DNA from: Bryobacterales bacterium
GTDB lineage: Bacteria > Acidobacteriota > Terriglobia > Bryobacterales > UBA6623
Assembly (NCBI GenBank): GCA_965237575.1
Contig: CBDEGI010000004.1
Span: forward strand, 3,541,963 to 3,605,962
Length of the DNA: 64,000 nt
Direction of reading: 5' to 3'
Each line of letters opens with the position of its first letter. Within the stretch, counting starts at the first letter, position 1. Shown here piece by piece: positions 1 to 64,000 of the stretch. The notes beneath the pieces are model-generated. The model was given only the letters and a program-made list of their open reading frames with translations. It ran no database searches and was not told the DNA's origin. A program made the position numbers and the translations under genes.

Positions 1-1298
1 ACGAGGAAATGCGAGCCCGCGGGCCGGGCCGCTTGGCTGTCGTCGCGGGCAAGCCGAACCGTTCCACGAACCTTGGCGAATTCGGACGAAACCGTCATAT
101 CCAACTCGGTCATCGAGCCCGCCTGCACCGTGAAGGTGTAGTTCTGGACCAGGTAACGTTCACGCCCCCGGATCGAAGCCATGTACTCGCCTGCGGGCAG
201 GCCGCTGTGCTTGAACGTATAGTCGGGCCCCTCAACAGGCAGGAACTCGTGTACTCCCGCTTCATTTCCCACGGGGCGGATCTCGATCGGCAAGTCGACC
301 TTCTCCCCATCCGCAAACGTGATCCTGCCGCGAACACCGCTCGGCGGCGCGGGGCGCAAGCGCAGATCCGTCAGGTTCCGGTCGACCGTCAGCTCGGCGA
401 GCAGTCGCATGTCGCGCTGGGTGCCGGAGCCCCATTCCACGACGTGCGCGACGTAGTCCCCTTTTTCGAGTCCGTCGATCTGAAACTTCCCGTCCCTCAC
501 CGGCATGAACATGCGAAAGCGGTTGAAGTTGGGGCTATCTCCGGTGAGCTTGGGCTGAATACCAATGGCGGTTCGCTTGAGTGCTTCGGCCTCGATTCCT
601 TCGATGACGCCCGAGACCGAGAACACGCCGGCGTCGCCCTGCAGTTGGAAGCGTACCTCTTGGGGTTCGCCGCCCCCGGTGATCTCCACCTCACGAGGTT
701 CGAGCCGGAACTTCGGCGTCCACCGTGGAAAGGGAAAGCGCATCTGGGCTTCGAGCTTGTAGCGGCCGGGCCTAAGGTCCCAGATGCGGAAGTAGCCGCG
801 GTCGTCAGACACTGTGCGGCCCGCGGTGCGCGGTCCGGTGCGGGCCGAGCGACGAGGCGGCGCTGGTGCGTCGGATGCCGGCGTGAGCGTTACGGAGGCC
901 CCTTCCACGGGCCCTCCGAAGTCGTCGGTAAGGTAGCCCTCCAGCACCCCGGCACGCCCAGCCAGGAAGTCAACGCTGCCGCAATCGCCCTCGGACGGGC
1001 AGTTGCGGGTAATCGTCGCGGAGTCGAGATCCCCCGCCTTGATCGTGTAGTAGCCCGTCGCGACGAGGCGGAGGGTCACGCGGCCTTCCGGGACGTCGTC
1101 AAGTAGGTACCGCCCCCGCGAGTCGGCCGTTGCCTGCCTCACCACCCGCTCGGGACTACCGGCCCGCACTTGCACAATCACGCCGGGCAGCGGAATTGTA
1201 TCGGAGCCATCCTGCTGGGAGACAGTGCCGCTGAGGAAAGCGGCTCCCCAAGCCGCCGGGCCTAACACCAACGCCAAGAGTAGGGCAAGAAAAGCCAT
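1..1298 (-). CDS. Secreted carboxypeptidase-regulatory-like (CarboxypepD_reg beta-sandwich) repeat protein; C-terminal part lies beyond the window edge
   Basis: Absent from the ORF track because it runs off the left edge. Manual reverse translation from the ATG at 1298..1296 gives MAFLALLLALVLGPAAWGAAFLSGTVSQQDGSDTIPLPGVIVQVRAGS...RGRYLLDDVPEGRVTLRLVATGYY, i.e. a signal peptide followed by repeated G.V.D..G.P..G..V modules. No in-frame stop was seen to position 1. The + ORF 9..1106 is its antisense shadow. Confidence 0.6.
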   Translation of the reverse strand, partial: MAFLALLLALVLGPAAWGAAFLSGTVSQQDGSDTIPLPGVIVQVRAGSPERVVRQATADSRGRYLLDDVPEGRVTLRLVATGYYTIKAGDLDSATITRNCPSEGDCGSVDFLAGRAGVLEGYLTDDFGGPVEGASVTLTPASDAPAPPRRSARTGPRTAGRTVSDDRGYFRIWDLRPGRYKLEAQMRFPFPRWTPKFRLEPREVEITGGGEPQEVRFQLQGDAGVFSVSGVIEGIEAEALKRTAIGIQPKLTGDSPNFNRFRMFMPVRDGKFQIDGLEKGDYVAHVVEWGSGTQRDMRLLAELTVDRNLTDLRLRPAPPSGVRGRITFADGEKVDLPIEIRPVGNEAGVHEFLPVEGPDYTFKHSGLPAGEYMASIRGRERYLVQNYTFTVQAGSMTELDMTVSSEFAKVRGTVRLARDDSQAARPAGSHFL

Positions 1299-1393
1299 CG
1301 CGGGCCTTACCACACATCGTTAACGTGAGTTAACTCGAATTGGTTTCAAAAAAAGACGCTCGCGGAGAATAATGTCGAGCGCCGCCCTCGCGA

Positions 1394-1421
1394 TGTAGGG
1401 GCACGCGACCCCGTGCCCGCC
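1394..1421 (+). repeat. REP-a hairpin element (TGTAGGGGCAC...GTGCCCGCC family), copy 1
   Basis: tgtaggggcacgcgaccccgtgcccgcc. It shares the GTAGGGG-stem-loop-GCCCG(C) core with copies at 7539, 14235, 51174 and 57624, all in the same orientation. Confidence 0.6.
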
Positions 1422-1460
1422 TGTTGTAACACGCCAGTGCAGCCGAATAGCACTCCGTAG

Positions 1461-1486
1461 CGCGGATCTCGGTTTTGAGATCCGCG
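1461..1486 (-). terminator. Perfect 10-bp GC-rich hairpin downstream of the DUF1501 gene (possible terminator, no U-tract)
   Basis: cgcggatctc-ggtttt-gagatccgcg, 19 nt after the stop of the 1505..2941 gene. Confidence 0.3.
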
Positions 1487-1504
1487 GACTTGCCCTCGGC
1501 CCAA

Positions 1505-2941
1505 CTACCCCAACAGCTTCTCAGCCACATTCCCCGCCACATCGGTCAACCGAAAGTCCCGGCCGGCGTGGAAATACGTCAACTTCTTATGATCCAGCCC
1601 CAGAATATGCAGCACTGTCGCGTGCAAGTCGTGGATATGCATGCGGTCTTCCACCGCGTGATACCCAAACTCATCCGTCGCCCCGTACACAAAACCCGGC
1701 TTGACCCCCGCCCCCGCCATCCAAGACGTATAGCCGTAGGGGTTGTGGTCGCGGCCGTCCCCGGACTGCGCCACCGGCGTCCGGCCGAACTCGCCGCTCC
1801 AAACCACCAGCGTATCTTCGAGCAGCCCGCGTGAGCGCAAGTCCGTCAGCAACCCGGCAATCGGCTGATCGACCTGCTTGGCCCGCCCGACGTGGTTCGG
1901 GACGAGCTGTGAGTGTGCGTCCCACCCGACCGGGTTGCCCACGCGATACGTGTGCGAGGCCTGCACGAAGCGCACGCCGCGCTCCGACAACCGCCGCGCC
2001 ACCAAACACTGCCAGCCAAAGTCGCGCGACTCCTCATCGTCCAACCCGTAGAGCTTCCTGGTCGCTTCGGACTCCTTCGTAATATCAAACGCCTCGGGCG
2101 CTTCGGTCTGCATGCGCGCCGCCAACTCGAAAGCCTGAATCCTCCCCTCGAGTTGCGGGTCGAAGCGGGCCCGCTCGGCGCTGCGGCGGTTGATCTTGTT
2201 GAGCATCTCCAGCTCGAACCGCTGCTGTTCGGCGGTAAGGCCCCGGTTCTCAAGGTGTTGAATCGGCTCCTTCAAGTCGTCCGGACCAAGCGCCGCGTAC
2301 CCAATCGGTGTCCCCTCATACGCCGCTGGTAAGAACCCCGCGCTGTAGTTCTTCGCGCCGCCATGAAACAACGTCGGCTTGATCGTGATGAACCCCGGCA
2401 GGTTCTGGTTCTCGGTACCGAGGCCGTACACCACCCACGAGCCCCAGCTCGGCCGCGTGAACGTGTTCGTCCCCGTGTGAAGCTGCATCAAAGCCCCACC
2501 GTGAGCCACGCTGTCTCCCACCATCGAGCGGACGAAGCACATCTCGTCGACATGAGTCGCCACCTTAGGCAACAGTTCACTCATCTCGATACCGCTCTTG
2601 CCGTGCTTTTTGAACTCAAACGGAGATTTCAACAGCCCGCCCACCTGCTCCTCGGCAAACGTCAAGGGACGCTCGAACGGCAGCGGCTCCCCGTGATACC
2701 GTGCCAACGCCGGTTTGGGGTCGAAGATGTCGAGATGCGACGGCCCGCCATGCATAAAGAGGAAAATGACACGTTGCGCGCGGGCCGGGAGGTGCGTCTT
2801 CTTGGGAGCGAGGGGATCGCGCGCCTCTTCCGCCGCCAGCAGTGCCCGCAAGCCCAGCAAGCCGAAGCCGCAAGCTGTCTGCCGAAGCAACGCGCGGCGC
2901 GACACCGGACGGTCGACGGACGATTCCACAGGCAGTCTCAT
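1505..2941 (-). CDS. DUF1501 family sulfatase-fold protein (Tat signal)
   Basis: 478-aa ORF with a twin-arginine-like leader (SRRALLRQTACGFGLLGL) and motifs FLFMHGGPSHLDIFDPKP and GRDHNPYGY. Its start overlaps the stop of the upstream PSCyt gene by 4 bp, the usual pairing. Confidence 0.9.
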   Translation of the reverse strand: MRLPVESSVDRPVSRRALLRQTACGFGLLGLRALLAAEEARDPLAPKKTHLPARAQRVIFLFMHGGPSHLDIFDPKPALARYHGEPLPFERPLTFAEEQVGGLLKSPFEFKKHGKSGIEMSELLPKVATHVDEMCFVRSMVGDSVAHGGALMQLHTGTNTFTRPSWGSWVVYGLGTENQNLPGFITIKPTLFHGGAKNYSAGFLPAAYEGTPIGYAALGPDDLKEPIQHLENRGLTAEQQRFELEMLNKINRRSAERARFDPQLEGRIQAFELAARMQTEAPEAFDITKESEATRKLYGLDDEESRDFGWQCLVARRLSERGVRFVQASHTYRVGNPVGWDAHSQLVPNHVGRAKQVDQPIAGLLTDLRSRGLLEDTLVVWSGEFGRTPVAQSGDGRDHNPYGYTSWMAGAGVKPGFVYGATDEFGYHAVEDRMHIHDLHATVLHILGLDHKKLTYFHAGRDFRLTDVAGNVAEKLLG

Positions 2942-5900
2942 TGGATGTAGATGAAATCGTTCGAAGCCAGCAGGATCTTGCAGTAGCTTTGCCAGGCAGC
3001 CAGGGCAGACTCACCGTAGTAGTAGGCCGGCTGATCGGACAAGCGATGCTCTTTCGCATGGCGCGAGCCTTCAATCGTCGCAAAGTCCATCTCGGTTGCA
3101 CTGCTTCGGAACTCGAAGACATAGGCGAGGCCCTCGGCAATCTCGGCTTCGGTCGGCTCCTTGGCCAGCACCGTCAACCAAGCGCTGCGGACCCGCCGCT
3201 CATCCGGCATCCGGCGATCTGCAAGCACGCGGCGCGCCAAACCTTTCGCAACCCGCGAGGCGAACTCGCTGTTCATCATGAAGAGCGCTTGCGGCGCGAC
3301 GTTCGTTCTCGCCCGCGCCCCGGTGCTGGTCGTCGCATCGCCAAAATCGAACATCGTGAGCAGCTTGGCGATGTTAGCCCGCCGCAGTGGCAGGTAGACC
3401 GTCCGCCGGTAGCTCGTCGATACATCGAAGGGCGGAAGTTGCTTGGTCGTGGTCATGCCCTGACCTACGCCCGTCTGGATCGTGCCTCCCATCCCGTAGT
3501 CGATCGTGCCCTCGATGGCCAGCAGCGAGTCACGAATCTCTTCCGCGTCCATGCGCCGCCGGTTGAAGCGCGACCAGAATCGGTTGTCCGGATCCGATTC
3601 GTAAGCACGCGCCTCGCCCTCGGTGCTCATCTGATACGCATTCGACCGCAGAATGAGCCGGTGCATCGCTTTCACCGACCACCCGCTGCGGACAAACTCC
3701 GCGGCCAGATAGTCGAGTAGCTCAGGATGCGTGGGCCGCTCGCCTAGTTTGCCGAAATTGTTGGGCGTACGAACCAACCCCTCGCCAAAGTGCCACCGCC
3801 AGATGCGGTTCACCATCACGCGAGCCGTGAGAGGGTTCTCGGCGCTCGCGAGCCAGCGGGCCAACTCCATGCGGCCGCTGCCCTCGGTGATGGCCGGCTC
3901 GTTCTCACCCGTCAGAATCACGGGGAAGGACTTCGGCGCCGCCTCGCCCAAACGTCGCACATTGCCGCTGATAAAGACGTGTTGCTCCACGGGCTTGTCT
4001 TCGGCCACGGCGTTAGCCATGGGCGGCTTCGGAGGCAAGGCCGCCGTCAGCCCATCTAGCTCGTCCTCGAGGCTTGCCAGCGCTTCGAGAGCATCCTTGG
4101 TGAAGATCGCACTGCGGGCGTCTTTAGCGATGGCTAACGGACCCCTGCCGCGGGTCGTCTCGTAGAAGAAGCGATTCTCACCTGCGAAGAAGCGGGGTCT
4201 TTCGGGTGCATCCTCCCCTTTGGCAACAGCCTCGGCGAACTGTTCTCGCCACTGTGCCAAGCCCTCGTACCGCTTGGTAGCCGTCTTCTCGAACTCGGCT
4301 TGATAGTCACGGGCCACGGCTTCCAGTGAATCTGCATCGGCCTCATGCCACCGGTCGAGGTGCGGCCGTACCTCTTTCGACGGCGTGAGCAGGTAATCGG
4401 CCCACTTGTCGAGCAGTTCGGAATCGAGGCCGTGCTTCACGGCTACCGTGGTCACGGCCTCGCTGGGTTGACTCACTTCCTGTGTCTCAGCGCTGTCCTC
4501 GCCCGTAGTCTCTTGCTCTCGAGCGGTAGCGGTCTGAACGTCCCGCGTCGCGACAAGATACGCGGGGATTCCTGGCATCAGAGCCATCGCGTGATGTGCC
4601 GTCTGCTCTTCCAAGACATTGGTGATCTGCTGCTTTTTGATCTCCATCTTCTTCTGGTGGTCGTAGTAGCGGTCGGCCACCTCACCCGGCACCAGCGGTG
4701 CGAAGTACAGCTTCGACACATGCGCCTCCCAGTCCTCGAGCTGCCTTGTGCTCGCGAAGATCGAGGCCATGGAGTAGTAGTCACGCGTCCGGATCGGGTC
4801 GAACTTGTGATCGTGGCAGCGCGCGCACTGCAAGGTGAGCCCGAGCATCGCTTTGCCGACCACCTCGATCTGCTCATCGACGATGTCGTAGAACATCTTC
4901 TTCTTGTCCTGCTCGGCGATGAGCTTGGGACCCAGCGCGAGAAAGCCCGTCGCGACGATGCCGCGCGCGTTGACCTCGCCGGGCTTCACACTCTCGTCTC
5001 GGGGCGGCAGCAGGTCGCCGGCGATCTGCTCTTGCACAAACCGGTCGAAGGGCAAGTCGTCGTTGAAGGCATCGATGACGTAGTCGCGATACTTCCACGC
5101 GTAGGGATACTTGTGGTCTTCGTCAACGCCGGTCGAGTCGGCGTAGCGCGCCACGTCGAGCCAGTGGCGCCCCCAGCGCTCGCCGTAGCGGGAGGATACA
5201 AGCAGCCGCTCGACCACCTTGCGGTAGGCGCCGGGCGAGTCATCTTCAGCGAAGTCGTGGATTTCGCGCGCTGTCGGAGGCAGCCCGGTCAGGTCGTACG
5301 TCACGCGGCGCAGCAGCGTGAGCTTGTCGGCCGGCGTGGCGGGTTCGAGCCTCTCCGCCTCCATTCGCGCGAGCAGGAAGCGGTCGATGGGCGTGCGCAC
5401 CCAGGCTTCGTTCTTCACCACGGGCGGGGTCTGGTCCTTTACCGGTTGGAAGGCCCAGAAGGCTCGCTCTTCATCGGTGATCGGCTGGCCCGGAGCGCGG
5501 GTCTTGATCTTCGCCGCTTGGGCCTCCTCGGGCCACGGCGCTTTCATCTCGACCCAGCGAGTGAGGTCGGCAATCTCCCGCTCGCTCAACTTACCCGTCG
5601 GTGGCATCTTGATCTTGTCGTCATAACGGACGGCCGTGATCAAGCTGCTGGCGGCCGGGTCACCCGGCACGACGACCGGCTTCATGCCGGCGGCCGACTG
5701 CTCGCGCGTCAAGCCCTCAGGGCGTGAAAGGTCGAGTCCGCCCATCTGCTGCTTCGGCCCGTGGCACTCGACGCACTTAGCGGCAAACAGCGGACGGATC
5801 TTCAACTCGAAGAACTCAACCGGCTCGGATGTTTGCGCACCCGCCATGCCGGCGAGCGCCATAGCCGCCGGCAGCCAGACCCCAAGTCGATGCAGCGACA

Positions 5901-5970
5901 ACGCACGCATACGAACAGAGTACTCGATAGGCACATCGGTGGGCGCAGGCCCCGCCCCGCGCCCCGTCAT
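2938..5970 (-). CDS. PSCyt (CxxCH) / DUF1549 / DUF1553 domain protein
   Basis: 1010-aa ORF with an N-terminal KCVECHGP haem-like motif, RRVTYDLTGLPPT (DUF1549-like) and QCARCHDHKFDP (DUF1553-like). The real start may be M21 at 5910, which would give the signal peptide MRALSLHRLGVWLPAAMALAGMAGA. Confidence 0.9.
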   Translation of the reverse strand: MTGRGAGPAPTDVPIEYSVRMRALSLHRLGVWLPAAMALAGMAGAQTSEPVEFFELKIRPLFAAKCVECHGPKQQMGGLDLSRPEGLTREQSAAGMKPVVVPGDPAASSLITAVRYDDKIKMPPTGKLSEREIADLTRWVEMKAPWPEEAQAAKIKTRAPGQPITDEERAFWAFQPVKDQTPPVVKNEAWVRTPIDRFLLARMEAERLEPATPADKLTLLRRVTYDLTGLPPTAREIHDFAEDDSPGAYRKVVERLLVSSRYGERWGRHWLDVARYADSTGVDEDHKYPYAWKYRDYVIDAFNDDLPFDRFVQEQIAGDLLPPRDESVKPGEVNARGIVATGFLALGPKLIAEQDKKKMFYDIVDEQIEVVGKAMLGLTLQCARCHDHKFDPIRTRDYYSMASIFASTRQLEDWEAHVSKLYFAPLVPGEVADRYYDHQKKMEIKKQQITNVLEEQTAHHAMALMPGIPAYLVATRDVQTATAREQETTGEDSAETQEVSQPSEAVTTVAVKHGLDSELLDKWADYLLTPSKEVRPHLDRWHEADADSLEAVARDYQAEFEKTATKRYEGLAQWREQFAEAVAKGEDAPERPRFFAGENRFFYETTRGRGPLAIAKDARSAIFTKDALEALASLEDELDGLTAALPPKPPMANAVAEDKPVEQHVFISGNVRRLGEAAPKSFPVILTGENEPAITEGSGRMELARWLASAENPLTARVMVNRIWRWHFGEGLVRTPNNFGKLGERPTHPELLDYLAAEFVRSGWSVKAMHRLILRSNAYQMSTEGEARAYESDPDNRFWSRFNRRRMDAEEIRDSLLAIEGTIDYGMGGTIQTGVGQGMTTTKQLPPFDVSTSYRRTVYLPLRRANIAKLLTMFDFGDATTSTGARARTNVAPQALFMMNSEFASRVAKGLARRVLADRRMPDERRVRSAWLTVLAKEPTEAEIAEGLAYVFEFRSSATEMDFATIEGSRHAKEHRLSDQPAYYYGESALAAWQSYCKILLASNDFIYIQ

Positions 5971-6002
5971 TGGCGCTCGGGCACGATGGCCCGCCGGGCC
6001 GG

Positions 6003-7334
6003 CTATTCCTCGGTGTAGTCTGCCGTGACGAACCTCAGTGCAAAGGCGCGGTCGACCAGTTCGCGCGTCAAACGATAGGGGCGGCTCTCGAAGTTCATCA
6101 GGTCCACGGCAACTCGAATCACATCGCGGGGATGACAGCGCCGCAGTTTGCGGGACCCGTTGCGGTAGTGGCGATCGAGCACGTATTGGGGCAGGTCTTC
6201 CGGGTACTCGATCTTGATCTGTGCGCAGTACTGACGAAAGATCGTGGTGTACTCTTCCTCGGAAGGGTTCTTCATGAAGAGCTTGTATTCCAGCCGCCGA
6301 AGAAACGCTTCGTCACCCAACTCGGTAGGGTTGAGGTTCGAGGAAAAGATGATGAAGCACTCAAAGGGCACTTGAATCTTCCCGCCTGTCCGGAATCGCA
6401 GGAAGTCAACCTCCGTATCCAGCGGGTAGATCCAGCGATTGAGCAGCTCGGTCGGCGTGATCTGCTGACGGCCGAAGTCGTCCACCAGGTAGATGCCGTT
6501 GTTGGCCTTCATCTGGTAGGGCGCGTCGTAGATCTTGGCGCCGGGGATGTACATCAGGTCGAGCATGTCCATCGTGAGCTCGCCGCCGGTGGTGAGAAAG
6601 GGCCGGCGGCAGTTGGCCCAGCGCTGGTCGAACTGCGCTTCTTCGGTCAGGGCGACGCTGACCGAGTCGGCGTCGACGCGCTGGTGGTGGAGCGAGTCGA
6701 AAACCTTGATGAGCTGCCCTTCGGCTTCAACGACATAGGGGATGAAAACAGGCTCGGAGTCGATCTTCGAGAGCTGCTCGGAGAGGAAGCTCTTGCCATT
6801 GCCCGGTTTTCCATAGACGAGCATGGAGCGGAACGCGTTCACCGCCGGCCCCACCATCCCGAGGTACTCGTCACTGATGATTGCGTCTTGCAGAGCGGTC
6901 TTGAGCTTTGCCTTGGTCATCCAACCCGGCTTGATGTGCTGGCGGTGGACGGCGTCGACATACTGCTCGAGGGGCACCGGAGCGGGTCCGACGAGTTGAT
7001 TGCCTTCGAGATACTCCTTGGCCCGCGCACGCCCCGACTCGGAGATCGCGAAGCTGGCTGAGACCGCCCCAATGCTGGAGGAACGCTTCGTCTCGAGCAG
7101 CCGCGCCCGTCTGAGTACCTGCAAGACCGGCTCGATCACGCTAAAGCGCAGCCCCAGCCCCTTCGCTAGCTCCCGGCCCGTGACCTCAGGCCGGAAATAG
7201 AGGTTCTTCAGAAGCAGCTGCTCGACCAACGATTCCGATAGGCCGGCCTGCTGCAGCGAGTTTGGCGACTCCGGACTGAAGAGATCGGGCTCGATCTCGG
7301 CGTCTTGCCAAGGTTTAACAGCGGCTGCGTTCAT
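6003..7334 (-). CDS. AAA+ family ATPase with an uncharacterised N-terminal (winged-helix-like) region
   Basis: 443-aa ORF with Walker A GKPGNGKS, Walker B-like IYLVDDFGRQ, and a conserved-looking LLNRWIYPLD...FIIFSSNLNP..LGDEAFLRRLEYK. The + ORF 5970..7061 is an antisense shadow. Confidence 0.8.
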   Translation of the reverse strand: MNAAAVKPWQDAEIEPDLFSPESPNSLQQAGLSESLVEQLLLKNLYFRPEVTGRELAKGLGLRFSVIEPVLQVLRRARLLETKRSSSIGAVSASFAISESGRARAKEYLEGNQLVGPAPVPLEQYVDAVHRQHIKPGWMTKAKLKTALQDAIISDEYLGMVGPAVNAFRSMLVYGKPGNGKSFLSEQLSKIDSEPVFIPYVVEAEGQLIKVFDSLHHQRVDADSVSVALTEEAQFDQRWANCRRPFLTTGGELTMDMLDLMYIPGAKIYDAPYQMKANNGIYLVDDFGRQQITPTELLNRWIYPLDTEVDFLRFRTGGKIQVPFECFIIFSSNLNPTELGDEAFLRRLEYKLFMKNPSEEEYTTIFRQYCAQIKIEYPEDLPQYVLDRHYRNGSRKLRRCHPRDVIRVAVDLMNFESRPYRLTRELVDRAFALRFVTADYTEE

Positions 7335-7538
7335 CTACGTATTCCCTGCAAGTATTCCCAGCGACCCAGCCTCTATTATCGGATCGAGGCCACAAAACCG
7401 GGAAGGCGGGAAAGCTCGGGATTAGGTAGGTAATACGCCCCTACCCGGCTCGGGAAGATACCTCAGATCCGCCTAGAGCAATAGATCGAAGAAGGTCTAG
7501 CAGCCCGTGGCAAAAGCGGGAGCGGTGTCCTTTGCAGA

Positions 7539-7567
7539 TGTAGGGGCACGGCATGCCGGGCCCGCCT
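7539..7567 (+). repeat. REP-a hairpin element, copy 2
   Basis: tgtaggggcacggcatgccgggcccgcc. Confidence 0.6.
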
Positions 7568-7681
7568 GCTCGACCGACCACAACATGTAGTTGTGCTTGA
7601 CGGGCATCAGGGGAAACCAGTCTTTCACGACGGGCTGCTAGGAGGGTATGGGGCCGTTATGCACGCGCGAAACGTGATTCT

Positions 7682-8407
7682 TTAGAAGACCCGCTTGGTA
7701 AGCCGGGATACGTCGAAGCGGGCGGTGTCGGCGATTGCCATCACGGCCATGACACCGGCTTGGATGGGGTCGGTTACTACCAGGTCGGCGGCGTCGGGGG
7801 CGCTGCCGGCCATGTTGAGGCAAATCACGCGAAGGCCTTTGGCGCGGACCTCGCGGGTGGCTTCCTCGATAGCTCCGCCCATCAAAGCTCCGGCCAGCAC
7901 CAACGCTCGGGCGCGCGGCAGCCGCGCCACCGCGCGAACGGCTTCGGCTAGCTCGACTTCACCGGTCAGGGGAATCGTGTCGATTGAGATGCGTTCGCCG
8001 CGCAGGTTGTGACGGTCGGCCTCCGAAATTGCCCCCAGCGCGACCTGACCCACCTGGGCCCCGCCGCCGATGATGATGATGCGCTTGCCGAAGATTCTCT
8101 TGAGGGTGCGCTGCTCCGACACGGACACAACAACCGGGAGCACGCGCAATTCTTCAATGATCGGATCGAGCGATTCGATACCGCAGATCTCGAAGAAGAC
8201 CGTCTCGATCGGTTTTTGGCTGTCGAGGATCGCGACCCAAGTGACGTCACCCCCGAGACGGGCGATGACGCCGGTGAGCTGGTGCATCACGCCCCGCTCA
8301 TTCTTCGTCTCCACCGACAACCCGAAGGTTACCGGTTCCTGTCCTTCTGCTTGTTCCGGCACATTCGCCCCCGGCCTGCCAGGCCGCACAAACTTTAGTA
8401 TATCCAC
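7682..8407 (-). CDS. ACT-domain protein with a C-terminal Rossmann-like domain
   Basis: 241-aa ORF. The N-terminal segment looks ACT-like (GLSVETKNERGVMHQLTGVIARLGGDVTWVAILD). It is followed by RIIIIGGGAQVGQVALG and a C-terminal alpha/beta region. Confidence 0.65.
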   Translation of the reverse strand: MDILKFVRPGRPGANVPEQAEGQEPVTFGLSVETKNERGVMHQLTGVIARLGGDVTWVAILDSQKPIETVFFEICGIESLDPIIEELRVLPVVVSVSEQRTLKRIFGKRIIIIGGGAQVGQVALGAISEADRHNLRGERISIDTIPLTGEVELAEAVRAVARLPRARALVLAGALMGGAIEEATREVRAKGLRVICLNMAGSAPDAADLVVTDPIQAGVMAVMAIADTARFDVSRLTKRVF

Positions 8408-8518
8408 AGGGTACCCGCGGCCCGTGCTGGGGGGCGGTTAGCCAGTTGGCGCGGCTGCAAAAAGATGGATCGCAAACCGTTCGGATATAATGCCAGGCGA
8501 GACGAACGAGGAACTCCC

Positions 8519-9490
8519 ATGCCAATCACAAGACGGGACATGCTGCGCTTGCTGGGGACGGCGGCCGCGCTACCGGCACTGCCGTCCTTCGCCGCCGGCA
8601 AGACCATGCGCGGCGCGTTCATCATTATGGCGACGCCCTACACCGAGGCCAAGGAGGTCGACTACGAAGGCCTGGCCGGCGAGGTCGACTTCCTCGACAA
8701 GAGCGGCGTGCAGGGTATGGTGTGGCCGCAGTTCGCCAGCGAATACCCTTACCTGAAAAAGGAAGAGCGCTTTCGCGGAATGGAAGTGCTCGCCAAAGCC
8801 GCCAAGGGGAAGAAGCCGGCCCTCGTACTGGGTGTCCAGGCGCCGAACACCGAGCAGATGCTCGAGTTCGCCCGCCACGCCGAGAAGGTCGAGCCGGACG
8901 CCTTGATCGCTATGCCGCCCAAGGAGGCGACGTCACTCGACGACTATCGCGTCTACTATAGCGAGCTTTGCAAGCTCGCCAAGCGGCCGGTTTTCATCCA
9001 GACGACGGGTGGCGCGAACGACGTGGAGGCCACTGTCGAATTCATCATCGAGATGGCAGAGAAGTTCCCCAACTTCGGCTATATCAAGGAAGAGTACAAG
9101 CCGGTCATGGAGCGCATGCTAAAGCTCGCCAAGTACCGGCCGAAAGTGATCAAGAGCGTATTCAGTGGCGCGGCCGGACGCGGCTGGCCCTATGAGATGC
9201 GGTATGGCCTCGACGGGACCATGCCCGGCGCGATGTACGCCGACATCTACGCCTTGCTGTGGGAGCTACATCTGAAGGGTGACCGCGACAAGATTCGCGA
9301 GGTCTTCAGCAAGCTGATGCTGATGATCAACCTCGACGCGCACATCCCGGGCGTGCGCAATTACATGTTCAAGCGCCGGGGCATCTTCAAGACCACCAAG
9401 TCGCGCCGGGGGGACTACACCTGGTCCGAAGACGCCATCGCCGAGATCGAGCACAACTTCGCCGCGCTGAAACCGTACTTGCGCGTCTAG
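8519..9490 (+). CDS. Dihydrodipicolinate synthase/N-acetylneuraminate lyase family protein with Tat signal
   Basis: The track ORF is 8465..9490. I prefer the ATG at 8519, preceded by gaggaa, which gives MPITRRDMLRLLGTAAALPALPSFAAG. The body resembles the DapA family (FIIMATPYTE..VDYEGL...GVQGMVWPQ). Confidence 0.8.
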   Translation: MPITRRDMLRLLGTAAALPALPSFAAGKTMRGAFIIMATPYTEAKEVDYEGLAGEVDFLDKSGVQGMVWPQFASEYPYLKKEERFRGMEVLAKAAKGKKPALVLGVQAPNTEQMLEFARHAEKVEPDALIAMPPKEATSLDDYRVYYSELCKLAKRPVFIQTTGGANDVEATVEFIIEMAEKFPNFGYIKEEYKPVMERMLKLAKYRPKVIKSVFSGAAGRGWPYEMRYGLDGTMPGAMYADIYALLWELHLKGDRDKIREVFSKLMLMINLDAHIPGVRNYMFKRRGIFKTTKSRRGDYTWSEDAIAEIEHNFAALKPYLRV

Positions 9491-9533
9491 TGTCCGTGCC
9501 GTAATTCCACCACCGCCGCGCCGGAGGTAGCAG

Positions 9534-11081
9534 ATGATCGAACCTCAGATGATCGAAAGGCGAAACTTTCTCAAGGGTGCCGGCCTGCTCGGCGTCACCG
9601 GGCTGCTCGGCCGAAGCTGGGCAAGCCCCGCCGCACCGTCACTGTTGCAGGTCGGCTATGCCGAGACCGACATCACCCCCGACATCGGGATGGAGCAGCC
9701 CGGAGGGTACAGCAAGGCCTACCACCAGAAGTTCCACGATGCCTGCAAAGTGCGCGCCGCTGTTTTCGATGACGGGAACAAGCGCGTCGCGTTGGTCGGT
9801 ACCGACACGCTGATGATTCCCCGCCACGTCGTCTTGGCCGCGAGAGAGGAGATCCGCCGCAAGTCGGGCATTGCCGAGGACGCCATTTTGATCGGCGCTT
9901 CGCATTCGCACTCCTCCGGGCCCGTCGGGATGGTGCAGCCCGGCGAGTACGACCACGCGTCGAAGTTCGTCCAAGAGCTGGCGTACGAGAAATCGTCCGC
10001 CGCCGATCCGAAGTTCTTGCGCTACGTCCAGGACCAGCTCGTCTCGGCGGTCCTGCAAGCCAACGGTTCGCGCGCCGAGCGGCCCTGCGGGGTCGGCTCC
10101 GGGCAGGAGAACGAAGCGGCCTACAACCGGCGCTTCCGCATGAAGAACGGACGCACCCAGACGCACCCGCGCCAGGGCAACCCCAACATCATCGAGCCCG
10201 CCGGGCCGACCGATCCCGAAGTCGGCGTCATCGGCACGTTCGACGGCAACGGCAACCTCGTCGGTTGCGTGGTGAACTACGCCTGCCATGCCACGACGAG
10301 TCCCGGAGGCATCTCGGCCAACTGGATCTACTACCTCGAAAAGACGATCCGTGGCGTCTTCGGCGACAAGGTGGTCGTGGTCTTCCTCGCCGGCGCCAAC
10401 GGCGACATCACGCAGGTCAACAACCTCAGCCCCTACGTCAATCCGGGCCGCGAGGAGTGGGCCCGGCTCGTCGGCAGCCGCGTCGGGGCCGAGGCCGTCA
10501 AGGTGCTCGCTTCGATGCACACGGGGCCAATGGGCCCGGTAGACTCCGCGCTGGAGGTCCTCGCCATTCCCAGGCGCACCCCCAGCCCCGAACGTGTCAA
10601 ACGCTCGACCGAACTCATCAAGCAAGGGCCCGACAAGGCCGGGCGCAGCGAGTGGACCTTCGCCAAAGAGATCGTGATGCTCGACGCATTGATCGCCAAG
10701 ACTCCCGTGGTCGATGCCGAGGTGCAAGCCGTGCAAGTCGGGCCGGCGGTGTTCGTTTCGAATCCGGCGGAGTACTTCGTCGAATATGGGCTCGACATCA
10801 AGAAGCGCAGCAAGTTTCCGTTCACCTATCCCGTGGAGTTGGCGAACGGCTGTGTCGGCTACGTCCCGACCGAGGAAGCGCTGAGCCCCACCGGCGGCGG
10901 CTATGAAACGCGCCTCACCAGCTACAGTAATCTCGAACGGACCGCCGGCACCCAGATCGCCGACGCCGGCGTGCGGCTTGCGAACCGGCTCACGCCGGGC
11001 AAGGCGCCCCGGCGCGGGCCGCACGCGCCGTTCTCGGGCGAGGGCTGGTCCTACGGCAGCGTCCCAGCCGAGTTAAAGTAG
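9534..11081 (+). CDS. Neutral/alkaline ceramidase-like hydrolase (Tat signal)
   Basis: 515-aa ORF with RBS ggagg, leader RRNFLKGAGLLGVTGLLG, and the GASHSHSSGP motif typical of the neutral ceramidase N-domain. The - ORF 9639..11024 is an antisense shadow. Confidence 0.75.
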   Translation: MIEPQMIERRNFLKGAGLLGVTGLLGRSWASPAAPSLLQVGYAETDITPDIGMEQPGGYSKAYHQKFHDACKVRAAVFDDGNKRVALVGTDTLMIPRHVVLAAREEIRRKSGIAEDAILIGASHSHSSGPVGMVQPGEYDHASKFVQELAYEKSSAADPKFLRYVQDQLVSAVLQANGSRAERPCGVGSGQENEAAYNRRFRMKNGRTQTHPRQGNPNIIEPAGPTDPEVGVIGTFDGNGNLVGCVVNYACHATTSPGGISANWIYYLEKTIRGVFGDKVVVVFLAGANGDITQVNNLSPYVNPGREEWARLVGSRVGAEAVKVLASMHTGPMGPVDSALEVLAIPRRTPSPERVKRSTELIKQGPDKAGRSEWTFAKEIVMLDALIAKTPVVDAEVQAVQVGPAVFVSNPAEYFVEYGLDIKKRSKFPFTYPVELANGCVGYVPTEEALSPTGGGYETRLTSYSNLERTAGTQIADAGVRLANRLTPGKAPRRGPHAPFSGEGWSYGSVPAELK

Positions 11082-11141
11082 GATAGGGCGCGTCGCTAGC
11101 GGTCCCCGCGCATCGCGGCCCGACGAACAGGAGCAAAACAG

Positions 11142-11510
11142 ATGTACAAAGGAATCGAACACACCGCCATCGCCTCTCCCGACCCCGAGGCCCTCGCCAC
11201 CTGGTACGACAAGACGCTCGGCTTTCCCATCGTCCACCGCTACGGGGGCAACGTCTTCGTTCGCGCGCCCGACTCGACGATGCTCGAGATCATTCCGTCC
11301 GAAGGCGATGCCGTCGCAACCGAGATGAAGACGCCCGGCATCCGGCACCTCGCCATCTCGGTCGACGACTTCGACGCCGGCAAGCAAGACCTGGTCGGGA
11401 AAGGGGTGGAGATCGTCCAGGAGCTCAACGCCGGAGGCAACCGCTTGGCGTTCTTCCTCGACCCGGAGGGCAACATCCTGCACCTGATCCAACGCGCTGA
11501 CCCAATTTAG
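11142..11510 (+). CDS. VOC (glyoxalase/bleomycin-resistance/dioxygenase) family protein
   Basis: 122-aa ORF with RBS aggag; IEHTAIASPDPEALATWY...GIRHLAISVDD...FFLDPEGNILHL. Confidence 0.85.
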   Translation: MYKGIEHTAIASPDPEALATWYDKTLGFPIVHRYGGNVFVRAPDSTMLEIIPSEGDAVATEMKTPGIRHLAISVDDFDAGKQDLVGKGVEIVQELNAGGNRLAFFLDPEGNILHLIQRADPI

Positions 11511-11607
11511 GGGTCCCGATCCAAGAACGTGATGGCGCGCGCCTCGCCGCGGAGTTCGGCTATCCGCCCGCCAGCCGCTTCACGCAGAGAGCCATCTCGA
11601 CATTACA

Positions 11608-12432
11608 TTGAGCATCAGCGCGGAGCAAGAACGTTCCCACTACGACCGGGCCTACGGTCAACATCTGGCGGCTCCCGGCCATGCCCTCGCTTGCAGCCGG
11701 GACATCCTGCTGCGGCAGATCCACGACCCGGCCAGCCCGATGTACGAGAGACGTCTCCTTTACGGCCAGGTGCTCGACGAGCTGCTCGCCGTGCCGGTCG
11801 ACGGCCTCACCGCACTCGACTACGGCTGCGGCACTGGCGAATGGGGCGTCATGCTGGCCACCGAAGGTGCGCGGGCCACGTTGCTCGATCTCTCGCCGGT
11901 GGCGATCGACGTGGCTCGGCGGCGCGCCGAGGCCAGCGGCGTCCTCGACCGCATCCGCCTCTGTGCCCAAGACGCGAGCGACCTGTCGGAGTTCGAAGAC
12001 GGCGAGTTTGATCTCGTCTACGCCGGCGCGGCTCTCCATCACACCCTGAAGTACCCGAACGCCTTCGCCGAGCTTCTGCGCGTGCTCAAGCCAGGCGGTC
12101 GGCTCGTCATGGCCGAGGGATACGGCAACAACCAGCTCCTCAGTTGGGCCCGCCGGACTCGCCAACGCCTCGCCGGCGAACCGGTCGAGGCCGGCGAGGG
12201 CATCGTCCTCGGCGATCCTGAAATCCGCCTCTTGGAAGAGCACATGGCCCGGGTGGACGTCACGCCGCTCAATCTGTTCGCCATGGCCAAGCGCCTGTTC
12301 CGCGGACGATTCACCAGCCCCGCCGTTCGGCGCGTCATGCGCCTGCTGGAGGTACTTGACGCCGCTTGCTTCCGCCGGTTCCCAAGCACTCGCAGGCTTT
12401 GCGGCGAAGCGGTCATCGTCTGCCAGCGGTGA
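11608..12432 (+). CDS. Class I SAM-dependent methyltransferase
   Basis: 274-aa ORF with a TTG start and SAM motif I ALDYGCGTGEWGVMLA, then LKPGGRLVMAEG. Confidence 0.85.
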   Translation: MSISAEQERSHYDRAYGQHLAAPGHALACSRDILLRQIHDPASPMYERRLLYGQVLDELLAVPVDGLTALDYGCGTGEWGVMLATEGARATLLDLSPVAIDVARRRAEASGVLDRIRLCAQDASDLSEFEDGEFDLVYAGAALHHTLKYPNAFAELLRVLKPGGRLVMAEGYGNNQLLSWARRTRQRLAGEPVEAGEGIVLGDPEIRLLEEHMARVDVTPLNLFAMAKRLFRGRFTSPAVRRVMRLLEVLDAACFRRFPSTRRLCGEAVIVCQR

Positions 12433-12493
12433 CGGGTACCGCGCCACTTTCCGCCCCGGCACGCCCGAACCGCTCGAGGGGAAGGACGGGCTG

Positions 12494-12606
12494 TGTGGCC
12501 TTTCCAACGCCCTTTCAGGGCTCCCGCCGCAAGAGGGTCCGATCCCCCGGGGTTCCGCCTGACGGCGTCACCCCGGGCTAACATCCAACGCCGCTTCGCG
12601 GCTTGC
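12494..12606 (-). repeat. REP-c element (~112 bp), copy 1 (inverted relative to the copy at 51364)
   Basis: Its reverse complement aligns end to end with 51364..51475. Shared blocks are gccgcgaagcggcgt.ggatgttagccc.ggg and cgggagccctgaaagggcgttggaaa. The internal stem shows paired substitutions between the copies. Confidence 0.7.
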
Positions 12607-12737
12607 CGCGTGCCAGCAGGGTCGAGATCCGCGCTACGGGCTGATCGAGCCCGGCATCTGGCTGTACTCTGCCGCACACTACCGAAACCACGGCGGCCTC
12701 CCCGCCGTAGGAGTAGAATGAGGCTGGGAGAAAACCG

Positions 12738-13601
12738 ATGCGGCCCACACGATTGAGACGCAGACCGATCAGACACTGCGCGGTATGGGCGATGGTTCTC
12801 GCCCTCGCTCCCGCGGGCCTGTGGGGCCAAACCGACCCTGCGCCCCCGCCCGACCCGCCGAAACAGCAGGCCGAGGGTCTTCAAACCCGCGAACCGCCTC
12901 CCGAAAACAGCATCATCGTGCCCCGCGGCACCCGCGTGCCTCTGGTACTCATCAACAGCATCAGCACCAAGAACTCCGCCGCCGGCGACCTCGTCTATCT
13001 CGAATCCGTCTATCCCGTCGCGATTGGCGGACGCATCCTGATCCCCCCGGGCACCTATGTCTCGGGCAAGGTCACCAGCGTCAAGCGTCCAGGGCGCATC
13101 AAGGGCAAGGGCGAGCTGTTCCTGCGTTTCGAGAACATGATTCTGCCCAACGGCACGATTCGCGACTTTACCGCGCGCGTCGGGGCCCTTGACGGACGTT
13201 CTCCCGAGGGTTTCGAGCGCGACGAGGGCAAGATCACCAGCGAATCGAGCAAGGGCAAAGACGCCGGTACCGTGGCGCAGACCACGGCGGCCGGCACGTC
13301 CGTCGGAGCGATCGCGGGCTCGGTTGGCGGCCGGGCCGGCATGGGTATCGGCCTCGGCGCGGCGGCGGGAGCGGCGGCCGGGCTGGCCACGGTACTGGCG
13401 TCGCGCGGTCCCGAGGCGGTGCTCGAGAAGGGTACCCAGCTCGATATGGTGCTCGACCGCGACCTCTATTTCACCGAAGCCGAAGTCACCTTCGACGACC
13501 CCTTGCGCCGTCCCGGCGGCAACGGTGGTGGTGGGGGACCCGACCCCAACCGCAACCGTTCCAACTCCGGCGGCAGCCTCGGCCGCTTCCCGCCGTTCTA
13601 A
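12738..13601 (+). CDS. Secreted hypothetical protein with a Gly-rich tail (core faintly TrbI/VirB10-like)
   Basis: 287-aa ORF with a signal peptide (AVWAMVLALAPAGLWG). Core sequence IIVPRGTRVPLVLINSISTKNSAAGD...ILIPPGTYVSGKV...ILPNGTIRDF; C-terminal GGNGGGGGPDPNRNRSNSGG. Confidence 0.65.
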   Translation: MRPTRLRRRPIRHCAVWAMVLALAPAGLWGQTDPAPPPDPPKQQAEGLQTREPPPENSIIVPRGTRVPLVLINSISTKNSAAGDLVYLESVYPVAIGGRILIPPGTYVSGKVTSVKRPGRIKGKGELFLRFENMILPNGTIRDFTARVGALDGRSPEGFERDEGKITSESSKGKDAGTVAQTTAAGTSVGAIAGSVGGRAGMGIGLGAAAGAAAGLATVLASRGPEAVLEKGTQLDMVLDRDLYFTEAEVTFDDPLRRPGGNGGGGGPDPNRNRSNSGGSLGRFPPF

Positions 13602-13662
13602 GCACCCAGCCGAGCCCGCGCTACCTCAAGGTGCGCGAAGTATGCGGCGTGTCGTGCCCGCT

Positions 13663-14061
13663 TCATTGCTGGGGTCCCTTCTTCTCCTCTGGGACGGCTG
13701 TTTCGAGGTCGGCGATGCGGTTGGCGAGGGTGCCGGAGCGGTAGGCGAAGTCGAGGGCCGTGCGGATGAGGGCGGCGCGGCCGGACTCGATGGCCCGGCC
13801 GGAATGGATCAGCTCGTCCATGGCTGCCGTAGCGTCGGACGCCACCTGTTGCATCTGCAACGAGGCCTGGTCGAGGGCCCGTTGGCGCAGTTGGCGGAGC
13901 CTGGTCTGGAACTGCTTGTCCTGGCTCAGCCAGCGGTGGATCGAGCGCTCGCTGACGCCGGACCGGTGGGCGGCGGCCGCGACGGAGTGGGCCGAGAGCA
14001 AGGCGACCAGCGCCAGTTGCTGCCGCTGGGTGAGGGCCGGTTCCGAGTCGGCGGTCGCCAC
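13663..14061 (-). CDS. Small helix-turn-helix DNA-binding protein (phage/IS-like)
   Basis: 132-aa ORF with a GTG start. The HTH-like segment is LTQRQQLALVALLSAHSVAAAAHRSGVSERSIHRWL. It lies co-directionally downstream of the ROCO gene. An alternative-frame ATG ORF (14165) may be its displaced N-terminus. Confidence 0.55.
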   Translation of the reverse strand: MATADSEPALTQRQQLALVALLSAHSVAAAAHRSGVSERSIHRWLSQDKQFQTRLRQLRQRALDQASLQMQQVASDATAAMDELIHSGRAIESGRAALIRTALDFAYRSGTLANRIADLETAVPEEKKGPQQ

Positions 14062-14234
14062 GGAGAGCTCGCTGGCTGGCTGGAGCTGGCAGGATTTGGT
14101 AGGATTTGGCGCGGTTTTTGGGGTGATTCTAAAGATTCTTTATGTTCTTCCTGTTCTTCAGTCATGGGTCACCTCGCACGGCACCGGTGCGGATCGGTGA
14201 CCTGATTTGGGATTGTGGTGTTCCACTTATTGTT

Positions 14235-14262
14235 CTGTAGGGGCGACGGATCGCCCGTCTGC
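14235..14262 (+). repeat. REP-a hairpin element, variant copy 3
   Basis: ctgtaggggcgacggatcgcccgtctgc, in the AT-rich spacer between the ROCO and HTH genes. Confidence 0.5.
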
Positions 14263-14483
14263 TTTCTTCGCCTCTAGTGTAAGGGGCGGTTGTGGGGTGG
14301 AGGGGTGGCTAGGGAGGTAAGTGGTTGAAACGATGGGGGAAATTGTTTTTGAAAATCTGTGACTCGGAGGCTGCGAGGTGTGTAGGAGGGTTGGCGTGCG
14401 GCGGAATCGGTTCACCCAGGTTTGTCCTCATCGGTATACACGAGCCGACAGGGGTGGATTCAGGGGGTTCCCGGCGCTGTCCC

Positions 14484-17192
14484 CTATTCGGAGTCGGAGC
14501 CCCCGGTACTTCTACTTGTCCGTAGAACCGCTTTGAAGATCTCCGTAAGGTTTTTGCCCGTGATTCTGTCGACGAGTAGTGCGACGAACGCCAGGGCCAG
14601 AATAGGAAATACCACGCTGACAACGCCCGTCGTGACGTTGTCAAGTCCGAGACTGGTCGCGACAAAAACCGAACCGGCAAATAGCCCTAGGATCGACACC
14701 ACTGCCACAACCAACAACAGGAAGATATGGCCAGGTTTGATCTGCGTATCTGTGCTCCGCGGCAACTCCGGTCTTGGTGTGTCTGGCCGCCGCCCTAGCT
14801 CAAATTCTCGGATGCGCTTGTTCTTGTCTTCGATGCCGTTGAGCAGCTCTTGGACCGCGTAGGGCCGCTCGGCTTCATCGGGCATGATCGTGTCGAGGCC
14901 TCGTTCTTCGTGATTGAGGAGGGTTCGATAGCCCACTGTTACGCCCGGCTTGTCGGGCAGTGGGACCTTTTCCTGGGCACCGATTCTCGGGATGGTGGCG
15001 TGGATCCGGCGGAACTCTTCGCGGATCACAGCCAAGGCGTTGCGGCGGAGGGCCAGCACGGGACCGCGAACCGAAACAAAGACCTTGCCCACACTGGTCT
15101 CACCGCGCACCAGGACCCGGGAACCGTCGATCTCTAAGACCACCCCGCTGCGCCAGTACGTGGGGTTACTGGTGAGTCTGTCGTGGGTTCTGACGATGAA
15201 GCGCGGGATAACGCCGTCGGGCAGGACTTTGTAGTGGTACTCGAAGTTGAGTGCGTCTCCTTCGTCCCAGTTCAGGTCGGGCTCGTTCGGCAGCAGCAAC
15301 TCGGGGATCAGAAACTTCGTCCCGCCGGAATCAGGGAAGGCGAAGCACAGCTCGAACTGCCTCATCATGTCTACGATGAACTGCTGCCGCTCCGGTGGGT
15401 ACGTCCCCGGATCGGCTAACACGCCCGCGAGCTCCAGCTTCTCGAGAACACCGCCGTGCTGCATCAGCATGTGGTTGTTGAGGATCTTGTAGACACCGCC
15501 GGTGACCCATTCCGGATTGAGAACCTTGGTCTCCTGCAGTTGGTAAGGGCTGTCGGGATCGTCGAAGTTCAGGACATTGCCAAGATCATGAAGAAACCGC
15601 AGGAGCACTTTTTGATCGGCCTCCCTTTCGACGTTTCGCCTGTTGCAAATCGCGAGGTAGTCTGTGAGATCGATGAAGTCTTTGTTGCGAGCCTCTTGCT
15701 CCAACTCTTCCTTAACCTGGATGTAGCTCACCGGGACCCTATTGTAGACGTGCGGCAGCTTGTGAATCTGCTCTTGGATCGCTGCTTTCAGCTCGGCAAT
15801 GCCTTCGCCATCCGGGCAGGAGGTCTTGAAGAAACCAACCACGTTCGGCGCAAAGTCCTTGCGTAGGCGCGTTTCGTTCAGATCAAGGTGGTTCGGCGGC
15901 TCATGCTTGTTGATGACGATAAGGACAGGCGAATCGCCGCCGTAGCTTTGGATGACGCGCAGCCAGTAGTGGATGTTGCTTTCGTTTTCGCCTTTCCGGG
16001 CGTCGAGTACCAGCAGGTAGAGACTGCGCTTGGTCAAGAAAAACTGATGCGTGGCGTGCATGATCTCTTGCCCGCCGAAATCCCAGATGTTGAGGCGGAT
16101 ATTGTCGGCAATAGGGCCAGCTTTGCCTGGGATTTCCCACCGGCTGATGTTGATGCCTTCGGTTTTCTCCTCCTGCGGATTGAACGTGTCGTCTACCAGT
16201 CGATTCACAAGCGACGTCTTGCCGACAGCGCCTTGGCCAACCAGCAGGATTTTGGCTTCGTTGAGGGGCCGGGTTGTCTCTTCGCGGCCACGGAAATAAT
16301 AAGCGAGAATGTCGGCGGCGTCCTTGGGGGTGGCTTTCCCGTCCACCAGCTCACCAGGATCCGGTCCAAGGATTTCCGGCGGAATGTCCAGCGCGGGGTT
16401 TCCATGCAAGAACAATTGCTTCAGCTTCCCCAGTCGTCGCATGGAATCCGGCAACGCGGTCAACTTGTTGTCCGACACGTCGAGAGACTGGATCCCAACC
16501 AGTTGTCCGATCTCCGGGGGCAGGTTCGTCACCCCAGGCAGATCGCGAAGTACAAGCACCCGGAGCTTGCCGAGCCGCCTGATCGCACTGTTGACCGCGA
16601 CGAGATTAGGCCAGTCGACAAACGAGACCATGGCAAGGGTTCCCAGCATAAAAACGATGTCCGGGACACGAGGAGACAGCTGGCCCCCGACCACCAACCC
16701 TCGCGGGACCCCGCCACTGACGACACACAGGGATGAACCTAGACCCTCGGTCTCAGAGACCCCCCGTCTGCCCCTACTCGGCCCCTGGGGCGGAGCGAAC
16801 GTGATGGAAGTTCTCACCCCACGAGGATCCGAGCGGATGGCCTCAGCCATCAGATAACTCACAAAGGGGAATTGTTCCTGCTCACCCGCACCCCAATACC
16901 CCGCCAACGCGAGGGGGCTGACATGATAATCCAGGGTGGGCGCAAGAGCGCCGTCTAGATTTTCAACGTATTTCAGATGGCCTGGACGGCGCCACACGTT
17001 CACATCGATCAAACGACCATCGGCATCATCGACAACCAACATGACACCCTGGAGCTCCTCAGCTATCTGCTGGAGCAAGGGGCCATACTCCCCACCACGC
17101 AAGTCGTCGGCGCCGTAGTATCTGACGGTTCCCATAGCCTGAGCCGACGACCAGTATAGACCCGTTCCGCCCTTTTTGTCACGGTGGCCCAT
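14484..17192 (-). CDS. ROCO-type GTPase: unknown N-domain, LRR, Roc (Ras-of-complex) GTPase, COR, C-terminal 2-TM anchor
   Basis: This is part of the 1015-aa track ORF 14484..17531, and residue numbers refer to that ORF. LRRs occupy about aa 315-385 (LGKLRVLVLRDLPGVTNLPPEIGQLVGIQSLDVSDNKLTALPDSMRRLGKLKQLFLHGN). GTPase motifs are the P-loop GQGAVGKTS (nt 16238..16212), G3 DFGGQE and G4 NKHE. The COR-like region carries VPVSYIQVKEEL...LRFLHDLGNVLNF...VLNPEWVTGGVYKIL. Two hydrophobic helices lie at about aa 935-988. The start is uncertain: the first ATG after the RT remnant is at 17192 (MGHRDKKGG), with another at 17135. Confidence 0.8.
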   Translation of the reverse strand: MGHRDKKGGTGLYWSSAQAMGTVRYYGADDLRGGEYGPLLQQIAEELQGVMLVVDDADGRLIDVNVWRRPGHLKYVENLDGALAPTLDYHVSPLALAGYWGAGEQEQFPFVSYLMAEAIRSDPRGVRTSITFAPPQGPSRGRRGVSETEGLGSSLCVVSGGVPRGLVVGGQLSPRVPDIVFMLGTLAMVSFVDWPNLVAVNSAIRRLGKLRVLVLRDLPGVTNLPPEIGQLVGIQSLDVSDNKLTALPDSMRRLGKLKQLFLHGNPALDIPPEILGPDPGELVDGKATPKDAADILAYYFRGREETTRPLNEAKILLVGQGAVGKTSLVNRLVDDTFNPQEEKTEGINISRWEIPGKAGPIADNIRLNIWDFGGQEIMHATHQFFLTKRSLYLLVLDARKGENESNIHYWLRVIQSYGGDSPVLIVINKHEPPNHLDLNETRLRKDFAPNVVGFFKTSCPDGEGIAELKAAIQEQIHKLPHVYNRVPVSYIQVKEELEQEARNKDFIDLTDYLAICNRRNVEREADQKVLLRFLHDLGNVLNFDDPDSPYQLQETKVLNPEWVTGGVYKILNNHMLMQHGGVLEKLELAGVLADPGTYPPERQQFIVDMMRQFELCFAFPDSGGTKFLIPELLLPNEPDLNWDEGDALNFEYHYKVLPDGVIPRFIVRTHDRLTSNPTYWRSGVVLEIDGSRVLVRGETSVGKVFVSVRGPVLALRRNALAVIREEFRRIHATIPRIGAQEKVPLPDKPGVTVGYRTLLNHEERGLDTIMPDEAERPYAVQELLNGIEDKNKRIREFELGRRPDTPRPELPRSTDTQIKPGHIFLLLVVAVVSILGLFAGSVFVATSLGLDNVTTGVVSVVFPILALAFVALLVDRITGKNLTEIFKAVLRTSRSTGGSDSE

Positions 17193-17249
17193 CGCGGCCC
17201 ACCGCTCATCCGAGCAGTTACCATTTGAACGGCATCGGCAAGCCCAACG

Positions 17250-17615
17250 CTCGATAGCGCGCAACCATCCAAACCGGCTGTTGTCCAGCGTCTCCAGCGG
17301 GCGACATAACGTTTCAAGCCGTGCCGAGCGACCTGGCTCCCTTAGCTCTTGCTCATAAAGCCGAAGCGTGCGCCCCAGAAAGTTCTCTACCGTCTTCCGC
17401 GCCAACGTCAGCGTGCCCGGCGCGAAGCGGTAGCCGAGAAAGTCAAAACCGTGTTCGATTCTGCCGATGAACGTCTTGTCGGGATGCTTTTCGAGCCGTA
17501 GAACCCGCAATTCCTGGTTGAGCGTCTTCACGGCCCGGGTGTGAGATAGGGCACAAGGAGAACCGTGGAACGTGGTGTGGGAGTATACCGTGCCGCGGCC
17601 GCTCAGCTCGATCTC
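17250..17615 (-). pseudogene. 5'-truncated, frameshifted remnant of a group-II-intron-like reverse transcriptase
   Basis: The frame shared with the ROCO ORF reads ...AVKTLNQELRVLRLEKHPDKTFIGRIEHGFDFLGYRFAPGTLTLARKTVENFLGRTLRLYEQ, which is the RT motif 6/7 and thumb region. The expected next motif appears only in another frame (track ORF 17063..17317: KRYVARWRRWTTAGL). No RT motifs 1-4 or YADD are present; only 128 codons separate this remnant from the upstream gene. Confidence 0.6.
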
Positions 17616-17617
17616 TT

Positions 17618-17877
17618 AGTAGTGGCTCAGTTTCAGCCATGACGGTCTCACGGACACCGGATCAGCCATCCACGGTGGCTCAAGCCGGTGTGTCGGAAGG
17701 ACGCTGAAGCGCCCTGGGCAGGAACGAAGGGCCACGCTGAACCGGCCGTAAACGACCGGCCTACAACGCGCTTCGCGCCGACGCCGCCTGAAGGCGACTT
17801 CAGAAACGACGGCCTTCCGGCACAGTGTGCAGCGCACGCCCATCACCCAGCGTGGCGCAGCCAAATTGAGCCACTAC
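17618..17877. mobile_element. 260-bp MITE-like element with 11-bp terminal inverted repeats and a 9-bp target-site duplication
   Basis: The TIRs are GTAGTGGCTCA (17619..17629) and TGAGCCACTAC (17867..17877). They are flanked by direct CGATCTCTT at 17609..17617 and 17878..17886. There is no coding capacity, and internal hairpins are present (e.g. ctgaag-gcga-cttcag). Confidence 0.55.
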
Positions 17878-17914
17878 CGATCTCTTCGATCTCGCCCTGA
17901 GGGCATTCGGCGGC

Positions 17915-19249
17915 CTAGCGCCCTCTCGGCAGTTGGAAGCCTTTCGGCAGCGGCCGATTCTCGTCACCGCACAGCGCCCGCATGACCTCCAGCTCCGCCG
18001 CCGTCAGATGGTTGTAGCCGTGATAGAGGAAACGCCGCAGCCCCGCCCGACGCGAGGCTTCAAGAATGCGAAGGAAGTCCCCCGCGCCCATCGGGTCGCC
18101 CCCATGGGGCCGCCGCCCGACATCGACCCAGGGCACCACCTGCTCGGGACGCTCGGCGGCCGCCAGGACCGCCCTCGTGGCGTGCTCGACCACCCGGCTG
18201 AAGAACGCGTCGGGGAAACCTCGCTCGAAGTCGAGCGCGGTCTCAACCTGCGGCAAGCGAACGCCCAACAGCATCTCGATGACCTGCAACGCCGCACGCT
18301 CCGACAGGCCCGGGTTCCAGGCGCGCAAGGTCGCCAGCCAGCGGTAGACCGTCCCATAGAGGCCGTCGATGCCGCGGTGCCAGAAGTAATGCTTCGGATG
18401 CAAATAGTCGGCGTAACGCACCAACGCCGGCAGATCGTAGCCACACAACGGTGTGAACACCGCCGAGCGCGGCCCGATGCCGAGCTCGAGGCCGGGTCGC
18501 TGCTCCGTCATCAGACCCTTCAGTGTCTTGATGGTGCCCGTGATGACGTCGGTTCGGAAGCGCAGCCAGTTTGCCAGGCCGTCGTCGAAGCCAAGCATCT
18601 GATAGCTCCCGAAAAAGCCGCGCCCGGCGTAGGCGTCGACAACTTTGTCGTCGAGATTGTGCAGGCGCTCTTCGAGACGGCGAGTGGCGGCTTGGAGCTC
18701 GCGCCAGTCGTAATGCATCGACTCGGCCAGCGGGCGAACCTTGTCGGGCAGGTCGTTGAAAATGTTCGAGCGGTGTCCCGCCGCGATCTCGAACCCCCAC
18801 TCGTGCCAGTCGATGATGCCGCCATCCGCCTCGGGGAACTGCGCCAGCGTGTCGAGGGCGCGCGCCGCCCAGCGGTTCGGGTTGGCGAATCGAGCAAACT
18901 TGTCTTGGTCCGACGGGCCGTAGCCGGCATCGGGACGGAACACCAAGATCTTCCAGCCGCGGCGCTTGGCGTCGGCAAACAGGCGGTCGAGCTTGCGGCG
19001 TTTTCCGGGAAAGAGTTGGGTCGGCGCAGGGGGAGGCTCGACGCCGAGACGCCGGTAGATTCTCGGATCCGGCTGGAAGATGGCTTGGTTGCGTCCGGCA
19101 TCATCGCGGACCAGCATGCGGCCGACCACGATGCCACGCACTCCGATGACTTCCCAGGCGTCAAGGATCCGAGGAAAGTCGTCGATGACCGAGTCGAGCG
19201 GCTGGCCGAAACGGATCCAGGCTTCGAGCTTGGGAGCGTCTTCGGGCAT
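17915..19249 (-). CDS. Hypothetical protein (444 aa), possibly a TIM-barrel-like enzyme
   Basis: The minus-strand translation has normal composition (MPEDAPKLEAWIRFGQPLDSVIDDFPRILDAWEVIGVRGIVV...YADYLHPKHYFWHRGIDGLYG...). The equal-length + ORF 17933..19267 is Arg/Pro-rich junk. Confidence 0.65.
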   Translation of the reverse strand: MPEDAPKLEAWIRFGQPLDSVIDDFPRILDAWEVIGVRGIVVGRMLVRDDAGRNQAIFQPDPRIYRRLGVEPPPAPTQLFPGKRRKLDRLFADAKRRGWKILVFRPDAGYGPSDQDKFARFANPNRWAARALDTLAQFPEADGGIIDWHEWGFEIAAGHRSNIFNDLPDKVRPLAESMHYDWRELQAATRRLEERLHNLDDKVVDAYAGRGFFGSYQMLGFDDGLANWLRFRTDVITGTIKTLKGLMTEQRPGLELGIGPRSAVFTPLCGYDLPALVRYADYLHPKHYFWHRGIDGLYGTVYRWLATLRAWNPGLSERAALQVIEMLLGVRLPQVETALDFERGFPDAFFSRVVEHATRAVLAAAERPEQVVPWVDVGRRPHGGDPMGAGDFLRILEASRRAGLRRFLYHGYNHLTAAELEVMRALCGDENRPLPKGFQLPRGR

Positions 19250-19572
19250 GAACGGTGTGCTGTGTAATTACCGGCGGCGTGTTACCGGCGGTAATCGGCG
19301 GCCTCACCAGGCGGGATGGTTGGCCGGTCACGCCGGTCTGATTCTACCGTGAACGGACAAACCTGAGGGGTTGTCACTACTACGTTACGCTCGCCGAGAA
19401 CGGAGATTTCTTGATCAGGTGCGACACAAGCGCGCAAGGCAGGCGCTACAGCATTTCCTGGGAGGACGGGAGGACCAGCGTGGGAAAGGTGGAGGGACTG
19501 CCAGCAGTCGAAAAGGTAGGGCCGCGCCCGGCTGGGTCTGACGCCCGCTCGTTCTAAAGCGATAACGCCCGA

Positions 19573-20001
19573 CTAGAGAGCTTTCTGCAGGGCTTCGCCC
19601 AGGGTGCCAACTGCTTCGGACTCCGATTCCTTCTTCGCCGGAGTGGAGGAAGCAGCAGCGCTGCCGCCGTCGGTGGCCGGGGTGCGGGCGGGTTCGTCTC
19701 TGGTGCGCTTGCCACGCCGCACTCCGCCTCGGCTGGCGGCGGGTTTCTCGCCCTTCGGGTGGGCCGTTTTGGCCCGCAGAAGCTTGCCGTCGATGGGAGC
19801 GCGATTGAAGCGCTGGATGATCGACTCCATTTCCTCTTCGTTGGGCGCTTCGACGAAAGCGTAGCCCTTCGACTCCTGTGTTTCGAAGTCGCGGATCACA
19901 CGGACGGAGTCACAAACCAGATCACTGCTTTCCAGCCAGGAGCGGATGTCGTCCGCCGTTACCCAGGTGGGAAGATTGCCAAGATAAATATTTTGGGGCA
20001 T
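19573..20001 (-). CDS. RRM-type RNA-binding protein with a basic/Ser-Ala-rich tail
   Basis: I prefer the internal ATG at 20001 over the track start at 20208. RNP2 is IYLGNL and RNP1 is KGYAFVEA. A roughly 200-nt leader precedes it. Confidence 0.85.
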   Translation of the reverse strand: MPQNIYLGNLPTWVTADDIRSWLESSDLVCDSVRVIRDFETQESKGYAFVEAPNEEEMESIIQRFNRAPIDGKLLRAKTAHPKGEKPAASRGGVRRGKRTRDEPARTPATDGGSAAASSTPAKKESESEAVGTLGEALQKAL

Positions 20002-20216
20002 TCGCGTGAAAGTCTTCCTGCTTGGATTATCCTTTCTAGGGCTTCCCACGTTGCGGGCACACAGATGCGCCACAACGCACCCGTACAAGAAGGAGGAACC
20101 TGCTACACAAGGACACCCTGAGTATAGCACATCACTCAAGAGGTTCCACGGCCTCGCGAAGGAGCGACAGATAGGATGCAAGTCCGCGGGCGATAGACTT
20201 CTCTCCAAAGGAAAAA

Positions 20217-20762
20217 CTAGGATTCGAACCGTTTCCGCATACTTTCGTTAAACTCCTCTGACCCACCTCGCGGGATGCTCAGCGTCTGCCAGCCGGCGGA
20301 CTGGAAATGCTTAGCGAGGAAAACGATCTGGCCGATGTGATACGCCTGGTGGGTCAATTGCCGCTGGATGGCTTGGAGTACCGTTTGCGGCTCGGCACGG
20401 ATGAGAATGGTCTTGCGCAGGTCAGCGGGGGTGAGGGATTCCATCGCTTCGAACAGGAGCCGCCAGCCTTGTTCCCAGGTGTCAAGGATCGAGGCGCGCG
20501 TGTCGTCGTCGCCGACTTCAAACTCCTGATCGCGATGGCGATCGGGCTTCTCGCCGTCGGAGGTGAGAAAGTTTGTCCAGCGGGAGTGCAGGTTGCCGGC
20601 GATGTGCCTGACGATGATGGCGATACTGTTTGATTCCGCGTCCGGGGCACGGAAGAAGTCGTCGTTGGCCACTTGCGCGATGGATTTGTCGGCGAGCAAC
20701 TTGAGGCGGTGGAACTCGCGTGTCGCATCGGTGAGGTAGGGCTGTGCGAGTGGGTCTTCCAT
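20217..20762 (-). CDS. DinB-superfamily protein (DUF1572-like)
   Basis: 181-aa ORF; REFHRLKLLADKSIAQV...SIAIIVRHIAGNLHSRWTNFLTSDGEKPDRHRDQEF...HQAYHIGQIVFLAK. Confidence 0.8.
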   Translation of the reverse strand: MEDPLAQPYLTDATREFHRLKLLADKSIAQVANDDFFRAPDAESNSIAIIVRHIAGNLHSRWTNFLTSDGEKPDRHRDQEFEVGDDDTRASILDTWEQGWRLLFEAMESLTPADLRKTILIRAEPQTVLQAIQRQLTHQAYHIGQIVFLAKHFQSAGWQTLSIPRGGSEEFNESMRKRFES

Positions 20763-20814
20763 AGTTGGGCTCCGATGGGCAACGCGACAGAACGCTGGAT
20801 AGCGCGCTACGTCC

Positions 20815-20999
20815 TTAGCCCGGAATTCTCATCACCTGACGGTCGAAGCACGCAATAAGGCCGCCATGACTTCGTTGCGCTTGCTTGCCGTGCTCAACGT
20901 ACTGTCAAGTACGCCTCCGCGCGCCAAGCTTCGCGCGCCTCGTCCTGACGGCCTTCTCAGGCACTTCGCCTCGCCACGTGGTGAGAATCCCGGGCTAGG
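20815..20999. repeat. Small inverted-repeat-bounded intergenic element (~185 bp)
   Basis: The left arm is ttagcccggaattctcatcacc (20815..20836). The right arm is ggtgagaatcccgggctagg (20980..20999). The arms are about 20 bp with 2 mismatches and one indel. The arm start TTAGCCCGG resembles REP-c. Confidence 0.4.
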
Positions 21000-21019
21000 T
21001 CCAGTAAGCCTCCGGTGTG

Positions 21020-22234
21020 TCAGTCCGGCCAGCTCAGCAAGCGCTGCTCGGACCAATAGAGGTCGTGGAACGCGACATCGTCCTTCGGGGGCCGCGGGTT
21101 CTCGATCAGGTGCGCGATCGTTTCGCCGATCGTGCGTGCGTCGGCCTCGTCCATCACAGCCAGGTTGAGCGAAATGCGCTCGCTGTCCTGGCCCTCGCTC
21201 CCGGGGCCGTCGTATGCGCCGCGAACCCAGATCGGCGGGTCGCCCTCGCGTAGTGAGTTAGCGAACTGGCGCGCGGTGAGACCGGTTTTCTTGCGGGGCA
21301 CGTCCACGTCAACCTGGCAGGGCCAGCTGCCTGGGTGCGCGGTGACGTGTTCGCCGACAACCTCGGCCAATCGGCGGAAGCGTGCCTTCTCGGCGGCTTT
21401 GTCGCGCGTGTACCAACGCTCGACGGCCGCCATGCAGCCGGCGACTCCTTCCTTGCCGACCTTCATCGCGCGGCCGATGCCCCAGTTCTGAAGGTAGGTG
21501 GCGCGGATCAGGTCCTTGCGGCCGCAGATCATGCCCGAGGTGGTGGCCGCCATGCGCTTGTGGGCGCTGGTGACGACCATCGAGGCCCCGTCTTCGACCA
21601 GCGGACGCACGTCCCACTCGCCCGCCGCGTCGACGAGAACCGGCACGCCCTGCTTCGAGGCAATCTCGACGCACTGCGCGAGCGGAATGAAGTCACCGGC
21701 CGGATGCACCACGCCGTTTTCGACAAACCAGACGGCAGCGGTTTGCGGGCCGATGGCGTCGCGGAGATAGAACGCGTCGCAGTGGTTCGCCGTGCCGATC
21801 AGTTTGAGCTTGGCGCCGGTGAGCCGCACCATCTGGGCGATCTCGCCGCCGAAGTTGAGGTTGTGGCTGTATTGCAGGACGACTTCATCGCGCATGCCGG
21901 CGGTATCGGGAAGCCGCAAGATCTTCCCCAAGTCGGCGCCGGTCATGGCGGCGGCGGTCATTACTGCCAGCCCCGCGGAGCACGAGGAGCTGACACAGCC
22001 GGCCTCAGTTCCCGCGGCTTGGGCGATCACACGGGAGGCGGCGGCTTGCAGCTCGTCGATCTCGACGTTGACCGACATGGCCTCGTTGACCGCGGCTTGC
22101 ACTTCAGGCGGGACGACGTTCGCACCGACGAGGGTGGACATGCCAATAGCGTTCAACAGACGCCGCACCCGATGGCGTTCGAGGAAGGGACGTTCTAGAA
22201 AAGGGGGTTCAGGGAAGGTCTTCGCATCAGCCAT
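21020..22234 (-). CDS. SelA-like / class-V-fold PLP-dependent enzyme
   Basis: 404-aa ORF with the lysine motif VVTSAHKRMAATTSG and a SelA/DgaE-like layout. The + ORF 21335..22198 is a shadow. Confidence 0.75.
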   Translation of the reverse strand: MADAKTFPEPPFLERPFLERHRVRRLLNAIGMSTLVGANVVPPEVQAAVNEAMSVNVEIDELQAAASRVIAQAAGTEAGCVSSSCSAGLAVMTAAAMTGADLGKILRLPDTAGMRDEVVLQYSHNLNFGGEIAQMVRLTGAKLKLIGTANHCDAFYLRDAIGPQTAAVWFVENGVVHPAGDFIPLAQCVEIASKQGVPVLVDAAGEWDVRPLVEDGASMVVTSAHKRMAATTSGMICGRKDLIRATYLQNWGIGRAMKVGKEGVAGCMAAVERWYTRDKAAEKARFRRLAEVVGEHVTAHPGSWPCQVDVDVPRKKTGLTARQFANSLREGDPPIWVRGAYDGPGSEGQDSERISLNLAVMDEADARTIGETIAHLIENPRPPKDDVAFHDLYWSEQRLLSWPD

Positions 22235-22245
22235 AACTGGTTATT

Positions 22246-22641
22246 ATGATCGCTATGGTCAACCCGGGAACAACCCTCGAACGAAAAATAGTCGTCAGCG
22301 AGCAGGACGCGATCTCATTTCTCGGGGCCGACGTGAAGCCGTCGCTGGCCTCACCGCGCATGATCGGCCACATGGAGTTCGCCTGCCGGGACGCTGTTCT
22401 ACCCCATCTGGACGAGGGCCAGGACACCGTCGGCACGCACGTCAACGTCTCGCACCTGGCTGCCACGGCGTTGGGAGACGAGGTGACGTACCGCGCCACC
22501 GTGATCGAAGTGGAGGGGCGCAAGCTGACGTTTGAGGTGGAGGCGCGCGATTCGAGGGAAGTTGCCGGGAAGGGCACCCACGAGCGCTACATCATCGACG
22601 TCGAACGGTTTGCGGCGGGGTTGAAGAAGAGGTTCGGGTAG
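22246..22641 (+). CDS. Hotdog-fold thioesterase (fluoroacetyl-CoA thioesterase-like)
   Basis: 131-aa ORF; ASPRMIGHMEFACRDAVLPHLDEGQDTVGTHVNVSHLAATALGDEV. Confidence 0.75.
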   Translation: MIAMVNPGTTLERKIVVSEQDAISFLGADVKPSLASPRMIGHMEFACRDAVLPHLDEGQDTVGTHVNVSHLAATALGDEVTYRATVIEVEGRKLTFEVEARDSREVAGKGTHERYIIDVERFAAGLKKRFG

Positions 22642-22654
22642 CCGTGTCCGCTCA

Positions 22655-23272
22655 CTACCGCCGGGAGAGAATGGCGAGGACTTCGTTGCCCCCGAAAGCG
22701 GTTTCGGCGACCGTCAGACCCGCGAGTTGGTAGCCTTCGCGCGCCACCTCGTTCAGTTCGTTTTGCATCGTCGAGGTGCGATTGGTCGCCAGCACGCGGT
22801 ACTCATACTGCGCCGATCGGTCAGCGGGGTCGCGCTCCAGGACGACGAGGACCTGACGTCCGCCGAACGTGGTCTCGGCAACGGACTGGGCGCGGTGGCG
22901 GTAACCGAACGCTCCCATGGTTTCCAGTTCACGCTGCATCGTGGCGGTTTTGTTTGTGGCCAAGACCTTGTACTTGAGCCGCTGAACCGGCGTTTCATCC
23001 AACGGCCTGGACAAGACCACGACCAACTCCTTTCCGCCATGGGTATCGCCTGCCATCATGGCGTGGAAGACGAATCCTTCGCCGGCGGCCTGGTTGAGCT
23101 CGGCCTCGAGCGTAGATGTCTTATTGGTGGCGAGCACCCGGAACTCATTGGTGGCCAGGTCGGGCAAGGGGAGTCGCGGCGACTCCGCTACCGCTTGGAC
23201 CGCGAAGAGCGCGCTCGCCGCCAATACCGTCACGAGCGAGATGCGCGAGTGTGTTTTCGGAGTGGCGTTCAT
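22655..23272 (-). CDS. Secreted protein built from three tandem ~50-aa repeats
   Basis: Signal peptide, then three modules: EFRVLATNKTSTLEAELNQAAGEGF..., KYKVLATNKTATMQRELETMGAFGY... and EYRVLATNRTSTMQNELNEVAREGY.... Confidence 0.7.
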   Translation of the reverse strand: MNATPKTHSRISLVTVLAASALFAVQAVAESPRLPLPDLATNEFRVLATNKTSTLEAELNQAAGEGFVFHAMMAGDTHGGKELVVVLSRPLDETPVQRLKYKVLATNKTATMQRELETMGAFGYRHRAQSVAETTFGGRQVLVVLERDPADRSAQYEYRVLATNRTSTMQNELNEVAREGYQLAGLTVAETAFGGNEVLAILSRR

Positions 23273-23393
23273 GATGTGGCTCCCGGGGCGGACACCGCTG
23301 CGACGGATCGAAATACGCTTTTCCGCCGCGCTGATTGATGGACGTGTGCGCCGGCGGGCGCGTTACGAAGATTGCCGGGCCGTGCGCGGTGGA

Positions 23394-24266
23394 TTACTCG
23401 AGCGCGAGGTATCGCGCCGGGTTGTGCTTCGTCATCAGACCGATCTCATCCCCGGTGAAGCCGTGGGATCTGAGCTGATCGAAGAACCAGATCAGGCCGT
23501 CAGTGTGGACCGGGTTGAGCGGTTGGCCAAGGTCGCTGGTGACGATGACGTGGGCGGGGCCGACCTCCCGGATGGCTGCTGCGTAGGCTTCCACGCTCAA
23601 GTCGCCGCTCGGCAACGCGATCGCGGCGGGGTATTCGAGAAACGCGCCGAGTTGCGCCGCTTCCTTCTGGAGCTCGACCGACATCCCGACCAGCGGCAGC
23701 ATGGGGTGGGTCACCAGGATGCGGCCGACGCCCACGCGCTTGGCCTCGCGGATCAGCAGCAGTGACTCCGCGGGGCTCGAGTGTCCCGTCGCCAGCGCCA
23801 GATTCAGCTCGCTCATCAGCGCAAGGACTTCTTGGACCTCCGGAAGCAGTTCGCCGTGACTCGAGACGGGCACGTGATTCGGATTCGGCTCGACAGTGCG
23901 GTGGTAGTGCTCGGAATCAAACGTCGGCATCCAGACGACACGGCCGAGCCCGCCGGTCGTGCGCGCCATATGTTCGACCGCCGGAGGGTTGATGCCGCCG
24001 ACCGTGCGGTTCAGCGCGATGCCGCCGTAGGATTCGATGCCCGGCACGGCTTGCGAGACGAGATAGGCGAGCGACGCCGTGTGCGTGTAGTGGTTCTTGA
24101 AGAGCAGTGCGCGCATCTGGTGGCGTTCGGCCATGCGGGCGGTCTCAAGCGCGTCGATCGAGCGTGGCCAACTGTCGGGGGCGCAATGGACGTGGAGGTC
24201 GATGACGCCTTGCAGTTGGGCGAGGGCGGTCAATGGAATCGTGAGGAGGAGGAAGAGGCGCAGCAT
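23394..24266 (-). CDS. Secreted amidohydrolase-fold (metal-dependent TIM-barrel hydrolase-like) protein
   Basis: 290-aa ORF with a signal peptide; VIDLHVHCAPDSWPRS...LLFKNHYTHTASLAYLV...VTHPML. Confidence 0.65.
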   Translation of the reverse strand: MLRLFLLLTIPLTALAQLQGVIDLHVHCAPDSWPRSIDALETARMAERHQMRALLFKNHYTHTASLAYLVSQAVPGIESYGGIALNRTVGGINPPAVEHMARTTGGLGRVVWMPTFDSEHYHRTVEPNPNHVPVSSHGELLPEVQEVLALMSELNLALATGHSSPAESLLLIREAKRVGVGRILVTHPMLPLVGMSVELQKEAAQLGAFLEYPAAIALPSGDLSVEAYAAAIREVGPAHVIVTSDLGQPLNPVHTDGLIWFFDQLRSHGFTGDEIGLMTKHNPARYLALE

Positions 24267-24324
24267 TCTAGATCTCCTTTTCTTCGGACCGGGTGCTTAC
24301 CCGTCACTCAAGTTCCGGACTCGG

Positions 24325-25149
24325 TTACCTTTGTTCCAACAGGCGATACACTTCGCGCTTGGGGATGCCCCGTTCCTTGGCGGCGCGCTTGATCGCGTCC
24401 ATGCGCGGGAGGCCTTCGTTTTCGATCAACTCGCGCACGTGAGCCGCGACATCCCGCGGAGGAGCAGCCGGCAGCGCGCCCTTCCCGATCAGCAACGTGA
24501 TTTCGCCGCGCGGGCTTCCTTTCTTCTTCAGCCCGGCGGACACCTCCGACGGCGTCCCCCGCACAAACTCCTCATGCATTTTGGTCAGCTCGCGAGCAAC
24601 CACGACCGGGCGCTCGCCCAGCACTTCGCCGATATCGTCAAGTGCCGCGAGAATGCGGTGCGGAGCCTCGTAGAAAACCAGGGTTGCCGTTTCCTCGGCC
24701 AGAGCCGCCAGGGCCTTGCAGCGCTGCGCCCGCCGGGCGGGCAAAAACCCCCCGAAGCGAAAAGAATCAGTAGGCAGCCCCGACGCCGCTAGCGCCGTCT
24801 CGATGGCCACGGGTCCGGGCACGGGGACCACGTTCACCCCGGCGGCGATGGCCTGCTCGACGATCCGGTATCCCGGGTCGGATATCCCAGGCATCCCGGC
24901 GTCGGAGACGACCGCGATCGACTCCCCCTCGCGGGCCCGCTCGACCAACTCAGCGGCGCGCTCGGCTTCGTTGTGCTCGTGATAGCTGACGAGCGGCTTG
25001 CTGATCTCGAAGTGCCGCAGCAGGCGGCCGGTGTGACGCGTGTCCTCGCAGGCGATAGCGTCGGCCTCCTTCAACACGCGCAGCGCGCGCAGGGTGATGT
25101 CTTCGAGGTTCCCCAAGGGTGTGGCCACGAGGTAGATCGTGCCAGGCAT
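24325..25149 (-). CDS. rsmI: 16S rRNA (cytidine1402-2'-O)-methyltransferase
   Basis: 274-aa ORF; GTIYLVATPLGNLEDITLRALRVLKEADAIACEDTRHTGRLL and SDAGMPGISDPG. Confidence 0.9.
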   Translation of the reverse strand: MPGTIYLVATPLGNLEDITLRALRVLKEADAIACEDTRHTGRLLRHFEISKPLVSYHEHNEAERAAELVERAREGESIAVVSDAGMPGISDPGYRIVEQAIAAGVNVVPVPGPVAIETALAASGLPTDSFRFGGFLPARRAQRCKALAALAEETATLVFYEAPHRILAALDDIGEVLGERPVVVARELTKMHEEFVRGTPSEVSAGLKKKGSPRGEITLLIGKGALPAAPPRDVAAHVRELIENEGLPRMDAIKRAAKERGIPKREVYRLLEQR

Positions 25150-25266
25150 GCCCTCTCATGGTCGTCCACACGGCTGCTGTGGGACAACTGTCCGTACCTC
25201 TCTGTCCGTACCCCTCAACGATTCCCCACCCAACCCCAGCCCAGCGAATCCGCCTCGAACCACCAC

Positions 25267-25305
25267 TCAGAGCCGCGGGCGTCAGCCCGCGTTGAGCAGC
25301 CGCGT
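25267..25305 (+). repeat. REP-b hairpin element (TCAGARCCGCGGGCG..A.CCCGCGTTGAGC family), copy 1
   Basis: tcagagccgcgggcgtcagcccgcgttgagcagccgcg; the stem is CGCGGGC/GCCCGCG. Confidence 0.6.
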
Positions 25306-25451
25306 TCGTGCATGAAGCTTCTAGTCCCAGATCCACTCGCAGGCTACGGACGGATTACGGCCCTCCAGGTCCGAACGCTGAAGGCTGTCCGCTGGCACTA
25401 AAATAAGGGCCTCGGCGGGTCTCAGACCCGCTCCTGAGCTTTCGGTGTCCC

Positions 25452-26951
25452 GTGAGACGCTTGTGTCCTGGTCACGCGCTAATCGTTCTCGGGCTGCTGA
25501 GCCTACCGGCCACCGGCTCCGCCGCCAAGTGGCTAAAGCTCGAGTCCGAGCATTTCGAACTCTACAGCAGCGCCGGCAACCGCGCGGCCCGTAAGACCGC
25601 TCGGGACCTCGAACGGTTCCACCGAGTCGTCGAAGCCGTCCAGAGTGGGTTCGAGGGCACGATGCCGGTGCGGGTTGTATTGTTCGGCTCGGCCCGTGAC
25701 TACAACCGTTTTCGTTGGGCGAAGTCGGGCGGGAAGATGGCATACTATCTGCCCGGCCGGAAGCACGATTACATCGTCCTGCACAACAGCCGGCAGGTCC
25801 ACGCCATGGCGGCGCTCCCGTCGAGGACCGGCTCGTCGACCGGGCACATCGTTCTGCGTGACCGCAAGCAGACGCTGTTTCACGAGTACGTCCACTTGGT
25901 TCAACATCAGACGACCGCGAGCCTACCGCTGTGGCTGGAAGAGGGCGTGGCGGAACTCTACTCCAGCGTCCAAACAGGTCGCGACACCGTACGCATCGGC
26001 AAGCCGATCACCGGGCACGTCCTGACCCTGCGAGACGAGCCTCTGCTCGATTTCGAGACGCTGCTGGCAGTGAACGAGGACTCGCCCATTTATTCCGACG
26101 GGAAAGGGGCGTGGGTCTTCTATGCGCAGAGCTGGGCTTTCGCCCACATGTTGCGCTTGTCCGAACGCTACTCGGGTCGGTTCGACGACTTCGTCGCCGC
26201 CTTGGGTCGGGGCGACCCGCAGCCCGCGGCGTTTCAAAGCGTATTCGAGAAACCGATCGAGCAAGGGGAGCGGGATCTGGCGGCGTACTTGCGCCGTTTG
26301 CAGCTCAGGCAGATCGAGGTCCCGATAGGGGACGCGGCTTCGAAACAAAAGGTGGAGCCCGTTGCTCTCTCACGAAGCGAAGCGAGGCTTTTTCAAGTCG
26401 ATCTGCTGCTCGAACTGGGCTATGTGGCCGACGCCAAGGAGATGATCGCCCCGCTTGTTGAAGATGGACCGGCAGCCGACGTCGGAGTACGTGCGGGCGA
26501 GTTGGCGCTTCGTTTACTCGACTATGAGGATGCGCGAAGCCGCTTTGCTCGTGCCCTGGAGCTAGGTGCGGACACCGCTCGTGTCCACTTCGGATACGCG
26601 CAGGCGCTGGATGAAACCGGCGGCGACCGTCAAGAGGTGTGGCGTCGCCTCCGCCGGGCGCTCGATCTCGATGGAGGCTTCCCCGAAGCTTTGCTGTTCA
26701 CCGGCATGCTTCATAGCCGCGAGTTGCGGTACGGCGACGCCGTCGCTCCGCTAGAGCGAGCGTCGCGGGCCCGGCCCCGCTGGTCCCCAATCTGGCGAGC
26801 GCTCGCGTTTGCCTACCTGCATGCCCACAAGCCGGCCGAAGCGAGCCGTGCCATCGGGCTGGCGTTAAGAACCGCCCAGACGCCACATCAGCGGCGGGAG
26901 GCAGAGTGGATTTTGACGACGATGAGCCCCAAGGTCTCCTCCGACCCGTAG
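25452..26951 (+). CDS. Secreted MA-clan zinc-metallopeptidase-like protein with C-terminal TPR-like repeats
   Basis: 499-aa ORF with a GTG start, a signal peptide and an HExxH motif (LFHEYVHLVQH). The C-terminal half is helical-repeat. Confidence 0.7.
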   Translation: MRRLCPGHALIVLGLLSLPATGSAAKWLKLESEHFELYSSAGNRAARKTARDLERFHRVVEAVQSGFEGTMPVRVVLFGSARDYNRFRWAKSGGKMAYYLPGRKHDYIVLHNSRQVHAMAALPSRTGSSTGHIVLRDRKQTLFHEYVHLVQHQTTASLPLWLEEGVAELYSSVQTGRDTVRIGKPITGHVLTLRDEPLLDFETLLAVNEDSPIYSDGKGAWVFYAQSWAFAHMLRLSERYSGRFDDFVAALGRGDPQPAAFQSVFEKPIEQGERDLAAYLRRLQLRQIEVPIGDAASKQKVEPVALSRSEARLFQVDLLLELGYVADAKEMIAPLVEDGPAADVGVRAGELALRLLDYEDARSRFARALELGADTARVHFGYAQALDETGGDRQEVWRRLRRALDLDGGFPEALLFTGMLHSRELRYGDAVAPLERASRARPRWSPIWRALAFAYLHAHKPAEASRAIGLALRTAQTPHQRREAEWILTTMSPKVSSDP

Positions 26952-27062
26952 TACGCGACTACACCGGCCGAGTTATCGTTCCGTAGTCACGTCATCAAGC
27001 CCTGGCGCCGATGCCCCGTTGCGTTTGCCGACCCCGCAAGTGCTACGGTTGTCTTTTACACC

Positions 27063-28016
27063 ATGGTGAAGATTGCATTTCTATTCCCTGGGCAAGGTTC
27101 GCAAGCGGCGGGAATGGGCAAGGACCTGGCCGGTGCGTATCCCGAGGCGCGGCAGGTTTTCGAGCAAGCGGACGAGGCCCTCGGGTTTTCTCTCTCGTCG
27201 CTTTGCTTCGAGGGGCCCGAAGACCAGCTCAAGCTGACGGAGAATACGCAGCCGGCGATTCTGACATGCTCGGTCGCGACGGCGGCTGTCCTGCGGGAGC
27301 GCGGGGTTACAGCGGACTACGTTGCGGGTCACAGCCTGGGCGAATACTCCGCACTCGTTGCCGCCGGGGCGCTCGACTTCATCGACGCCGTGCAGTTGGT
27401 TCGCAAGCGGGGCCGCTACATGCAGGAGGCTGTTCCCGCGGGCGTTGGCGCCATGGCCGCGCTGGTGATGTTGCCGCCCGACAAGCTGGAAGGAATCTGT
27501 CAGGAAGCGGCACAGGGAGAAGTGGTCAGTCCCGCGAATCTCAACGCGCCGACGCAGGTGGTCATCGCAGGCCACGCGGGTGCGGTGGAGAGAGCGATGG
27601 AACTGGCGAAGGCAGCCGGGGCCCGCAAGGTCGTGAAGCTCGAGGTCAGCGCGCCCTTTCATTGCGCCCTGATGAAGCCCGCGCAGGAGCGGCTGGCAAG
27701 CGACCTTGATGCGATCGAATTCCGTGACTTGAGCACGCCGTTGGTCAACAATTTTGCGGCCCGGGAGGTTCGCAGCGGTGAAGAAGCGAAACAAGGCCTG
27801 AAGGATCAGGTTCCGAACCCGGTACGCTGGGAGCAGGCGGTTCGCTATCTGGCCGGCGAAGGAGTAGACCATTTCATCGAGGTCGGTCCGGGCAAGGTGC
27901 TGACCGGGCTGCTTCGCAGCATCGACCGTTCGTTGCGCGGTTCGAGTGTACGGGACCTTGACTCTTTAGAGGCGGACTCTTTGGGGGCGGGCTCTTTGGA
28001 GGCGCTACAGCGATGA
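27063..28016 (+). CDS. fabD: Malonyl-CoA:ACP transacylase
   Basis: FLFPGQGSQAAGMG and GHSLGEYSALVAAGAL. The C-terminal extension is encoded by a 3x15-bp tandem repeat. Confidence 0.95.
   Translation: MVKIAFLFPGQGSQAAGMGKDLAGAYPEARQVFEQADEALGFSLSSLCFEGPEDQLKLTENTQPAILTCSVATAAVLRERGVTADYVAGHSLGEYSALVAAGALDFIDAVQLVRKRGRYMQEAVPAGVGAMAALVMLPPDKLEGICQEAAQGEVVSPANLNAPTQVVIAGHAGAVERAMELAKAAGARKVVKLEVSAPFHCALMKPAQERLASDLDAIEFRDLSTPLVNNFAAREVRSGEEAKQGLKDQVPNPVRWEQAVRYLAGEGVDHFIEVGPGKVLTGLLRSIDRSLRGSSVRDLDSLEADSLGAGSLEALQR
27960..28004 (+). repeat. 3 x 15-bp in-frame tandem repeat at the fabD 3' end
   Basis: The three units are gactctttagaggcg, gactctttgggggcg and ggctctttggaggcg, encoding DSLEA-DSLGA-GSLEA. 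Confidence 0.85.
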
Positions 28017-28747
28017 AAGACCGAGTTGCGTTTGTCACCGGCGCCAGCCAGGGGATCGGCCAGGCTTGCGCTGCCGAGTTGGCGCGCGCCGGCGCTCGGG
28101 TGGTCGCGGGCGCCCGCCAGCAGGAGAAGCTGGCCCGACTGGTCGAGGAGATCCGGTCGGAAGGTGGGCAGGCCGAGGCGGTGCCGCTCGACGTGTCGTC
28201 GCCGGATTCGATCAAAGCTGCTTTCGCACAAGCGGCGGAACGGTTCGGCCCCGTAACGATCCTGGTGAACAATGCCGGGATCACGCGTGACGGGTTGGCG
28301 CTGCGAATGTCGTCGGAGGCTTGGCATCAGGTGCTCGAAACGAATCTAACGGGAAGCTTTCTGTGCGTCCAGGCCGCATTGCAGGGCATGATGAAGCAGC
28401 GTTGGGGGCGCATCATCAACGTCACCTCGGTCGTGGCGCTTTCGGGGAATCCCGGACAGGCGAACTACGTATCGGCGAAAGCCGGCTTGATCGGGCTGAC
28501 CAAGTCGCTGGCGCTCGAGGTCGCCTCGCGCAACATCACTGTCAACGCCGTCGCCCCCGGGTTTATCGCCACCGGCATGACCGAGGCACTTGATGAGAAG
28601 ATTCGCGAGAAAATCCTCACCGCGGTGCCTCTCAAGCGGATGGGGGAGCCCGAGGAAATTGCCAAGGCCGTCGCGTTTCTCGCCGGCGAGGATGCCTCGT
28701 ACATCACCGGGCAGGTGTTGAGCGTGAACGGCGGGCTGTACATGTAA
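28013..28747 (+). CDS. fabG: 3-oxoacyl-ACP reductase
   Basis: SDR motifs TGASQGIGQA and NAGI, plus YVSAKAG. The ATGA overlap with fabD indicates coupling. Confidence 0.95.
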   Translation: MKDRVAFVTGASQGIGQACAAELARAGARVVAGARQQEKLARLVEEIRSEGGQAEAVPLDVSSPDSIKAAFAQAAERFGPVTILVNNAGITRDGLALRMSSEAWHQVLETNLTGSFLCVQAALQGMMKQRWGRIINVTSVVALSGNPGQANYVSAKAGLIGLTKSLALEVASRNITVNAVAPGFIATGMTEALDEKIREKILTAVPLKRMGEPEEIAKAVAFLAGEDASYITGQVLSVNGGLYM

Positions 28748-28815
28748 CGGGACCGGCCGACGGCCGGCCGGCAAAGTCCTTGATAAAATAAAACTCCACC
28801 TCACAGACTGTAGAA

Positions 28816-28859
28816 GTCGGGCGCGACTGGGAACCTTCGCGTGGGAGCCCGCGCCCGAC
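28816..28859 (+). terminator. 10-bp-stem GC hairpin after fabG (possible terminator or REP-like; no U-tract)
   Basis: gtcgggcgcg...(24 nt)...cgcgcccgac. Confidence 0.3.
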
Positions 28860-28931
28860 AGCAGGCCACGGTGCGCCAAGCCGCCTGCCGACACTTCGCG
28901 GGTCGATCCGCCTCCATCCCAAGATTACACC

Positions 28932-29372
28932 ATGGCCAAATTCTTCAGCCTGCAGGAAGCCGAAGATTGCATCCCACGCATCGAAACGTGGCTCCGGACA
29001 GCGATCGAGGCAAGAAAAGACGCCGTCGAAGCCGAGCAGGAGCTACAAGAAGTAGGTCAGCGCATCCAGATGTCGGGCGGGATGGAGATCCAACCGGCCA
29101 AGGTTGCCGGGCACCGCGCGCGCAAGGACGTTTCGGTGCGCCGGTTCAAGGAAGCGATGGAGAGCATCGAAAACTCCGGTTGCGTCATCAAAGATCTCGA
29201 TGTCGGCCTGATTGACTTTCCGGCGAAGCGTGGCAGCGACGAGGTCTATCTCTGCTGGAAGTTGGGCGAGGCGCGCATCGAGTTCTGGCACGGGACCGAC
29301 GAGGGGTTCGCCGGACGTAAGCGAATCGCCGGGGAATTCGGAGAGTCCTCCGGGCCGGGCCGGCCGAATTGA
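28932..29372 (+). CDS. DUF2203 family protein
   Basis: 146-aa ORF; FSLQEAEDCIPRIETWL...IKDLDVGLIDFPA...VYLCWKLGE..IEFWH. Confidence 0.75.
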   Translation: MAKFFSLQEAEDCIPRIETWLRTAIEARKDAVEAEQELQEVGQRIQMSGGMEIQPAKVAGHRARKDVSVRRFKEAMESIENSGCVIKDLDVGLIDFPAKRGSDEVYLCWKLGEARIEFWHGTDEGFAGRKRIAGEFGESSGPGRPN

Positions 29373-29402
29373 TTCGGGTGGGCCGGTGCCCATCACCGCG
29401 GC

Positions 29403-29843
29403 TCAGCCGGTGGGCTTCTCGATGATCAGTTCCATCAACTGTCCCAAGCCTGGGTAGTACTGCAAGCTCACCTTTGAGCCGGGCTGCAGTTCTTCGAGTT
29501 CGAGACCCTTTTTCCCGATGGCCTTGGCGGCCTTTTTCGACAGCTTGATTTGCTCGCGGCCGCGGGGCTGAGAGAAGCTCAGCTCAAGTTCCCCCTGTTT
29601 CTTCTTTTTCGGCACGATGGTGACGGTGCGCTTGTCGAGGTCGACCTTGCCGATCGTACCCTTCAGCTTGACGACGTCGAGCACGCCCGCGTCGCGATTG
29701 AGGGGAGCTGCGGGGCCGCGGCTGACGGTGTCGGTTTCGAGATTCCTTTCGCTCGACGGGCGTTGAGCAACCAGCGGCTGCACGCTGAGCCCAAGAGCGA
29801 GCCCCAGGACAACCGGCTGCAGCATAAGCCTATCCAATCTCAT
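29403..29843 (-). CDS. Secreted hypothetical protein
   Basis: 146-aa ORF with a signal peptide (LQPVVLGLALGLSVQPLVAQ). Lys-rich, with normal composition. Confidence 0.6.
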   Translation of the reverse strand: MRLDRLMLQPVVLGLALGLSVQPLVAQRPSSERNLETDTVSRGPAAPLNRDAGVLDVVKLKGTIGKVDLDKRTVTIVPKKKKQGELELSFSQPRGREQIKLSKKAAKAIGKKGLELEELQPGSKVSLQYYPGLGQLMELIIEKPTG

Positions 29844-29996
29844 CTCGATACCTCATTTCACCCACTGCCTTGTATTGTCGGGTGATACAGCCGGGGCGTC
29901 AACATTCGATCGGCCGGTTCCAGCGCCCGCAAGCCTTGCAGCCTCTGGTCAAGCGGCTTTTCGACCCCTCGGGCAGCTTGTAACGCAGCTTGACCG

Positions 29997-30002
29997 TATA
30001 AT
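29997..30002 (+). promoter_or_regulatory. Perfect TATAAT box 9 nt upstream of the methyltransferase ATG (would imply a near-leaderless mRNA)
   Basis: The TATAAT hexamer is at 29997..30002 and the ATG at 30012. No convincing -35 box and no RBS are present. Confidence 0.2.
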
Positions 30003-30011
30003 GCCGGCAGG

Positions 30012-30911
30012 ATGCTTCGAGGCTCTCTCCTCTCGCGCATGGGCGGCATCGTAGGCCCGCTATTGCGATGGTTGCGCCCGAGTCCGGCCATTGCGGGCGG
30101 AGCCGGTCTGAATGGAAGTGGTCCCGATGTCGCCGCGGCCGTTAACGCCGCAGTCGCCTCCAGCGCCGCCGACGACTACATCGAGTTGATGAAGAAATGC
30201 CTGATCAACTCCATCTACCGCGACTCGGGACGGGTTCCTCCCGGGATCGTCGTCCCGTTCTCGCCGAAGGTGCGCGAGGAAGGGAGGGACTGGCCCGAGG
30301 CGGCCCACACCATGGTCGGGCGACGCCGGCTCGACAACGTGCACCGCTGCGTCGAAGATGTCCTGGCGCGTGCCGTCCCGGGCGACCTGATTGAAACCGG
30401 CGTCTGGCGCGGCGGCACGACGATCCTGATGCGCGCGATCTTGCGGGCCCGCGCCGATACGACCCGGACCGTCTGGGTGGCCGACTCGTTCGAGGGCGTT
30501 CCGCCGCCGGACGCCGCACGTTACCCGGCCGACGCGGGCCTGAACCTCCACCGCTACCAACAGTTGTCGATCCCGATCGAGGAAGTCCGCGCCAACTTCG
30601 AGGCATACGGTCTGCTCGATGATCAAGTTCGGTTCTTGAAGGGTTGGTTCAAGGACACGCTGCTCTCGGCTCCCATCAAGCAGCTAGCCCTGATCCGACT
30701 CGACGGCGATCTCTACGAGTCGACCTTCGACGCTTTGTCGGCGTTGTATCCCAGCCTGTCCGCGGGCGGATACGTCATCATCGACGACTATGGCGCGATG
30801 GAGGCCTGCCACCAAGCCGTTGACGACTACCGCGAGCGTCACGGTATCGAGGAGCAGATCGTCCCGATCGACTGGGCAGGAGCTTTTTGGAAGAGGGCCG
30901 GCCCGCCGTGA
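30012..30911 (+). CDS. TylF/MycF-family (macrocin O-methyltransferase-like) SAM-dependent methyltransferase
   Basis: HTMVGRRRLDNVHRCVEDVL...GDLIETGVWRGGTTILMRA...ADSFEGVP...LDGDLYESTFDAL..LSAGGYVIIDDY. Confidence 0.85.
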   Translation: MLRGSLLSRMGGIVGPLLRWLRPSPAIAGGAGLNGSGPDVAAAVNAAVASSAADDYIELMKKCLINSIYRDSGRVPPGIVVPFSPKVREEGRDWPEAAHTMVGRRRLDNVHRCVEDVLARAVPGDLIETGVWRGGTTILMRAILRARADTTRTVWVADSFEGVPPPDAARYPADAGLNLHRYQQLSIPIEEVRANFEAYGLLDDQVRFLKGWFKDTLLSAPIKQLALIRLDGDLYESTFDALSALYPSLSAGGYVIIDDYGAMEACHQAVDDYRERHGIEEQIVPIDWAGAFWKRAGPP

Positions 30912-30958
30912 GCGAAGCGCCCTGCGGATCTATAGCCGGGGCTAGCTATCGAGCGAAG

Positions 30959-31636
30959 CTACCCGTAAACCATGTAACTCGTCACCGGCCGGAACGACAG
31001 CAGCAGGCTTCCCAGCACCGGCCGCCCGAAGTTCATCGCCGGAGCGAACTTCGCCGTCAACAACGCACTAGCCACCTGTGACTTCAGCTTCAACGCAAGA
31101 TGGGGAGACGCCGTCGGGACCTTCACCATGCGCAAGTCATAGACCCGGCCGTCGCGATTGACGAACACTTCGACGATGATGTCTTCCGGCACCACCAACT
31201 CCGGCGCCTCCGTGATCGTGGGACCCGCAATCCAGGTCTGTGTGAGATAGGTCAGGGGAATATCGTCCACCAACCCGCCCCGCACGAACGACAAGTGCGA
31301 GATCAGCACGCCAAAGAGAACCATGGCGGACAGCACACCCCCGAAGGCTGGGACGGCGAGCGGCTGCAGCCAGTTCTCGAGCCACAGCTTGGCTTGGGAA
31401 ATCGGATGCCACCGCACGGCTCCGGACGTAGCCAACAGAATCCGCGTCCGAAGGGACGCCGGCGCAGTGATCTCTCGCCGGTCGCGAACGAAATCGTGGA
31501 CGACCTCGCTGCCCTCGTACTGCTCGAAGCACTCAGAGCATTGCAGTAAATGCCGACGGACCAGCGGGCGCTGGAACCATCCCAACTGGCCGTCGACATA
31601 CGACCGAATTCTCGATGCTGCCGAACGACAATTCAT
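30959..31636 (-). CDS. Anti-sigma factor (zf-HC2 type) with one TM segment
   Basis: The N-terminus CRSAASRIRSYVDGQL...RRHLLQCSECFEQY is the anti-sigma zinc finger. It sits immediately downstream of the ECF sigma gene. Confidence 0.75.
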   Translation of the reverse strand: MNCRSAASRIRSYVDGQLGWFQRPLVRRHLLQCSECFEQYEGSEVVHDFVRDRREITAPASLRTRILLATSGAVRWHPISQAKLWLENWLQPLAVPAFGGVLSAMVLFGVLISHLSFVRGGLVDDIPLTYLTQTWIAGPTITEAPELVVPEDIIVEVFVNRDGRVYDLRMVKVPTASPHLALKLKSQVASALLTAKFAPAMNFGRPVLGSLLLSFRPVTSYMVYG

Positions 31637-31639
31637 AAC

Positions 31640-32278
31640 TCACTCCGTGTGCAGCGCAACTCCGTCGGGCAACTCGGCCGGCAGATGCCGCTGCAATCCA
31701 CGCTTCAACGCTTCGCGTCCTCGGAGGATGCGCGACTTCACGGTTCCGAGCGAAAGCTGAAGCATCTCGGCGATGTCGTTGTAGCTATGGCCCTCCACGT
31801 CTCTGAGAAGCACCGCGCAACGGAGCCGTTCGTCCATCTGCCGCAGCGTCTGCTCGACGAGCGCCATCTGTTCGCGCCGGTACGTGAGATCGAAAGGCGA
31901 TTCACCCTTATCGGCCAAAGCGTGCGCTGCGGGGCCTGACACGCCGTTTACTGAGTCCATCGGCGTCTCCGCACGCCGATGGCGGCTAAACCAGCGCCGG
32001 CGGTTGAACGCTTCGTTGATGGCGATGCGGTAGAGCCAGGACTTCAAGCTGCAATCTCCGCGGAAGCCGCCGATCTTTCGAAAAACCTTGATGAAGACCT
32101 CCTGCGTGACGTCCGGGGCGTCCGCGGGGTCGTCAAGCAGCCGATAGACAAAGCCGTAGATCGGCTTCTGGTAGAGGTCCAGCAGTTCTTCGAACGCCCC
32201 CGGTCTTCGTGCCCGAAGCCGATCGAGTAGGTCGGCGTTGTCGTCGCAACTCGGTGCGTGTGGTTGGCTCAGGGACAC
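31640..32278 (-). CDS. ECF-type RNA polymerase sigma-70 factor
   Basis: Region 2 is YQKPIYGFVYRLLDDPADAPDVTQEVFIKVF and region 4 is AVLLRDVEGHSYNDIAEMLQLSLGTVKSRILRGR. The track ORF extends to 32497, but that N-extension is non-sigma sequence. I prefer the GTG at 32278 (about 212 aa). Confidence 0.85.
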   Translation of the reverse strand: MSLSQPHAPSCDDNADLLDRLRARRPGAFEELLDLYQKPIYGFVYRLLDDPADAPDVTQEVFIKVFRKIGGFRGDCSLKSWLYRIAINEAFNRRRWFSRHRRAETPMDSVNGVSGPAAHALADKGESPFDLTYRREQMALVEQTLRQMDERLRCAVLLRDVEGHSYNDIAEMLQLSLGTVKSRILRGREALKRGLQRHLPAELPDGVALHTE

Positions 32279-32360
32279 TCGACAGTCCCCCTCCCGGTTC
32301 GCATTCCACCTCAGCTTACCAGGACCCGGCAAGCTGTTCGATTCACGGCTGCACTTCTCT

Positions 32361-32387
32361 AGACACCAGCGGCTACGGATTTGTTCC
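32361..32387 (-). promoter_or_regulatory. Candidate ECF-type autoregulatory promoter (GGAAC-N17/18-GTCT)
   Basis: The minus strand reads GGAACaaatccgtagccgctggtGTCT, about 85-110 nt upstream of the proposed GTG start. Confidence 0.3.
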
Positions 32388-32578
32388 CTGGTCAAGAAGA
32401 AAAGTCTGAACCACCACCGTTGGGCGACAGGATATCGCCCAAGCCCAAGCGGCTGCCGCTCGAGCCCCCGCAAGGCCTCGCCAATGTCAGCCGACAAGGG
32501 GCCCCAGCCGCAGATTCACTCTAGAGCCCTCCGCGATCTCCGATAAGGCTCAGTAGTTGGGCAGAGAAACGAGCCGCC

Positions 32579-32926
32579 ATGAAACCTGAAACCATCTATC
32601 AGCAATGCCGCGAGGCGGTCCAGATCTTGCTGGTCGCCCTGGAAGCGGGCGATATTGCCCTGGTCGAGCATCAGGTGCGCGCCGTACGGGCCTATCTCGA
32701 CCAGCGAGACCGTGGGGCCGACCGCGGCCGCACAGGCATCTCCCTGCTCCGCGTGGAGCAGCTCGACGCCATCGAAGCCATCAACAATCAGATCGAGCGC
32801 TGCCTGCTGACCATGCGTGCGTCCGCGCACGAGGAGTTCGAGAGGATGAGAAGCACTGAGGACCTGTTGCGGCACCTCACGTTCCCCTCCGGCCCGCCCG
32901 ACACCTCATCGCTTCCCGTGTTCTAG
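32579..32926 (+). CDS. Hypothetical helical protein
   Basis: 115-aa ORF divergent from the sigma gene. Its composition is more protein-like than the overlapping - ORF 32516..32875. No recognisable family. Confidence 0.35.
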   Translation: MKPETIYQQCREAVQILLVALEAGDIALVEHQVRAVRAYLDQRDRGADRGRTGISLLRVEQLDAIEAINNQIERCLLTMRASAHEEFERMRSTEDLLRHLTFPSGPPDTSSLPVF

Positions 32927-33067
32927 GAAACGCCTTGGGGTTGGTGGTGCGGGCCTCCCAACTGGAAGGGTCGGCCCCCGTGCCGGCCTATTCTTTCCAA
33001 GACGCGTTGAGCGCACGGGCAATCGATGGGGTAGATCAGCCCCTCGACCTATGCGTGCGGCTCCAAC

Positions 33068-33634
33068 TCACCGAGCTTGGCGCAGCACCGGATAGAACTG
33101 CGTAAACACGTTATCCGTCGCCGCATGCTCGTCGTGGCATGACCAGCAGCGCTCTTTGGGGTAGGCCGTGGCGGTTTCCTTTTGCGACCCATCCTCGGCG
33201 ATGAAGTTGAAATAGGCCCAACTCTCGGCGTATCGCGAACTGTCTTTCACCGCTACTTCCACGCCGAGCAACTCGTCCTCGAAGTGGCCCTGGAGGTTGA
33301 TGGACGATTGTGAAGCGGCACTGAGCACTTCCATCGCGATCATCGTTTTCTCGGGGAAGCGCCCGCTCCGCTTGTATTCGCGGTAGGCCGTGGGATTGAG
33401 GTAGAGGTTGTGAAACTTGGGGTGCTTCTGTTTCTCTGCGTTCTCGTCGTAGCTCATGCCGAGCGTCGCGCCGATGAAGATCCACTCGCGGTAGTCCCGC
33501 GGCCGCAGCAATTCCTTGTTGTCATTGAATCGCGGGCCGGAATCGGCGGCAAAAAGAGCCACCGCCAAACCGGCAAGGATTGCCCAACTCACCAGCACCG
33601 CTGCCATCGAACGAGCCATCGAAGTTTCCCCCAT
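33068..33634 (-). CDS. Cytochrome P460 family protein
   Basis: RDYREWIFIGATLGMSY...FHNLYLNPTAYREY...CWSCHDEH (CxxCH). Signal peptide MARSMAAVLVSWAILAGLAVALFA. The start is at 33634 or 33619; the track start at 33742 is unlikely. Confidence 0.8.
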   Translation of the reverse strand: MGETSMARSMAAVLVSWAILAGLAVALFAADSGPRFNDNKELLRPRDYREWIFIGATLGMSYDENAEKQKHPKFHNLYLNPTAYREYKRSGRFPEKTMIAMEVLSAASQSSINLQGHFEDELLGVEVAVKDSSRYAESWAYFNFIAEDGSQKETATAYPKERCWSCHDEHAATDNVFTQFYPVLRQAR

Positions 33635-33956
33635 TATCGCCCAGCCCCCTTTGTCGCCCCGTGTCGCCTGCTTGAACCAAGCGTGTGAATTGGAGAGATA
33701 AGAGCCACTTTGCCTACGCCTCAAACACCTGCTCACCGCCAACCATCGTACTCTACACCGGGATGTCGATGATCGAAAACAGATCGACCTCCGTCGGGTT
33801 CTGACGCCCAGCGCGGCTGGTTCTCGCGGAGCTAGCTAACCGGCAATACTCGCGCACCGGACACCTGTGAAAATGGAGATTCTTGTCCTGTGCACTTGAT
33901 CGGGACCAGCTTGAGTAGGGGTTCTCACACCTGAGTTCGGGCACGCTGGGGTACAA

Positions 33957-34265
33957 ATGTGCATACAATGGAGACGGGTGAAGTTTGATTGGGATCCTGC
34001 CAAGGCCGAGTCGAACGTTCGTAAGCACGGCGTGCGCTTCGCCGACGCTGTGACAGCCTTGGAGGACGAGTTGGCACTGACAATGCGCGATCCTTTTGCG
34101 GAGGGAGAGGAGCGCTGGGTAACACTTGGCGTGGACTCGCTGGGACGGGCGCTGGTCGTTGTCTACACCTGGCGGGACGACTCGATCCGGGTCATCTCGG
34201 CCCGGAGAGCGACGCCCAGTGAACGCCGGCAGAGCGAGCGCCGACAGCATGGAGAGAGCCGATGA
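33957..34265 (+). CDS. brnT: BrnT-family (DUF497) ribonuclease toxin
   Basis: KFDWDPAKAESNVRKHGVRFADAV...RVISARRATPSERRQ. Overlaps brnA by 4 bp. Confidence 0.85.
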   Translation: MCIQWRRVKFDWDPAKAESNVRKHGVRFADAVTALEDELALTMRDPFAEGEERWVTLGVDSLGRALVVVYTWRDDSIRVISARRATPSERRQSERRQHGESR

Positions 34266-34516
34266 GAAAGGAATACGATTTCAGCAAAGCAAAGCGCGGT
34301 CGTGTGGTGAGGGTTCCGAAAGGAAAGACCCGGATCACGATTCGCCTCGACGACGACTTGTTGGAGTGGTTTCGGGCTCAAGTCGATCGCGCCGGCGGAG
34401 GGAACTACCAGACCGTGATCAATGACGCGCTACGGGAGCACGTCCTGCGGGTGGAAGAGCCGCTCGAAGACACGTTGCGGCGCGTCGTTCGCGAGGAACT
34501 ACGGCAGGTGGGCTAA
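34262..34516 (+). CDS. brnA: BrnA-family antitoxin
   Basis: EYDFSKAKRG...RITIRLDDDLLEWFRAQV...GNYQTVINDALREHV. Confidence 0.85.
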   Translation: MRKEYDFSKAKRGRVVRVPKGKTRITIRLDDDLLEWFRAQVDRAGGGNYQTVINDALREHVLRVEEPLEDTLRRVVREELRQVG

Positions 34517-34640
34517 CGCACCGAAAGTCGGGCTAGCGCGATGCACGTGCTGCCTCCCCTCTGTGCCGAGGGTCCATCGATCATCGAACGAAGTCGCAGA
34601 CTGGTTCCGATTGCGGAGCTGTTTTCGCTCCATGTTGGGC

Positions 34641-35480
34641 TCAGAAGTTGCCCGACTTGAGATAGGCCACGATGGCCTGCAACTCGTTCCGCGTATAGAA
34701 CTGATCGTAGTTCGCGGGCATAGAGGACTCCTTGCGCGTCGTCGTGCTCCGTACGCTATCGCGGTAGAACGTGCGGAGCGGCGGAGGGATCGCCTCGCTG
34801 TCGTAAACGCGAATCACCTCGTCGGTTTGCGACTGTTTGACCCCGGCGATGGTATCGCCCGCTTTCGAGGTCACGACGGTCTGTTCGAAGCCCTCGGCGA
34901 TCGACGCGCCGGGGTTCACGATGTCGTTCATCAACGCCTCGGCCGACTTGCCCGAGGCGCTTGAAAGATCCGGCCCTACCGCTGTCCCTTTACCGCCGAG
35001 GCGGTGGCAGATGGCGCAGCGCTTCTGGTTGTTGAGATCGAAGAACAAGTCGTGGCCGCGCTTGGCTTCGCCTGTCAACTCTGCGCGCCCGGCAGCAGCC
35101 GATCCCACCGTGATCGTGCCGGCCGAACCGGTCAGCCTGGTCGTTCCCAGGCTGATGATGTATCCGGTGACGGCCCAGAGGTCTTCGTCGGGCAGGATGT
35201 TGTTCCACGGCGGCATGGTCGTGCCTGGCACGCCGTCGCGAATCGAGGAGTAGAGCTTGCGCGGATCCCAGTCGCGGTTGCGCAGGTCGGGACCGCGGGC
35301 GGCGCGTCCTTCGGCGCCGTGGCAGTAGCCGGTGGCGCAGTTCTTGGCGAAGAGGTCGTTGCCCTTGGCGATGACCGACGCACTGGCCAGCTCGACGGTG
35401 CTTTGGGCATGCAGTGCGTCGGGAGCGCACAACGGCGCCAAAGCGAGGCACAGGCAGATGAACGAAACGTACTTTGCCAT
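34641..35480 (-). CDS. Dihaem c-type cytochrome (probable electron acceptor of the PQQ dehydrogenase)
   Basis: I prefer the ATG at 35480 (MAKYVSFICLCLALAPLCA), 5 nt after the dehydrogenase stop. There are two CxxCH motifs (CATGYCHG and CAICHRLG). Confidence 0.8.
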   Translation of the reverse strand: MAKYVSFICLCLALAPLCAPDALHAQSTVELASASVIAKGNDLFAKNCATGYCHGAEGRAARGPDLRNRDWDPRKLYSSIRDGVPGTTMPPWNNILPDEDLWAVTGYIISLGTTRLTGSAGTITVGSAAAGRAELTGEAKRGHDLFFDLNNQKRCAICHRLGGKGTAVGPDLSSASGKSAEALMNDIVNPGASIAEGFEQTVVTSKAGDTIAGVKQSQTDEVIRVYDSEAIPPPLRTFYRDSVRSTTTRKESSMPANYDQFYTRNELQAIVAYLKSGNF

Positions 35481-35485
35481 TCTTG

Positions 35486-37183
35486 CTACTCCGGTAAGGC
35501 GAACACGAACAGGGTCGCACCGCTGGGGAAGTCTTTCGCTTCGGGCCATAGCTGGGTCATCAAGCCGGCCAGCGCCGAGCCCCAGCCACTCGGGATAGCC
35601 ACGTACTGCTTGCCGTCGACTGCATACGTCATCGGAGAACTTCGGATCCCCGAGCCGGTACGGAACGACCACAGTTCCTTCCCGGTCTCGGCGTCGAGGG
35701 CAAAGGCGCGTCCGGTGGCGTCACCGGTAAAGAGCAGATTGCCGGCCGTGGCAAGCTGCGAGGCAAGCAGCGGGTACTTGTGCCGAATCTGCCAATGGCG
35801 CTCGCCCGTGATCGGGTCGTAGGCGGAGAGGTGTCCACCGGCCTCGCCCTTGTTCGGCGGCTCGAGCGTGAACTCGCCGCCGAAGTAGGTCATGCCCTCG
35901 CGGGGTTCTTCAGGACGCGAGATAACCGTCTGGCACCACTCGATGCCGGTCGAGTAAAACCAACCGGTCTTCGGGCTATAGGCCCCGTGGTTCCAACTGC
36001 GGCCGCCGCCGATCGACGGACACATCTTCATGTACTGACCGACGATCGGTTCCTTGCGTCCGATTAGGTTGCCCTCTTCGTCAATGCCCGTGATCCAGTC
36101 GATGTTCTCTGCCAGCGGCCAGGCCTTGATGAATTCGCCGTTCGTGCGGTCGAGGACCCAGGTGTAGCCGCCCTTGTTGGGGTTAACGATCAGCTTGCGC
36201 TTGCGCCCACGGTATTCGAGATCGACGAGGACGATTTCGTAGGCGCTGTCCCAGTCCCAGACGTCGTGGGGCACTTCCTGGTAGTGCCACTGGAGCTTGC
36301 CCGTGTCGGGATCGAGAGCGACGATCGAGTCGGTGTAGAGGTTATCGCCCTGGCGCGAATCGCCGTAGAAGTCCGCCGCTGGGTTGCCGACGCCCCAGTA
36401 AAGCAGGTCCAGTTCGGGGTCGTAGGAGCCGGGTATCCAGCTCGAACCGCCTCCAAACTTCCAGCTATCGCCTTGCCAGGTATCGTTGCCGGGTTCACCG
36501 GGAGCGGGGATTGTCCAGAAGCGCCAGGCGTGACGGCCGGTCTTGGCGTCGAAGGCGCTGATATAGCCGCGATGGGCGGAGTCGCCGCCGGTAACGCCGG
36601 TGATGATCTTGTCCTTGACGAGTAGCGGTGCGCTCGTGATATTGCAGCCGCACTGCTTGGCGTTCTCGATCTCGACTTGCCATACCTCGCGGCCTGTCTT
36701 CGCGTCGAGGGCCACCAGCTTATTGTCGAGCGTGCCCATGAAGACCAAGCCGTGTCCAACGGCCACGCCGCGGTTCCAGGTGCCGTAGAGCCCGGGGATT
36801 TCCTCGGTACGTGGGTGATAGTAGTGCCAAAGCTCCTCGCCGGTGACGGCATCGATCGCGAAGACGCGATTCCAGGCGCCGGTGATGTACATGACGCCGT
36901 CGACGACGAGAGGCGACGACTGCAAGCCGCCATCAATCTCGCCGGTCTGGAACGTCCATACAGGGACGAGCTTATCGACGTTGTAGCGATGGACCTGGTC
37001 GAGCGCGCTGTAGCGCCAGGCGTTGTAGTTGCCGTAGTAAGTGAGCCAGTTATGAGGCTCCTTGGCGGCTTGGTTCAAGCGTTCCGGCGTGACGTCGGCG
37101 CCGAAGGTGACAGCCCCCCCGCAGAGGAGCAGAAAGCTCACTCCGAGCTTCCAGAGGATATGGCGTCTTCCCTGATTCAACAT
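35486..37183 (-). CDS. PQQ-dependent dehydrogenase, methanol/ethanol family (8-bladed propeller)
   Basis: 565-aa ORF with a signal peptide; NWLTYYGNYNAWRYSALDQV, SSPLVVDGVMYITG, repeated W-motifs, and YTWVLDRTNGEFI. Confidence 0.9.
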   Translation of the reverse strand: MLNQGRRHILWKLGVSFLLLCGGAVTFGADVTPERLNQAAKEPHNWLTYYGNYNAWRYSALDQVHRYNVDKLVPVWTFQTGEIDGGLQSSPLVVDGVMYITGAWNRVFAIDAVTGEELWHYYHPRTEEIPGLYGTWNRGVAVGHGLVFMGTLDNKLVALDAKTGREVWQVEIENAKQCGCNITSAPLLVKDKIITGVTGGDSAHRGYISAFDAKTGRHAWRFWTIPAPGEPGNDTWQGDSWKFGGGSSWIPGSYDPELDLLYWGVGNPAADFYGDSRQGDNLYTDSIVALDPDTGKLQWHYQEVPHDVWDWDSAYEIVLVDLEYRGRKRKLIVNPNKGGYTWVLDRTNGEFIKAWPLAENIDWITGIDEEGNLIGRKEPIVGQYMKMCPSIGGGRSWNHGAYSPKTGWFYSTGIEWCQTVISRPEEPREGMTYFGGEFTLEPPNKGEAGGHLSAYDPITGERHWQIRHKYPLLASQLATAGNLLFTGDATGRAFALDAETGKELWSFRTGSGIRSSPMTYAVDGKQYVAIPSGWGSALAGLMTQLWPEAKDFPSGATLFVFALPE

Positions 37184-37284
37184 AGCGATGCCCGCCGAGG
37201 AAACCTATTGTACGCCGAACGGGCGGGTGAGTTGGGTAAGGGATTCCAGCGAACACAGGAGGGCCTCAAGGGTGTGGTACACCT

Positions 37285-38019
37285 GTGTTGCAGGTGACTC
37301 ATTGCATGAAGCCGCATCGTTGGTATCGCCTGCGCTCCAGCATCCCGGCCTTCGCCATCGTCGCGGCGTCGCTCTGCCTAGCTGGCTGTCCTTCTGTCCC
37401 CGAGACCAACTCTCCTCCTCAGGACAGCGAGACTGCGGCGCAGCCGCCCTCACGAATGGACCCCCAAAGGGGGGGCATCCTAAGGCCCGACGCGCGGCCG
37501 CCAATGCTGGACCAAAGGCGATTCGACGAGGCCGCGGCCGCCATACGCCGCCTGCCCATCGACTCGTTTCCTCAGTTGCCCGAGGCGGTGGCGGGCGTTC
37601 TGCGCGAGAAGGGCTGCCTCGTGCCTCAACCCGAGCCCGAAGGGCCCGGCGTGAACGTTATCTCGGGAGAGTTCTTCGCTGCGGGCCAGGCCGGCTGGGC
37701 CGTGCTATGTTCCACGAATGGACAGTCGGTGATCCTCGTCTTCCGCGACGAATCCGGCGCGAGCCCGGAAGAACTGGCGCCGGCCGACGACCGCGGGTTT
37801 CTCCAGGGCGTCGGCAACGGAGTTATCGCCTATTCGCGCCAAATCTCCACGGTCGATCGGCAATACATCGTCCGCCATTACCGCGCCTACGGCGGACCGA
37901 AACCTCCGCCCATCCGCAATATCCGCCACGCCGGAATCGACGATGCGTTTCTTGAGAAAGCATCCGTCGTTCACTACTGGTACGAGGACACATGGCTCCG
38001 CCTCACCGGCGCTGACTAA
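37285..38019 (+). CDS. Hypothetical lipoprotein
   Basis: The lipobox is AASLCLAGC. The start may be M8 at 37306. No family recognised. Confidence 0.55.
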   Translation: MLQVTHCMKPHRWYRLRSSIPAFAIVAASLCLAGCPSVPETNSPPQDSETAAQPPSRMDPQRGGILRPDARPPMLDQRRFDEAAAAIRRLPIDSFPQLPEAVAGVLREKGCLVPQPEPEGPGVNVISGEFFAAGQAGWAVLCSTNGQSVILVFRDESGASPEELAPADDRGFLQGVGNGVIAYSRQISTVDRQYIVRHYRAYGGPKPPPIRNIRHAGIDDAFLEKASVVHYWYEDTWLRLTGAD

Positions 38020-38117
38020 CGCCGTCGTGGCAAAGCAGGAGCGCTGATCACAGTCGGGGTTTGAGTAAGTCCGAAACACTCTTAACTGCGCCGTTTCCGT
38101 CAGAGACTCTGTTACTG

Positions 38118-39131
38118 CTACAGTTGCTTCTCGAAGAACTCGACCATCGCTTCGAACGCCTCCAGCGTGAACGAATGCCCACCGGGCGGCTGGTGGACCA
38201 CGAACGACGACGGACTCCCTGCCCGCGCGTACGCCGGCCTCACCTTGGCGACGAATTGATCAACTCCGGCTTTCGGCATGCCCACGTCTTCGGTCGGAGC
38301 CCACAGCATGAGCGGTTTCGGCGCGATCGCGGCGGCAAAGTCAGCCTGGTCGCCCTTATCGAGCATGCCGGGAATCCACCAGTACGTCCCGTGGTAGGAG
38401 ACGCGCGGGCTCTGCCGTCCGAAGACATCAACCGAGCCGACACCACCACACAGCGGCGCCGCGGCCGCCAGACGATCATCCAGCACCCATAGATAGAACG
38501 ACGTGATGCCACCGAACGACATGCCGGTGGCCGCGATGCGGCCGGGGTGGACGTCGGGCCGCTCGGCGAGATAGGTCACCGCCTGGCGGATCTCGTGCAG
38601 CACCGCTCCCATGGCGGTACGGTTGCGGGTGAGTAGCACGTTCGCCTGCGCGTTGATCGGCGGGCTGCGGCGGTCGAGTCCCCGCTGAGTCATCGCGAGG
38701 GCCAGATAGCCTCGTCGTGCCAACTCACGCGCCCACCCCAACATGCGCGTGTGCGGCTCGTCGCGGCCGGGACGTGTCCATTCACCCGGCCCGAACTGCT
38801 TCGTCATCATCGCGTCCCGGTTGCCGCTGCTGCCGTGCAGGCAGATTACGGCGGGAAGCCGGCCATCGGCATCTGCCGGCCGAACGACGAAGGCCGGCAC
38901 CGTCTCGCCGTCCAACGACGACCACGAGACGTCCTCGATGCGCAGGTTCTCTTCTTCGCGCTTCCCGTGAACCCGGACATCAACTTCAGGGGGGTCCGGC
39001 GACAGCTTGACCAGGTCCGCGAAGGTATTACGGGCGACCGAGGCGAATGGGTCACTCCGGGCCCCGGCATCACTCTGGGCCCAAGCACTCGAGGCGTGTA
39101 CAACGAGCAGAAGGACAGCGTAACGAAGCAT
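38118..39131 (-). CDS. Secreted alpha/beta hydrolase (dienelactone hydrolase/acetyl-xylan-esterase-like)
   Basis: Signal peptide, ICLHGSSGNRD, and nucleophile elbow ATGMSFGG. Confidence 0.8.
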   Translation of the reverse strand: MLRYAVLLLVVHASSAWAQSDAGARSDPFASVARNTFADLVKLSPDPPEVDVRVHGKREEENLRIEDVSWSSLDGETVPAFVVRPADADGRLPAVICLHGSSGNRDAMMTKQFGPGEWTRPGRDEPHTRMLGWARELARRGYLALAMTQRGLDRRSPPINAQANVLLTRNRTAMGAVLHEIRQAVTYLAERPDVHPGRIAATGMSFGGITSFYLWVLDDRLAAAAPLCGGVGSVDVFGRQSPRVSYHGTYWWIPGMLDKGDQADFAAAIAPKPLMLWAPTEDVGMPKAGVDQFVAKVRPAYARAGSPSSFVVHQPPGGHSFTLEAFEAMVEFFEKQL

Positions 39132-39267
39132 GCCGCGATTCTACCCGATTCGCTTGCGTTCCTTGCCGGCTTGGGGGGCGACCCTGTGGCTAGCTCAGCG
39201 GGCCCAAATCCGTACGTAAGGATTCTGACGATCGCTTGAAGCTCTGGTCCGCCGCAACTGCACGCCG

Positions 39268-39306
39268 CAGCGCAACCGAGCCGCGGATGGGAATCCGCGG
39301 TTGCCT
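39268..39306 (+). repeat. REP-d hairpin element, copy 1
   Basis: cagcgcaaccgagCCGCGGATgggaATCCGCGGttgcctc; related to 62251..62286. Confidence 0.55.
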
Positions 39307-39359
39307 CTTGGCGCAAACAGACACGTCCAACCACAGGCCCGAGCCCGGAAGGGCGTCAC

Positions 39360-39388
39360 AATCCTAGCCCATGGATTCATCCATGGGT
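39360..39388 (-). repeat. Inverted partial copy of the 102-bp repeat (palindrome-containing core)
   Basis: aatcctagcccatggattcatccatgggt is the reverse complement of acccatggatgaatccatgggctaggatt (39445..39473). Confidence 0.8.
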
Positions 39389-39427
39389 GTCGGTCCGCAG
39401 CGCCCTCCGCCCGCCCCGAGGCTGTTC

Positions 39428-39529
39428 TGATGCAGCCGTTCGGAACCCATGGATGAATCCATGGGCTAGGATTGTTCGATCCTTGCAGGGTCGACGGATC
39501 GATACGCATAACCAACGAGTCCGCACACC
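39428..39529 (+). repeat. 102-bp direct repeat, copy 1
   Basis: Base-for-base identical to 39570..39671. It contains the 20-nt palindrome cccatggatgaatccatggg. Confidence 0.9.
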
Positions 39530-39569
39530 GCTCAACGACCCCGCGCAACAGCTGCCCGGCGAAACAAGC

Positions 39570-39671
39570 TGATGCAGCCGTTCGGAACCCATGGATGAAT
39601 CCATGGGCTAGGATTGTTCGATCCTTGCAGGGTCGACGGATCGATACGCATAACCAACGAGTCCGCACACC
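39570..39671 (+). repeat. 102-bp direct repeat, copy 2
   Basis: Identical to copy 1 and separated from it by a 40-bp spacer. Weaker similarity continues about 12 bp beyond the repeat. Confidence 0.9.
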
Positions 39672-39901
39672 CTCAACACCCGGCGGGTGAGCCAAGCGCA
39701 AACACATCCGCTCTCTTCCAGTTCCACCCGCCGAGTCATCAGGGCGTGACGACGCACCGTCCCACTGCCTTACGGACGGATCTGGGGCGGAAGCATCGTT
39801 CGCGACAACTAAATTTGGCTCACGGTGTTAGAATCTGTCTGCCAATCGGTCCACTCGAGACCGGCCCTGCCCGTCTCCCTGTCCGGGGAGGAGGAAGAGT
39901 C

Positions 39902-41224
39902 ATGTTAGCAGCCTACAATCGAAGACAATTTCTGAACCAGATCGCCGCGGTCGGCGCCAGCGCGCCGCTCGCTGTTGCCGCGGTCCCAGAACGCACCGCA
40001 AAACCGATGGACAAGGTCCGCATCGGATTCGTCGGTATCGGAGGACGAGGGCGCGGGGACCTTGGGAACCTCTTGAAGCTCGAGGGTGTCGAGATCCGCG
40101 CCGTATGCGACATCCTCGAGAGCAAGGTTGTGCGCGCCCAAAAGATGGTGACCGAAGCCGGTCAGCCGCAACCAGAGGGCTATTCCCGTGGTGACACCGA
40201 CTACAAGCGTCTCTGTGCCCGCAGTGACCTCGACCTCGTCTTCACCGCGACCCCCTGGCGCTGGCACACGCCGGTCTGTGTCGAGGCTATGAAGAACGGA
40301 AAGCACGCGGCCAGCGAAGTCCCCATCGCCGTGACACTCGAGGAGTGTTGGGAACTCGTCGAGACCTCCGAGCAGACCGGCCGCTACTGCGTGCAGATGG
40401 AAAACTGCAACTACGATCGTGTCGAACTCATGGTTCTCAACATGGTCCGACAGAATCTGCTCGGGGGCCTGGTACACGCCCGCTGCGGCTATCTGCACGA
40501 TCTGCGTGCCGGCAAGTTCAGCGACCGTGGCGGCCGGAAGCTCTGGCGGCTCCAACACGCTCTCCGGCGCAACGGCGACCTGTATCCCACGCACGGGCTC
40601 GGTCCGGTGGCGCAATGTCTGAACATCAACCGTGGCAACCAGTTCGACCACATGGTGGCGATGAGTTCGAAGTCACATAGCCTCCAGGAGTTCGTGGCCA
40701 CTGAGTTTGGTCCCGAAAGCCCCCAGGCAGAGCTTGATATCGTCCTGGGCGATGTTGTGACCTCAATGATCCGCACGCGCGCCGGGCAGACCGTGATGGT
40801 CACGCACGATACCAGCACACCCCGTCCCTACAGCCGGGACTATCTGATCCAAGGCACCAAGGGTCTCGTGCAAAAGTATCCGGATGCCAAGATCTACCTC
40901 GACGGCAAGAGCCCCAGGCACAAGTGGGAGGACCTCATCAACGATTATGCGGGCCAGTATGAGCACCCTCTATGGCGTGACTTGCAGGAGAAAGCCAAGG
41001 GCTCCGGCCACGGCGGCATGGACTTTGTCCAGGCCTATCGCCTCGTCTACTGCCTACGAAACGGACAGCCCCTCGATACCGACGTCTACGACGGGGCGGC
41101 CCTGTGTGCGGTGTCGGAGTTGAGCGAGCGCTCGATCGCCGATAACAGCAGGACCGTCGACTTTCCGGACTTTACCCGCGGCACCTGGATGGGGCGGAAG
41201 CCTCTAGGTGTTGTTACCGCATAG
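39902..41224 (+). CDS. Gfo/Idh/MocA-family oxidoreductase with Tat signal (GH109-like architecture)
   Basis: I prefer the ATG at 39902 behind RBS ggaggagg. NRRQFLNQIAAVGASAPLAVAA, then RIGFVGIGGRGRGD. The track start at 39614 reads through the repeat region. Confidence 0.9.
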   Translation: MLAAYNRRQFLNQIAAVGASAPLAVAAVPERTAKPMDKVRIGFVGIGGRGRGDLGNLLKLEGVEIRAVCDILESKVVRAQKMVTEAGQPQPEGYSRGDTDYKRLCARSDLDLVFTATPWRWHTPVCVEAMKNGKHAASEVPIAVTLEECWELVETSEQTGRYCVQMENCNYDRVELMVLNMVRQNLLGGLVHARCGYLHDLRAGKFSDRGGRKLWRLQHALRRNGDLYPTHGLGPVAQCLNINRGNQFDHMVAMSSKSHSLQEFVATEFGPESPQAELDIVLGDVVTSMIRTRAGQTVMVTHDTSTPRPYSRDYLIQGTKGLVQKYPDAKIYLDGKSPRHKWEDLINDYAGQYEHPLWRDLQEKAKGSGHGGMDFVQAYRLVYCLRNGQPLDTDVYDGAALCAVSELSERSIADNSRTVDFPDFTRGTWMGRKPLGVVTA

Positions 41225-41282
41225 CAGCTAAGGAAACCGGCCCCGCTGTGATCGCGGCCGACCTGGCCGCTTCTTCAGCAGC

Positions 41283-41546
41283 CTACGCGCGCGGCCCGGA
41301 AGCAGCCTTGGACGAGCGTACCGACGCGCCCATCTCACCGGCCCAGCAAAGAAACCGCCACAGCTCACGGCGATGCCGCCACGTGAACCGGTGGAAGTAG
41401 CGGGCATCGACACGGTCCGCCGGCCGGCCCTGGTAGGTTTCGATGCGCCACCGCAGATACGGACTGGCCCAGGGCCGCAGCCGATAGCCGCGCGTGGCCG
41501 TCCAAAGGAAGCGCGCGATGGCGCGGAGCTTCGCCGTCCGCTGCAT
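41283..41546 (-). CDS. Small Trp/Arg-rich hypothetical protein downstream of the vWA pair
   Basis: Internal ATG of track ORF 41283..41657: MQRTAKLRAIARFLWTATRGYRLRPWASPYLRWRIETYQGRP...FTWRHRRELWRFLCWAGEMG. Confidence 0.4.
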   Translation of the reverse strand: MQRTAKLRAIARFLWTATRGYRLRPWASPYLRWRIETYQGRPADRVDARYFHRFTWRHRRELWRFLCWAGEMGASVRSSKAASGPRA

Positions 41547-41592
41547 GGAAAGAGATGAAGACAGACCCAGCGCGGCGGATTCTCGCGCCGGA

Positions 41593-42603
41593 TTACTGGG
41601 TGAAATAGCCCGGCCGGTGCCGCGCCGTGTGCTTCTTGGCTTTGCCGGCAAGCACAACCTTCACGCGGTGAAAGCCCTGCCCCCCCGGATTGCTCGGCGA
41701 GTACGCGAGCGTGTACTGATTTCGGATGTCGTGCGCCACCCGCTGCGTGATCGCGCCCACCTCGTCGACATCTAGCGGGAAGAAGGCGGCACCGCCGGTG
41801 GCCTTGACGATGTGCCCTATCGCCCGGCTGGCTCGTTTGGCCGAGCGGCGGTCCTCTTCGCTCAGCAGCCCGATGGCATAGATGACCGTGCGCTCCTCGG
41901 AGGCCTGTAGGCGGCGCACCAGGACCTCGAGGTTCGACGGGCTGGCATTGTCTTCGCCGTCGCTGATCACGAGCAGCACCCGCTTGTCACGCTGGGCCTC
42001 TTCTTCCATGTAATCGAGCGACATGGTGATCGCCTCATAGAGGGCCGTGCCACCCCGCGAGTCGATCCGCTGCAGGCCGTCCTGCAGGCGCGGCAAGTCA
42101 GCCGTAAACGGGGCGTCGAGAAACGCTTCGTCATTGAAGTTGACGATGAAGACCTCGTCCTGAGGGTTCGACGCCTTGACGAACGACAAAGCCGCGGCGT
42201 TGACCTTGCGGCGCTTGTCAATCATGCTGCCGCTGTTATCGACCAGGATGCCGAGCGACACCGGCACGTCTTCGCGCCGGAACAGCGTGAGACGCTGGAG
42301 CACGTCGTCCTCGTAGACGCGGAACGATTCTTGCGCAAGGTCGGTGACGAGGTGGTTCTTCTTGTCTTGGACGGTCGTGTGCAACACCACCAGACGCGTA
42401 TCGGCGGTGAAGGTGATGCCTGTATCTGACTCCTTCCTAGCCGGCTTGGAGGCTGTCTGCGCGGATAGCAGCGAGAGACCCAGCACCAGCGCCGTGCTCA
42501 GGGTCATACTAAGGGCCGCCACGGCCCAGCCGCCGCTCCGCCTTCCATTTCTCATGTCGATTCCGTTGCCCATCGGCCGCCGCTTCTCGCCGTCCGCCGC
42601 CAA
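41593..42603 (-). CDS. vWA domain protein, acidobacterial VWFA-related type
   Basis: TM/signal, then FTADTRLVVLHTTVQDKKNH...LGILVDNSGSM (MIDAS DxSGS)...LLVISDGEDNAS...IYAIG. Paralogue of the next gene. Confidence 0.9.
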   Translation of the reverse strand: MAADGEKRRPMGNGIDMRNGRRSGGWAVAALSMTLSTALVLGLSLLSAQTASKPARKESDTGITFTADTRLVVLHTTVQDKKNHLVTDLAQESFRVYEDDVLQRLTLFRREDVPVSLGILVDNSGSMIDKRRKVNAAALSFVKASNPQDEVFIVNFNDEAFLDAPFTADLPRLQDGLQRIDSRGGTALYEAITMSLDYMEEEAQRDKRVLLVISDGEDNASPSNLEVLVRRLQASEERTVIYAIGLLSEEDRRSAKRASRAIGHIVKATGGAAFFPLDVDEVGAITQRVAHDIRNQYTLAYSPSNPGGQGFHRVKVVLAGKAKKHTARHRPGYFTQ

Positions 42604-42618
42604 AGTTCTAATCGGCGG

Positions 42619-43713
42619 CTACCGCGAGGGGGCGTAGTAGCCCAGTCGAAAGTACGGACGAAGCCGAGGCATGCCACGGATCTTCTTCATCTCGACTTTG
42701 ACCCGCCGCCACTTGCCGTCCTTCTCCTGATTGCTAGGGACGTAGCCCAAGACGTACTGGTTCCGAAGCTCGATTCCGATCTTGGCCGCGATGTCGGGAA
42801 GCTCGTTCAGGTTCTCGACGGGGAACTGCCGTCCGCCCGTTTGCTCGGCGATCTCAGAGAGAAGGTTCGGCCCGTTCAACTCCTCGGAGGTCCGTCCACG
42901 CGACGAGATGGGCTCGAATATCCCGATGGCGTAGATCTGGACGTCGGCCTCGCGAACCAAGCGCTTGATCTCGCGTTCGGTGTAGCGGCTGCTGTTGTCG
43001 CCACCGTCGGAGATCACGAGCAGGGCCTTTTTCGAGTTCGAGGCTTCTTTCATCTTGGTGATCGCGAGGTAGATGGCGTCGAGCAACGCCGTGCGGCCCT
43101 TAGATTGAGTGAAGGTGAGGCGGTTCTGGATCTGCTCGACCGAGCGGGTGAAACCGGACACCATCTCCGGCCGGTTGTTGAACTGCACCAGGAAAAACTC
43201 GTCCTCTGGATTCGACGACTTGAAGAACTGCGCCACCGCCTCGCGGGCCTTGCTCATCTTGTGGCCCATGCTCGAGCTGGCGTCGAACACGATGCCCAGA
43301 GATAACGGCGCATCCTCGGCGCCGAACTGCGTAATCTCCTGCACCACCTTGTCTTCCCTGACCGTGAAATGCTTTTTCTCGAGGCCCGTCACCAAGCGGT
43401 TCATAGGGTCGGTGACAGTCACATTGATCAAGGCCAGTTGAACGTCAACGGTGATGCGGCTGGCCCGATTTGACTCGAGAACAGGTTCGGGCGTGCGGTT
43501 CTTGAGGCCGACTTTTGCGTCGGCCGCTTGGGCAGGCAGGGCGGGAAACAAACACAGGATCCCGAGCGTAGTAGAGACTAGAACAACACTGCGAAAAGCA
43601 GATGCCGCCACGCTCGACCTCCCTCCCCTTGTCCGTTCAGCGTTGTGCCGGCCGGTATTGCGCCGCCGCCGCCCTTGCAGGCGACCTGATTTTATCATAG
43701 CGCCCGCGACCAT
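42619..43713 (-). CDS. vWA domain protein, acidobacterial VWFA-related type
   Basis: LGIVFDASSSM...LLVISDGGDNSSRYTE...IYAIG...NQYVLGY.P; same layout as 41593..42603. Confidence 0.9.
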   Translation of the reverse strand: MVAGAMIKSGRLQGRRRRNTGRHNAERTRGGRSSVAASAFRSVVLVSTTLGILCLFPALPAQAADAKVGLKNRTPEPVLESNRASRITVDVQLALINVTVTDPMNRLVTGLEKKHFTVREDKVVQEITQFGAEDAPLSLGIVFDASSSMGHKMSKAREAVAQFFKSSNPEDEFFLVQFNNRPEMVSGFTRSVEQIQNRLTFTQSKGRTALLDAIYLAITKMKEASNSKKALLVISDGGDNSSRYTEREIKRLVREADVQIYAIGIFEPISSRGRTSEELNGPNLLSEIAEQTGGRQFPVENLNELPDIAAKIGIELRNQYVLGYVPSNQEKDGKWRRVKVEMKKIRGMPRLRPYFRLGYYAPSR

Positions 43714-43867
43714 GCTAGAGTAGAGTGTTCACGGTGGCGGATGATCCGTCACCGCCCACCGATACCTTCCCCAAACGCATGGTTCGTTTTCGCCGCGACA
43801 AACCCACCGAAGCGCGAAACGGCCCCACTAGCCCCCGAAAACCGCTGTCTTCCGCTGCCGCCGGTAG

Positions 43868-45613
<1,746 letters not shown>

Positions 45614-45690
45614 CGCGAACGGCCGCGCCGTCCCGGCGGCGGCCGGGGGCGTGGAGTGGACGTTCGCCATGGCGCCGTCCTCCTGATCTC

Positions 45691-46530
45691 GTGAACGCGA
45701 TCGAAATCGGCCCCGTCAAGATCGGCGGCGGCGCTCCGCTTGCCGTGATTGCCGGCCCTTGCGTGATCGAGTCGCGCGAGCACGCTCTGGCAACGGCGCG
45801 TGCGGTTCGCGAAGCGGCATCGGCGGCTGAGCTGCCAGTCATCTTCAAGGCCTCCTACGACAAGGCAAATCGCACCAGCCTCGGCTCCTTCCGCGGACCA
45901 GGCCCCGAAGAAGGGCTGGCGATTCTGGCTGACGTCAACAAGCAAACGGGCCTGCCCGTGCTGACCGACGTGCACGACGTTCGCCAGGTCGCCCCGGCCG
46001 CGCAGGTCTGTGACGTGCTCCAGATCCCGGCGTTCCTCTGCCGCCAGACCGACCTGCTCGTCGAAGCCGGGCGCAGCGGCCGGGCGGTCAACATCAAGAA
46101 AGGCCAGTTCCTCGCGCCTTGGGACATGCGCTACGCGGCCGACAAAGTCGCCTCGACGGGCAACGACCGCATTTTGCTCACCGAGCGGGGCACGACCTTC
46201 GGCTATGGCAACCTCGTGGTCGACTTCCGCGGCCTGCCGGTCATGCGGCAACTCGGATACCCCGTTGTGCTCGATGTAACGCACAGTCTGCAGCTACCCG
46301 GCGGCCGCCAAAGCTCGAGTGGCGGCCAGCCGGAGTTCATCGAGACTCTGGCGCGCGCGGGTGTGGCCGCCGGCGTGGACGCGTTGTTCTTCGAGGTCCA
46401 CGAACAGCCCGAGAAGGCGCTCTCCGACGGAGCGAACGCGCTGCGCCTCGATGAGTTCGCCGGGCTCCTCGGCCGGCTTGCAGAATTGGACCGGCTGGTG
46501 CGCTCCTGGCCCAGCGATACCGATGGATGA
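45691..46530 (+). CDS. kdsA: 3-deoxy-8-phosphooctulonate (KDO8P) synthase
   Basis: GTG start; FKASYDKANRTS, VLTDVHD, QIPAFLCRQTDL, NIKKGQFLAPWDM, DVTHSLQLPGG. Confidence 0.95.
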   Translation: MNAIEIGPVKIGGGAPLAVIAGPCVIESREHALATARAVREAASAAELPVIFKASYDKANRTSLGSFRGPGPEEGLAILADVNKQTGLPVLTDVHDVRQVAPAAQVCDVLQIPAFLCRQTDLLVEAGRSGRAVNIKKGQFLAPWDMRYAADKVASTGNDRILLTERGTTFGYGNLVVDFRGLPVMRQLGYPVVLDVTHSLQLPGGRQSSSGGQPEFIETLARAGVAAGVDALFFEVHEQPEKALSDGANALRLDEFAGLLGRLAELDRLVRSWPSDTDG

Positions 46531-46604
46531 ACAATCTGTACGCAAGCCTTGCTGCCCGCCCGACGTCCCGGCCTGACGCGACCGTGCCATTCAACGCTTC
46601 AGAG

Positions 46605-46624
46605 GCGCGGACGGAAGTCCGCGC
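46605..46624 (+). terminator. GC hairpin with tetraloop about 75 nt after kdsA (weak terminator candidate)
   Basis: gcgcggac-ggaa-gtccgcgc followed by tt. Confidence 0.3.
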
Positions 46625-46682
46625 TTGCGCTAGGGCACTCGCATGCCCTCACCTCCGTTAGACTCGACATAAGGAGAAGAGC

Positions 46683-47288
46683 ATGCCCGACAACAGCACC
46701 CCCATCCGCATCGTCGCCATGATTGGCAGCGCGAGGGCGGGGAACAACACCGCCAAGGCCATGGCGCTCGTCGTGGACGAGCTGGGCAAGCACGATGATG
46801 TCGCGGTCGAGGTGGTCGACCCCGCTCAACTCGACCTCCGTCTTCCCGGATCACAAGATGCCGCAACGATGGACGCGTTGAAGGAGAAAGTTACGGCCGC
46901 CACCGGCGTTATCTTCGCCACGCCCGAATACCACGGCAGTTACAGCAGCGTCATCAAGCTACTGATCGAACACCTGGGCTTCCCGTCGGTGATGAGTGGG
47001 AAGCCGGTCGCGCTGTTGGGAGTCGCCGCCGGGGCGATCGGTGCCATCAAGGCGCTGGAGCACCTGCGCAGCGTCTGCTCGCATGTGGGAGCGATCGTGC
47101 TGCCGGGGCCGGCCTCAATCGCCGGGGTACACAAAGTGTTCGATGAAGACGGCCGCTGCCTCAACCCGGCCGCCGAGAAGCGCATTCGAGGCGTTGCCAC
47201 CCACCTCGTCGATTACATTCGCGGGGCGATCTGTCCGCGAGTCTGCCTGGAAGAGATGGTCCGCGGTGAGCCGGTGCCGCGAGCGTAA
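46683..47288 (+). CDS. NAD(P)H-dependent FMN reductase family protein
   Basis: IVAMIGSARAGNNTAKA...FATPEYHGSYSSVIKLLIEHL. Confidence 0.85.
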   Translation: MPDNSTPIRIVAMIGSARAGNNTAKAMALVVDELGKHDDVAVEVVDPAQLDLRLPGSQDAATMDALKEKVTAATGVIFATPEYHGSYSSVIKLLIEHLGFPSVMSGKPVALLGVAAGAIGAIKALEHLRSVCSHVGAIVLPGPASIAGVHKVFDEDGRCLNPAAEKRIRGVATHLVDYIRGAICPRVCLEEMVRGEPVPRA

Positions 47289-47334
47289 CGGCGGGGACCT
47301 TCCCCGGCGTTCTTGACCGCTCTTCGTTTCTACG

Positions 47335-47646
47335 CTATCGCTCTCGCCTGTTCTGGCCACCAAGCCTGAGAAAGCTGATCAGCTCCACGAATGGGTATGC
47401 GAGCAAGGAGTAGAAGCCGAGATTAAACACGAGAACGAAGTATCCGAACAGCGTGGTGCGGAGTCCACCAGTATGAATTCCCTGAGGAGCGAACAGGCCG
47501 CCTGCCAACATGCCAGGCAGTAGCACGTACCCGACGACGGCACTGCTGCGTGGGAAAAATCTCTCCACAAGTAGTGGTAGCGGTATCGAGACAATTAGAC
47601 CGACGAGCAAGCACCATAAGATTGTCTTCTGCCCTACTGAAAGCAT
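47335..47646 (-). CDS. Small integral membrane protein (3 predicted TM helices)
   Basis: 103-aa hydrophobic ORF with no recognised family. Its local GC is lower than that of its neighbours. Confidence 0.5.
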   Translation of the reverse strand: MLSVGQKTILWCLLVGLIVSIPLPLLVERFFPRSSAVVGYVLLPGMLAGGLFAPQGIHTGGLRTTLFGYFVLVFNLGFYSLLAYPFVELISFLRLGGQNRRER

Positions 47647-47769
47647 GATTCGCAGCTTTCTGGAGGAACCTGCTCTTCTTCGAGCTCCTCGATATTGTTG
47701 ATAACAACTTCGCGCCTGCGGCTCCGCCCGAGTTAGCCAAGTCGCGGCAAGCAGCTCCCAACGCCACTT

Positions 47770-48474
47770 CTAACGCGTCGTTTCGACGAACTCCAGCCGC
47801 CCATCGAGCAGTTCCGCCCGGAGCGGGAACCGCTGTGCCAGCTCCGCGCTGTGAGTCACCGCAATCAGAATCGTGTTTTCTTCTCGGTGAAGATCGAGCA
47901 GCAAGTCGGCAACAGCCCCGGCCGTATGCCGGTCGAGATTGCCAGTCGGCTCATCGGCGAGGATGAGTGGAGCCCGGTTGATCAGCGCCCGGGCGATCGC
48001 GACGCGCTGGCGTTCGCCCCCCGACAGCTCGGCCGGACGGTGCTCGGCCCGATCGCTTAAGCCCACGCGATCGAGCAGCTGCCGCGCCCGTTCCTCGGCG
48101 TCCGACCCGGCCCCGCCGGCACCGGGCGCCATGGTGGGAATCAGCACATTTTCAAGAGCCGAGCACTGCGGCAGCAGGTGATGCTCCTGGAAGACAAACC
48201 CAACCTGCTGGTTGCGAAACGCCGCAAGTTCGGCCTCGGGTAGCGCGAACGGATCGCGGGCGCCGACCGTCACCGCGCCGCGCGTGGGTTTCTCGAGCGC
48301 GCCGAGCATATAGAGCAGCGTGCTCTTTCCCGAGCCCGACGGTCCCATGATGGCCAGCGCCTCGCCGCGCCGCATCTCGAACGACACATCGCGAACCACC
48401 ACCAGCGGCTCGCTCGGCGTCGGATATTCCTTATAGAGATCAACAACCGCGAGTTCAGCAGGCTGCGGGGTCAT
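47770..48474 (-). CDS. ABC transporter ATP-binding protein (LolD/MacB/FtsE-like)
   Basis: Walker A GPSGSGKST, signature LSGGERQRVAIARAL, Walker B ILADEPTGNLD. Confidence 0.9.
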   Translation of the reverse strand: MTPQPAELAVVDLYKEYPTPSEPLVVVRDVSFEMRRGEALAIMGPSGSGKSTLLYMLGALEKPTRGAVTVGARDPFALPEAELAAFRNQQVGFVFQEHHLLPQCSALENVLIPTMAPGAGGAGSDAEERARQLLDRVGLSDRAEHRPAELSGGERQRVAIARALINRAPLILADEPTGNLDRHTAGAVADLLLDLHREENTILIAVTHSAELAQRFPLRAELLDGRLEFVETTR

Positions 48475-48506
48475 GCTGTCCTTGTTAGAGCCACCGTAAC
48501 GATCGT

Positions 48507-48929
48507 CTATTGCTCTCGCGGGACGATCACGAAGCTTCGATCTCGTCGAAAGCGGTAAACCGAGAAATCTCTGCGATCGAGCGTGAAGATGACATCGATG
48601 CCTTCACGCTCCGCGAGATACACCAAAGCCGCGTCGGCCAACTGTGCGCCTAGCTTTTGGTAACGCCCAACGAACTCGGCGATCCACGGAAAGCAAGCTG
48701 CATCAAGATCCGCGACTCGAAAGAGCTCATCCTCTAAGCTTTTGAAAAGCCTGCGGAGCCCGAGAGGTTGGTGGCGCAACAGCCAAGCCGCTTCCGTAAC
48801 AACCGGCCAGCACGTTAAAAGCGGCGTCTTGATGCTGCGCAGCTCTTCCATGCAGATCTCGTGATGAGAATCCCGGGTCGATGCGATCGCGACCATCGGC
48901 CCAGCGTCCACCAGAACCTGCTGCCTCAT
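48507..48929 (-). CDS. vapC: PIN-domain toxin (VapC-like)
   Basis: 140-aa ORF with N-terminal VLVDAGPMVA and acidic residues spaced as in a PIN domain. It overlaps the upstream RHH gene by 4 bp. Confidence 0.8.
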   Translation of the reverse strand: MRQQVLVDAGPMVAIASTRDSHHEICMEELRSIKTPLLTCWPVVTEAAWLLRHQPLGLRRLFKSLEDELFRVADLDAACFPWIAEFVGRYQKLGAQLADAALVYLAEREGIDVIFTLDRRDFSVYRFRRDRSFVIVPREQ

Positions 48930-49177
48930 GAACGTCCGAATCCTTCGAAGTGGTCCGGGTTCGTGCTCAAGTCGGGTGGCGCGTCCTTGACGCAGCCGAG
49001 GAATTTCAGCCGTTTCGCGACATCATAGGCACTCTCGCCCTGATCGCGCGAGGCGAGATACTGCACCAGCGCCTCGCGAACTAGCTCAGACTCGCGTTTC
49101 CCACTCGCGACGGCTTCCGCCGCCAAGTTGGCTCGAAGCTCCTCGCCGATTCTGATTGAGATGCGATTGGATGGCAT
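48926..49177 (-). CDS. Ribbon-helix-helix (CopG-like) antitoxin
   Basis: ISIRIGEELRANLAAEAVASGKRESELVREALVQYL. Confidence 0.8.
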   Translation of the reverse strand: MPSNRISIRIGEELRANLAAEAVASGKRESELVREALVQYLASRDQGESAYDVAKRLKFLGCVKDAPPDLSTNPDHFEGFGRS

Positions 49178-49238
49178 GGCTAGCTCCTGTCTGACATTCT
49201 ACAATACTGTCGGACACAAGGCACCTCGCCCCGTGGGT

Positions 49239-49679
49239 TCATCGTTCAGCCCCCTCCCGCGCAAACGGCGCTACCTCCAACAACTCGTCTAACGCCTTCG
49301 GGATCGGCGCGGACTTCATCCTGTCATTCTCATCCTTCGTCACGCACGCCACAATCATCCGGCCGTGCGCCACCTCCTCGCCGTCATGCTTGAAGGAAAA
49401 CTCATACCCGAGCGACGACCGGCCCTTCTTGAAGACCCACAGGTGGATGTCCAACTCGTCGCTGTAGGTCACCGTCTTGATGAAGTCGCATTCGGCGTGG
49501 ACGCGCGGGGCCATGATTCCGTACCGCCTGCGGGTCTCCAGGTGCCCAAGCCCCAGCGAGTGCAGAAACTCGGCCTCGGTCTCTTCCATGTAACGGAAGT
49601 AGTTCGTGAAGTGGATGATGCCGGCCATGTCGGTTTCCTGCCAGTAGATCCGCCGCCGGTGATGGAATTCAAAAACCAT
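49239..49679 (-). CDS. Acyl-CoA thioesterase, 4HBT/YbgC-like hotdog fold
   Basis: RIYWQETDMAGIIHFTNYFRYMEETEAEFLHSLG. Confidence 0.85.
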   Translation of the reverse strand: MVFEFHHRRRIYWQETDMAGIIHFTNYFRYMEETEAEFLHSLGLGHLETRRRYGIMAPRVHAECDFIKTVTYSDELDIHLWVFKKGRSSLGYEFSFKHDGEEVAHGRMIVACVTKDENDRMKSAPIPKALDELLEVAPFAREGAER

Positions 49680-49826
49680 ACTCCTCAGATCTCCTTCGAC
49701 TACCTACGCAACCGAGCCGTGACCGTCAGGGAGCGGTCCGGCACGAACCTTCCCTTCCCTCCAAAGCCGCTAGACCCGAAATAACAGTCGGGCTTCAAGA
49801 GATCACTCCCGTTGAGAATAGCGGAC

Positions 49827-51146
49827 CTACAAAGCTGTTTCGTGAGAACCACTCAGCCCCCGATAGACGCCCAACATCTCCTCGGCCATGTGCCGGTTGC
49901 TGAAACGCGCACGAACGACGTCCTGTCCCTGCCTACCCATCGCCGCGGCTTCTTCTGGATTCTCCAGCAGCCGCTCCAGGCACCCAGCGAGGTTTTGTAC
50001 GTCTTCAGGTTCAAACAACAGCCCACCGCCCGTCGCCTCAATCCACTCGGGGAACACGCCCAGCCGCGGCTCGACGACCGGGACGCCGCTCGCCAACGCC
50101 TCCAGCACATACGCCCCCTTGGGCGCGCGATAGCAAGCCGGCACGCAAAGCACGTCAAGGCTCTTGAGGAAGTCGAGCTTGGCCTCGCGGTCAATCGTCC
50201 CCAGGTATTCGAAATCATCCTCGAACCCCCACGCCCGAATCTGCCTGCGCACTTCCTCGAGATAGGGGCCATGCTCGGCCCCGAGCCATCCCGCCACCCG
50301 CAGGCGAATACGGGCTTCCGCCGCAGGCTGCCTCGATCGCAAATGATGCACAGCTTCCGCCAGCAAGTGCAAGCCCTTCTCCGGACAGACCCGCGCCAAG
50401 TAGCCGACCACAAACTCGCTCGCGTTCCTCCGAGGTTCCACGGATGGCGCCCCCTCGAATCCCGACAGATCGATACCGGGACGCACCACCCGAATCGCCT
50501 CCTCCTCCACACCCAGCAAAGGTGCCATGGCGGCGGCGTGATCGTGGCACGGTGCAACGAACACGTCGACCGACTCAGCCGCCTTACGCAACGCCTCGAA
50601 AGCGCGCTCTTGATGCGGCGACGCCAGCTTCGAGAGAAAGTAGTCCTCGCCCTGCAGCGAACACACCACCGGGATCTCCAACTCCCGCCGCACCGCCGGC
50701 GCAATGCCCCCAAGCATCGAGTTCGTCAAATGGACCACGTCCGGACGCCACGACCCGAGCCACTCCACCAACCGGCCGACCTCCTTCGCATGCGGCCCGT
50801 CGGCCCCTTCGATCACGGACACGGTCAATCCGCCCAGCTTTTCCGGCTGCGTCTTGACGGCGCGCTGCGCCACCCAGCCGAGCAGCGCCGGATGGTCCCA
50901 CAGCCGCTTGACGAAACCCGGCGCGTGACGCAGGAACGGCAGGTAACTCTGCAGATAGACGTTGATGCCGCCCAGGAAGACGCGGTCGAGGCTGACGTTC
51001 TCCTCGTCGGTGCGAATCGGCGTATAGGTCGGGATGAGCTGAACGTCATGCCCGAGACCGATCAGCGCCCGCGCCAGCGTGTTATCGCGCAGACAGTTGC
51101 CGCAGATCATCCCCCCGGCGCCCGCCGTAATATAGGCGATCTTCAT
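49827..51146 (-). CDS. Glycosyltransferase family 4 (GT-B)
   Basis: MKIAYITAGAGGMICGNCLRDN... and C-terminal EALASGVPVVEPRLGVFPE. The + ORF 49812..51374 is a shadow. Confidence 0.9.
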   Translation of the reverse strand: MKIAYITAGAGGMICGNCLRDNTLARALIGLGHDVQLIPTYTPIRTDEENVSLDRVFLGGINVYLQSYLPFLRHAPGFVKRLWDHPALLGWVAQRAVKTQPEKLGGLTVSVIEGADGPHAKEVGRLVEWLGSWRPDVVHLTNSMLGGIAPAVRRELEIPVVCSLQGEDYFLSKLASPHQERAFEALRKAAESVDVFVAPCHDHAAAMAPLLGVEEEAIRVVRPGIDLSGFEGAPSVEPRRNASEFVVGYLARVCPEKGLHLLAEAVHHLRSRQPAAEARIRLRVAGWLGAEHGPYLEEVRRQIRAWGFEDDFEYLGTIDREAKLDFLKSLDVLCVPACYRAPKGAYVLEALASGVPVVEPRLGVFPEWIEATGGGLLFEPEDVQNLAGCLERLLENPEEAAAMGRQGQDVVRARFSNRHMAEEMLGVYRGLSGSHETAL

Positions 51147-51173
51147 CGCAGCACGAACATCAACGCCTTGCTA

Positions 51174-51205
51174 CGTAGGGCGCACGGCATGCCGTGCCCG
51201 CGCCG
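51174..51205 (+). repeat. REP-a hairpin element, copy 4
   Basis: cgtagggcgcacggcatgccgtgcccgcgcc. Confidence 0.6.
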
Positions 51206-51363
51206 CGACCGGCATCCTGGTCCGCCCTCGATCCACCAGTCCAAACCGGTCGCCCCGGCCCGTGGCACACGCCCGTGGCGTGCCGAGCCCCGCTCGGCTC
51301 TTGTCCCTCGTTCGCCGAGACCTGTTCTAGAAAAGCGCACGACCGCCTGCTCGGGCAGCCGCG

Positions 51364-51475
51364 AAGCGGCGTAGGATGTTAGCCCAGGGTGAAGCCCGTG
51401 AGGGCGCAACCCTGGGTACCCACCCATTCAGACCGGGAGCCCTGAAAGGGCGTTGGAAAAGCGGCCAGGCGCCGA
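51364..51475 (+). repeat. REP-c element (~112 bp), copy 2
   Basis: ggcagccgcgaagcggcgtaggatgttagcccagggtga...aaccctgggta...cgggagccctgaaagggcgttggaaaagc; inverted relative to 12494..12606. Confidence 0.7.
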
Positions 51476-51480
51476 CTCTC

Positions 51481-53043
51481 TCAGTCCGCCGCCACCCCTT
51501 CCTCAAGCGGCAGCCGCGACGAATCACGCCGAGGCGGGAAGAAATTCCGCAACGTTTTCTCCGACGGTGCCTCGGTCACCAACGACACTCCCACCATCGC
51601 AACCAGCGACGCCGCAAAAATCGTCGCCACCGGCATCATCCCCAGGAACAGGAACCCGCGATCTACCCCGTAGCCGCTTTCCCGGAACAGCAGGAACCAA
51701 ACGGCCGCCATCGTTACCACCGACGCGATCGCTCCCGCCTTCGTCGCGCGCCGCCAATAGAGCGACAGGAACACCAGCGGGAACAAGCTCGCGAAGCCGC
51801 TGAAGCACCACACGCCCAGCGTGAAGACCGCCCGCGGCTCCGCCAGCGACAGCAGGTAGGTGATCCCGACGATCGCGATGATGAAGATCCGCGCCAGCTT
51901 CACGCGCTGCTTGTCGTCAAACCGGCCCTCGCCGAAGTGGTGGATCACAATGTCGTTCGTGAACATCGTGCCCAGGCAGAAGAACTGCGAATCGAGCGAC
52001 GACATGATCGCCGCCAGAATCCCCGCCCCCAGCAGGCCCCCCAGCGCAGGGCCCGTCAGCTTGGCGACCATGATGGCGAGTTCCGTGTTGGGCCGCGTGT
52101 CTTCGGGCACCACCAACGACCCGTCCCCCATCGTCGCCGACGTCGCCCACACGCCGATCAGCACGCAAGGCACCCACACCAGCATGATGAAAATCGGGTG
52201 TGCCACCACGGTGAGGCGGAAGGTTTTGGCGGAGCGTGCTGTCAGCCAATGCTGGAACAGGTGCGGGAACATCCCCACCGACAGCGGGATGAAGCAATAC
52301 GTTAGGAAGTGTAACTGTGTGATCTCCTCGCCCCGCATCAGGCGCTCGGGATGCGTTTCGAGCACCTTCGCGCTCGCCGCCGTCAGCCCGCCCAGCGCCG
52401 ACGAAATCACCCAGAAGGCGATAATGCCGGTGACCATGAACACGCATGTCTGAAACGTATGGGCCCAGGCGGCGGCCCGCAAGCCGCCGTAGAAGATATA
52501 GAACAGCACGACGCCGCAGATCACCAGCCCGGTCAGCCACGGCGGCACCGCACCGCCGGTTTCCGGAAAGACATCCGGCGCGGCGCCCCCCGTCAGGGCC
52601 AACACCACGGCGCGCGCTCCCAGCAGCCCGGTCAGCAGATACGGAATGACCAGGCCCACCAGGATGGGGAACAGCATCGTCCCGAGCGCATCACTTTCAA
52701 AGCGGCTGCGAAAGTACTGCACCTGCGTGACGAACCCACAGCGTTTGCCGAGCGCCCACAGCTTGATCCCCACGAAGAAGAACACCGCCGCGTGGATCAG
52801 CCCCGACCACGACGCCATCATGCCGTAGACGCCGATGCCGGCCCGATAGGCCTCGCCCGAACTGCCCACGAGCGCGAAGGCGGTCATCGTGGTCCCGAAC
52901 ACCGACATCAGCAGGATCACCGGACCGATCGAGTGACTCGCCAGGAAGTAGTCCTTCGCCGTGCCGCGGAAGAATCGGTTGCTCGCCAGCCCGAGAGCCA
53001 GCAACACGGAAAGATAGACCGCCATTACGACAAGCTGCGTCAT
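51481..53043 (-). CDS. Sodium:solute symporter (SSF) family transporter
   Basis: 520-aa polytopic ORF with SSS-like helices. It is coupled by a 4-bp overlap to the DUF3311 gene. Confidence 0.9.
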   Translation of the reverse strand: MTQLVVMAVYLSVLLALGLASNRFFRGTAKDYFLASHSIGPVILLMSVFGTTMTAFALVGSSGEAYRAGIGVYGMMASWSGLIHAAVFFFVGIKLWALGKRCGFVTQVQYFRSRFESDALGTMLFPILVGLVIPYLLTGLLGARAVVLALTGGAAPDVFPETGGAVPPWLTGLVICGVVLFYIFYGGLRAAAWAHTFQTCVFMVTGIIAFWVISSALGGLTAASAKVLETHPERLMRGEEITQLHFLTYCFIPLSVGMFPHLFQHWLTARSAKTFRLTVVAHPIFIMLVWVPCVLIGVWATSATMGDGSLVVPEDTRPNTELAIMVAKLTGPALGGLLGAGILAAIMSSLDSQFFCLGTMFTNDIVIHHFGEGRFDDKQRVKLARIFIIAIVGITYLLSLAEPRAVFTLGVWCFSGFASLFPLVFLSLYWRRATKAGAIASVVTMAAVWFLLFRESGYGVDRGFLFLGMMPVATIFAASLVAMVGVSLVTEAPSEKTLRNFFPPRRDSSRLPLEEGVAAD

Positions 53044-53291
53044 TCGGCGGAGCCCTCCCCGCTCTTGGCGAAATCGTCTGGCTTGCCTTCAGCGAAGGCC
53101 TCCACGTCATGGGGCCAGGCGTAGCGGAGCGCCAAGTACCAAAGGAACGCGGCCACCAGCGAGTAGACCGCGTGGTAGGCCAGCCCCACCGGTAGAAACC
53201 CGAACACGAGCGTCGTCGAGTCCCAGAGCCAGAAGTCCTGGTGCAGGACGCCAAGCGCGATCAGCGCGGCATACACAGCCTTTTTCTTCAT
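53040..53291 (-). CDS. DUF3311 small membrane protein (SSS partner)
   Basis: Internal ATG at 53291: MKKKAVYAALIALGVLHQDFWLWDSTTLVFGFLPVGLAYH. Confidence 0.8.
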   Translation of the reverse strand: MKKKAVYAALIALGVLHQDFWLWDSTTLVFGFLPVGLAYHAVYSLVAAFLWYLALRYAWPHDVEAFAEGKPDDFAKSGEGSAE

Positions 53292-53456
53292 CGAGAATCC
53301 CGAGAGCCCAGCGGCAACCGTAGCCGCCGCTTGAGCAGGAAATAGTCTACCATCCCGCACCGCTGCGGACAGGCGCCGCCTCTTCCCAAAGTCGAACGTA
53401 AGCCACAGGCGACCGCTTCGTTCCCCAATCCAACGTGACCGTGCCCGACCCGACAC

Positions 53457-53500
53457 TCAGAGCCTCGGGCGGGAGCCCGCGTTGAGCCATCGCTCAACAC
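53457..53500 (+). repeat. REP-b hairpin element, copy 2
   Basis: tcagagcctcgggcgggagcccgcgttgagccatcgctcaacac; the tail gttgagccatcgctcaa is identical to that of copy 3. Confidence 0.65.
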
Positions 53501-53626
53501 CGCGCTAGCTGCGCGGCTGACGGTTCCAGCGTTATTTCACGCCTTCCAGACCCACGACCACCTCCGGCCCGCCTCAACCGCGCCACCGCCCACAACTGAG
53601 CGGGCGCGCGGGCTCAGCCCGCGCCG

Positions 53627-53664
53627 CGGACGGGAGGGGCTGTGAAAAAATTGGGGACTGTCAC
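53627..53664 (+). repeat. REP-e element (GTGAAAAAAT core), copy A
   Basis: cggacgggaggggctGTGAAAAAATtggggactgtcac. Confidence 0.6.
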
Positions 53665-53713
53665 AAGCGGCGGGACATAAGTCTCCTATCTTCAACGTCC
53701 GTCAGGCCGCGGC

Positions 53714-53750
53714 TGACTGTCCAGCATTTTTTCACGGCCCCGGAGTCCGC
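53714..53750 (-). repeat. REP-e element, copy B (inverted; forms a long hairpin with copy A)
   Basis: The reverse complement reads gcggactccggggccGTGAAAAAATgctggacagtca. Confidence 0.6.
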
Positions 53751-53772
53751 GGTTCCCCCTCGGTGCAACCTG

Positions 53773-54093
53773 ATGCATCCGACCACGGGCTGCCTGAGGG
53801 CCAACGTCGCCCCGGCGATGGGAGGCGAAATCCGCAAGACCCGCCCGGTCGTGATCGTGAGTCGCGATGCCTCCAACCGCCATCTCAATCGGGTCCAAGT
53901 CGTCCCGTTGACCAGCAGCACGACAAAGCTTTACCCTTGCGAGGCCTACGTCAGCCTCGGGAAGCAGACCGCGAAGGCCGACCAGCTTACGACGGTCTTG
54001 CAAAAACGCCTCCGCAACCACATCGGCCTTCTTTCTCCCGAAGACATGGACAGCGTCGACCGCATCATCCGCCTCCAACTCGATCTGGCTTGA
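53773..54093 (+). CDS. mazF: MazF/PemK-family endoribonuclease toxin, with no adjacent antitoxin gene
   Basis: 106-aa ORF; GGEIRKTRPVVIVSRDASNRHLNRVQVVPLTSS...KADQLTTV. Confidence 0.8.
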   Translation: MHPTTGCLRANVAPAMGGEIRKTRPVVIVSRDASNRHLNRVQVVPLTSSTTKLYPCEAYVSLGKQTAKADQLTTVLQKRLRNHIGLLSPEDMDSVDRIIRLQLDLA

Positions 54094-54128
54094 CCCATCC
54101 CTAACAGCCGACGCCGCACTTCCCCTCA

Positions 54129-54160
54129 CGGACGCGCAGGTGTGAAAAAATCGGGCCTGT
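54129..54160 (+). repeat. REP-e element, copy C
   Basis: cggacgcgcaggtGTGAAAAAATcgggcctgt. Confidence 0.55.
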
Positions 54161-54304
54161 TAATTCGGCCTCTTCTTCCACCTTTCCGAAGGGACCGGCG
54201 CCGTGCTCTTCTGCCCCTGCGGCGAGCGCACGGGTTTAACCAGCGCCGCCGCCCCATACAGGCGTTGTCCTGCCCGAGTGGTAGTGTAGGGGTTTTGCTA
54301 CCCC

Positions 54305-54508
54305 ATGACCTTTGATCAGGTCCGCAAGCGTACTATCATCGCCCTGTTTTCAGACGATCAGCTGATGGATCAGCTTGTCCTCAAGGGCGGAAACGCACTG
54401 AGCCTCATTCATGGAGTCAGCTCTCGCACGTCCCCAGACCTCGATTTTTCGCTGACGGGAGACTTCGAGGATTTCGAACAAGCCAAGCGAAGGATTTTTC
54501 GCGTCCTC
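54305..54508 (+). pseudogene. N-terminal ~68-codon fragment of an AbiEii/AbiGii (DUF1814) nucleotidyltransferase toxin gene
   Basis: MTFDQVRKRTIIALFSDDQLMDQLVLKGGNALSLIHGVSSRTSPDLDFSLTGDFEDFEQAK, after which the frame runs into transporter DNA. Visibly more AT-rich than the flanking sequence. Confidence 0.65.
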
Positions 54509-54509
54509 A

Positions 54510-55512
54510 CTCCCCAAGGTCTACGCCGCCTCGCTCGTCGTGATGGCCGTCGCCTTCTTTCTGTTCACGCACACTAAGCTGGCGGCCGGCGGCCAATCCA
54601 AGACGCTCGGCGAGCGCCTGTCACCCCTAAAGCACGCGCGCGTGTGGCGATTCGGCCTCTATTACTTCCTCGTCTTCGGCGGCTTCGTCGCACTGGCGCA
54701 GTGGCTTATCCCCTACTACGTGAATGTCTACGCGATGAGCGTGGCGATGGCCGGTTTCATGGCGTCGATCTTCAGCTTGCCGTCGGGTGTTATCCGCGCG
54801 GCGGGAGGCTGGATGTCCGACAAATTCGGGCCCCGCCCGGTGATGCAGTGGGTGCTGGGCTCGTGCGTGCTGTGTTGCGGCCTGTTGGTGATTCCGCAGA
54901 TGGACATCTCGTCACCCGGCAGCGGCGTGATGGCCCGTAGCGCGGGTGTTGTTCAGTCCGTTGAAGATGGGCGCTGCCCATCACGATCGTCGCCACGTTG
55001 GGTCTGATGAAGCTGATCCCGGGCGAGGTGGCTGTGGGGTTGAAGCGGCAATTCAGCATCTTCAACGCCAAGCACAACTGGATCATGACCTGGCTCTACA
55101 TCATGACCTTTGGTTCGTTCATCGGCTTCTCGATGGCGTTCCCGCTGCTGATCCGGGTCGTGTTCGGTACGATGGCCGACGGCCAGACCGCCAATCCCGA
55201 GGCCCCGAACCCCTTCACCTACGCCTGGCTCGGGCCGCTAGTAGGTTCGTTGATTCGTCCCGTGGGCGGATGGCTCTCCGACAAGTGGACTGGCGCCAAG
55301 GTGACACAGCTTTCGACAGCCGTGATGATCCTCTCCACCCTGGGCGTCGCCCACTACGTCAAGCTGGCCAACGGCTCGGACACGCCACAGGAATTCTTCT
55401 TTCCGTTCCTGGCTCTGTTCTTGATGCTGTTTCTCACCAGCGGCATCGGCAACGGCTCGACGTTCCGCATGATCGGCGTCATCTTCGAGCCGGCGCAGGC
55501 CGGGCCGGCCGG
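54510..55512 (+). pseudogene. Two non-contiguous fragments of a NarK/NasA-type MFS nitrate/nitrite transporter gene, in different frames
   Basis: Fragment A (frame of ORF 54540) reads PKVYAASLVVMAVAFFLF...RFGLYYFLVFGGFVALAQWLIPYYV...AAGGWMSDKFG. Fragment B (frame of ORF 54998, open from 54965) reads [31 protein letters not shown]...GGWLSDKW...[16 protein letters not shown]. Confidence 0.7.
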
Positions 55513-55521
55513 CCTCAATCT

Positions 55522-55917
55522 GCTGGCCGAAGATCCGCGGCCCTCGCCGCCTTGCTGCTCGGCGCCGTCGCCGTCGCCTACCAGATCGCTACCGGCACCG
55601 GCACATGGGGCCTCAACAAGACGGTCGGCTGGGCGTTCGACATCACGAACTTAGTCTTCTGGATCGGCATCGGCCACGCCGGCACGCTCATCTCGGCCGT
55701 CTTGTTCCTGCTGCGACAGCAGTGGCGCACCTCGGTCAACCGGGCCGCCGAGGCGATGACCATCTTTGCCGTGATCTGCGCCGGCCTGTTCCCGGTCATC
55801 CACATGGGCCGTCCTTGGCTCGCTCATTGGATGCTCCCCTACCCCAAGATGCGCGGACCGTTGTGGGTGAATTTCCGGTCGCCGCTGGTGTGGGATTTCT
55901 TCGCGATTGCCACATCC
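55522..55917 (+). pseudogene. Internal fragment of an NrfD-family quinol-interacting membrane subunit gene (ActC of alternative complex III-like)
   Basis: In the frame of ORF 54946: [75 protein letters not shown]...[16 protein letters not shown]. Both the N- and C-terminal parts are missing. Confidence 0.7.
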
Positions 55918-55924
55918 CTGAAGA

Positions 55925-56270
55925 GACGACGTACTTCCTCTCGCGCCTCGCCGGCTTCTGGGAGCCGGTGTTTTATCTGAACTTCCTGTTGAACTGGGCG
56001 ATCCCCTTCTTCGTCCTGCTATCGGTGCGCGGTAAGCGCAGCCCCAACCTGATGCTGAAGGCCTGCTGGGTAGTCCTGGTGGGCCGTTGGGTCGACCTCT
56101 ACTGATGGTCCTGCCGCCGTTCACGGGCGGCAACCCGGTATTCGGCATCTGGGAAGTCGGCATCGCCGCCAGCGCAGCAGCCGTCTTCTTTCTAGCGCTG
56201 TTCAAGGCCCTGGCCGCCGCCTCGCCAGTACCCCTCCGCGACCCCCTCTTGCAAGAGAGCTGCACTATCA
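55925..56270 (+). pseudogene. C-terminal fragment of an ActF-like/NrfD-family membrane protein gene with an internal frameshift
   Basis: [49 protein letters not shown], then a stop. The sequence continues in another frame as LMVLPPFTGGNPVFGIWEVGIAASAAAVFFLALF...PLRDPLLQES. Confidence 0.5.
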
Positions 56271-56316
56271 CAACTAGCTTCGGGTCCCGCCGCATCCACT
56301 CGACGGGCCATTCATA

Positions 56317-56360
56317 TCAGAACCGCGGGCGTGAACCCGCGTTGAGCCATCGCTCAAGAC
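56317..56360 (+). repeat. REP-b hairpin element, copy 3
   Basis: tcagaaccgcgggcgtgaacccgcgttgagccatcgctcaagac. Confidence 0.65.
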
Positions 56361-56446
56361 CAAACGAGCTTCTGTGCCCCAATCCGCCCCAAATCCACCC
56401 CCCCCAAGTCCCAGCCCACAACAAAACCGTTGATACAATCAGACCT

Positions 56447-57592
56447 ATGCTCAAGCGGGAAAACTGCCGCGAACGCCAAGCCCGGCTGCTCAAAATCTGC
56501 GAAAACGAACAACTCGACCTCGTTGTTCTCACGCATCCGAAGACCGTTTACTACTTCTCCGGCGTGCTTGTCGGCGACGCCGCGCCGAACGCGTTCCTGA
56601 TGAATGCATCGGGCAAGAGCGTGCTCGTTACGCAGGCCCCCGTGGGCCGCCCGCCCGAGGCCCCGCCCTCAGCCGCCGACGAGACCGACCTCTACGCCTT
56701 CCACAGCATGGAGCACGACAACGTAGCCACCCGCTGGACCACCGAGACCGCCGCTCTCGTACGCGCCGCCGCCGCCCGCCTGTCCCCCTCCGGCGGCGCT
56801 GTCGGCCTCGAGTTCGACTCGGCTAACTACGCCATCGGTGCGGCCCTTTCCGAGACGGCGAATGGCCAGCCGGTCAACCTCACGCCCCCGCTCGATCAAA
56901 TGCGGCGCCAAAAAGATCCCGACGAAATCGAGTGCATGCGGCAGTGCGTCGTGCTGGTGGAAGCCGGGTTGGGCGCCATCAAGGCGCGCCTCGAGCCCGG
57001 CATGACCGAGTACCGCGCTTACTCGATCTACTACGAGGCGATGGTCGCGAAGGCCGAAACCTCCGTCGTTCTCGCCGGCGACTTCGCCTGCGGCAAGCGC
57101 AGCATTCGGGGCGGCGGCCCCCCGACGGACCGCCGTGTGCAACTGGGCGACCTCTACATCTTTGACACCTTCCCGCTCTACCAGGGCTACATGTGCGACT
57201 TCACGCGTACGTTCGTCGTCGGCCGCCCCACGCAGATCCAGCAAGACGCCTGGGCCCACGTCATGGAAGCGCACGAGATCGCCCGCCGCACCATCGCTCC
57301 CGGTGTACCCGCCAAAGAGGTCTACCACGCGCTCAAGACCCACCTCGACAAGTTCGAGCCCGCCAAGGACTCCTTCTGGCACCATGCCGGCCACGGGGTC
57401 GGCATGAACGGCTGGGAACTGCCCTGGCTCACGCCGGGCAGCGAGCACGTCGTCGAAGACCGCGAAGTGCTCGCCTGCGAGCCCGGCCTTTACGCCGACG
57501 CGATGCAGGGCGGCATCCGGCTCGAACATAACTACCTCGTCACGCCCGAAGGCGTCACCGCGCTCGACCACTTCCCGATGGACCTCACTTGA
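56447..57592 (+). CDS. M24-family Xaa-Pro aminopeptidase/creatinase-like peptidase
   Basis: I prefer the ATG at 56447 (MLKRENCRERQARLLKICENEQLDLVVLTHPKTVYYFSG). C-terminal pita-bread motifs are DFACG..., HHAGHGVG and LEHNYLVT. The track ORF 56087.. reads through the pseudogene tail and REP-b. Confidence 0.85.
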   Translation: MLKRENCRERQARLLKICENEQLDLVVLTHPKTVYYFSGVLVGDAAPNAFLMNASGKSVLVTQAPVGRPPEAPPSAADETDLYAFHSMEHDNVATRWTTETAALVRAAAARLSPSGGAVGLEFDSANYAIGAALSETANGQPVNLTPPLDQMRRQKDPDEIECMRQCVVLVEAGLGAIKARLEPGMTEYRAYSIYYEAMVAKAETSVVLAGDFACGKRSIRGGGPPTDRRVQLGDLYIFDTFPLYQGYMCDFTRTFVVGRPTQIQQDAWAHVMEAHEIARRTIAPGVPAKEVYHALKTHLDKFEPAKDSFWHHAGHGVGMNGWELPWLTPGSEHVVEDREVLACEPGLYADAMQGGIRLEHNYLVTPEGVTALDHFPMDLT

Positions 57593-57623
57593 TCGCAAAC
57601 GCGGGTACACTTCGATTTGTCAC

Positions 57624-57649
57624 TTAGGGGGCACGGCATGCCGTGCCCG
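57624..57649 (+). repeat. REP-a hairpin element, copy 5
   Basis: ttagggggcacggcatgccgtgcccg. Confidence 0.6.
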
Positions 57650-57695
57650 AAACGCCCAACACGGCGGATGCCCCGCCTAAGTACGTGACCGCACC

Positions 57696-59270
57696 GTGAA
57701 ACTCCCTACCAAGCACAGCCGGCAGATCGAAACCGACGTGGTTGTCGTCGGAGGAGGCGGCAGCGGCTTGGCTGCGGCGGTCGAGGCCTCGACTCACGGT
57801 GCCGCGGTAACGCTCGTCGAAAAGCAACCTCAGCTCGGCGGGACAACCGGCCTTGCCGTCGGTTCGTTCACAGCGGCCTGCACCTCGCTTCAACGCGCCG
57901 CCAAGATCAAGGACCGCACTACCTGGCACCAGGAGGACATCGCCAAATTCGCGCCGCATCGCGAGCCGAAAAACAACGCAGCCCTGCGCGGCTGGCTCGC
58001 CGAGAACGCAGCCGACACGCTGGAGTGGCTGGGCGAGATGGGCATCGAGTTCAGCGGGCCGCATCCCGAGCCGCCCAACCGGCTGCCCCGCATGCACAAC
58101 GTCGTGCCCAACGCTAAGATCTACATCTTCGCGCTGCAGCGCCGAGCGCTACGTCAAGGGGTTGAGATCCTTGCCGGCTACGAGGCCGTCCGGCTCGCCA
58201 AGGATGCCAACGGCCGGGTCACCGGCATGAACGTACGCAGCGCGGAGGGCGAGTCCGCCACAATCCGAGCGCGCCGGGGCGTCGTCCTCGCCGCGGGTGA
58301 CTATTCGAGCGGCACGGAGGTCAAGCGAGAGTTCCTTCAAACAGAAACCGCCGCCATCGAAGGCATCAACCCGCACTCCTCAGGCGACGGCCATCGCCTG
58401 GCTCGGGAGGCGGGCGCGGCGCTCGTCAACATGGACGTGATCTACGGGCCCGAGATTCGTTTCGTCCCGCCGCCCGGAGACCCCTTCCAGCAACTGCTCC
58501 CACCCTCCGGCGACGAGCCCGCCGCCCAAGCACTCGACGCGATGCCGCCGGAAGCGGCCCAAGCCAAGGCGAAGAGATTGCTGTTCACCTGGCAGCACCC
58601 CGAAGACGCCCTCTACGGCAAGGGAGCCATCCTGATCAACCGCAACGGCGAACGCTTCGTGGACGAGACCGGGAATCCCGCAGCGGCTATTCCCCGGCAG
58701 CCGGGCAAGGTTGCCTACGTCGTTTTCGATCGGGCTGTGGCGGAGACATTCTCGGCCTGGCCGAACTTCATCTCCACAGCGCCGGAGATCGGCTACGCGT
58801 ATGTCGAGGATTACCGCTTGCGGCGGCCCGACCTCTACCACGAGGCGCCAAGCGTGGCCGAGCTGGCACCAAAGCTAGGTGTTCCCGGCGACGCTCTCAG
58901 CGAGACGATTACCGCCTACAACCGCTCGGCGGCTGGCGCAGCGCAGGATCGGTTCGGGCGGCCGCCGTCGGTTCATACCGTGAGCCGTCCCCCCTACTAC
59001 GCTCTAGGCCCAGCCAAGGGTTGGATCGTGACGACCGAAGGCGGCGTATGCGTCGATGAGCGGATGCAGGCTCTTGACGCAGAGGGGAAGGTGATCCCCG
59101 GGCTCTACGCAGCGGGCTCGAACGGGATGGGCGGTCTAATTCTCTGGAGTCACGGCCTACACATCGCCTGGGCGCTCACCAGTGGCCGGCAGGCCGGCCG
59201 CCACGCGGCGCAAGGACATCCAAACCAACCGAGCCGTGACCATAAGGGAGCGGTCCGGCGCGAACCCTGA
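57696..59270 (+). CDS. FAD-dependent oxidoreductase (fumarate-reductase/ketosteroid-dehydrogenase flavoprotein-like)
   Basis: GTG start; dinucleotide motif VVVVGGGGSGLAAAVEA..GAAVTLVEK....GGTT; C-terminal GLYAAGS. Confidence 0.85.
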   Translation: MKLPTKHSRQIETDVVVVGGGGSGLAAAVEASTHGAAVTLVEKQPQLGGTTGLAVGSFTAACTSLQRAAKIKDRTTWHQEDIAKFAPHREPKNNAALRGWLAENAADTLEWLGEMGIEFSGPHPEPPNRLPRMHNVVPNAKIYIFALQRRALRQGVEILAGYEAVRLAKDANGRVTGMNVRSAEGESATIRARRGVVLAAGDYSSGTEVKREFLQTETAAIEGINPHSSGDGHRLAREAGAALVNMDVIYGPEIRFVPPPGDPFQQLLPPSGDEPAAQALDAMPPEAAQAKAKRLLFTWQHPEDALYGKGAILINRNGERFVDETGNPAAAIPRQPGKVAYVVFDRAVAETFSAWPNFISTAPEIGYAYVEDYRLRRPDLYHEAPSVAELAPKLGVPGDALSETITAYNRSAAGAAQDRFGRPPSVHTVSRPPYYALGPAKGWIVTTEGGVCVDERMQALDAEGKVIPGLYAAGSNGMGGLILWSHGLHIAWALTSGRQAGRHAAQGHPNQPSRDHKGAVRREP

Positions 59271-59307
59271 CGCTCACTCGAAGGCCTCTGGACCCCTCTA
59301 GCCAGAC

Positions 59308-59841
59308 CTAGGGATCGCCCCAGCGCAGTAACCGTCGATTGTTGATATCACGGAACTCACCAGTGGCGATGAGAACAAGGTCGTAGATCTGTCCAACGAA
59401 AAAGAAACCCAGGGTGAACAGCCACAGCAGCCCGGTACCCACCTTGCCGACGTAGAAACGGTGGGCGCCGAGAAACCCGATCAACAAACACAGCAGGAAG
59501 GCAGCTAGGCGGCTGTACTCGGACGCGTCGGCCGGCAGTGAAGGCGAGGCTGCCGGAGCGGCAGTTCGGCCGACGTCTGACCCGCAAGCGTGGCAGAATC
59601 GGTCCTCGCGGTTCATCTCCGCTCCGCAGCGCACACAATGGACGACGGGGGGTGGCGGGCCGGGGTGTTTCTCATCTGGCGCATTCATCTCGAGAGATTC
59701 CTGCGGAGCTTCCTCTCCCGAAGCGGGTCCGGCCGGAGACGGCTCGTCTGCAGCAGCGGGCGTTTCGAAGTCTTCCGCTGGAGGCTCTTGCCACTGCTGT
59801 GAATCAGGCTCTGAAGTGGGCTTCTGTTCGTCTGGCGTCAT
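59308..59841 (-). CDS. Zinc-ribbon + TM2 domain membrane protein
   Basis: CVRCGAEMNREDRFCHACG, then the TM2 segment LLIGFLGAHRFYVGKVGTGLLWLFTLGFFFVGQIYD. Confidence 0.8.
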   Translation of the reverse strand: MTPDEQKPTSEPDSQQWQEPPAEDFETPAAADEPSPAGPASGEEAPQESLEMNAPDEKHPGPPPPVVHCVRCGAEMNREDRFCHACGSDVGRTAAPAASPSLPADASEYSRLAAFLLCLLIGFLGAHRFYVGKVGTGLLWLFTLGFFFVGQIYDLVLIATGEFRDINNRRLLRWGDP

Positions 59842-59879
59842 AGTCCGCTCTCACTGAGTCCTACGAATCCCCGCCGCCG

Positions 59880-60407
59880 ATGTTCCCCCGCCGTCCGGTC
59901 CCGCCGACGAAGCGGCCCGCTATAATTGTGGTCACTTTGCCGTACCTCGATTGGCTGGAAGAAGTGCTCGCCGGAAGGTTGGCGGCGAAACCCATCGGTG
60001 AACCGGTTGCGCTGCGGGCGCACGTGCGGCTGACCAGCGACCATGGCCTGCTGATTCCGACGCTGGCCGCAACGGTGAAGGTCGTGAGCCGCTGGTTCGG
60101 CCAAGCCACCCCCAAGCTGTACGCACAGGGCGGCGCCGAGCAGGGGCACGTCAGCGTTCTCGCCACATTTGCCGGTGGCCAGACTGCGCTGGTCGGCTCG
60201 GAGCTGATCCGCGACGCCGAGACCCCGCTAACCAGCGAAGCGTCAGTTCGGCTCCTTCTCGTAGGGAACCGGGGCACGATGGAGTTTGCGGACACCCCTG
60301 GCGCGGATACCTTGCCGGTCGATCTCGCCGTTTCCAGTGACCCCCAAACGCAGACGCTTGTCCGCACCATCGAGCAATCACTGAAAGAGGGCGGGCCCGT
60401 CGGCTAG
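59880..60407 (+). CDS. Hypothetical protein (faint resemblance to a Gfo/Idh/MocA C-terminal domain)
   Basis: 175-aa ORF whose composition is better than that of the overlapping minus ORFs. No clear motif. Confidence 0.4.
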   Translation: MFPRRPVPPTKRPAIIVVTLPYLDWLEEVLAGRLAAKPIGEPVALRAHVRLTSDHGLLIPTLAATVKVVSRWFGQATPKLYAQGGAEQGHVSVLATFAGGQTALVGSELIRDAETPLTSEASVRLLLVGNRGTMEFADTPGADTLPVDLAVSSDPQTQTLVRTIEQSLKEGGPVG

Positions 60408-60670
60408 TTAATCTTTTGTATTGCAAGACGCCTCCGTCATCCTTGCTTGGCTGAAGTCAACTGGCGTAGCGAAGGGACGAGGCCCTCGCTATCGAAACCC
60501 TTTGCTATCGAAACACGGCCGCGGGCCGTCTAATTGATTTGTTGTTCCGCGGCGCGAATCCTCGCGACTTCTGGGCCGCGTGGCCCACGAAACCGCGGTT
60601 CGTCCAACCGCATCCAATGGATTGAAAGTATCAAATCCAACTCAGTGTCAGAAGGCTGTTTGAAGGAGAC

Positions 60671-62152
60671 GTGAAAATGAAAACCCGTCACGCCAAGATC
60701 AGTGTGTGGAGTGTGTTCGCCATCGTGGTGGTCGCCCTTGTGGTCGGCACGTCGGAGGCCGGGCATCTCGTCGCCGACCCCGGCTTCGCAGGCGCCAAGG
60801 GGGCGATCCCGGCACTGGCGCCGGCCGGACCGGTCGCCGGTAGCGCCGAGTTGCCCGCCTCGGGCACGTTTGCGCCCATCGTCGAAAAGACCGCGCCCGC
60901 GGTCGTAAGCATTGAGGTTTCGAAAGTCGTCAGCGCTTCGGAAGGGCCGATGCGGTTCCCGTTCTTCGGGCCGCGTGGACCGCGCCACCCCCCGGACGAA
61001 GGTGCGCCCGAACGCCGCCGCCGCGGATCCGGATCGGGCGTGATCATCAGTGAAGACGGATACATCGTCACGAACCACCACGTCATCGACGGCGCCGGCG
61101 ACATTCGCGTCCGTCTCAATGACCGGCGTGAGTTCGACGCGACGGTAGTCGGAGCGGACGCAAAGACCGACGTGGCGGTGCTCAAGGTTGATGCTTCCGG
61201 CCTGCCGGTGCTCCCGCTGGGCAACTCCGACAACGTCGCGATCGGCGACATCGTGCTGGCCATCGGCAACCCCTTCGGCATCGGACAGACGGTCACGATG
61301 GGTATCGTCGGCGCAACCGGCCGCCGAGGCCTTCACATCGAAGACTACGAGGACTTCATACAAACCGACGCCGCGATCAATCCCGGCAACTCGGGCGGAG
61401 CGCTCGTGAATACCCGTGGCGAGCTGATAGGCATCAATACGGCTATCCTGGCGCGCGGCGGTGGCGGCAACCAGGGCGTCGGGTTCGCCGTACCGGTCAA
61501 CATGGCCCATCGCGTGATGACACAGCTCGCCGAAACCGGCCGTGTTGCCCGCGGGTATCTCGGTGTCCGCATCCAACCGGTGACACCGAAGATGGCGAAG
61601 CTATTGCGCGCGCCCGAGACGCGTGGAGCCGTGGTCGGCTCGGTGCAACCCGATTCGCCCGCCGATAAAGCCGGACTGCAACGCGGCGACGTCATCTTCG
61701 GTATGGATCAGAAAAGGTTCGAAGACGCCCGGCACTTGCGGCTCAGCATCGCGTCGATGTCGCCAGGCAGCGAGGTAGCACTGCTAGTCTGGCGTGACGG
61801 CAACGAGATGCGGCTGCCCGCGACGTTGGGTGAGCTTCCCGAGGATGGCCGGCCGATGGCGCGGCCCAGCGGCGGGACCAGCTCGTTGCGCGGCCTGTCG
61901 GTCGACGAGCTGACACCTCAGATAGGAGAGCGGCTAGGCCTTCCGCCCGACGCCGAGGGAGTGATCATCGCCGGCGTGCGCCCGGGTAGTCCGGCGACGC
62001 AGGCCGGGTTGCAGCGCGGCGACGTGATTCAAGAGGTGGCGCGCCAACCGGTTCGCACGGTGTCGGAGTTTCGCCAGGCCGGTGACAAGCCGGTGCTGTT
62101 GCTGATCGTGCGCGAGGGCAATCCCCTGTTCATCGTCGTCGAAGCAAGCTGA
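60671..62152 (+). CDS. HtrA/DegP-family periplasmic serine protease with two PDZ domains
   Basis: GSGVIISEDGYIVTNHHV, TDVAVLKV, and the catalytic GNSGGALVN. Two PDZ-like segments follow (GVRIQPV...PADKAGLQRGDVI and GSPATQAGLQRGDVI). The start may be the ATG at 60677. Confidence 0.9.
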   Translation: MKMKTRHAKISVWSVFAIVVVALVVGTSEAGHLVADPGFAGAKGAIPALAPAGPVAGSAELPASGTFAPIVEKTAPAVVSIEVSKVVSASEGPMRFPFFGPRGPRHPPDEGAPERRRRGSGSGVIISEDGYIVTNHHVIDGAGDIRVRLNDRREFDATVVGADAKTDVAVLKVDASGLPVLPLGNSDNVAIGDIVLAIGNPFGIGQTVTMGIVGATGRRGLHIEDYEDFIQTDAAINPGNSGGALVNTRGELIGINTAILARGGGGNQGVGFAVPVNMAHRVMTQLAETGRVARGYLGVRIQPVTPKMAKLLRAPETRGAVVGSVQPDSPADKAGLQRGDVIFGMDQKRFEDARHLRLSIASMSPGSEVALLVWRDGNEMRLPATLGELPEDGRPMARPSGGTSSLRGLSVDELTPQIGERLGLPPDAEGVIIAGVRPGSPATQAGLQRGDVIQEVARQPVRTVSEFRQAGDKPVLLLIVREGNPLFIVVEAS

Positions 62153-62250
62153 TCACGGTTTCGATTTCTCGCCCAACCGGCCGGGAATAGACGCTGCCTC
62201 CGCTCCCGGCCGGGCTGTTTCGTGCCCGGGCGTATCCGTGCCGACCCATC

Positions 62251-62286
62251 GCAGCGGAGCCGGGGATGGAAATCCACGGTTGCCAC
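62251..62286 (+). repeat. REP-d hairpin element, copy 2
   Basis: gcagcggagCCGGGGATggaaATCCACGGttgccac. Confidence 0.55.
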
Positions 62287-62416
62287 GAACTCGCGTCCGC
62301 GGTCAGCGCAGTCGCGCCTGATCCATCCGCAAATGGGAGGGCGCTAGCCCCGGCACGAACGTCTCAACCCACCGCGTGCGCATCCCCTCTCTGCGATAAT
62401 CTCTTGGCATTGTGCG

Positions 62417-62848
62417 ATGGACGACTCCCTGCTCAACCTCGCCGGTTTGCTGCTCGGTCTCCTGTTGACCCTGGCCGGCTTGGCGCTCGGCGCCCTGATG
62501 GTGGCGGGCACGTGGAAGATGTTCGTCAAGGGCGGGCAGCCGGGCTGGGGAATCTTCGTTCCCATTTACAACTGCCTGTTGATGGTTCGCATCGTGGGCA
62601 TGCCGGATTGGACGTTGCTGCTCTTCTTGGTCCCCGTCATCAGCCTGGCCTTCCATATCATCGTGTCACTCGAATTGGCGAAGCGGTTTCACCAAACGAC
62701 GGCGTTCACCGTGGGACTGATTCTGCTGCCCACGATCTTCTGGGCGGTGCTCGGGTTCGGGAAGGCCGCGTATTCGCCGCTAACGACCGCGGCGGCCGGG
62801 AACACCGGCGGTCGGGCCTCCGAATTCCAGGGGAGCCAACACGAGTGA
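62417..62848 (+). CDS. DUF5684-like small membrane protein
   Basis: WKMFVKGGQPGWGIFVPIYNCLLMVRIVGMPDWTLLLFLVP. Confidence 0.7.
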   Translation: MDDSLLNLAGLLLGLLLTLAGLALGALMVAGTWKMFVKGGQPGWGIFVPIYNCLLMVRIVGMPDWTLLLFLVPVISLAFHIIVSLELAKRFHQTTAFTVGLILLPTIFWAVLGFGKAAYSPLTTAAAGNTGGRASEFQGSQHE

Positions 62849-62974
62849 CGGCTCGAGGATCGTCGGTCAATGGAACGCTTGTCGCCACATTCACGGCCCC
62901 AAGGCGCTTCATCGCTTCACCTTGCCGAGTTGTGATCCGAAACCGGTTTCGCTAAGCTGACCGATTCCAAGCTC

Positions 62975-64000
62975 ATGCACCTGTCCGAACTCGATACACC
63001 GGCGTTGCTGATTGACCTCGACCGCATGGAGGGGAACCTGCGGCGCGTGGCCGACTACGCCGCGGAGCATCAGTTCCGTCTGCGTCCGCATACCAAGACC
63101 CACAAGAACCCGGCGATCGCGCGCATGCAGCTTGACCTGGGCGCGGTAGGTATGGCGGTGGCAAAGGTGGGCGAGGCCGAGGTGATGCTCGAAACCGAGA
63201 CGCCTGATCTGCTGGTGGCCTATCCGATCGTAGGTGCGTCCAAGCTTAAGCGCCTGATGGCGGTCGCAAAGCGAACCAACGTCAGCGTCGCGCTGGATGA
63301 CATCGAGGTGGCCCGGCCGTTGTCGGAGGCCGCGCATGCTGCCGGCATCACCGTCGGCGTGCTGGCGGAAGCCAATATCGGCATGGACCGCTGCGGCGTC
63401 CCGCCGGGAGACGAACTCGTCACGCTCGCCCGCCAGCTCTCCCGGCTGCCGAGCCTGCGCTTCGACGGCGTGGAGTTCTACTACGGCCACGTGTGGATGC
63501 TTCTGCCCGACGGCGAAGCGCAGCTCCGAAAGGTCAACGAGCGCGTGCAACAGATTCGAGCGGACTTCGATCGGGCGGGCCTCGAACTCAAGATCATCAG
63601 CGGCGGCTCGACGCCGGCTCTGTATCACTCGCACGAGATCGAGGGCATGAACGAGATCCGTCCCGGTACGTACGTCTTTAACGACGTGATGCAGGTGTGG
63701 GCCGGCTCGGCTGACTGGGACCAATGCGCGGTGACGATCATGGCGACCGTCGTCTCGACAGCCCGCGAGGGGTTCGTCATCGTCGACGGCGGGTCGAAGA
63801 CCTTCACGTCCGACACTCGGCCTTTCATGGAGGAGATTACCTTCGGCCGCGTCACCGAAGCACCCGAGAGCCGCTTCTACAAGATGAACGAGGAGCACGG
63901 CTACATCGAGTGGAGGGGCGGCTCGCCTACTCCCCGCATTGGCGACCGGGTCCGTATCATCCCCAACCATGTTTGTGCGGCCACCAACATGCACGAGCGC
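62975..64000 (+). CDS. D-threonine aldolase / D-serine deaminase-like PLP enzyme (alanine racemase N-terminal fold), truncated by the window edge
   Basis: Absent from the track because it runs off the right edge. Manual translation from the ATG at 62975 gives MHLSELDTPALLIDLDRMEGNLRRVADYAAEHQFRLRPHTKTHKNPAIARMQLDLGAVGMAVAKVGEAEVM...RPGTYVFND...RIIPNHVCAATN. The - ORF 62909..63994 is its shadow. Confidence 0.85.
   Translation, partial: MHLSELDTPALLIDLDRMEGNLRRVADYAAEHQFRLRPHTKTHKNPAIARMQLDLGAVGMAVAKVGEAEVMLETETPDLLVAYPIVGASKLKRLMAVAKRTNVSVALDDIEVARPLSEAAHAAGITVGVLAEANIGMDRCGVPPGDELVTLARQLSRLPSLRFDGVEFYYGHVWMLLPDGEAQLRKVNERVQQIRADFDRAGLELKIISGGSTPALYHSHEIEGMNEIRPGTYVFNDVMQVWAGSADWDQCAVTIMATVVSTAREGFVIVDGGSKTFTSDTRPFMEEITFGRVTEAPESRFYKMNEEHGYIEWRGGSPTPRIGDRVRIIPNHVCAATNMHER

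Follow-up and report, generated by a model that had tools for sequence, protein, structure and literature searches.

The ROCO gene, its start and its tail

The 64,000-nucleotide stretch of Bryobacterales DNA that we analyzed (the window) contains a minus-strand gene at 14484..17132, here called ROCO, that encodes 882 amino acids followed by a stop codon. The identical product (P0001) is present in NCBI and ENA, and the same protein was found in several assemblies. The protein consists of an N-terminal region, three leucine-rich repeats (LRRs), a Roc GTPase domain, COR-A, COR-B, a hairpin of two transmembrane (TM) helices and a short basic helix, and the gene is a bacterial LRR-Roc-COR relative of the Parkinson's protein LRRK2 that ends in two membrane helices. 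An earlier, sequence-only reading of this DNA had proposed such a minus-strand LRR-Roc-COR-2TM gene, and the domain searches agreed with it. Pfam, run on the 1015-codon ORF 14484..17531 (whose amino acid numbers are given for the matches here), strongly matched Roc at aa 427-543 (2.8e-33; domain at 15762..16253), COR-A at aa 600-746 (4.7e-40; 15294-15734) and COR-B at aa 760-899 (1.1e-29; 14835-15254), so that the COR region spans 14835..15734. About three LRRs were located at 16383..16586 (aa 316-383; LRR_14 1.2e-8 and LRR_8 4.7e-6, both slightly under the gathering scores; pLDDT >80), and BLASTP alignments to the LRRs of homologues start at aa 277-310. AlphaFold modeled the COR-A/COR-B region with pLDDT mostly >85. 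All of these domains lie on the minus strand.

A phmmer search of the PDB retrieved CtRoco (8r4b/6hlu, 1.5e-81), aligned over both Roc and COR, as well as MbRoco2 (4wnr, 3e-78) and LRRK2 (1e-23). The G motifs GQGAVGKTS (P-loop, 16212-16238), DFGGQE (16065-16082) and NKHE (15900-15911) were all found. The P-loop, the switch-I Thr, DFGGQE and the NK of G4 did not vary across an alignment of 40 clade members; the G4 motif is NKHE here, in place of NKxD, with NKNE as the clade consensus. The protein holds a Roc-COR tandem, a Ras-like Roc with G1, switch I, G3 and G4 and a COR directly C-terminal to it, for which a GTP cycle is predicted.

The ROCO gene most likely starts at ATG 17132 (MGTVRYY...) and not at 17192 or at 17531. 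We place the start here because two related loci show in-frame stops slightly 5' of the Met and because the sole sigma-70-like promoter in 13500..18000 falls between 17192 and 17132. This putative promoter (GTGACA-18-TATACT, 17153..17182, minus strand), a consensus match only, lies ~21 nt upstream of ATG 17132, and its TATACT box is also present in L002, the closest relative of the ROCO locus, and in L050, another Bryobacterales locus. Codons 1-133 of the longer, 1015-codon ORF fall outside the gene and comprise a frameshifted reverse transcriptase (RT) tail and the ROCO promoter region. The 3' end of the RT remnant and the next ~140 nt probably carry the promoter.

The N-terminal region (aa 1-167; 16632..17132, minus strand) had been described as an unassignable domain of ~190 aa. 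No domain could be assigned to it; as a single domain, however, the description did not hold, since a conserved start of ~38 aa, common to L002 and L050, is followed by ~130 aa without detectable relatives. Beyond aa ~40 the region could not be aligned to the N-domain of L002 and L050, and a search for frame-shifted similarity to that domain found none. We rejected the region as a known or conserved domain, as it had no match in Pfam or NCBIfam and its single match among 1.84e9 representative proteins was spurious. No DNA source of the region was found among the compared sequences, and a first scan of JGI metagenomes for the conserved N-domain start gave zero matches. The AlphaFold pLDDT of the region is 29-48 and its codon-position GC signal is weak. 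With an orphan, low-confidence N-terminal region, the sensor of this copy may be impaired.

The C-terminal tail (14511..14726, minus strand) is made up of TM1 IFLLLVVAVVSILGLFAGSVFVA (14658..14726), a short loop, TM2 GVVSVVFPILALAFVALLV (14571..14627) and a basic amphipathic helix (14511-14570). Both TM segments scored 2.7-2.8 in a 19-residue Kyte-Doolittle scan and AlphaFold placed helices at 798-826, 832-853 and 859-874, in line with the two-TM tail proposed from the sequence. A tail of the shape TM-TM-'FTGxFGEKT' was seen in 47 of the 120 best homologues; a TIR_2 domain replaces it in about 35, and AAA/SMC-like, Mrr_cat and PNP_UDP_1 domains are found at the C-terminus of others. The exchange for TIR, nuclease or ATPase domains occurs among relatives that are 50-60% identical, and L050 keeps the N-domain type of L002 and the RT remnant but ends in a TIR domain. 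Since homologues hold 2TM, TIR, ATPase or nuclease at this place, the comparison supports reading the tail as a putative effector position. Purifying selection acts on the tail, which is conserved and has a dN/dS of 0.16 against the 86%-identical L002 copy (Roc, 0.20; overall, 0.27). We rejected the tail as a known TM effector or SLATT because it showed no similarity to Pfam or PADLOC TM-effector models, SLATT included. The hairpin might also serve simply to anchor the protein in the membrane, with no effector role.

Elements flanking the gene

Upstream of ROCO we located the C-terminal remnant of a UG4-like RT (17270..17561, minus strand), frameshifted near 17320. Residues 2-68 of the 1015-codon ORF align to positions 225-286 of 307 in PADLOC RT_UG4 (7e-19), and tblastn with RT fragments gave coverage of 17561..17304, which lengthened the remnant to 17561; homology to unlinked RT copies stops at 17270. 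The relic also matches PADLOC RT_UG17, and TIGR04416 at 4.6e-4 only. These matches confirm the decayed RT gene previously suspected beside the 5' end of ROCO, with which it is in frame by accident. Only about the last 90 RT residues are left; the remnant is not a complete RT, which would have motifs 1-7 and with them the catalytic Y/F-xDD. A functional UG/Abi (DRT-type) RT system was rejected because of this truncation and the frameshift. An origin of the RT and the variable N-terminal region from a DGR or group II intron was likewise rejected, as there was no supporting repeat or RNA: a repeat pair joining the RT relic to the N-terminal region was sought and none was found, and Rfam gave no match in 12000..20000 at E up to 1.

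An RT tail lies directly upstream of ROCO at three loci (the window, L002 and L050), with three different 5' truncation points. The three tails share 77-89% nucleotide identity and the respective ROCO bodies are 67-86% identical. RT motifs 1-5 are missing from all three copies, two of which are frameshifted. The similarity of the tails may reflect only a young multi-copy element, because unlinked copies of the RT family are also 74-82% identical. This family is scattered, mostly fragmentary and elsewhere without a link to ROCO; no ROCO neighbor was found beside the other RT fragments. Among 80 ROCO loci from species genomes, the remnant was upstream in one (L050), and another (L057) had only a remote and weak RT-like match, some 4 kb downstream. 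An RT-ROCO operon as a general system was rejected on these two counts, and the RT fragment appears to be a relic with no general ROCO link.

A MITE of 261 bp follows at 17618..17878. It has 16-nt terminal inverted repeats (GGTAGTGGCTCARTTT) and is bordered on either side by an 8-bp target duplication (GATCTCTT; 17610-17617 and 17879-17886). Seven more elements with the same terminal inverted repeat pair and their own 8-bp duplications were recovered from JGI metagenomes. A short, non-coding, multi-copy element with these ends and duplications is a MITE, as had been claimed. Its right part (17683-17878) is common to the sister genome L020, and the MITE belongs to the edge of the variable site described below, outside the ROCO module.

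On the other side of ROCO is an HTH gene (13663..14165, minus strand), whose orthologues are 163-170 aa long and begin at an ATG that corresponds to 14165. The gene in the window has two copies of a 10-nt repeat, not three, which leaves the 132-aa frame starting at GTG 14061 as the only one with the HTH; this ORF (13663..14061, minus strand) has weak HTH_29/HTH_23 matches in Pfam. A fold search with the HTH protein gave weak matches only, to the phage protein 2ao9 (E 0.055) and the Sf6 small terminase (E 0.6-0.9). The gene adjoins a TrbI-like gene in L005, L006/7 and L020, all of which lack ROCO. The AT-rich spacer upstream of the HTH gene (14166..14464, minus strand) is conserved as well: up to 14362 the AT-rich stretch is 83-94% identical in nucleotides to L005, L006 and L020, and an additional 35-nt match to L006 lies at 14430-14464. 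Both the HTH gene and the AT-rich spacer of the sequence-only reading thus exist, and 14062..14464 has a GC content of 49-57% vs 63% for the window, but their assignment to an island did not stand, given their 83-94% nucleotide identity to genomes without ROCO; they are conserved backbone DNA. We rejected the HTH protein as a partner of ROCO, since its orthologues occupy this place in the backbone of genomes that have no ROCO, and since the neighborhoods of other 2TM ROCO genes show no recurrent HTH.

A variable site with immune-type genes

Comparison with three sister genomes delimited a variable segment of about 14363/14465..17682; its junctions fall at 14362/14464 at one end and at either 17683 or 18630 at the opposite end, in a comparison limited to three to four genomes. 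At the site, L005 carries a TPR and a Peptidase_C14-FGE-sulfatase protein (PADLOC caspase, 4.6e-15), L020 carries a TIR_2 protein (ThsB, 2.3e-8) with three unknown genes, and L006 has another sequence. Because sister genomes hold caspase or ThsB-like TIR cassettes there, the site is a hotspot of turnover for immune-type genes. ROCO itself has a GC content of 58% vs 66-70% in the flanking genes and a GC3 of 0.73 vs 0.82-0.89. The cassettes at the same site, the exchange of tails among homologues and this atypical composition lend support to the earlier idea of a conflict- or defense-type islet.

The sensor end of the protein appears to evolve fast, with an LRR dN of 0.31 vs 0.05 for Roc and an N-terminal region that cannot be aligned, in a single pair of copies that are otherwise 86% identical (the ROCO gene of the window and L002, the latter a probable pseudogene). 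L002 carries an in-frame TGA, on account of which we regard it as a probable pseudogene, and an IS insertion.

Homologues of ROCO are patchy, non-syntenic and often beside IS elements. Two of five other loci examined (L003/4 and L011) have ordinary metabolic neighbors, and neighbors of some homologues include TonB/LpxI/sulfatases and TPP enzymes. Neither an HTH nor an RT partner recurred beside other 2TM ROCO genes, and the 8 kb around each 2TM homologue showed no classical defense system. The 882-aa protein matched no model in PADLOC-DB v2.0.0. Only two distant relatives were present among 2.9 million viral contigs, on which basis phage carriage was rejected; the count is neutral for a role in host defense. 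Members of the family are frequent among bacteria of complex lifestyle (cyanobacteria, Gemmata, Chloroflexi, Acidobacteria), and the best match in the collection of species genomes, at 48%, came from Gemmata. An Acido-Lenti-1 RNA match and the Bryobacterales locus L050 would fit an origin in Acidobacteriota.

Possible function and relation to known systems

We lean towards the view that ROCO is a single-polypeptide AP-GTPase-COR switch, a predicted counter-invader sensor with an abortive-infection-type membrane output. A trigger, probably a protein that is foreign or arises from stress, would bind to the N-terminal region and LRRs and shift the nucleotide and dimerization cycle of Roc-COR, a cycle known from the C. 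tepidum Roco. The changed oligomeric state could then rearrange the membrane hairpins and the basic helix, with loss of membrane integrity or potential as the abortive-infection-type output; in relatives the output would be enzymatic instead (e.g., TIR). The protein might also be a membrane-anchored signaling GTPase of normal physiology, tethered to the inner membrane by the hairpin and having no role in conflict, in which the LRRs bind an endogenous partner and a process of the envelope, of polarity or of development is under the control of the GTP cycle. The ordinary genes around several homologues, the lack of a PADLOC match and the prevalence of the family in complex-lifestyle bacteria are consistent with this account, as is LRRK2, which works at membranes and does not kill the cell. 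We nevertheless consider it somewhat unlikely, given that the tail is swapped among close relatives, that the genome position is not conserved and sister genomes have caspase or TIR cassettes in the slot, and that the composition is atypical and the sensor end evolves fast.

It seems improbable to us that ROCO has lost its function and is decaying as what is left of an older RT-ROCO element, with the sensor overwritten by unrelated sequence and the ORF still open only because the damage is recent. The orphan part of the N-terminal region (aa ~40-170), with its low pLDDT and weak codon signal, the truncated and frameshifted RT, the damaged L002 copy and the frameshifted HTH gene would suit decay, but the reading frame is open over all 882 codons, the GTPase motifs are all intact, dN/dS against L002 is 0.16-0.27, the identical protein recurs in several assemblies and a promoter-like site lies directly upstream. 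Very improbable, in our estimate, is a two-gene system in which the RT sequence or its RNA still works with ROCO: the three linked loci, with tails kept despite different truncations and more alike than the ROCO bodies, argue for such a system, whereas the missing motifs 1-5, the two frameshifts, the equally similar unlinked copies, the RT fragments without a ROCO neighbor, the single locus in 80, the Rfam result and the lack of defense enrichment of UG4 (Mestre et al. 2022) argue against it. We give an equally slim chance to the RT tail encoding a non-coding RNA or a regulatory leader that was passed down from an ancestral two-gene RT-ROCO system, an idea suggested by nucleotide conservation above that of the ROCO coding sequence, by a protein that is not conserved and by retention at three loci. 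If true, it would tie a defense-type RT lineage to a Roc-COR switch with swappable TM or TIR outputs.

The favored reading, ROCO as a counter-invader switch, has a published counterpart. Kaur et al. 2021 (eLife e70394) predicted LRR-AP-GTPase(Roc)-COR conflict systems computationally and list "COR+TM+TM", so the earlier statement that no described Roc-COR system has a 2TM tail is outdated; in their source data the text COR+TM+TM occurs ~295 times and COR+TIR ~581 times, with the string printed twice per row. ROCO resembles this class in the order of its domains, down to the two C-terminal TM helices, in being a stand-alone gene and in its fast N-terminal repeats, and the C-terminal position is variable in both (TIR, caspase and others). 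It is unlike the class in having only ~3 LRRs after a partly orphan, non-LRR N-terminal region, and an RT relic upstream. With LRRs, an AP-GTPase, COR, a variable effector position and sensor repeats that are fast in the single pair compared, the protein can be assigned to the class of Kaur et al. 2021 by sequence, and ROCO is an expected member of an already catalogued, predicted class, not a new kind of system. Our literature search found no experiment on any LRR-Roc-COR-2TM protein. The sister-genome comparison of the hotspot is new and independent genomic evidence in favor of the published prediction of Roc-COR immune switches.

A 2019 review described all identified prokaryotic Roco proteins as having a simple LRR-RocCOR arrangement. 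The Runella gasdermin system includes a Roc-COR-CHAT protease (Johnson et al., bioRxiv 2021.06.07.447441), and thus likewise places a Roc-COR module in a system with an output of membrane damage and cell death. In Runella, a separate gasdermin is cleaved by the fused CHAT protease; ROCO has neither a protease nor a gasdermin, and carries its membrane element as a fusion to COR. CtRoco (PDB 6HLU, 8R4B, 3DPU) and the Methanosarcina barkeri Roco2 (4WNR) are alike in the LRR-Roc-COR core and GTPase motifs, but unlike ROCO no TM tail is described in these solved proteins. In the antiviral Avs STAND NTPases and in CBASS/Pycsar with TM effectors, a single protein or operon unites a repeat sensor with an NTPase switch and an exchangeable effector, and the short TM modules of these systems are membrane-disrupting outputs. 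In ROCO the switch is a Ras-like GTPase joined to COR and neither a STAND ATPase nor a cyclase, and the tail lacks similarity to PADLOC or Pfam TM-effector models. Human LRRK2/LRRK1 have the LRR-Roc-COR core in common with ROCO (1e-23), which lacks their kinase, WD40, ankyrin and armadillo domains and has a bacterial, membrane-embedded tail. Bacterial Roco proteins serve as structural models for LRRK2, and to our knowledge their cellular role has never been shown. At 2.65 kb, the locus is a compact single-gene test case; if the tail is a GTP-controlled membrane-damaging output, a prokaryotic ROCO protein would for the first time have a known function, and the conformational cycle of Roc-COR could be followed by a simple read-out.

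ROCO protein architecture

The ROCO gene was read as a single open frame of 1015 codons on the minus strand (14484-17531). Pfam recovered leucine-rich repeats (LRRs) at ORF residues 316-383, Roc at 427-543 (2.8e-33), COR-A at 600-746 (4.7e-40) and COR-B at 760-899 (1.1e-29). A Protein Data Bank sequence search matched the protein to Chlorobium tepidum Roco (1.5e-81), Methanosarcina barkeri Roco2 (3e-78) and human LRRK2 (1e-23). The GTPase motifs are intact (P-loop GQGAVGKTS, switch-I threonine, DFGGQE and NK(H)E), and the Roc motifs are unchanging across 40 aligned clade members except at the third and fourth positions of G4. Two C-terminal segments reached 2.7-2.8 in a 19-residue hydropathy scan and were modeled by AlphaFold as helices 798-826 and 832-853, with a third, basic and amphipathic helix predicted after them (859-874). 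Since the domain matches, the motifs and the two hydrophobic helices are all present, the LRR-Roc-COR-2TM architecture proposed from sequence alone is real.

In L002 and L050, two related ROCO loci that share the upstream region, in-frame stops lie immediately ahead of the MGTVRYY methionine. A sigma-70-like promoter match (GTGACA-18-TATACT, 17182..17153, minus strand), the sole such match in 13500..18000, sits downstream of the annotated start (17192) and upstream of the ATG at 17132, and its -10 box is kept in all three loci. On these grounds we place the putative start at 17132, giving a protein of 882 residues. The run-on of the frame into the upstream reverse transcriptase (RT) relic is an accident, about 45 out-of-frame codons happening to contain no stop.

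The N-terminal domain of about 190 aa described earlier stood only in part. The first ~38 residues are common to L002 and L050 (a Bryobacterales genome), which also have in common a real N-domain of ~170 residues (40% identity, 4.5e-23). Past residue ~40, the window copy has ~130 other residues in place of this N-domain, although it is 86% identical to L002 in the remainder of the gene. This segment gave no Pfam match, no meaningful match among 1.84 billion representative proteins and no DNA or frame-shifted similarity to the compared sequences, including the L002/L050 N-domain. Its codon-position signal is weak and its predicted structure has a pLDDT of 29-48 (AlphaFold); it may be a novel sensor insert or else the product of damage. 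ROCO-family similarity starts only at ORF residues 277-310, where relatives have more LRRs.

A variable slot in a conserved backbone

We compared the backbone with three sister genomes from the same kind of sample. L005 was alignable to window 9001-14362 and again from 18630 on, L020 to 9001-14362 and 17683-20831, and L006 to 13674-14362 and 14430-14464. Because these genomes align there without ROCO, we assign to the backbone by alignment the HTH gene, the AT-rich spacer (a conserved region upstream of this gene) and the TrbI-like gene; the first two had been counted as parts of the ROCO island. ROCO itself resides in a variable slot. In L005 the slot (L005 4950-7402) holds a TPR protein and a Peptidase_C14-FGE-sulfatase (caspase-FGE-sulfatase) fusion (PADLOC caspase, 4.6e-15), and the 3' part of a 444-aa gene is gone. 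In L020 (3373-8567) it holds a four-gene cassette with a TIR_2 protein (ThsB model, 2.3e-8) and proteins of 167, 256 and 786 aa that gave no family match. Each cargo is a candidate conflict system in its own right. The alignments point to a turnover hotspot for immune-type genes, and these differing caspase and TIR cargoes at one slot are the strongest new support for the proposed defence-type islet.

The MITE reported beside ROCO proved to be a complete element (17618-17878) with a 16-nt terminal repeat (GGTAGTGGCTCARTTT) and both 8-bp target duplications. Since L020 retains only its right part, the window arrangement is probably older, the other cargoes having taken its place with small flanking deletions. 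Seven further family members, with this terminal repeat and 8-bp duplications of their own, occur in JGI metagenomes (L103-L109), their internal sequences unrelated except that L103 and L105 are alike.

Family, RT relic and function

More than 6500 proteins matched the ROCO protein at E ≤ 0.001, distributed over cyanobacteria, Gemmata, Acidobacteria, Chloroflexi and others and nearly missing from viral contigs. Among the best 120 of these matches, 47 have the 2TM tail followed by a conserved FTGxFGEKT-like helix, about 35 end in TIR_2, and some of the remaining tails are AAA/SMC-like, Mrr or nucleoside-phosphorylase domains. Domains are thus swapped at the tail position; in L050, a TIR tail is joined to the same N-domain type and the same RT relic. 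The tail is constrained, with a dN/dS between window and L002 copies of 0.16 (0.20 in Roc, 0.27 overall). With a dN of 0.31 and a dS of 0.97, the LRRs have diverged much further, suggesting that the sensor end is a mosaic or evolves fast. Gene neighborhoods are not conserved among the other 2TM ROCO members: IS elements or integrases lie beside L002, L008/9 and L010 and ordinary metabolic genes beside L003/4 and L011. Within 8 kb of these members no classical defence system was found, and the suggested co-localization with HTH or RT genes does not recur beside them. The L002 copy, the closest (86% nucleotide identity), is interrupted by an in-frame TGA after the LRRs and before the P-loop (L002 7856-8001), has an rve-type IS between RT relic and ROCO start codon, and is probably a pseudogene.

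A decayed RT gene does abut the ROCO 5' end, as first proposed. ORF residues 2-68 match C-terminal positions 225-286 of 307 in the PADLOC RT_UG4 model (7e-19), with a frameshift near 17320, and alignment to RT fragments of other contigs shows the relic reaching 17561. Each of the best 120 of its 303 relatives is a C-terminal RT piece 73-180 residues long. Elsewhere (L012-L019) such fragments often adjoin DDE transposases, not ROCO, and copies at unlinked loci share 74-82% nucleotide identity; the UG4-like family is left almost exclusively as such C-terminal pieces and looks like a young retroelement present in multiple copies, most of them truncated at the 5' end. In the window, L002 and L050, the relic lies ahead of ROCO with three different 5' ends, carries frameshifts and is 77-89% identical in nucleotides, versus 67-86% for the ROCO bodies. 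The simplest reading is that an RT gene of this young family formerly lay directly upstream and that its retained 3' end and the next ~140 nt hold the ROCO promoter. The relic's nucleotide conservation is the one support for an ancestral or residual RT-ROCO pair, or a functional RNA from the relic, which we consider very improbable; UG4 shows no enrichment in defence (Mestre et al. 2022).

Prokaryotic conflict systems built around AP-GTPase (= Roc) and COR, in which the N-terminal LRRs evolve rapidly and the C-terminal domain is of at least 24 kinds, have been described (Kaur, Iyer, Burroughs and Aravind, eLife 2021, PMC8195603); the architectures listed there include COR+TM+TM. We found no experimental work in the literature on TM-tailed or TIR-tailed bacterial ROCO proteins, and PADLOC v2 has no model for this one; the gene therefore belongs to an already known, computationally predicted class, and the initial statement that no Roc-COR/2TM defence type had been described must be withdrawn. 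A 2019 review still gives prokaryotic Roco proteins as plain LRR-RocCOR, and the Runella gasdermin system includes a Roc-COR-CHAT protease (Johnson et al., bioRxiv 2021.06.07.447441). We lean slightly toward ROCO as a conflict sensor, in which the N-region and LRRs would sense a ligand, Roc-COR would then switch nucleotide and dimerization state, as in CtRoco, and the hairpin output would perturb the membrane; within this conflict-sensor reading, the odds that the tail is an effector rather than an anchor are roughly even. A physiological membrane GTPase is rather unlikely, as slot turnover among immune-type genes in the sister genomes favors defence, and a gene in decay is a still more doubtful account of ROCO.

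The HTH gene and other backbone features

The backbone HTH gene (13663-14165) always flanks the variable slot and encodes a member of a small family (~30 clusters), with a predicted fold in which a 38-residue helix comes after the HTH, and with weak similarity to phage small-terminase-like proteins (2ao9, E 0.055; Pfam Sf6_terminase, 0.003). A 10-nt tandem repeat (AATCCTRMCA) lies in its 5' part, at 14087-14106 on the minus strand (within 14062-14165), with two copies in the window versus three in L005, L020 and L006. With one copy fewer, the conserved ATG (14165) is out of frame with the HTH-coding sequence; identical copies of the 132-aa product were found on 11 contigs. The change could reflect slipped-strand on/off switching or an inactivation that has become fixed.

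The 444-aa backbone protein (17915-19249, minus strand) has 19 near-identical cluster members and no match in Pfam, NCBIfam or PADLOC. Its gene is called as two (334 and 119 aa) in L001, a locus otherwise 99.98% identical, probably due to an assembly indel. About 400 bp of a DinB/DUF1572 gene region (20479-20882) is present in the window and L020; L005 lacks it, and gene calling there gives a 75-aa fragment. Shortly before the TrbI-like gene (12738..13601), an Rfam match to Acido-Lenti-1 RNA (RF01687), which hints at a member of the Acidobacteriota, lies at 12546-12603 on the plus strand (38.2 bits, gathering score 37).

Follow-up and report, generated by a model that had tools for sequence, protein, structure and literature searches.

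How did pieces of toxin, nitrate transporter and respiratory-complex genes come to lie head to tail, out of frame with one another, between two copies of the same repeat? The question is raised by positions 53457-56370 of the window, the 64,000-nt stretch of Bryobacterales (Acidobacteriota) DNA that was analysed here and to which all coordinates refer. With REP-b repeat copies at its two ends, the segment carries an orphan mazF and abiEii codons 1-68, followed by out-of-frame pieces of narK1, narK2, actC and actF. A preliminary description had taken it for a mosaic of unrelated gene fragments and had proposed three possible sources: a locus eroded by serial deletions, recombination between REP elements, or a chimeric assembly.

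Both flanks of the segment are recognizable in related genomes. The conserved left block contains a DUF3311 gene (53040..53291, minus strand) and, next after it, an SSF symporter gene (51481-53043), both named from Pfam matches of the called genes. Homology to relatives runs through this block up to 53297-53463, beyond which each relative is different. An M24 peptidase gene of the Xaa-Pro type (56447..57592, plus strand; true start ATG at 56447) is the conserved right neighbour across all relatives. Several called ORFs are gene-calling artefacts: a read-through 'M24 peptidase' of 495/501 aa starting at 56087, inside the actF relic, and spurious ORFs of 154, 215 and 80 aa within the relic.

Searches against Pfam, NCBIfam and PDB sequences located the gene pieces about where the preliminary description had placed them. 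They are, however, mostly not unrelated: four of the five (narK1, narK2, actC and actF; 54510-56277) derive from one contiguous cluster and keep its native order. An intact narGHJI-narK1-narK2-actABCDEF cluster is present on a 416-kb metagenome contig (L020), in which the four pieces have counterparts in the same order and orientation, and the collinearity with a second intact cluster (L010) is the same. First, the middle part of narK1 (54510-54970, plus strand; codons 173 to ~325 of a 509-codon gene) belongs to the NarK family TIGR00886 and has 73.5% nucleotide identity to L020 positions 6622-7073; its ~97% amino acid identity to an intact 511-aa NarK1 (P0377) fixes its right end at ...SVEDG. 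Second, the C-terminal part of narK2 (54971-55506, plus strand; codons 287-464 of 525) has 83.8% nucleotide and 91.6% amino acid identity to L020 8541-9076, and intact relatives (P0002, P0003) at 91-92% amino acid identity. The two NarK pieces had been recognized as such before; their source is two different tandem genes. They score 53.8 and 109.5 bits with TIGR00886, below its cut-off of 311.7, cover model positions 211-312 and 215-359, and do not hold the full 12-TM NarK/NNP MFS fold. Third, the N-terminal part of actC (~55544-55913, plus strand; codons ~44-167 of 472) has 82.5% nucleotide and 92.4% amino acid identity to L020 13183-13543 and matches residues 46-168 of alternative complex III (ACIII) subunit C (6BTM_C, E=1.3e-54). 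Finally, the C-terminus of actF (55914-56277, plus strand; codons 251-371 and the stop codon) has 72.5% nucleotide identity to L020 16390-16756, and its repaired translation matches 6BTM_F residues 345-463 (E=2.9e-12). The complete ActC and ActF of L020 match ACIII subunits (6BTM/6F0K), with E=1e-177 for ActC and 1e-57 for ActF. No sequence of actA, actB, actD or actE was found in 53457-56360, which leaves the ACIII subunit set incomplete. In total, 1.77 kb is left in the window out of a corresponding 10.1 kb.

Every piece lacks its own start, its own end or both. The reading frame does change at every junction, as described earlier (start coordinates modulo 3: 2, 0, 2, 1, 0, 2, 1); a change at all four large junctions is expected by chance with a frequency of ~20% and is unremarkable. 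The dN/dS ratios relative to L020 are 0.06-0.29 overall (narK1, 0.12-0.29; narK2, 0.08; actC, 0.056), and no in-frame stops occur inside the fragments; the inactivation is therefore recent, in agreement with the preliminary description.

The four large junctions were designated J1-J4. J1 joins abiEii codon 68 to narK1 codon 173, exactly at 54509|54510. J2 joins narK1 codon ~325 to narK2 codon 287 with 1.47 kb gone, J3 joins narK2 codon 464 to actC codon ~44 with 4.1 kb gone, and J4 joins actC codon 167 to actF codon 251 with 2.85 kb gone. These three internal deletions are sharp and explain the reduction from 10.1 kb. Inspection for microhomology, suggested in the preliminary description, found 0-4 nt at the junctions. 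The pieces had been described as abutting without spacers, which does not hold for J3: a 40-nt filler (55501-55540, minus strand) repeats, in inverted form, a part of narK2 whose usual place is 50-90 nt downstream from the break. Its minus-strand matches are at 2242-2203 of L010 (85%) and 9165-9126 of L020 (80%), and where it meets the forward narK2 sequence the two overlap by ~9 nt, a palindromic microhomology of the GGCCGG type. The actF piece contains two 1-nt deletions: one after 56103 (in TGG), already seen as a frameshift, and one after 56259 (AGC|CTG), which had been missed. The actF genes of L040, L038 and L037 are without these deletions, and their sequence continues upstream across J4. 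Recombination in register between the paralogous pairs ActC/ActF or NarK1/NarK2 was ruled out, as the joined positions are not homologous (ActC residue 167 to ActF residue 251; NarK1 ~325 to NarK2 287).

The comparison with related genomes, also suggested at the outset, revealed different leftovers of the nar/act cluster beside the M24 peptidase gene, in four lineage-specific states. L038/L039 have a cytochrome c gene followed by narG'-narH'|actD'-actE-actF, where actF is intact (416 aa). L037 has a contiguous actF upstream of the M24 gene. L013/L014 correspond to L038 minus 3,710 bp, with actF reduced to its last 15 nt. L040/L041 resemble the window on both flanks, and in them abiEii' is fused directly to a longer actF'; L040 also has an additional 50-nt slippage deletion. 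Overall, five related lineages have actF joined without a break to the M24 flank, a further narK1 junction is indicated by P0376, and populations co-occurring in the same samples carry differing remnant alleles. Since each lineage keeps parts that others lack, the ancestor would have had the whole cluster at this locus. The left neighbour differs between the branches (L038, L013 and L014 have a DUF4340 block there, the window and L040 the DUF3311 block), so at least one larger rearrangement must also have occurred. No relative with an intact cluster at this exact locus was recovered. In the GTDB genomes inspected beside M24 (L015-L019) or DUF3311 (L026-L031) the content was other each time, often IS elements, and so gives no indication of the ancestral state. 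The intact clusters of L020 and L010 have another right neighbour (Amidohydro_2, DUF1326), and the ancestral state here was therefore reconstructed from the complementary remnants.

Taken with the collinearity, the differing remnants bear out the first of the proposed sources, a nitrate-uptake and ACIII locus cut down by serial deletions with toxin-antitoxin genes alongside. The stretch 53464-56277 is very probably a non-functional, decayed relic of a nar/act respiratory cluster, eroded by deletions. To judge from the aligned loci, the cluster sat here ancestrally and its deletion appears to be proceeding independently in each lineage. The relic is of an ordinary, already known kind, a pseudogene remnant left by textbook deletional decay. 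The ancestor would have carried complete narGHJI (nitrate reductase), narK1-narK2 (nitrate/nitrite transporters) and actABCDEF directly upstream of the M24 gene, and in the branch of the window and L040 toxin-antitoxin genes (mazF, abiE) would have lain to the left of the cluster. The cluster would then no longer have been maintained, presumably through loss of selection, and would have been removed piecemeal by illegitimate, microhomology-level deletions, which the bias of bacterial genomes towards deletion would predict. In the lineage of the window, four probably separate events could have left the collinear stumps joined at J1-J4; the inverted filler at J3 may mark a switch of strand or template at the GGCCGG palindrome, and the two 1-nt actF deletions probably came later.

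The toxin genes on the left side have a similarly fragmentary context. The mazF gene (53773-54093, plus strand) is an open ORF of 106 aa with a PemK_toxin domain (PF02452, E=1.5e-18; 67.4 bits vs. a cut-off of 23.1), and its product aligns in the PDB sequence search to residues 13-120 of MazF9 (6KYT) with shortened loops. No ORF or Pfam match, and hence no adjacent upstream mazE, was found in 53498-53772 on either strand. Siblings L040/L041 have no mazF, as they are without window positions 53382-54281. The abiEii 5' fragment (54305-54509, plus strand; codons 1-68) matches positions 6-59 of the 238 in PF08843, and 54094-54304, upstream of it, contains no AbiEi-like ORF. In L040/L041 abiEii runs ~110 codons past window position 54509 but is broken there too; a composite of the fragment with this extension matches the AbiEii model at 6-122. 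Pfam searches of the non-coding stretches 53460-53800 and 54080-54330 found no remnants of mazE, abiEi or narG. A local ~40-nt repeat with the core GTGAAAAAAT is present in four copies (53505-53545, minus; 53636-53676, plus; 53701-53741, minus; 54133-54173, plus), and a perfect 10-nt inverted pair stands on either side of mazF; the non-coding parts of this region match nothing in Pfam or Rfam. No part of the relic is likely to be functional, with the intact mazF ORF as a possible exception.

The four junctions could instead have been made at once, by a single complex, replication-based process in which the template was switched forward several times (MMBIR/FoSTeS-like). Template-switch and other microhomology-mediated junctions are of the quasi-palindrome or MMBIR type, and J3 is like them in carrying nearby sequence in inverted form, reached through GC-rich palindromic microhomology. 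The short microhomology at all junctions also fits a single event, as does the presence of every junction in all nine assemblies of this structure, with no alleles seen that have only some of the four. Only one of the four junctions is of this type, the other three being plain deletions. J3 could, however, just as well result from inversion of 89 nt and a single subsequent deletion. Moreover, the siblings show frequent independent single deletions here (the 3.7-kb deletion of L013/L014; the 50-nt deletion and the abiEii|actF join of L040; the narH|actD join of L038); together with the narK1 junction indicated by P0376, they make serial events sufficient, and a single event is unlikely. Similarly, there is little probability that the locus represents either a replication restart with multiple template switches as a bacterial analogue of chromoanasynthesis or a REP- and IS-flanked deletion hotspot above the genomic background rate.

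Another explanation involves the REP-b repeats themselves, as attL and attR of a decayed island (toxin-antitoxin, nar and act genes) between DUF3311 and M24, or as sites of the recombination that built the mosaic. Copy 1 (53457..53510, plus strand) forms two small hairpins and copy 2 (56317..56370, plus strand) lies in the actF-M24 intergenic region. As the preliminary description had it, they are same-orientation repeats with an identical tail: over 54 nt they are 83% identical and share a 22-nt identical core, where no matches are expected in shuffled sequence. Their positions coincide exactly with the two ends of the lineage-specific segment; homology to the sister species stops at 53463 and restarts at 56262, and the IS1595-bearing segment of that species begins 7 nt into copy 1. 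Toxin-antitoxin genes are typical island cargo, and the spot is a synteny breakpoint that is IS-rich in relatives. At the same time, no integrase ORF is present, and the whole window is free of tRNA and tmRNA genes. REP-b is a dispersed hairpin family (core CCAC-TCAGAG-GCGGGC-N4-GCCCGC) with at least four copies in 64 kb (at 25267, 46599, 53457 and 56317) and others in L025, L030 and L037, so that two flanking copies can be a coincidence. Its stem varies by paired changes (GCGGGC/GCCCGC vs. GCGGAC/GTCCGC); searches of REP-b for tRNA, tmRNA and known RNAs gave no matches. The end of L040 carries a Y1_Tnp gene. Orthologues of copy 2 occupy the same position in L013, L014, L037, L038 and L040 (in L013/L014 the second REP-b hairpin has not been preserved), and no REP-b copy lies to the left of the cluster in L038, L013 and L014, where the DUF4340 block is found. 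REP sequence is absent from all four of J1-J4, which speaks against illegitimate recombination between REP elements as the source of the mosaic. Either role for the repeats is quite improbable.

The pieces could also be ectopic copies of genes intact elsewhere, captured as filler DNA during break repair, which would agree with their abutting mostly without spacers. This is very improbable in view of the native gene order and orientation and of the joining of actF to the M24 flank in the five related lineages. In addition, among the matches listed (proteins of up to ~320 aa), the only NarK2-type protein of a 4.56-Mb contig with this locus is the ORF of the fragment itself; as a weak indication, no paralogous ActB from that contig is among the best 120 ActB homologues. 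A chimeric assembly of reads from different loci, conceivable for a metagenomic source with frame shifts at each junction, is almost inconceivable given the same mosaic, with all junctions in common and 99.7-100% nucleotide identity, in nine independent assemblies from at least seven samples, made with varied assemblers and read types and including long-read contigs of 803,938 and 4,555,109 nt, and given the related alleles in other genomes.

As a decayed respiratory cluster, the locus can be set beside known systems. In the ACIII operons actABCDEF of Rhodothermus marinus (6F0K), Flavobacterium johnsoniae (6BTM) and Roseiflexus (6LOD), as in L020, actA-F follow the canonical order, and the window pieces are bona fide ActC and ActF sequence; unlike these operons, the window keeps 26% of actC and 33% of actF, out of frame, and so no complex can be made. 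Known loci combining narGHJI with narK1-narK2 include narK1K2GHJI in Pseudomonas aeruginosa, and a NarK1-NarK2 fusion exists in Paracoccus. L020 is similar in having two different NarK-family genes in tandem beside the nitrate reductase genes. Unlike in P. aeruginosa, the order is narGHJI-narK1-narK2, directly followed by the ACIII genes, and of the transporters the window retains mid and C-terminal stumps alone.

Deletional bias and rapid purging of pseudogenes are established for bacteria (Kuo and Ochman, 2009, PMC2817411; Kuo and Ochman, 2010, PMC2916853; Danneels et al., 2018, PMC6054270). As in the cases treated there, unselected genes are removed, deletions exceed insertions, young remnants are still protein-like, and strains differ in what they retain. 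Unlike those cases, the present one concerns a single respiratory cluster of the 17-kb class, found at one locus in four or more independent remnant states, a free-living host lineage of soil or sediment instead of a pathogen or symbiont restricted to a host, and one junction with an inverted templated filler.

The mechanistic weight of the locus is small, as an operon out of use has decayed by deletion in the textbook manner. The remnant alleles offer a modest natural series from which deletion sizes and junction types can be measured in a free-living bacterium, and the locus documents the loss of dissimilatory nitrate reduction and alternative complex III in one uncultured Bryobacterales clade. 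Fragments annotated here as 'MFS transporter' or 'NrfD' are not functional genes, and metabolic inference from these MAGs is affected accordingly.

The segment at 53457-56370 is an in situ remnant of a nitrate-respiration and alternative complex III (ACIII, actABCDEF) gene cluster, eroded by deletions and carrying toxin-antitoxin remnants at its left end. Three-frame translation and profile searches recovered all gene pieces listed in the preliminary description: mazF (53773-54093; PemK_toxin, E=1.5e-18), an AbiEii toxin gene cut short after its first 68 codons (from 54305; positions 6-59 of the 238 in the Pfam model), a pair of NarK-family pieces (TIGR00886 positions 211-312 and 215-359), an NrfD/ActC-type piece, and a last C-terminal piece left unassigned by these methods. 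As both NarK pieces fall on the same part of the model, its C-terminal half, they derive from two different genes. A sequence search against solved structures identified the NrfD/ActC-type piece as ACIII subunit C (6BTM_C residues 46-168, E=1.3e-54), and, once two 1-nt deletions are repaired, the last piece as the far C-terminal end of subunit F (6BTM_F residues 345-463). The deletion after 56103 (TGG -> TG) is the frameshift already reported; the second, after 56259 (AGC CTG -> AGCTG), had masked the conserved ...ESLHYHN-stop terminus. The reading frame indeed changes between successive pieces (coordinate mod 3: 2, 0, 2, 1, 0, 2, 1). The mazF ORF is intact (106 aa); no antitoxin gene for mazF, no abiEi for abiEii and no further remnants in the non-coding stretches of the relic were found. 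The true start of the adjacent M24 peptidase gene, deduced from orthologues, is ATG 56447 (381 aa). In five public assemblies a 495-aa "M24 peptidase" (56087-57592) is called with a start inside the actF relic; the 154-, 215- and 80-aa ORFs across junctions are gene-calling artefacts too.

A contig with an intact cluster (L010) was reached through the sequences most closely related to the narK2 piece, and the ActB of L010 led in turn to a clean 416-kb contig (L020) with the order narG-narH-narJ-narI-narK1(509 aa)-narK2(525 aa)-actA-actB-actC(472)-actD-actE-actF(371); the ActC and ActF proteins of L020 correspond to ACIII subunits of 6BTM/6F0K (E=1e-177 and 1e-57). In the alignment, the window pieces follow strictly the order and orientation of L020: narK1 codons 173-323 (54510-54961; L020 6622-7073), narK2 codons 287-464 (54971-55506; L020 8541-9076), actC codons 47-167 (55553-55913, with homology back to ~55544; L020 13183-13543), and actF from codon 251 to the stop (55914-56278; L020 16390-16756). 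These four pieces, previously regarded as unrelated, are therefore neighbours in one cluster, of which the window retains 1.77 kb out of 10.1 kb, with stretches of 1,467, 4,106 and 2,846 bp absent.

Relatives sharing the M24 neighbour retain other parts. In the sister species (L013/L014; M24 96-98% aa identity), homology to the window extends upstream of M24 back to 56262, including the right-hand copy of the hairpin repeat REP-b, and actF is reduced to its final 15 nt, which immediately abut the stop codon of a DUF4340 gene. In L038, the DUF4340 block and M24 again form the left and right borders, and the 3.7 kb between them contain a cytochrome c gene, the narG 3' end, the 5' part of narH (~139 codons) joined to the actD 3' end, and intact actE and actF (416 aa); removal of exactly this 3,710-bp segment yields the L013/L014 arrangement. 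In a JGI contig (L037), actF is likewise contiguous with M24. The sample that yielded L040/L041 also yielded a contig 100% identical to the window; L040/L041 themselves have both window flanks (95-96.5% nt identity) and a different relic. They lack window 53382-54281 (the left REP-b copy, local inverted repeats and mazF); their abiEii reaches ~110 codons beyond its break in the window, with a TGA stop and the loss of 50 nt by slippage between two GATTTTTCGC repeats, and passes straight into a longer actF remnant (starting at ~codon 130 of 371) with its own stop and frameshifts, without the two 1-nt deletions of the window. Yet a further narK1 junction is indicated by P0376, a 98-aa ORF of a 2.17-Mb contig. 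Since every lineage keeps parts lost by others (narG, narH, actD, actE and the actF 5' part in L038; narK1, narK2 and actC in the window; more of abiEii and actF in L040), the whole cluster must have been present at this locus in the common ancestor, and the deletions must have been independent and lineage-specific. The differing remnants, together with the collinearity with L020, bear out the first explanation proposed initially, an eroded respiratory locus with toxin-antitoxin genes.

Several further differences were observed among these contigs. An extra G at one actF site (GCCGAG -> GCCGGAG; L020 ~16293) in L037 (~345), L040 (~9790) and L010 (~9517) shifts the frame relative to L020 and L038; possible origins are an old lesion inherited in common, a hotspot of mutation and an artefact of sequencing. 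Identity between L013 and L038 is 97% in the DUF4340 block and only 89% in the M24 block, a contrast suggestive of recombination between lineages. In the sister species chromosome (L014/L025, 8,957,806 nt), the DUF3311 and M24 flanks are separated by ~260 kb spanning the record origin, and transposases of IS1595, IS256 and IS481 as well as a TrbI fragment adjoin the left flank. One member of a small two-gene pair, a PIN-domain toxin gene (48507-48929, minus strand; segment 48476-48937), is present in the window and L040 and replaced by an RHH gene in the sister species (L023-L025) and L041, a further case near the relic of toxin-antitoxin genes being polymorphic for presence or absence.

Relative to L020, dN/dS is 0.06 for actC, 0.08 for narK2, 0.12-0.29 for narK1 and about 0.2 for actF, with dS of about 0.8-1.2 and no in-frame stops. 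Almost all of the divergence thus accumulated under purifying selection, and inactivation is recent, as had been supposed. This fits the pseudogene literature, in which bacterial pseudogenes are short-lived and removed by deletional bias (PMC2817411, PMC2916853, PMC6054270).

The two same-orientation REP-b copies at 53457 and 56317 are genuine: the 54-nt direct repeat has 83% identity and a 22-nt identical core, where no match is expected by chance. They belong to a dispersed hairpin-repeat family (CCAC-TCAGAG-GCGGGC-N4-GCCCGC), whose stem varies by paired, compensatory changes, with other copies at 25267-25297 and 46599-46626 and in relatives (L025 15799, L030 11687, L037 846); the flanking copies have an extra tail in common. 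As they coincide with the end (53463) and resumption (56262) of homology to the sister species, att sites or an island origin are conceivable but improbable: integrase and tRNA genes are both absent, and the cluster of the L038 branch has a different left block without REP-b. The right-hand copy is ancestral, being located downstream of actF in all relatives. Of the left-hand copy the sister species keeps the first 7 nt, followed by an IS1595-bearing segment. The region beside DUF3311 differs in every relative examined, often containing IS256, IS1595 or IS481, which places the relic at a rearrangement-prone synteny breakpoint.

A local ~40-nt repeat (core GTGAAAAAAT) occurs at 53505-53545(-), 53636-53676(+), 53701-53741(-) and 54133-54173(+), and the mazF ORF is bracketed by a perfect inverted pair, ATTTTTTCAC (53726-35) and GTGAAAAAAT (54142-51). 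No other copy was found in the window or ~400 kb of related loci, the sole other core match (L016 414-423) having one mismatch; operators, MITE ends or a cassette boundary are possibilities. Other repeats in the window include small GC-rich families (GTAGGGGCACGGCATGCCGTGCCC at 1392, 7532, 51168 and 57617, and a 52-nt repeat at 49698 and 59215), a 100% identical 103-nt direct repeat (39427-39529/39569-39671) with a 62-nt inverted arm (39340-39401), and two inverted-repeat pairs (45 nt, 89%; 29 nt, 97%) between 12498-12608 and 51352-51462, 38.7 kb apart, one arm lying just downstream of an SSF gene.

Recombination between REP elements, also suggested in the preliminary description, is not supported, as none of the four junctions contains REP sequence; in-register joins between paralogous pairs are ruled out, no junction being in register. 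The abiEii/narK1 junction lies exactly at 54509|54510, the next base continuing abiEii in L040/L041 and narK1 in the window. The narK1/narK2 junction (54970|54971) was fixed by an intact 511-aa NarK1 (P0377) ~97% identical to the fragment. The narK2/actC junction is complex: narK2 extends to nucleotide 55506-55509 and is followed by a 40-nt segment (55501-55540) and then by actC. The segment is narK2 sequence in reverse complement, usually located 50-90 nt farther downstream, and is entered via palindromic microhomology of the GGCCGG type (~9 nt). This is the signature of a template or strand switch; equivalently, it could reflect inversion of 89 nt and a single subsequent deletion. The actC/actF junction (55913|55914) has possible microhomology of 3-4 nt (GCCA).

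A chimeric assembly is ruled out, since exact-protein look-ups with the M24 peptidase and mazF retrieved the mosaic from nine independent assemblies (several samples and assemblers, including long-read contigs of 803,938 nt and 4,555,109 nt), which over 53000-57000 are 99.7-100% identical, have all junctions in common, and differ by a few isolated SNPs and one homopolymer indel. All M24 peptidase matches in the genome collection were from Bryobacterales (Acidobacteriota) MAGs, from 98% down to 54% aa identity. The relic is not a new kind of element and represents an ordinary outcome of bacterial genome evolution, the decay of the cluster being documented unusually completely at this locus.
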